The notes beneath the pieces are model-generated. The model ran no database searches. It was not told the origin of the DNA and was given only the letters and a program-made list of their open reading frames with translations. Position numbers and translations under genes: made by a program. Positions 1 to 32,000 of a stretch of 32,000 nt of DNA are shown here, one piece after another. This DNA is from Candidatus Saccharimonadota bacterium (GTDB taxonomy: Bacteria > Patescibacteriota > Gracilibacteria > BD1-5 > UBA2023). Position 1 is the first letter of the stretch. Every line of letters begins with the position of its first letter. Location of the stretch: positions 360,001 to 392,000 of the forward strand of contig BAAFHK010000001.1 of NCBI GenBank assembly GCA_042852035.1, read 5' to 3'.

Positions 1-2
1 CT

Positions 3-881
3 AAGAAAAAAATTCTTGAGGAACAACCAGAACTTGCTGATAACAAAGAGTGACTCAGAATAGCTGTACAGAAGGCAATCGATGTGCAATTTATTGAATA
101 CTGTCAACAAAATAGTATTCCTCTCAGTGAGGAATTTATTTCTGGTCAAGAGTCAGCTCTTCAGGCTCAAGACGAATCCGAAGGAGGTGATGAATATGTG
201 CGAGTTGAAACCCAGTGAAGTGTGTTAGCTGTCCAACAAGAATATCTGGATGCAGCAGAGAAGCTCTCGAAAGCATCAGAGCTTTATAATGAAGTACTAG
301 AAGATTTTGATAAAGTTGAGGAAATAAAAATTGAAGATGAAACTGTATATGAGCTTCCAAGAAGCATCATTGAGCTTCCACCATGAGAAACAACCGCTTT
401 TGTGGGCTATACTGGGTGAATAGAAACTGTTTATGAGGCAACTCGAGAAAAAGATGGTGAATATAGTCTCAAGTTCGAAGGTGTGACCCTTATTGATCTC
501 AAAAAAGAGGATCTTGATATTGTTCTGAGTATAAATGATATTCCAATTATTAATACTCTTTTTTCTCGAGATTCAAGGCTCTACTCTCTACTGAGAAACG
601 AGTATGGTGCAACATGAAAGGATAAATTTAAAAATCCACCCGATTGATTTATCGAATTTATATATGAACGGTTAAATCAGGCATATCTTGCTACCTTACC
701 AAATGGTTCTGAATCGTTTCTCTGAATCCCTTTACCAGAATGAACTCCCGAAGAACAAGGTCGCTATATTCGGCGTGTTCTCACTACAAACATATCTATT
801 AGAGATGAAGCAATGAAACGACTTTATAGTCAAAAAATAGTTATTTGATGAAAAATTAATTTGTCGCTATTTCCAATATAA
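3..881 (+). CDS. hypothetical protein, 5'-truncated at the window edge
   Basis: Frame 3 is open from the window edge to TAA 879-881 only if about ten in-frame TGA are read as sense. The product is acidic and helical (..EEFISGQESALQAQDESEGGDEYVRVE..). I recognise no family. Confidence 0.55.
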
Positions 882-938
882 AGATTTGGAGAAAAATCAC
901 TTGCTTCTATACTTCCATCATTTATTGATGGTTTTTTT

Positions 939-2099
<1,161 letters not shown>

Positions 2100-2101
2100 A
2101 T

Positions 2102-3658
2102 CTATGCTCAACCTGTAAAGCAGGCAGGTCAAACTTCCTCATGACTTTGTGGCTTTGCTCCACTACAATTCATGTCTGGAAGGCTATTTCATCAGGCATC
2201 TCTACATTCAACAGTTCTATCTCGGTAATCAATTGGTCATCCTGAATCTGGACAACTATAGGATGACCAACCACTCCATGCTCAAGTATACCATGTTCCA
2301 ACGGCACAAAGTGAATATAAGCCAACAGAATTACAGTCTAATCCACCAGCAAATGCTAATATTGAGATACGGATAGGATCATGTACAACGACTCGTAAAG
2401 ATTGTCCTGGTGGAACGAATATAGTTGATGATACGGATCCATCCCCATCTGAATTTGGGTCAGCAACGAGTTGTCCATTGACATAAATTTCAAAATTTGC
2501 AAATTCCCCCTCACCAGTCACAGATACTTGCAAGACGGTGCTACTTGAGTTTACATAACTATAGTCGCCATCTGACATTGATTTTCCATTAGTAATTATA
2601 CTCACACCAAGTGACCCAGCTCAATTTTGCCATGTTGCATTTCCATTCGCATCAACACTCGTGAGTACTTTTCCAGGTCCTGGAGTTCATCAGGAAATCT
2701 TTATGGTGCCACTTACTTCTAAATTTGCATTTGAGATATGAACTGCCGTGCCTCAGGCTCAATCGCGGGAGATATGAAAATTTCCACTTGAGTCAGATCC
2801 AAACCACCACCTTCTTCCTCCTCCATTGCTATTAAGTTCGATATAGTTCCATCCATCTGCTGGGTCCAATTGTGTGAGTCGCAGGGCATTATCACTTGAT
2901 GACTTGATTTCAAGTGGTCAACCAGGGTTACTCGTTCATATTCAAATATTTCCATTGAGTCAGTAGCTAATAACTTCTCTTTGTGGAACGCCAGCACCAT
3001 CTAACGCCATGAAAGCAAGTCTTCCGTTGTCTGAATAATGATCAATATTCCAGATATCATTTGCCCGTAAAGGATCTTGGAAGTAGATTGTAGCACTTCA
3101 TCATCTTATGTGAAGTCCTCAGAGTGGGTTACTTGTTCCAATTCAAATATATCAAGATGCATTTTCAAAGATATTTGAGTTTCAGAGAACATTTGGCGTC
3201 ATGGATGAAAGAGCTTTAGGTATTGATCCTGCACTAAGATTTGTTAAATTTGGAACACTGACATAATTCCCAATAGGATTGCTATTAATACTTGAAGTAT
3301 TTATATTGGTTGCAGTTAATCATCCGGCTCATATATTTCAGGTTACTGTAAGATTTCCTATAATTCGTGTATTTCCCGTATATTCAATTTCTCATCCTCC
3401 ATTAAAGAGCCAAAAAAGATAGCTGCAGTTTGGAGTCATGTAACTATTTCCGGCAACTGAATTAAATCCAACTACTGCCTGACCAGGTATTGCACAAGGA
3501 TTGCCTGTCATATTTTGGAAGTATCGAGAAAAATACCCTCATGCTGGGGCGCTACTTGAGCTTGGAGGACTTACTGGAGTAAGTGCTATGCTATTTTGTG
3601 TAAAAAAAGCAATGAGCACTGATGACAATAGGATTTTTGAATGGAGCGATTGTATCAT
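2102..3658 (-). CDS. secreted tail-fibre-like repeat protein with a Cys-rich thrombospondin-type-1-like C-terminus
   Basis: Runs from ATG 3658 to TAG 2102-2104 (519 codons) and is continuous only with TGA=Gly. It has an N-terminal signal-like segment (MIQSLHSKILLSSVLIAFFTQNSIA). The IGIGTSNP motif is repeated (GYIGIGTSNPLGGLHI, GNIGIGTSNPGGPLEI), and GKVLTSVDANGNATWQ is typical of tail-fibre/collar-type surface proteins. The C-terminus reads WSGWSSYSC..YRDRTVEC..GGNSLPDMNCSG..GPAC. Confidence 0.75.
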
Positions 3659-3678
3659 AAAATAATGTAAAGAATATT

Positions 3679-5013
3679 TTAAATGTTATCGAGGCCAGGT
3701 GGCGGTGAACCCTGGATTTTTGGATCACTTTCAATAATTACTGAATATTCACTGTATCATGTTTTATCTGATCAGAGACTTCCTGAATCCAGAGGATCAT
3801 AGGATCGAAAATAGTTAAAATCATATTTATATGAATTTGAGTAGTTACAGTTTGTTTCTGTATAAGGACAAACAGGATTTGGACTTAAAGATGATCCACC
3901 GATAGTATTTCTTGATATTACAGCTCAGAGGATATAGAGTTGATTTTTTGGAAGCTGAGTAAGCTTACTTGTCTGGATGTTGTATATTTCATTTTGGTCT
4001 CAAGAATAGATGCTCCCCTCAGCCACCAGTGAGGAGTAAATATTTCTTACATTTCAGGCAATATAAATATTTCCCCCATTACCATTTTCGTCTTTTATAG
4101 CAATGATTGCTCGAGCGGCATCCACTGAGTTGTCTTTTATTACATCATTATCGATATAAATGTTTCCTCATTCTACAATGACAGATTTTAAATGATTTCC
4201 TGATAGCTTTGTTCACGGATCAGTTATATCAATTCATTTATAGTACGTAAATGACTCAAGGAAATTATTTGTATTCGATACGGTATTCATATGATTCGAT
4301 TGTATGTTTCGAGTCATGAGTCAGATATTTTTTCGTATCGAATTTAATATTTCACTCGTATTCACGTTTGAAAATTTTACTCAGAGAGTGTACTCTATAT
4401 CGAAAGCTCTTTTTCAACCAATATTTCAGAGAATCTTCGTTTTATTTTTAAAATCGGTATTAACACTCACTTCTGTAAATGCTAAATATCCGAGATTTTC
4501 GCTCCAGGCAAATCAAGAAAATACTTTTGTTCCTGGAGTGTAACTTACTCAGTCGTAACTATTATCAGTAGGGGTACTGAAGTCGATGTATCCTGCATTT
4601 TCACTCCAAGTATATCATGAAAGACTCCATGGAGTCATCGCGCTCATGTTCGCTGGGGGTATAAGCTCAACATTATCAAAGTTTACCCAGCCAACACTTT
4701 CAACAAAATAGTTTCCAGTCAGCTTCTGGGGGATAGTGCTCGTATCAAGATAGGTGACATCACCTCAAACACTTGCCTCAAGGGATTCTTCGACGAAAAT
4801 CGATCTTCCTCCATTACCTCACCCTCCACTTGAATCAAAAACTCAATAACTGTAAGGGTTCCCATAAATGCCAATTACATTAATAAGACTGTCAGAATAT
4901 GGTGAGGCATAGATCCATATGCTTGTTACAAGAAAGAGTATACTAAAAAATATTCCACTTTGTAAATAAAAGGGAATCGCATTGCTTTTGTATCTATACT
5001 TTTCTTTTTTCAT
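3679..5013 (-). CDS. membrane-anchored secreted repeat protein (W-S-E-N-x-G-Y repeats)
   Basis: Runs from ATG 5013 to TAA 3679-3681 (445 codons), checked line by line with TGA=Gly. It has an N-terminal TM segment (GIFFSILFLVTSIWIYA). Repeats are VGWVNFDNV, YTWSENAGYIDFS and FAWSENLGYLAFT. The C-terminal part carries GNIYI repeats (GGNIYIDNDV, GGNIYIAGNV, LYILGAVISRNTIGG). It lies 20 nt upstream of the next surface-protein gene, so the two are probably co-transcribed. Confidence 0.7.
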
Positions 5014-5054
5014 GCCATCACAGTACCACTTTTTAAGTAAAAAAACAAAATTCT

Positions 5055-5082
5055 TTGCTATTTAATAAAAGCTTGCTATAAT
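5055..5082 (+). promoter_or_regulatory. candidate sigma70-type promoter for rpoBC
   Basis: TTGCTA (5055-5060), a 16 nt spacer, then TATAAT (5077-5082). This leaves a leader of about 200 nt before the rpoB ATG at 5285. Confidence 0.4.
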
Positions 5083-5284
5083 TTCGACGTTTTCCTCGAG
5101 GAACGTATGATTTTGTAGTTCTCCCTCGGGGCGTTTTCGTGCCTATCAGAAATGCTAAAACTCGGTCTTGTCATGGCGTAGAGAAGTATTCTGAAATTAC
5201 ATGAGGCGAAAAATTTTTTGTTGCTCTCAATTTTGAGACAGGAATCTTGAGTTTTCTCAATTCTACCATTAATCTCTTTTATCC

Positions 5285-8851
<3,567 letters not shown>

Positions 8852-9002
8852 CTCTAAGAATTTAACATCCTGCCACAAGTTTCATATGGTATTATCCGAG
8901 AGAAAAGGAAATATATGTTCCTCCATGAACTCTTCACTTTCGTGGTGTGAAACTTTGTGGGATTGGCCTCAGAATAAATTCTATCCCTAAAAACTATTAC
9001 TT

Positions 9003-13010
<4,008 letters not shown>

Positions 13011-13031
13011 TGATATCTCTAAAAGCTTTAA

Positions 13032-13064
13032 AAAAACTCCCATGGTCAGATGGGAGTTTTTATC
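13032..13064 (+). terminator. rho-independent terminator after rpoC
   Basis: AAAAACTCCCAT, loop ggtcag, ATGGGAGTTTTT. The stem is perfect, lies about 22 nt after the rpoC stop and runs into a T tract. Confidence 0.7.
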
Positions 13065-13164
13065 TATATATGCTTCTTGGATGAGAGTCAAGAAGAAAAC
13101 TTGCGAGGATTCTTGCTTTTCGTAAAAATTTCTTGAAAATAACACTATCCATAACTTAACTTCT

Positions 13165-13941
13165 ATGCCAATTAAGAAAGTTTGACTCAAAAAGCTTACT
13201 GATTCTGCTTCTAAAACAAAATGAACCACATTTGTTAAGCCCATAAGAACTCATGCTGAAAATTATTTTGGTCAATCATTTCTTATTTTTGTGACCATAA
13301 TTTTTATGGTTGCACTAGAAGCCTTTTTTAGTATTCCATCAAAATTTTTACATAATAGCCATGAAAATCATACCGATAAGCCCCTGTATGAGGAGATAAA
13401 AATTGAATGATGTACTAAGGAGTTTAATCCAGTTTGTGGTATTAATGGCAAGACCTATAGTAATCGATGTGAACTTGATATAGCGCGTGTAACATTTGCT
13501 TATAAGGGCCAATGTAAAATTCAACAAGAAGTAAATTCAGGCGTTATTTCAACTTGAACTGTTTCATCAGAAATAGTTGCCGAGGAGACTTCTCCTCAGG
13601 GGACTTGATCGAATCTTATTGCCTATCAAACCTATAAAAATACAATATTTGATTACGAATTATCTCTTCCGAAGTATGCTTTCTATCGCTGATATGCTAC
13701 TCAAGATAAAAAATGACATACCCTTGCTATTGATCTAAAAGATGAGCTTACGGCGAATTTTGAGAGCGCATTAGTTCAAGTGATGTATACAAAAATCGGA
13801 AACCCTGTACCTACTCAAGTAAAGGAAACGATTACTCTAAGTAAATGAACTCTTACAATTAATTATAATTTACCAGAATCTGACAAGGTGAAGGAGATTG
13901 TTGCTGCGATAAAATCGAGTGCGAAATCTATAGATGAATAG
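13165..13941 (+). CDS. membrane-anchored protein with an atypical (4-Cys) Kazal-type serine protease inhibitor domain
   Basis: ATG 13165 is the first ATG after the in-frame TAA at 13123. Stop is TAG 13939-13941. TM segment: [17 protein letters not shown]. Residues encoded at 13411-13515 read [35 protein letters not shown]. This matches the Kazal spacing C-x7-C-x6-Y-x3-C...C, with the C1 and C5 cysteines absent. Confidence 0.7.
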
Positions 13942-14017
13942 CAAAGGGGCTATATCTTTTTGATATTATTCGAATATCCCTATACTTCACTAAGTATATA
14001 CCGTTAATAGAATTATA

Positions 14018-15118
14018 ATGGAAGTCTATAAGTATAAATATATAGATGCTCTTCGATGATGGGCAATTTTATGAGTTCTTTTTTTTCATCAATTCTGAAC
14101 GATATCAAATAATTTTTTTATTCTGACCTTTACAGATCTGTGAGCTAGATGAGTACAGTTGTTTTACATTATGAGCGCTCTCACTCTCTTTCTTTCTATG
14201 GAGAAGAGAACAAGTCATGAAAAATATCCTTTTCTATTCTTTTTTATTCGAAGATTTTTTCGTATCGCACCATTGTTTTATCTCATATTTTTGTTTTTTT
14301 ATTTTTTCAAAGAAGCACATATTCCAGTCGAGGGTATTCTTTCCATACTTACCTTTACTAATGGCTGGAATCCCTATTGGATTAACCCTGTTGTTCCAGG
14401 GCAGTGGTCTGTGGCAATCGAGATGATATTCTATCTTATGATTCCGTTTTTATTCACTTATATAAATACTTTAAGAAGAGCATTATTTTGAACATTCATT
14501 TCTTTCCTTTTTTGAGCAGGACTAATCCTTTATTTTCAACTAAAGCCACTTATACCCGACGAGGATCTCTGGATAAATTTTCTTCGTTTTTTTCTTCCGG
14601 CACAACTCCCAGTATTCTTTCTTTGATTTACTCTTTATTTTCTTATCAAAGAACGTGAGAGATTTTCATATCAAAAGGTTTTTAAATACTGCTTAATAGC
14701 AGTTAGTATTTTGGGGGTAGTATTTTTAAGTTCAATATACTTCCTCTGATTCTCACATCTTAATAGATGTTTACCATACTATCTTACTACCTTTTGATCG
14801 AGTCTTTTTCTTATGTTTTTTGCATACTACCTTTCTTCGCACTATTTACGTTTTTTTGTAAATCGTATAACGATGCATATATGAAAAATTAGCTATAGTA
14901 TGTACCTTACTCATTATATTATTCTTGGTGCAAAGGATAAATATTTTTGAGTGCTAACTCTGGCTGATTTTAGTGCTCTATCGAGCGGAGTTGTTTTGTC
15001 GGTGCTGCATTTTTTTCTATTAGTTCTTGGAACGGTTATTCTCTCTACTATAACATACTATCTTATCGAAAAACCAGGACAATTGCTCTGAAAAAAGATT
15101 ATACAAACCTTGAGTTAA
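14018..15118 (+). CDS. acyltransferase family 3 (membrane O-acyltransferase)
   Basis: Runs from ATG 14018 to TAA 15116-15118 (366 aa) with TGA=Gly. Multi-pass membrane protein with family-3 acyltransferase hallmarks: IDALRGWAILGVLFFH, GVQLFYIMSA, IRRFFRIAPLFY, SYSMYLTHYII and YYLIEKPG. Confidence 0.8.
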
Positions 15119-15160
15119 TATTTTTTTAAGTTTATTTAACAAGAGGAATAACATATATGA

Positions 15161-15199
15161 AAAATCTCCTTCTTTAAGAAAGGAGATTTTATTTGTTTG
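15161..15199. terminator. bidirectional hairpin terminator between the acyltransferase gene and tRNA-Phe
   Basis: AAAATCTCCTT, loop, AAGGAGATTTT. A T-run follows on the + strand (ttttatttgtttg) and another on the - strand (gagatttttcat). It sits between convergent genes. Confidence 0.6.
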
Positions 15200-15274
15200 T
15201 GGTGGCGAGAGACAGAATCGAACTGTCGACACAAGGCTTTTCAGGCCTCTGCTCTACCACTGAGCTACCCCGCC
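15200..15274 (-). tRNA. tRNA-Phe (anticodon GAA), CCA encoded
   Basis: The reverse complement GGCGGGGTAGCTCAGTGGTAGAGCAGAGGCCTGAAAAGCCTTGTGTCGACAGTTCGATTCTGTCTCTCGCCACCA folds as a 75-nt cloverleaf. It has a 7-bp acceptor stem, GCTC/GAGC D stem, GAGGC/GCCTT anticodon stem with loop CTGAAAA, and GACAG/CTGTC T stem with loop TTCGATT. Confidence 0.93.
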
Positions 15275-15324
15275 AAGGTGTGGTAGAGTGATTATATGAA
15301 GAAAAGCAAAATTGCAAGTTTTCC

Positions 15325-15933
15325 TTAGATATTTTCTCGCTTTTTTATAAAAAGGGTAGGGAATTTTACAAATTCAGTCTGTCTAAGCTTCGGGACTCAG
15401 CGTTCTGAGGTTTCATCACTTATGATTTTCGATACTCTCTCAGGAAGAAGTTTACGAAGCATACGTCATCATCTTGTTGAAGGATCTGATCATGAATCAC
15501 TAAGGGCTTTATCTACATTTTTAGGAACCGCTGCAGCGGTTTTTTTTGCGTCATAATGTGGATTATCACACCAGAGTTGGGGAGGGATATCATTCCCATT
15601 GAATAAAAATTCCCATTTTCATATCATTTGATCCATTTTTTCAACGGTTCATTCATCTATAGCATGAATAAAATCATAGGGGATTGAGACTTTCATATAG
15701 GCTCAACATCGAAATGTGACTCAATATTCATCGTGAAAATCATAGCATAGGGCTTTTCCATTTGGAAGGTCAATCCTACTATGACCATCAAATGCTGATG
15801 CAATCTTTGCAAATATGGCACACATGACTGGTCAAATAGCCTTTGCAAGTTGAATGCGTCATTCACGACTTTCCAGTGATATTGAAGGGTTTATGATTCA
15901 TGTTTCCTGAGCACGATGGAGTCTTTGCACCAT
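15325..15933 (-). CDS. hypothetical protein
   Basis: Runs from ATG 15933 to TAA 15325-15327 (202 aa), checked line by line with about 12 TGA as sense. It starts 18 nt downstream of the ybeY stop. No family recognised (..CYDFHDEYGVTFRCGAYMKVSIPYDFIHAIDEG..). Confidence 0.55.
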
Positions 15934-15951
15934 AATTAGGAAGTTAAAAAA

Positions 15952-16404
15952 TTATCTTTCGAGATTGAGTCATAGAGTTTCTCGTATTTTTGATTCATGT
16001 TCCCACATTTCCTCGAAGTCTGAGTCAGTTTCGTGATCAAATCAGAGAATATGAAGGAGTCAATGAATGATAAGTATTTCGCATTCTTCGCGAGGTGAGT
16101 GATTGTGTTCTTTTGCTTGAGCAAGAATCTTTGATTCCGAGAGGACAATCTCCCCGACGATACTATCAACCTCCGTAAAGCTGTAATCATCCACATAATG
16201 AAAAGACAAAACATCCGTCGGAGCATCGATTCCTCTATAGGTTCTATTCAGCTCTTGGATCTCGCCGTCATGAAGAAAAGCGAGGTCAATAAGTCCATAT
16301 TGCTCACTTACAACCGTACTATCGAGTAATTGAAATATTTCATCAATTCTCGGTGCATCGAGAAGGAAGTGCTCAGGAAAATTTAACGTTTTATGAGTAA
16401 ACAT
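15952..16404 (-). CDS. ybeY: rRNA maturation endoribonuclease YbeY
   Basis: Track ORF 16060-16404 continues through TGA 16060-16062 to TAA 15952-15954. The joined sequence gives the YbeY zinc motif H[TGA=G]LLHILGFDHETD. The upstream part has the typical LSFHYVDD and GEIVLS. Confidence 0.9.
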
Positions 16405-16407
16405 AGA

Positions 16408-17382
16408 TTATGTAGGTTGAGAAATAATCCTGACTTCTTCATGAAGTTCAATGTCATATTTTTTCTTTACTCACTCTTTCACGATATCTCGAAGTTCGAG
16501 GATGTCTTTCCAGGTTCACTTCTGATCATTAATAAAGAAATTTCCATGTCGTTCACTTACATGTACTCCTCAAACTCGACTTCATTTGAGTCATGCTTTA
16601 TCGATGAGCATTCATGCACTTAGGCTTTCTGTATGTCATCTTTCGCCAATAAGATCTTCATTTCCGCCGATGAATGTATGAAATTCTTCAATTTTTGGAT
16701 TTTTAAAAAATGAGCCACATGAGAAACCAGGAGGTTGCTTGAGTTTTCGAAGCGATTGGAGGTTTGATGGAGTATAGCTCTCATAGGTTCATCATTTCGG
16801 TGAAATATCGAGAACCATGTCTATAACAAATTGAGTTTTATCTTCTTTTAAGACACTTTCTCGATACTGATATCACATATCTGATTTTTTGTAGAGAGAA
16901 ATTTCTCAGGTGTTCATATCAAGAACTCTTGCTTCCACGAAGAGGTCTGCCATTTCAAGTCAAAAACATCATGCATTCCCTATGCAGGCTCATCAGAGTG
17001 TTCCAGGAAGTCATACCCAAGGAACAAGAGTCGAAATACTGTAGCTTTGGTAGAGCTTTATAGCGAGATTTGTCGTTACTTCTCAGCTATGTACTCGTAT
17101 GAAGTTTTTTTCTCCATCGCCATATGGTTCGCTATATCATGCATACCGATTGCGAATAATAATGCCCTCATAGGTATCAAATGCAAATAGGCAATTTGTA
17201 CCTCATGCTATCATAAATAGGGGAATCGAGTGCTCTTCGGAAAACCAGAAAATCTCAGGGAGGAGAAGTATATCATCGTGTGTTGTTATCTCAAAGTAGT
17301 ATCGTGCTTTTGCATGTGTTTTGAATGCTGAAAGAAACGATATATCAAAATTTTCTTGGATATAGTGAGGGATTCCTTGCAT
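16408..17382 (-). CDS. murB: UDP-N-acetylenolpyruvoylglucosamine reductase
   Basis: Runs from ATG 17382 to TAA 16408-16410 (324 aa), translated by hand with TGA=Gly. Motifs: [67 protein letters not shown]. The stop lies 3 nt before the ybeY ATG. Confidence 0.88.
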
Positions 17383-17457
17383 AGATACAATAATACTCGG
17401 AGGAGAGATAAAAGCAAGGGAAGGAAAAGAAAAACGAGGGAGGTATACAAGATTCTC

Positions 17458-17715
17458 TTATAACTTGATTCGTGGCTTTTCCACCGGATCATATCATCCT
17501 TTTGACCAGGGGTTACATCTGAGAATTCTCCAAGTTCATTTGAGAATACCTAAGATGACTCATTTATTTTCTATTGCCTCTTTTGTGTAATCACTGCAAC
17601 TTGGAATATGTTTACAATACGGGGGTCTATTCAGAGCTCTTGCCCATATAGAGTGATCTGGGGAAAGGTATCTCTGGTAGAGTATAATAATGGAAATCAA
17701 AAGTCTTTTAAGCAT
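17458..17715 (-). CDS. yidD: membrane protein insertion efficiency factor YidD
   Basis: Runs from ATG 17715 to TAA 17458-17460 (85 aa). Sequence: [66 protein letters not shown]. This is the YidD/DUF37 signature, with three Gly encoded by TGA. Confidence 0.85.
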
Positions 17716-17716
17716 A

Positions 17717-18244
17717 TTACCAGTCAATTACTTCTTTATTATCTACTTGGAAACTCGGGAGAATTTGCGAATACGTCTGTCAGTTCCCGATATATTTTCC
17801 TCGGTTTGATTCATTCTTTTGTATTCGATCAAGGGTATTTTCGAGTATTTCATTTGCACTACCAGATTGTGAAGTATTTCATGAAGAGGTTTCGCTTTTT
17901 CTGTTTTTTAGGAGGGAAATTTTCTGTTCAATGAAAGAATCTTTCTCAATCATTAAGGCCTCCTCATAGGAGCGTATTGCATCACTGTATTGTCCTCTCT
18001 GATAGTGTGTGTCTCAAATAATTTCATGAAGATATTTGTTTGGAAGATTTTCTCAAAAAGAAATTTTTTCTATATTTCAAAACCGTCATCGGCTTGCGAT
18101 AATCAGTAGAGATTCTTTATAGGTGGTTAGAGTTTTTTCTTCTGAAAGCTTAAAGAATATGAATAGAAAAAAAACGACCCATCAGAAAATGATAAGAAGG
18201 AAAAAACCGGATAGGATGTTCTTTGCATTATTTTTTTCTCACAT
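17717..18244 (-). CDS. membrane-anchored TPR-motif protein (Bat-operon-like partner of the vWA protein)
   Basis: ATG 18244 is the first start after an in-frame TAG and overlaps the upstream gene by 17 nt. Stop is TAA 17717-17719. It has an N-terminal TM segment ([22 protein letters not shown]) and a TPR-like helix pair ([21 protein letters not shown]). Confidence 0.55.
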
Positions 18245-19034
18245 ATGGATGGAGGAGAAGTCCTAAAATTGTTAGTAATCCTGCTATGATATAGTACCGA
18301 TTGTACTGAAAGAATGAATATAGTTCATTCCTCTCTTGGGCGAGATCTTCTCTGTTGGTTAGGATGGTTGCTCCTATTTTTTTTGAGATAAGTTTAAGAG
18401 TTTCTGGACTATAGGAAACTATAACTTCAGTTCAGGAATAGTACTTGTACCTTTTCTCACCTTGAGCATTATAACCGAGAGGTATTTTTCCTCAATTTTC
18501 ACTTCAAATAGGGAAGAGTGATATTCTCCAATTTTTTGGCATTTCTGGAAATGGAGTTGTTCAGGTGCTTCAACCATCCGTGAATATAATAACCTCAAGA
18601 GGTATTTTTTCATAGAGATTTTTTGCGAACTCGAGTGCAAGAGGAAGGTCACTTCCTCAAACATCGGCTTCAGGAATTATGCTTTCGATTAAGCTTAGGA
18701 CCGAATGTTGAGCTTCACTTATTGGCACGAAAAGAGTTGGATTTTTCGCATAAGTTATGACTCATACCTGTGTATGTGTCTCACTGAGTTTTTTTGCATT
18801 TTCTTTCGCTTCTTGAAGTCGGGATTGTGCTCCATTCGTAAGAGGTGACTTTACGTCCTCAACGGCCATTGAGAGTGAACGATCAATTATAATGAGGAGT
18901 TTTTGATCTTTACTCGGAAAAAAATCGACTCAAAAATAGGAAAGATAAAAAAATACTACTGCACCAAACAGTAAACTCACAATACCGAGAAAAGCTTTTG
19001 GGTATGAGAAATAAGTTCAGAAAAAAGGTTTCAC
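18228..19034 (-). CDS. von Willebrand factor A domain membrane protein (BatA-like)
   Basis: The only start candidate after the in-frame TAG is GTG 19034, 2 nt after the upstream stop. Stop is TAA 18228-18230. MIDAS-type vWA motifs are present: LLIIIDRSLSM, GGSDL, VIIFTDGG. TM segments sit at both the N- and C-termini. Confidence 0.72.
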
Positions 19035-19036
19035 TC

Positions 19037-21391
19037 TTAGCGACTAGTAAAATTGATGGATTTAAGTCCAGGCTGACGATACCAAGAAAGCTCCTCTGTT
19101 TTTTGGCATCATGGAACTTGGGTAACGTACGTTAAGTTTTTTGAAGTTGTAGCTCAGAGGGGGGTCTCGAGAGTAAAAGCGTATTCACGGTAGTCTGTTG
19201 TGGCTGTGGTTTCGATTCAGGCAGTTGAACCAGTAAGGCTTGAAGTTATTGGCACTAAAAGTCGTATATAATTTACATTCTTTCCTTTTCCTTCAATGGT
19301 AACAATTCGATTTCGGAACTCGATATTTTTTTCAGAAATCATATCGAGATATGATCGAATTTTATCTTCATTTTCGCGCTTAAACGTATGTTTATGAGTG
19401 AAGGTAAGGTTATTGAGTACTTGGCAGGCATTCAGTTTTGTGGTTGTAGCGCTGTAAGTCCTTTCGATGAATCTATCTGACTTATTTCCTGAAAGAGAAG
19501 TGAGAACAGGATATGCCCAATTGTTAGAAATCGGAGCGCTCACTTCTGTGGCATTCTTTATTGGACTCTCTTCTATGTCTTTCTGGAAGTACTTCTGAAT
19601 ACGATCATAGAGAGTATTTTTTTGCATAAAACTATCTATTCCTGACACGACTTGGGTATTTGAAGGTGCTTCTTGCTTCTTTTGCCATGGAAGAGGCTTT
19701 TTATAAGAAGTGAGGAAATTATCAATTCTTGCATTTCTTGAGGCAAAAAGAATTTCACCATCCTCGAGAGAATTTGTGAGGTGAGTGAGAACTTCCTCGT
19801 AGGCTCGTTTTTCGTGAATCTTTGCGAGAAATGCCGGAACAAAGTCAGAAAGTATATCTTTTGCGGATGTCTTTTCTCCATATCTTGATTCCACAAGAGT
19901 TGACATGAGTTCAGAAAAATTATCCTTCGTAAACGGGAGAGAAATACCACTCAATGTTACTCAACCAATATCACCAAGTATATCTTCGATAAGTCCTTGA
20001 TGAAGGGCTATTCAAACTGTTACCGTAGGATCACCTGATCGTTCAATAAATGCATTGGCCTTTTCGAGAGTGTCTCTGAAGTTTGGATAATAGTTTACGT
20101 CTCTGAGTCCGTAAGTTCCAGTAATAAGGGCCAATCATGGTGGTGGAAGTTCCTTAAATGGATAAAGATTCCAGTCATAATAATACACGTCATCTGTTCG
20201 GTAGTCGGAGATATTCCCCTTAAACATGGTAAAGGTAATGACGGATCATGGGAAGCCTCCATTGGCACGTATCTCATCACGATTCTGATTAAATATGATA
20301 TAGCGTTCTGGTGAATTCGCACCAAGAAGAAGAGAGAGTCATGCTTCATTTTCGATAGCAAAATCAATCATATCAGCAAGTTTTGATATTCATCTTCCTA
20401 TATGAGCGATTTCTTCAGCTTTTGGATGATCTATAGTTGTTGCTCATTCGAAGGTTTTTCAAGCCTTTCTCATCTCATTGCGTAAATAGGTAATACTCGA
20501 GATATTCTCTTTCATCCACGTAGTGGGCTCTGTGATACCAAGAAATGCGAGAGGTCTAATATCCTTCGCAACGGGTCGGAAGGTATTATCTGACCCGAGA
20601 GTATCTTCAATAAATGTTCCAGAGCCACCAGATTCAATGGTCGACATTACCGTATCGATTCCTCGTGTCAGAGAAAGTCCGCCATCAATAGCAATCTTTG
20701 CCATTCGAATCTTATTTTCTGGAATATATCGGTATGGCATGAATATAATATTGGCTCGCTCAAGCCCAGCTCGCGCCTTATGTACAACATGAATTACTTC
20801 TGCTGGAGTAGAGAATTTATTTAGAGTAGCAAGTTCCTTAAAGGCTCATTCTACCAGTGATTGTACGTAGACAAGAGATGGGATTCAGAGTCAGAGGGTG
20901 ATAATAAAAAACGCCAAAATAGGACGCTTGTATTCCCATAGAGTGGCTCTTGTATTTTTTAGAACTCTGCGAATATGGAGAGTGACTGGAAGTGAACGAC
21001 GATACAGGTCACTGTATCTTTTCTTTCTTACAATCGGACCACCCCTGAGATCGAGAGCATCATTTGGGATAGAGATCGGAGGACAAAGATTGATATCGTA
21101 TCGATCATCGCTTTGATATTTGGATCGAGTGAGTCAACGGCTATGTGCTATCTCTCTCTTAGCGATATCAAGGGTATGAAAATCGGTAAACGTTTCAACT
21201 CGTACCTCTTGAATTTCTGAAAAGTCATGCACCTTCATGAGCTCACCTCGTACGGTATCAATATTTTTTTCGAGAGTATCTATGGCTTCGGTATTCGAAA
21301 ATGGAAAAAGATGAGTAACATCCAAAAATCTTTCCCCATGAATTCAAAGATCAAGGGAAGTGATGCTATTTTTTCCTCATGCGTGAGACAT
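19037..21391 (-). CDS. DUF4012-like envelope protein
   Basis: Track ORF 19217-19954 ends at a TGA. With TGA=Gly the frame runs to TAA 19037-19039 and upstream through many TGA. The core motif is GANSPERYIIFNQNRDEIRANGGFPGSVITFTMFKG..DWNLYP, with a single TM segment (RPILAFFIITLGLGIPSLVYV). I place the start at ATG 21391, directly behind a near-consensus promoter. The ORF stays open to ATG 21469, so the N-terminus is uncertain. Confidence 0.65.
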
Positions 21392-21398
21392 GTAGGAG

Positions 21399-21426
21399 AT
21401 TATAGGAAAAGCTGAAATAATTGCAA
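21399..21426 (-). promoter_or_regulatory. candidate promoter giving a leaderless or near-leaderless DUF4012 transcript
   Basis: On the minus strand: TTGCAA (21426-21421), a 16 nt spacer, TATAAT (21404-21399), then 7 nt (ctcctac) and ATG 21391. Confidence 0.45.
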
Positions 21427-21494
21427 CAGATGTCGACACTTGATTTTTTCAATTTGACGATATACTCATAGCATTGTTTTTATGATAAAAATCT

Positions 21495-21947
21495 ATGAAA
21501 TTTAGAATAATATTCACAGTCCTCCTTTTTCTTGGTACTTTTATAGGATGGAATCAGAGCGTGTCAGCGGCTGATCCGCTCAAGGTAATCGTAAGTGAAA
21601 AAGTCCCTTGAGCCGTTTGTGTCTGTTATATTGGATGACCAGGCGCTAGCGAAGCTACCTGTGAAGCAGCAACTGTTGAGACTCGTCTCTATCAGTGTAC
21701 TGTAGATCGAGGTATGACTGCCTTTCAGAATCTCTTTCGTGAAATAATAAAGTGGACTATCTATATTATCATGCTTCTCTGAGTTCTTGCTCTTGTCTGA
21801 GCCTGAATACTCTGGGCATGGGGAAGTGAGAGTGAGGAGTATACAAAGAAAGCAAAAGGATGGGCAGTGAATATCATCGTATGACTCGCAATACTCTTTA
21901 CCTTCCGTTATATACTTGGATTTCTTGCTCCTTGGATATTTATGTAG
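21495..21947 (+). CDS. small secreted two-TM protein, TrbC/VirB2-type (T4SS pilin-like)
   Basis: Runs from ATG 21495 to TAG 21945-21947 (150 aa). Signal peptide: MKFRIIFTVLLFLGTFIGWNQSVSA. A 4-Cys segment follows. Then come two hydrophobic helices flanking a charged loop: IIKWTIYIIMLLGVLALVGAGILWAWGSESEEYTKKAKGWAVNIIVGLAILF. This layout is characteristic of conjugative or CPR pilin-like proteins. Confidence 0.55.
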
Positions 21948-22035
21948 GCCAATAGTTTTCCTTCATGGAAAAAATTGAGAATATATATTGACAATTTAAA
22001 AAAATATATATATTCAGATAAAATAATTTTTTATT

Positions 22036-22422
22036 ATGCCTGAACGTAGAATTTTTGCTGCACTTGCTCTCTCATGAGCTTTACTCGCTTGATGTGGTGA
22101 TTCTGAATGAATAAAAGAATGATCACGCGATCAAGATGCATGGCGATACAGAAATCTTATGCAAGCCGTCTCAAAAAATGTTGCTCGAAGAGTCGGAGAT
22201 ACTTCCTATTATGAGATGAGAGCGTGAGGCGCATGTTATGCTGTAAGCGTTGTCCCGAATATGGAGTTATCTAGAGGAGACTCCATGATGTGATCGCTCA
22301 GGATGCAGGAAGCTCACATGTCGCGTCACTCAAAGATCCAGAAGAATGCAAAAGAGTACGTAGTTAATCTCCCATTCGGGAGATTTTTTTGACTGTCTAA
22401 CCCCTTTGGATACACTGATGAT
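22036..22422 (+). CDS. lipoprotein-like ORF with no table-25 stop codon (3' boundary unresolved)
   Basis: ATG 22036. Signal plus lipobox: MPERRIFAALALSGALLAGCGDSE, where both G of the lipobox region are TGA. The frame runs through a terminator hairpin and TGA 22390-22392 straight into ATG 22423 with no TAA or TAG. The end coordinate is nominal. Confidence 0.4.
22366..22390 (+). terminator. rho-independent terminator-like hairpin inside the open frame
   Basis: AATCTCCC, loop attc, GGGAGATT, followed by T7 (22384-22390). TGA 22390-22392 overlaps the end of the T tract. Confidence 0.55.
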
Positions 22423-23595
22423 ATGACTACTACCAATCTCATCACTTGTCCTCACTGTGGACACCAATTCTCGCTCTCAGACGTCCAGAAACATGAACTC
22501 GAAGAAATGCGAGAAAAAATGAAGGCCGAAGTCGAAGCCGATATGAAGAAACGAGCCTTCGCGTGGGCACAAGAAGAAGTAAAAAAGGCAAAAGACGAAG
22601 CCGAAGAGGCACACAAGAAGGAGGCTCTCGAACTCGAAACTCTCCGCAAGCGAGATGAAGAAGCGAGACGCAAAGAACTCGAATTCTTAAAGCAAGCCCA
22701 AGAATTCGAAACCATGAAGCGAAACCAAGCCCTCGAGCTCGAAAAAGCGAAAATGGAAGAACGAAAGAAGGTCGAGGAAGAAGCAAAAAAGCAAGCGGAA
22801 GAACGAGCCAAGTTCGATACCGAAAAAATGAAGCTCGAATCGGATAAGCGTATCGCCGAACTCCAGAAACAACTCGAAATGACTCAAAAAGCGGTCGAAG
22901 ATGCGAACCGAAAGGCCAATCAATGAAGCATGCAGATCCAAGGAGAAATCCAGGAAGACGCCCTGAAGGCCCTCCTTGAAGCAAACTTCCCGATAGATAT
23001 CATATCTGATGTGGAGAAGGGGATCAAGGGAGCTGATATCATCGAAGAAGTCAGGAACGAATACGGACAATCCGTCGGTATCATCGCCTGGGAGTCGAAA
23101 AATACCAAAGCCTGGAGTGAAGGATGGGTCGAGAAACTGAAGGAAGATCGCCTCCGTGTCGGTGCAGGTGTCTCTGTCATCGTCTCAAGCGTTCTCCCTG
23201 AGTGAATCTCACGATTCGGTCTCTACCGTGATATCTGGGTTACCGACTATGACTCCGTCCTCCCACTCACTATCGCGCTCCGAGCCCATATGATAGAGAT
23301 TGCGAAAGTTCGCAATAGCGTGAAGGGGAAAGATGAGAAAATGGAAGTCCTCTACAACTATCTCATCTCTCCAGAATTCAAGGCAAAAATCGAGAATATC
23401 GTCGAAGCATTCTCGACGATGAAGGACGATCTCGATCGGGAGAAGCGTGCGATGGAGAAAATGTGGAGTGCTCGCGAGAAGCAACTCTCTCGTGTTATCG
23501 ATAATACGGCTCGTCTCTATGGAGATATGCAGGGGCTTATTGGTGCACAGCTTGGGAAGGTGGAGTACTTGGAGCTTGGGGGAGGGGAAGGGTAA
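22423..23595 (+). CDS. DUF2130-like protein: zinc-ribbon, long coiled coil, PD-(D/E)xK-like C-terminal domain
   Basis: Three track ORFs (22423, 22930, 23290) share one frame and join across TGA 22924 and 23203. True stop is TAA 23593-23595. Motifs: ITCPHCGHQF; an E/K/A-rich coiled coil; Q[TGA]SMQIQGEIQEDALKALLEANFP; GADIIEEV..GIIAWESKNTKAWS (a D...ExK pattern); LPE[TGA]ISRFG. Hand-counted GC is about 45-53% in sampled 60-nt stretches. Confidence 0.78.
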
Positions 23596-23707
23596 CTTTA
23601 TAAGATTATACTATACATTAAGGCTACGAAGACTAAAAAATTAAATATTTTCTAATAAAGTACGAATTACGAAATTGACTGACCAGTAAACTAATTTAGT
23701 ATTATAT

Positions 23708-25321
23708 ATGACATATTTTAATTCTGAGATTTTTGAAAAACTGAAAAATGCAAATAGCTTAAAACAATTAGATGATATTATTATTGAAATCTATAGCTAT
23801 GGATGCGAATCCTGATTTAGCCAATGACAAGCATGTCATATATTTTTAACTGCAATGAGAAATGAAAATTTTAATAGTTATTTTAAGTTATGGTTGAATG
23901 ATAAAAATGTAATAAAAAGTAAAGATGAGTATAAGTTTCTTTATTTGCTTTTGCTTTGTTCTGGATTAGCATTTAACTATCTTCAAAATAATCTCTTCCT
24001 TGAGCATAGAAAAACTTTATCAATATGATTAACTGAAATAAGTGAACTTTTATGAATTGATTTAATGCGATTATCTTTTGAGTGCACAAGGATTATTACA
24101 AATAAAGATATAAATCTTAGGAAAATATATTATTCAATCTTTGATAAGGACTTGAATAAGTTTCTTTTCAGAAAAAGTCAACTTATAGTGCGTATAATTT
24201 TACTAAATCTAGTCCAAAGAAAAGCGCTTGTTATTGCAATTAGAAAATTAAAAAAGAGAATGGAGACAAATAGTGTAAAAATTCCTTATATATTTGAATC
24301 TATATTTTGATGCTTATCGGAGATGAGTAAGTGTAAGAATTATGCAAATAAAGAAAAATTAGATTTAAGTAAGATTACATATATTTTCTCTGATGAACTT
24401 GTAATAATGGAGCTCTTAACTCTTGTGACTTCTTGAGTTCAAGAATATCAAGAGAAGTTTGAAAATAAAGAAAAATTTTTACGATTACTTGATGAAATGA
24501 TTGAAAATAAAATCAATTCATTATCTAGTGATGAAGTATGGATTAAAATTGATTGAATAAAAAAGAGACTACATTTATTTTCAGATACCAATCAAACACA
24601 AGACTATTTTACTTTCTGCGATAAAATTTTAATAATAACCATTAAATGGCTAATAGTGGTCCAAAATATACAGCACGCTAAAGATAGGATATGGAAAATT
24701 AGAACATTTATCAGAGAATCTTATGAATGGTTTAGTAATCTTGAATGAATAATTAATCGTTATCTTAATGAGGACTGGGAAAGTATAGAAAAATTACTTC
24801 AAGAGGAAAATACGAGAATTGAGTGGAAGAGTAGTATATCAACTGCAATTGAAATTAAGATGGCGGACTGAGAATTTAAGAAACAAAATTTAAAGAAGAT
24901 AGCTGAAACAGTAATTTCTATGATGAATTCCGAAGGTTGAAATATTATAATTGGCTATATTGAGAATTATAATAAAGTAAGAGATGATATTAAGGTAGAT
25001 TGTTATCAAAAATGAAAATATCATTTTTACGATATAGCATTAGATTTTGAAAGAAACAAATATTCAATAGATAAATTCATGCGTGATATAGAAGATATAA
25101 TAAAAAATGACTTAAGAGTAGAAATAGATGAATTTTCAGAGTTTATCTACTTTGAAAAATTATTTTTGACTGATGATAAAGAAAAATTTATTTGAAATCT
25201 AACTGTAAAAAAAGCGGAAAAAATATTCTTTTCAAGGTGAGAAAATTTATCCGTGCTTTTAAAAAAACGTATGTGAAGACGGAATGAATATTCCGATCCT
25301 CTAACTGAAATGTTTAATTAA
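23708..25321 (+). CDS. large AT-rich protein with a C-terminal AlbA_2 (Schlafen-type) putative DNA-binding domain
   Basis: ATG 23708 is the first ATG after in-frame TAG/TAA. Stop is TAA 25319-25321. The 537 aa were checked line by line with 14 TGA as sense. From about 24806 the sequence reads ENTRIEWKSS..KKIAETVISMMNSEGGNIIIGYIEN...LTVKKAEKIFFSRG..LLKKRMGRRNEYSDPLTEM. This matches the AlbA_2 pattern E..LEFK...I.k.i.AfaN..GG.l.iGv....V.....P.....yiR.Gs.n....E. The N-terminal ~365 aa are unrecognised and helical. Confidence 0.55.
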
Positions 25322-25348
25322 TATTTCGTTGACTTCCAATAACTTTCA

Positions 25349-25372
25349 ATATACTTGACTACTCAAGTATAT
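25349..25372. promoter_or_regulatory. perfect inverted repeat (candidate MarR operator) overlapping the marR promoter
   Basis: ATATACTTGA, spacer ctac, TCAAGTATAT (10/10 bp, 4-nt spacer), 17 nt upstream of the MarR ATG. It overlaps TTGACT (25355-25360), a 16 nt spacer and TAATTT, with the ATG 6 nt downstream. Confidence 0.45.
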
Positions 25373-25388
25373 TTTCTAATTTCCAAAT

Positions 25389-25814
25389 ATGAATCAAAAC
25401 ACTCCTCTCTCATTTTTCCTCTACCTCTCCCGCATCGACACCGCACTCCGTCGCCGCATGGACGCGAAGCTTGGTGGACTCGGGTGGTCAGACTTCACCA
25501 TCCTCTACGCGCTCGATAGAGCAGTAGGGAAGCGGATGCGCAGAGTGGATCTCGCCGATGCTATCGGAGTGACCGCATCAGGGATTACGCGACTCCTCCT
25601 CCCGATGGAGAAGATTGGACTCGTGCGTCGTGAGGCACACGATGGAGATGCGCGTGTGAGCTATGTCGCGATTGCTCCTGGGGGTGAGACGAAGCTCACA
25701 GAGGCGATGACTCGAGCAGAGGAATACTTCGCTGATATCATCCACCCGATGGAGATACCAGAGCTTGTTCGTGCGAGTGAGATCATCGAGAAGATCGATG
25801 CAAGGATCGCATAA
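25389..25814 (+). CDS. MarR family transcriptional regulator
   Basis: Intact 141-aa ORF in any code, with no internal TGA and a TAA stop. It has the winged-helix MarR layout: FTILYALDRAVGKRMRRVDLADAIGVTASGITRLLLPMEKIGLVRREAHDGDARVSYVAIAPGG. Hand-counted GC is about 60-65% over 25441-25560, against about 25-40% in neighbouring genes. Confidence 0.9.
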   Translation: MNQNTPLSFFLYLSRIDTALRRRMDAKLGGLGWSDFTILYALDRAVGKRMRRVDLADAIGVTASGITRLLLPMEKIGLVRREAHDGDARVSYVAIAPGGETKLTEAMTRAEEYFADIIHPMEIPELVRASEIIEKIDARIA

Positions 25815-25862
25815 TACACCTTCATATTTTACAGAAATCAATCTTTATGCTAGCATAGGGAT

Positions 25863-27050
25863 ATGCAATTTCACACCAGAGAACTCCTTCCCAAAAAAAT
25901 AGAAGAAGGAAATTATATCCACGATTTCAGGGAAATATTCGCTGTCGATAAAAATATAGATGATTCTATCATCGCGAGGCAGAAGGAGCGATTTTGATTT
26001 TCGCTTTTTCTCCTTCATTCGGTAGGATTATTTAAATCACTCAAGATCGGTTTTCTTAACTCTCGAAATGTTTTCGAGCAAACAAAAGGAATCCTCTCCA
26101 TCCCACATACCTATATATTTGGTGGGATGTTTCTCGGATTCTTGCTTCAGGCTATACACGCAACATTTCTTTTTTTACCAATATTTTTCACTCTTGTAAT
26201 CCTAAGCCTCATACCTGCCTTTCGCATTATTCGAGAGAAGATAGAACTCTATAAGAAATCGAGAATATTTTTTAATGTAGATATAGCTACAGGACGGATG
26301 ATTAAGCAAGAATTTCTCGAACTGACACCATTCGTTCATAAGCCCATGATCTGGAAGTCGAGTAATGGAGGAGAAATGGATGGGAACAGTTTTGGTGGCA
26401 AAATGTTTTTGTTCCTCTTTGGTCAGCCATTTATCTTCGGACATTTGCATCTATTTGCTGGATTCTCCATACCTTCTCTCATTATATTTGATATCACGCT
26501 GTTTTTTATTCTTTTCGGCATCTTTGAGCGACTTATATTTATCGCTTTCTCAGTATTTTATGCTATTTACTTTTTCCTCTTCGATCATCTGCCATTTCTT
26601 TTTTCGAGAGAGGATCAGGAGCGAGATTTTTATATGGATCTCTATGAGACTGGGAACGAACTCCTGACCTCACTCGATAGGCTAGAGGCTGATATGGTAG
26701 AAGCAAAGCAGGGGAATATTACTCCAACACTTGGGAAAAATCTTACTTGATCCATCGCGAAGATTGGGGAACTTTCTGAGCTTATTGAGGAAAAATCCTT
26801 CCTCCTTGATGGCAGAGAGAAATTCCGCCAATTTCTCATAGGGATGCTTCGTGAGATTATGACTATCTATGCTTATGTGTTTGAGTCACTTCAAGAAAAA
26901 ATACAAAATATCGAAAGAGGAATCGATACGAGCGATATTGACCCGAAAGAGAAGGAGCGTCTACTTCTCATAATTAAGCCTATACTTGATAAGAGAAGGG
27001 GAGAGTTGGAAGCTATGAAACAACGAATTCTTGATGCAAAAAATATATAA
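25863..27050 (+). CDS. multi-pass membrane protein with a C-terminal coiled-coil domain, function unknown
   Basis: ATG 25863. Track ORFs 26127-26750 and 26844-27050 share the frame and join across TGA 25996 and 26748. Stop is TAA 27048-27050 (395 aa). Several hydrophobic segments are present (LFLPIFFTLVILSLIPAF, FLFLFGQPFIFGHLHLFAGFSIPSLIIF, FFILFGIFERLIFIAFSVFYAIYFFLF). The tail is helical and charged. Confidence 0.62.
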
Positions 27051-27158
27051 TAAATGGTATTTTCGTATCTGTTCGTGAGACTAGAGATACGAGAAGCCGG
27101 GGGTGTTATCTTGACTTTGATATAAAAAAGGAGATATTACGAGATATACTCTATTTCT

Positions 27159-27611
27159 ATGGAAGGATTTGATATAAAAGCACTCGATACTGCAGCAGAA
27201 AGAATATGAGGGGAAAAGCTCCTCTCTTTTAGGCTCACAAAAAGTGATGGGGGAATACTGATGGTAAACATTGTTACTCATAGAACCATGAAAAAAGTAG
27301 CAGTACTCCTCTGAGATGATTTTCAACCGATTGAGTTCGATACTCCTTTTGGGAAGAAAGTTTGGGTAAATGGTTGGGGCTTACTTCACGGTACAAAATA
27401 TCTTCTTATAGAAGATGGAGCAACTCATAGCCTCGGGATATATAGGCTGGATGGATCACAGAGTTTTCTCACCTTTCAATCTGCTCTCGGTACTCCTGAG
27501 GTAATCTATCGTATTCGACGCCTTGCACTTAAAAAAGTAGATGAAAATGGCTTCGCTCTCCACCCCATGATATCAACGCTCTTACATATGCCAGCCCTTG
27601 GTCCAGAGTAG
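27159..27611 (+). CDS. hypothetical protein
   Basis: Runs from ATG 27159 to TAG 27609-27611 (150 aa), continuous with two TGA as sense. The sequence looks globular (..KVWVNGWGLLHGTKYLLIEDGATHSLGIYRLDG..). No family recognised. Confidence 0.5.
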
Positions 27612-27636
27612 GATGAATATTTATAAATTTTCTTAA

Positions 27637-28380
27637 ATGTTTCAAAATTTTGATTTCGACTACTGGCATATAAAAATTCTCTATGATCTATCAGGATATA
27701 TTGTAGCATTTTTGGTAACATGGATATTTTCGAAATATATCCTTCGGAAACATGAGGTTCCAGATGTATTTTCTTCAGAAGAAGAGAAGAGTGAATATAT
27801 GATTTTTACGATTGCTGGAGCAATGTTTTTTGGCGTGCTTATTTCTACATTTGATGGAGCGATGATCCCCGGGAGAAATCCAACTGAAGGAATTCTTCTT
27901 TCCAAATCTATCGCAGGAGCACTCTTTGGTGGAGTTATCACGGCAGAACTTTATAAATACTATCATAAAATTACCCAACCGACTGGGATTCTTTTTCTTC
28001 CTGGTATCGTGCTCGGCCTCTGAGTATGAAGGATTGGGGCTATAGTTACTGGTATACGAGACTTTACCTATGGACTCCCGACGAATCTTCCATGGGGGAT
28101 GGATTTTGGGGATGGGGTACTCAGGCATCCGACGATGATCTACGAGATGATACTCCTTATGGTATTCTTTACAGTTTTTCTTTTATGACTATACTCTTTT
28201 TCGAGAAAATGGTGGATACAAAGAGGGTTTTATGTGTTTATTCTTGTTTATTTTTTGTATCGTTTTTTGGTTGGATTTATCCAGCCGTATAGTCATTTTT
28301 GGTTCGGACTTTCGACGTATCAAGTGATAGCAATACCTATGATTCTCTACGGACTTTATATGTTGCGAAAAAAATTCTAA
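27637..28380 (+). CDS. lgt: prolipoprotein diacylglyceryl transferase (Lgt) family protein
   Basis: Track ORF 27637-28023 continues through TGA 28021, 28027 and 28186 to TAA 28378-28380 (247 aa). Polytopic membrane protein with Lgt-like motifs: G[TGA]V[TGA]RIGAIVTG, LPWGMDFGDGVLRHPTMIYE, YFLYRFLVGFIQPY. Confidence 0.72.
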
Positions 28381-28390
28381 TACTTCCTTT

Positions 28391-28699
28391 ATGTCTCTCA
28401 GAAACATTCTCTGGAAAACAGCCGCTGTTATTGTTATCACTCTCTGATGAGCTGCTATAACTTGTGGAGGGAATTTGATGATAGGTGCAAAATTCTTTTT
28501 TGATATATTCGGAGACTTTCTCTATGTCATATGGTTTATAGAGATATTCGCCATTTTTATATGGAGCGTGCGGAGATTTTTCTTTCAAACCCAAAACTGG
28601 TCAGATCAGCCGACGTATTTAAAGTGGCTTATTTTTTTGATTCCTCTTTTTGGAGGGATATTTATTTTTTATTTCCTGATGGTGATTTCAGGTATTTAA
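28391..28699 (+). CDS. small membrane protein
   Basis: ATG 28391 lies 10 nt after the lgt-family stop, in frame with track ORF 28475-28699 across two TGA (102 aa). The N-terminus MSLRNILWKTAAVIVITLGGAAITCGG resembles a signal or lipoprotein-type peptide. Two or three TM segments follow. Confidence 0.5.
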
Positions 28700-28711
28700 T
28701 TATTTTTCTCT

Positions 28712-29431
28712 ATGTCAGACATGAAATCTTCTTCAGCAGATGAGATCGAATCTATTCTTGCAAAAACTGATATTACAGGGGTAAAATCCGTTTATTTTTC
28801 TCTAAATAATGGAGAAGGATTCCGCGTTACATCGGAAAAAGTAATCAAACTTTCTCGCTATATTGCTGATTCTCTTGGGAAAACAAAGTTTGAACCCAAT
28901 GAACTTAGTACTGCTTTTAAATTTCTTGTAAAGAATATAAAAAGTAACTTTGACCCAGAAGAAAGAAAAACCCTGACGAATTCTATTGAAGAATTTATAG
29001 AGAACTGAGGAGAAATACGATTTGAATACAAGGAATTTTTAGAATTTTCCGCTATTGAACAACCAAATCAATCTCACGAATGAAGAGAAAAAAATGAAGA
29101 TGCTCACTCAAATGATCGCATAACCTTTAAGCGACTACTTTTATCAGTGCTCATATTACATCCCATTTCAGGGGCGGTCGGATATACACTCTTTCTTCTT
29201 ATCGTATTTCTGTCGGATTCTATCTCTCCTGAAATTGGTAGGAATTGCATTTTTGCTTGTCCGATTCTTGCGATATGGGGAATTATTACGATAGCTCTCT
29301 GATATTTTTTCTGGAAACAAGTACTTGGGATGAGTACTAAAAAACTCATTCTTATCTACTTTCTTTCCCTCCTAATTATCTTCTCGGTGGCTCTTGTTAT
29401 TTGCTGAGGACTTCTACTTATTCTTTCATAA
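28712..29431 (+). CDS. membrane protein with a soluble N-terminal domain
   Basis: Track ORF 28712-29008 continues through TGA 29006, 29081, 29300 and 29405 to TAA 29429-29431 (239 aa). The C-terminal half holds three or four TM segments (LLLSVLILHPISGAVGYTLFLLIVFL, ACPILAIWGIITIALGYFF, LILIYFLSLLIIFSVALVICGGLLLIL). Confidence 0.58.
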
Positions 29432-29436
29432 AAACT

Positions 29437-30864
29437 ATGACTCGATATTCCCTAGAGTATGATCTTTTTCTCGGTGTCACGGAGTCATTTTGTCATCTTT
29501 GCAATAATAAAGAAAAACTTATTCCAGCACATATTGTCACGAAAGGAGAGAGTGTACTTTTGCGAAAATTTTGTAACAAATGTGGTGAATCCTTCGCAAC
29601 GGTTTCGACAGATTTCGACTACTATAAAAAATGTAATGAATATCTAAAGAAGCCGGATCTTCCAGAAATAGCTCTAACTCCAATACTTCGGGGTTGTCCT
29701 TTTGATTGCGGAGTTTGTCCGCAACATCAGAATCATCCCTGTCTTGCGCTTTTCAATATCAATGATGAATGCAACATGAAATGCAATATCTGTTATCATT
29801 CTTCAGAGCCAGGAAGTGGGAATTTTAGAAGTATCGATGAAATAAAGAAAATGCACGAGACACTTCTTCAGGTAGAGTCGACCCCCGATCTTATCCAGGT
29901 TACGGGAGGGGAGCCATCGATTCATCCAGATATTATTGAAATTTTGAAGTACCTAAAATCCTGACCCGTTCGACACCTTATGCTCAACACAAACGGAATT
30001 CGTATATCACATGATGAGGATTTTGTAAAAGAACTTAAAGATATTGGAAAGGGGTTTGAGGTCTATCTGCAATTCGATTCACTCAATCCAGAGGCCCTAA
30101 ATAGTATACGAAATGCTGATATGACGAAAGTTCGACAGAAGGCACTTGAAATGCTTGAAAAATATCATATCTCAACGACATTGGTTTGCGTGATTGAAAA
30201 GGGGGTCAATGATGAGGAAATTCCAAAACTTATAGAACATGCAAAGTCATGGAAGTGTGTACGGGGGATAGTTTTTCAGCCGATACAAAATGTTTGAAGA
30301 AATGCCATTGAAGATCATGACTACCGAATCACGCTCTCGGAAATCCGTAATATTATAGTGAAAGATGAATCAAATCCATTTGCTGAGGATGATATGATTC
30401 CTCTCCCATGTGATCCGCATAAAATTTGTGTCGGATACGCGATCAAGAATGGAAAAGATATCCTTCCGGTAACTGGAAAAATTCCAAGAGAAATGATTAC
30501 TGAACAGAAGGGGACAATTGCTTTTGAACAGGACAAAGAGTTTATCAAAACAGTAGTTCATGCTGTAACACTAGATACGGCTCTCGGTGAAAATATTATC
30601 AATAAAGAAAGCGTAAAACGTAAGCTTTTCTGTTGTTGGCCAGAATTTATTGCCCCAGAAGATATGACCTACGAGAGAGTATTTCGTATCGTTATCATGG
30701 AGTTCACCGATATTTATAATTTCGACAGCACCAATATTAAGCGAGAATGTAACTTTATGATCGAGCCCGGTAAGGTAATACCATTTTCTACTTACAATAT
30801 GGGACTTTCTCGTAGTTCAGAAAAGCCAAATCTAAGAGAAAAACTCGAAGCATGGAAAAAATAG
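29437..30864 (+). CDS. radical SAM enzyme, COG1964-type (GDGT-MAS / tetraether lipid synthase Tes-like architecture)
   Basis: ATG 29437 lies 5 nt after the upstream stop. Three track ORFs (29401, 29980, 30358) share one frame and join across TGA 29962 and 30295. Stop is TAG 30862-30864 (475 aa). Order of elements: an N-terminal CxxC...CxxC pair (CHLCNN...CNKCG), a second Cys cluster (GCPFDCGVCPQHQNHPC), the radical SAM CxxxCxxC (ECNMKCNICY), then QVTGGEPSIHP, MLNTNGIRI and VFQPIQNVG. Confidence 0.8.
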
Positions 30865-30885
30865 GCTCATTTTTTTAGTATTCAT

Positions 30886-31413
30886 ATGTTTCACTCGACC
30901 ATCAAGCGAACAAAGCGTCGCACTCTTGCACTTCAGATAGATCATGAAGGAAATCTTATTATCCGTGCTCCGAACCGTATGCCCATGAGTCTTATCGAGG
31001 AATTTATAGCACAAAAAATAGACTGGATAAAAAAACATCAAAAGAGGATACAAGAAAAAAATAGTCTGCAACCACAAAAAACTTACAATAAAAATGAGTT
31101 CTTAACCGCTAAAAAAGAATTACAAGACTATCTTCTTCTAAGAGTACGAATGCTCTGGGAAAACACTAAACTTCCCCCCTATACTTCACTCAAAGTAACT
31201 CATTCGAATAAAAGATGGTGAAGTTGTAGCGGGAAGAATGGACTTTGTTTTTCTTATAGGCTTCACCAGTATATCGATGAAGATCCGAAGATTATCGATG
31301 CAATCATATACCATGAGCTTGCTCATCTAAAAGAGAAAAATCATGGAAAAAAATTTTGGGATATTGTTTTTTTCCTCGAGCCCAACTATAGAGATATCAT
31401 GAAAAGACTTTAA
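30886..31413 (+). CDS. YgjP/DUF45-type (M48-like) zinc metallopeptidase
   Basis: Track ORF 30886-31221 continues through TGA 31219-31221 to TAA 31411-31413 (175 aa). KRW[TGA=G]SCS matches the family RWGSC motif. The HExxH site is IIYHELAHLKEKNHGKKFW. Confidence 0.85.
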
Positions 31414-31419
31414 TTTTTA

Positions 31420-32000
31420 TTAGACAATATTTCCTATTTCTTCAGAAACTTTATTATCCGAATACCCATCAACAATATATGTTTTAATCGGTTTCTGCCT
31501 TCCTTTTATAGACTCTTCGGAAAGGAAGTGAATCCCAAAACTATCAAGTTTTTCGATCCCATTGTAGGTTGTTTCACTGATAATAATGCGAGCATTATAG
31601 GTTCGAGTAAGTTTTTCAAGTGCAGCAGTGATATTCACGGCTTGTCATATCACCGTAGCCTCCATGCGATCTTCAGTACCAACAGTTCAGAGAGTTACTC
31701 TTCATCGATTGATTCCGATGCCGACATGAATTTCCTTTCAGAGAGTATTTTGTTGAAATGTTTTTATATATTCTTGTATTTCAATAGCAGCAGAGAGAGA
31801 TGCATCGGTATTTTTTCCATCAAATATAGCAAGTATCCCATCACCGAGATATTTATCGATGTACCCCCCATACTTTGTTATACACTCACCGATACCATCG
31901 AAATAGATATTGAGAAGCAAGAGGGTTCTATAAGGATCATGGATCTCTTCGCACATAGTAGAGAATCACTTTATATCAAGAAACATTATAGTGTATTCTT
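31420..32000 (-). CDS. class III adenylate/guanylate cyclase domain protein, 5'-truncated at the window edge
   Basis: Stop is TAA 31420-31422. Track ORFs 31420-31638 and 31738-31956 join across four TGA. The frame remains open to position 32000. Motifs: MFLDIKGFST, KYLGDGILAIFDG, VGIGINRG[TGA]RVTLG[TGA]TVGTEDRMEATVIG[TGA]QAVNITAALE. Confidence 0.85.

What the first reader, a model, noticed from the sequence alone, without database searches (positions are those of the whole stretch)
27637..30864. Tes/GDGT-MAS-like radical SAM enzyme in a tight operon with an Lgt-family transferase and two unknown membrane proteins
- Four same-strand genes are separated by only 10, 12 and 5 nt: an Lgt-family polytopic transferase, a 102-aa membrane protein with a lipoprotein-like N-terminus (..ITLGGAAITCGG), a 239-aa membrane protein, and a 475-aa radical SAM enzyme.
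- The radical SAM protein has this order of elements: a CxxC...CxxC pair, then GCPFDCGVCPQHQNHPC, then CNMKCNIC, then GGEP and NTNG.
- As I recall it, that layout belongs to the COG1964 family. Its characterised member, Methanocaldococcus MJ0619 (GDGT-MAS/Tes), joins lipid tails to make membrane-spanning tetraether lipids.
- CPR bacteria are generally thought to lack de novo lipid synthesis and to remodel scavenged lipids.
- A lipid-tail-coupling type radical SAM next to a diacylglycerol-handling enzyme family could therefore be an undescribed lipid or lipoprotein remodelling module.
- That functional link is inference only.
Basis: partly seen in the sequence, partly recalled or inferred. Interest (0 to 1): 0.65.

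Follow-up and report, generated by a model that had tools for sequence, protein, structure and literature searches.

The report
Lgt-paralogue, Tes-like enzyme, cysteine microprotein cassette
This Gracilibacteria genome carries a four-gene unit found across many bacterial phyla but not described in the papers I could search: an extra, altered copy of the enzyme that lipid-anchors proteins, a relative of the archaeal enzyme that welds lipid tails, and small membrane proteins with one conserved cysteine; it probably makes an unknown lipid-modified membrane protein.

Summary
Read with code 25 (TGA=Gly), four same-strand genes lie 10, 12 and 5 nt apart:
- an Lgt-family protein (27637-28380);
- two membrane proteins with a [IV][TS/I]CGG motif (28391-28699 and 28712-29431);
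- a 475-aa radical SAM enzyme (29437-30864).

The radical SAM enzyme has the GDGT-MAS/Tes fold (TM 0.79 to 7TOL). It scores below the NCBIfam cut-offs of both Tes and TrsS, and it carries a different set of C-terminal cysteines.

The Lgt-like gene is a divergent paralogue. A canonical lgt and an lsp lie elsewhere in the genome.

The link between the two enzymes is strong:
- They are adjacent in 79 of 86 loci from at least eight phyla; five of the other seven have the radical SAM gene at the contig edge.
- They occur in exactly the same 5 of 61 related genomes.
- Natural fusion proteins exist.

Small same-strand membrane ORFs with a conserved cysteine accompany the pair (59 of 85 loci, against 3 of 85 on the opposite strand).

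The product is unknown. My best guess is dedicated S-lipidation of the microproteins, with radical tailoring of the lipid. I found no published description. The window's version is closest to that of Campylobacterota, and this genome lacks two marker enzyme families of lipid synthesis.

The parts
27637..28380 (+). Divergent Lgt-family paralogue (P0002, 247 aa, predicted 7 TM helices)
   Evidence: Family scores: Pfam LGT 66 bits against a cut-off of 24.9. NCBIfam Lgt equivalog only 39.6 bits against a cut-off of 334.

Alignment of the family profile to E. coli Lgt, 5AZB (E 2.6e-9):
- Kept: R143 (R132 here), R239 (R209), H196-P (H164-P165), Y201/E202 (Y169/E170), Y235 (Y205).
- Not kept: H103 (A93 here) and N146 (A135 here; Cys in 90% of the family).

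The AF2 model has pLDDT 91 and seven helices.

The canonical lgt lies elsewhere in the genome.
28391..28699 (+). Small membrane protein (P0003, 102 aa) with a signal-peptide-like N-terminus ending in AITC25GG; candidate substrate
   Evidence: Sequence. A homologue with the motif AVTCGG lies in the cassette of a same-genus genome (44% identity).

Tandem relatives with [IV][TS]CGG occur in other Gracilibacteria cassettes.

The motif differs from this genome's usual lipobox, L[STA]S-C. In a hydrophobic context it occurs in only 5 of 7172 ORFs genome-wide; two of those are this gene and the next one.
28712..29431 (+). Membrane protein (P0004, 239 aa): soluble N-terminal domain of about 115 aa, then C-terminal TM helices ending in VIC231GG
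   Evidence: Sequence. No Pfam or NCBIfam family matches it.

A homologue occupies the same position in the cassette of genome G017 (32% identity, E 5e-35), and its terminal IVCGG aligns with the VICGG here.
29437..30864 (+). COG1964 / Tes-TrsS-type radical SAM enzyme (P0001, 475 aa)
   Evidence: Family scores: PF04055 and PF23545; TrsS 256 bits against a cut-off of 490, Tes 220 against 450.

Structure: 7TOL by sequence, E 2e-51. AF2 model pLDDT 81, pTM 0.85. Foldseek to 7TOL/7TOM gives TM 0.79 over 487 columns.

Metal-binding residues:
- ribbon: C19, C22, C46, C49;
- N-terminal cluster: C87, C91, C94, H97;
- radical SAM cluster: C112, C116, C119;
- family-invariant C-terminal cysteines: C325, C399/C400, C438.

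Best explanation
The four genes are one instance of a widespread cassette, undescribed in the sources I could search, whose core is an Lgt paralogue plus a Tes-like radical SAM enzyme. The core is accompanied by one or more small membrane proteins that carry a single conserved, glycine-flanked cysteine in or at the end of a transmembrane helix.

Most likely mechanism:
1. The Lgt paralogue keeps the two arginines that are essential in Lgt, so I infer that it still binds a phospholipid.
2. It transfers the lipid moiety to the conserved cysteine of the co-encoded microproteins (here P0003 and P0004). This would be a dedicated lipidation channel, separate from the housekeeping Lgt/Lsp pathway.
3. 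The cytoplasmic radical SAM partner has the GDGT-MAS architecture. It uses 5'-deoxyadenosyl radical chemistry to tailor an unactivated carbon of that lipid's hydrocarbon tails, either before transfer (on the donor lipid) or after.

What is shown: the gene architecture, family and fold assignments, residue conservation, co-occurrence, fusions, and enrichment of the microprotein motif.

What is inferred: that the microproteins are substrates, that the Lgt paralogue is a transferase, and that the radical SAM substrate is a lipid tail.

In this genome I found neither a ketoacyl synthase nor a CDP-alcohol phosphatidyltransferase. If they are truly absent, the lipid would have to be scavenged.
For: Coupling of the two enzymes:
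- The Lgt-like gene is next to the radical SAM gene in 79 of 86 loci (Gracilibacteria, Campylobacterota, Alpha- and Gammaproteobacteria, Planctomycetota, Gemmatimonadota, Binatota, Vulcanimicrobiota, Bacillota). Five of the other seven have the radical SAM gene at the contig edge, with no room for the partner; the remaining two (L036, L055) have about 0.8-1.1 kb upstream without a detected Lgt-like ORF. The start and stop codons usually overlap.
- No other neighbour family is conserved.
- Among 61 related genomes, both genes occur in exactly the same five.
- Natural fusion proteins exist: P0130 (733 aa) and P0247 (671 aa), each Lgt-like at the N-terminus and radical SAM at the C-terminus.
- All 10 other cassette genomes tested also hold a canonical Lgt (216-289 bits) besides the paralogue (62-74 bits). 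So does this genome, which also has lsp.

Microproteins:
- A strict Cys motif in a hydrophobic window occurs in 90 of 544 adjacent same-strand small ORFs, against 3 of 538 on the opposite strand. By locus this is 59 of 85 against 3 of 85.
- Copy number varies from 1 to 4 or more.
- Campylobacterota carry about 210-aa proteins with a classical lipobox in this position.
- Here the CGG motif is almost confined to the cassette.

Enzyme features:
- The radical SAM enzyme matches GDGT-MAS along its whole length. GDGT-MAS binds phospholipids, bacterial ones included (PMC9433317).
- The Lgt paralogue keeps R143, R239, Y235 and the H196-P motif.
- The genome lacks PF00109 and PF01066.
Against: - There is no experimental datum of any kind.
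- The Lgt paralogue lacks H103 and N146, residues I recall as important in E. coli Lgt (the papers were not read here). In Gracilibacteria it also lacks the family's near-invariant Cys135 and the counterpart of E243. It may therefore not be a transferase.
- Foldseek did not retrieve 5AZB with the confident Lgt-like model.
- The radical SAM enzyme lacks cysteines at two of the three C-terminal Tes cysteine positions that align, and it lacks Tyr459. The [4Fe-4S]C chemistry of Tes may therefore not apply.
- Its nearest curated family, TrsS, sits among methyltransferase, XdhC-like and MobA-like genes, not lipid genes. Homology alone does not imply a lipid substrate.
- If the topology is like that of Lgt, the Lgt active site faces the outer leaflet while the radical SAM enzyme is cytoplasmic.
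- Many proteobacterial microprotein cysteines lie 6-8 residues inside the helix, deeper than a lipobox cysteine.
- About 30% of loci showed no strict-motif ORF.
Confidence: 0.42

Rival explanations
1. Lipid-only pathway. The pair makes a modified free membrane lipid, for example tail-to-tail coupled (macrocyclic or membrane-spanning) or otherwise tail-tailored phospholipid. The Lgt-like protein acts as the membrane-embedded, phospholipid-binding subunit that presents tails to the soluble radical SAM enzyme. The microproteins are scaffolds or regulators, not substrates.
For: - The whole-length fold matches GDGT-MAS.
- Fusion proteins and overlapping genes suggest a stable two-subunit enzyme.
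- The Lgt paralogue has lost H103 and N146 but keeps the two arginines that are essential in Lgt.
- Some loci show no motif ORF.
- Bacterial Tes homologues have been proposed as makers of membrane-spanning lipids (PMC8941075).
Against: - The strong, strand-specific enrichment of Cys-motif microproteins, and their variable copy number, look like substrates.
- The Tes C-terminal cysteine positions and Tyr459 are not conserved.
- Producers of diabolic or iso-diabolic acid use Mss, and most lack Tes homologues (PMC13159169).
Confidence: 0.25
2. Direct radical modification of the microprotein. The radical SAM enzyme acts on the small membrane proteins themselves, in a RiPP-like way. One example would be a thioether between the conserved Cys and a carbon of a lipid or of the peptide. 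The Lgt-like protein would only dock the enzyme at the membrane or bind the substrate helix.
For: - The genes are tandem, variable and short, with one invariant Cys, as is typical of precursor peptides.
- GDGT-MAS forms a C-S intermediate on its auxiliary cluster (PMC9433317).
- The family has its own invariant Cys set (C325, C399/C400, C438), which could hold a cluster with an open site for a substrate thiol.
Against: - No SPASM, twitch or RRE domain is present. The best peptide-maturase structures reach only TM 0.31-0.37.
- By the topology I read from the sequences, the Cys sits towards the outer end of the helix, while the enzyme is cytoplasmic.
Confidence: 0.15
3. Non-lipid cofactor or small-molecule chemistry, as the neighbourhood of TrsS suggests. 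The Lgt-like protein would be recruited for an unrelated membrane role.
For: The protein scores higher against TrsS than against Tes, and it aligns to TrsS over its full length. The TrsS neighbourhood looks cofactor-like.
Against: - None of 12 TrsS loci has an Lgt-like gene.
- None of the conserved TrsS neighbours is conserved around this cassette.
- All members tested score far below the TrsS cut-off.
Confidence: 0.08
4. Chance adjacency. An ordinary lgt with ordinary lipoprotein genes happens to lie next to an unrelated radical SAM gene.
For: None beyond the Pfam LGT hit.
Against: - A canonical lgt lies elsewhere in the genome.
- The two genes are adjacent in 79 of 86 loci across phyla, have an identical phyletic pattern, and occur as fusions.
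Confidence: 0.01

Closest known systems
GDGT-MAS / tetraether synthase Tes (M. jannaschii MJ0619; PDB 7TOL, 7TOM; NCBIfam NF045702)
   Same: - The domain order is the same: N-terminal CxxC...CxxC/H ribbon, GCPxDCGxCPxH cluster motif, CX3CX2C radical SAM core, C-terminal domain.
- 27% identity.
- Foldseek TM 0.79 over the whole length.
   Different: - It scores 220 bits against a cut-off of 450.
- At the Tes C-terminal cysteine positions it has I420, E437 and S451, with only C438 shared. Tyr459 is replaced by Met/Phe.
- It has its own invariant cysteines: C325, C399/C400, C438.
- It is obligatorily partnered with an Lgt paralogue and Cys microproteins. The Tes papers read here mention no Lgt partner, and the Lgt family matched none of the four archaeal control genomes.
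- It is found in bacteria.
TrsS, radical SAM (seleno)protein (NCBIfam NF045646)
   Same: It is the best-scoring curated family (256 bits). The alignment covers nearly the whole protein, including the C-terminal domain.
   Different: - The score is far below the cut-off of 490.
- True TrsS (found in 22 of 301 Bacillota genomes) lies with methyltransferase, PaaK-like, XdhC-like and MobA-like genes. None of 12 TrsS loci had an Lgt-like gene.
Lgt, phosphatidylglycerol:prolipoprotein diacylglyceryl transferase (E. coli; PDB 5AZB/5AZC; Pfam PF01790)
   Same: - It passes the Pfam threshold.
- Seven predicted TM helices.
- The counterparts of R143, R239, Y235 and H196-P-x-Q-L-Y-E are conserved.
- The neighbouring genes encode proteins with a cysteine at the end of, or inside, an N-terminal hydrophobic helix.
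   Different: - It is a second or third copy beside a canonical lgt.
- H103 and N146 are not conserved.
- The periplasmic head region is much shorter.
- It has family-specific invariant residues: E104, K107, D142, T144, D159.
- Its candidate substrates carry GGC or CGG motifs, not the standard lipobox.
Mss, bacterial membrane-spanning lipid synthase (Thermotoga, Thermoanaerobacter; PMC13159169)
   Same: It is a radical SAM enzyme, acts on bacterial lipid tails, and is remotely related to Tes.
   Different: It belongs to a different radical SAM lineage. No Lgt partner or microproteins are reported for it. I did not compare the sequences here.

Membership tests
Tes / GDGT-MAS (NF045702) | Score at or above the NCBIfam equivalog cut-off (450 bits) | tested here: not met
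   219.6 bits. Six other Lgt-linked members score 239-298 bits.
Tes / GDGT-MAS (NF045702) | Radical SAM CX3CX2C cluster, N-terminal rubredoxin-like CxxC...CxxH/C site, and [4Fe-4S]N motif C-x3-C-x2-C..H | tested here: met
   C112/C116/C119; C19/C22/C46/C49; C87/C91/C94/H97. All are invariant in 40 family members, except position 49, which is Cys in this clade and His elsewhere. The motif definitions come from PMC9433317.
Tes / GDGT-MAS (NF045702) | C-terminal [4Fe-4S]C site (labile Met439 and its cysteines) and the strictly conserved Tyr459 | tested here: not met
   M421 aligns with Met439. The aligned Tes cysteine positions are I420, E437 and S451 here (never Cys at 420 or 451 in 40 members), and Tyr459 aligns with M441. 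Which MJ0619 cysteines ligate the cluster is not stated in the text I could read, so the ligand identities are inferred from the alignment.
Tes / GDGT-MAS (NF045702) | Overall fold | tested here: met
   Foldseek: 7TOL TMq 0.79 and 7TOM 0.78 over 487-494 columns. The next best hit is 0.38. In the model, residues 375-410 are of low confidence.
Tes / GDGT-MAS (NF045702) | Catalyses C-C coupling of lipid tail termini | not testable with these tools
   Needs enzymology or lipidomics.
TrsS (NF045646) | Score at or above the equivalog cut-off (490 bits) | tested here: not met
   256.2 bits.
TrsS (NF045646) | Conserved TrsS gene neighbourhood (methyltransferase, small Cys-rich protein, PaaK-like, XdhC-like, MobA-like) | tested here: not met
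   I derived this neighbourhood here from 12 true TrsS loci. None of those loci has an Lgt-like gene, and the window has none of these neighbours.
Lgt (PF01790) | Pfam gathering threshold; 7-TM architecture | tested here: met
   66.1 bits against 24.9. The AF2 model has seven helices and pLDDT 91.
Lgt (PF01790) | Equivalog-level similarity to the housekeeping Lgt | tested here: not met
   NF000778 gives 39.6 bits against a cut-off of 334. The genome's canonical Lgt scores 157.6 bits on Pfam, against 61.8 for this one.
Lgt (PF01790) | The essential arginines R143 and R239; Y235 | tested here: met
   R132, R209 and Y205 are invariant in 30 family members and align to R143, R239 and Y235 of 5AZB.
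Lgt (PF01790) | H103 and N146 of the Lgt signature (their importance is from my own recall of mutagenesis work; the papers were not read here) | tested here: not met
   H103 aligns with A93. N146 aligns with A135, which is Cys in 90% of the family. The genome's canonical Lgt has both residues.
Lgt (PF01790) | Structural match to E. coli Lgt | tested here: inconclusive
   Foldseek against PDB gave no hit with E <= 0.001, and 5AZB was not in the top 50. The profile-sequence match to 5AZB has E 2.6e-9.
Lgt (PF01790) | Diacylglyceryl transfer from phosphatidylglycerol to a lipobox cysteine | not testable with these tools
   Needs biochemistry.

The most novel reading that the evidence does not exclude
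The cassette performs a previously unknown kind of protein lipidation. The conserved cysteine of the microproteins would end up joined to a radically tailored lipid in one of two ways: an S-diacylglyceryl anchor whose tails the Tes-like enzyme has coupled (within the anchor, or to a lipid of the opposite leaflet, giving a membrane-spanning anchor); or a direct Cys-S-to-tail-carbon thioether made through the auxiliary cluster.

In this genome, where I found neither marker enzyme of fatty-acid nor of phospholipid synthesis, it would act on host-derived lipids. The close kinship with the Campylobacterota version would reflect gene exchange with likely host or neighbour organisms.
Probability: 0.2. 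Interest if true: 0.9.

Novelty: new variant of a known kind. Interest (0 to 1): 0.72.

Why it matters
- What bacterial Tes homologues do has been open since 2022. They were proposed, without proof, as synthases of branched GDGTs, and a 2026 review still lists no characterised bacterial member (PMC8941075, PMC13459092).
- This cassette shows that a large bacterial branch of the family (348 clusters at E <= 1e-30 in the 50%-identity library) is tied to an Lgt paralogue and to cysteine microproteins. That points to a concrete, testable product.
- If the product is a lipidated microprotein, it would add a second, specialised branch to bacterial lipoprotein biogenesis and a new reaction type for Tes-like enzymes.
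- For CPR biology, it would be a rare example of active lipid or envelope remodelling in an organism that appears unable to make its own lipids.

Tried and rejected
- Table 11 reading. All four genes are broken by TGA; table 25 restores them.
- phmmer of the Lgt-like protein alone against PDB found nothing relevant. Only a family profile reached 5AZB.
- Foldseek of the confident Lgt-like model did not retrieve Lgt. I treat this as inconclusive, not as evidence against homology.
- The idea that this is the genome's only lgt is rejected.
- The idea that it is a TrsS system is rejected on score and on context.
- A search for a further conserved neighbour by all-against-all BLAST clustering found none beyond clade-specific microproteins and lipoproteins.
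- The upstream 150-aa ORF (27159-27611) and the downstream YgjP-like gene (30886-31413) do not recur in the other Gracilibacteria cassettes. I left them out of the unit.
The segment holding C399/C400 is of low confidence anyway.
- The Haft & Tolstoy 2025 paper that names TrsS is not held in the library.
- The direction of transfer between Campylobacterota and Gracilibacteria is unresolved in the tree.
Full report
**Observation**

With the standard bacterial code, the region 27.6-30.9 kb is a litter of short frames. With code 25 (TGA=Gly) it resolves into four + strand genes:
- 27637-28380 (P0002, 247 aa);
- 28391-28699 (P0003, 102 aa);
- 28712-29431 (P0004, 239 aa);
- 29437-30864 (P0001, 475 aa).

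The genes belong to this genome and are not contamination:
- They contain 2-4 in-frame TGA codons each. One of them encodes the nearly invariant G287 of the radical SAM family.
- Their G+C content (0.35-0.39) matches the surroundings.
- rpoB and rpoC lie in the same window, on a 750-kb contig.

**The radical SAM enzyme**

- Families. Pfam finds Radical_SAM and the HMPTM zinc ribbon. NCBIfam's best models are TrsS (256 bits, cut-off 490) and Tes (220 bits, cut-off 450); every other family scores below 120 bits.
- Structure. The only close solved structure is GDGT-MAS (7TOL, E 2e-51). An AlphaFold2 model built on 40 family members (pLDDT 81, pTM 0.85) superposes on 7TOL/7TOM with TM 0.79 over the whole length. 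The next fold, MoaA, reaches 0.38.
- Shared metal sites. The N-terminal ribbon (C19, C22, C46, C49), the [4Fe-4S]N motif (C87, C91, C94, H97) and the radical SAM motif (C112, C116, C119) correspond to those described for GDGT-MAS in PMC9433317.
- The C-terminal domain differs. M421 aligns with the labile Met439. The aligned Tes cysteine positions are I420, E437 and S451, and Tyr459 aligns with M441. Across 40 Lgt-linked members, positions 420 and 451 are never Cys. C325, C399/C400 and C438 are invariant. Position 430 is Cys in 21 of 30 distant members and Asp in this clade.
- Conclusion. The enzyme is built like Tes but is not a Tes equivalog, and its third cluster site, if it has one, is wired differently.

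**The Lgt-family protein**

- Scores. P0002 passes Pfam LGT (66 bits) but scores only 39.6 bits against the NCBIfam equivalog (cut-off 334).
- Other copies. The genome has three Lgt-family genes: a canonical one (158 bits), this one (62 bits) and a third (39 bits). The canonical copy shows FHGG, GRLGNFINQE and YGSFRLIAENFR. An lsp gene is also present.
- Alignment to E. coli Lgt. A profile of 30 rSAM-linked paralogues matches only E. coli Lgt in the PDB (E 2.6e-9). It aligns R132, R209, Y205 and H164-P-x-x-x-Y-E with R143, R239, Y235 and H196-P-S-Q-L-Y-E. H103 and N146 correspond to A93 and A135; position 135 is Cys in 90% of the family.
- Model. The AF2 model is confident (pLDDT 91) and has seven helices. 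Foldseek did not retrieve 5AZB, which I count as inconclusive.

**Are the two enzymes linked?**

- 64-76% identical in Gracilibacteria and Campylobacterota;
- 42-52% identical in Gamma- and Alphaproteobacteria, Planctomycetota (including Kuenenia), Gemmatimonadota, Binatota, Vulcanimicrobiota and Brevibacillus.

The evidence for linkage:
- Adjacency. An HMM of the paralogue finds it next to the radical SAM gene in 79 of 86 loci. In five of the other seven, the radical SAM gene sits at the contig edge; the remaining two (L036, L055) have about 0.8-1.1 kb upstream without a detected Lgt-like ORF. The usual arrangement is Lgt-like first, with reading frames overlapping by 7-30 nt. The order is reversed in Planctomycetota.
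- Exclusivity. No other neighbour family is conserved.
- Phyletic pattern. Among 61 genomes of the window's order, the radical SAM gene and the paralogue are present in exactly the same five.
- Extra copy. Ten of ten other cassette genomes also carry a canonical Lgt.
- Fusions. The library of 50%-identity representatives holds natural fusions, P0130 (733 aa) and P0247 (671 aa), with the Lgt-like part at the N-terminus. By analogy with Lgt's cytoplasmic C-terminus (my recall), this would place the radical SAM domain on the cytoplasmic side.

**The third component**

Between or beside the two genes, almost every locus has one to four small same-strand ORFs. Each encodes one to three hydrophobic helices and a single conserved, glycine-flanked cysteine. 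The motif varies by lineage:
- [LF]x[SGA]GGC in Alpha- and Gammaproteobacteria and Planctomycetota;
- PSGLCTG in Rhizomicrobium;
- classical lipoboxes (S[MLT]GC) on about 210-aa proteins in Campylobacterota;
- [IV][TS]CGG in Gracilibacteria.

A strict motif in a hydrophobic window occurs in 90 of 544 adjacent same-strand ORFs, against 3 of 538 on the opposite strand. By locus this is 59 of 85 against 3 of 85.

P0003 and P0004 are the window's versions:
- They have homologues in the same positions in other Gracilibacteria cassettes, with the CGG motif aligned.
- Their motif is not this genome's usual lipobox, which is L[STA]S-C.
- Genome-wide, the motif occurs in a hydrophobic context in only 5 of 7172 ORFs, two of which are these neighbours.

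**Evolution**

- In the radical SAM tree the window's protein sits in a fully supported Campylobacterota + Gracilibacteria clade on a long stem. The direction of transfer is unresolved.
- Two related genomes (G001, of the same genus, and G017) carry a radical SAM gene that is only 41% identical and branches elsewhere. Their Lgt paralogue, however, is 68-69% identical and falls in a single Gracilibacteria clade (99% SH-aLRT support).
- An AU test rejects a single clade for all Gracilibacteria radical SAM genes (p 1.3e-8). I named the group after seeing the tree, and long branches are involved.
- So the radical SAM partner seems to have been exchanged within an otherwise conserved cassette.

**Context in this organism**

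I found no ketoacyl synthase (PF00109) and no CDP-alcohol phosphatidyltransferase (PF01066) in the roughly 91%-complete genome. The cassette, however, is not CPR-specific.

**What is known**

- Zeng et al. (PMC8941075) listed bacterial Tes homologues and guessed at brGDGT synthesis.
- Sahonero-Canavesi et al. (PMC13159169) showed that producers of membrane-spanning lipids use Mss and mostly lack Tes homologues.
- A 2026 review (PMC13459092) mentions bacterial Tes homologues only as bioinformatic detections and never mentions Lgt or lipoproteins.
- Text searches that combined Lgt with radical SAM or Tes terms found nothing relevant.
- True TrsS (22 of 301 Bacillota genomes) lies among methyltransferase, PaaK-like, XdhC-like and MobA-like genes, with no Lgt-like gene in 12 of 12 loci. 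The COG1964 superfamily is therefore functionally diverse, and homology to Tes alone does not prove a lipid substrate.
- Earlier notes of this scan describe the same cassette in other genomes. I treated them as leads and re-derived adjacency, co-occurrence, fusions and the microprotein motif independently.

**Interpretation**

I regard it as established, at about 0.85-0.9, that the Lgt paralogue, the Tes-like enzyme and the cysteine microproteins form one functional unit.

The mechanism I favour (0.42) is dedicated S-lipidation of the microprotein cysteine by the paralogue, combined with radical tailoring of the lipid's tails by the cytoplasmic enzyme.

Rivals:
- a free-lipid pathway in which the paralogue only presents the lipid (0.25);
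- direct radical chemistry on the microprotein cysteine (0.15);
- TrsS-like non-lipid chemistry (0.08).

Weak points of the favoured mechanism: the missing H103 and N146, the altered C-terminal cluster site, and the opposite membrane faces of the two presumed active sites.

Noticed in passing
window 25389-25814 (+): A MarR-family regulator gene (141 aa) with G+C of about 0.48-0.5 and no TGA codon, in a stretch where neighbours have 0.25-0.39. It looks like a recent foreign acquisition.
   Followed up: partly
window 23708-25321 (+): A 537-aa protein of very low G+C (0.25-0.27) with only a weak Schlafen/AlbA_2 match (E 8e-4). It may be a defence-type gene, next to the MarR gene.
   Followed up: no
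window 22036-23595 (+): A DUF2130 protein (519 aa) in a segment with G+C 0.46-0.49 and strong A-over-T skew (0.42), unlike the rest of the window.
   Followed up: no
G000:C3:172448-173224 (L021 4437-5258): A third, even more divergent Lgt-family gene (273 aa, 39 bits on Pfam LGT). It lies between an RNase Y-like gene (my reading of the ORF, no family search run) and a large membrane protein, and is not next to a radical SAM gene.
   Followed up: partly
L018 (G017:C4) 4198-7436 and L019 (G001:C34): Sister Gracilibacteria keep the same Lgt paralogue lineage (68-69% identity) and, in L018, a homologue of P0004 and, in L019, one of P0003. Their radical SAM gene, however, belongs to another lineage (41% identity, CxxH ribbon). 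This implies replacement of the partner enzyme in place.
   Followed up: yes
L024 3900-6000; L017 4850-6570: Other Gracilibacteria cassettes hold three to five tandem small membrane ORFs with the CGG motif between the two enzyme genes. This looks like an expanded substrate set.
   Followed up: partly
alignment A3, column of P0002 residue 135: The Lgt-paralogue family has a near-invariant Cys in the GR[IL]GC signature, at the position of Lgt N146. Only the Gracilibacteria members have Ala there. They are also the members whose microproteins carry CGG instead of GGC. This may be enzyme-substrate co-variation.
   Followed up: no
L112-L123 (Bacillota TrsS loci): True TrsS genes sit in a conserved block: a large oxidoreductase, a SAM methyltransferase, a 150-aa Cys-rich protein, TrsS, a PaaK-like ligase, an XdhC-like protein and a MobA-like protein (names are my reading of the ORF sequences; no family search run). 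Fusions of TrsS-type enzymes with a methyltransferase (P0220) or a MobA-like domain (P0240) exist.
   Followed up: partly
window 30886-31413 (+) and 31420-31986 (-): A YgjP-like metallopeptidase gene starts 21 nt after the radical SAM stop codon. An adenylate/guanylate cyclase domain gene converges on it. Neither recurs in the other Gracilibacteria cassettes examined (L017, L018).
   Followed up: partly
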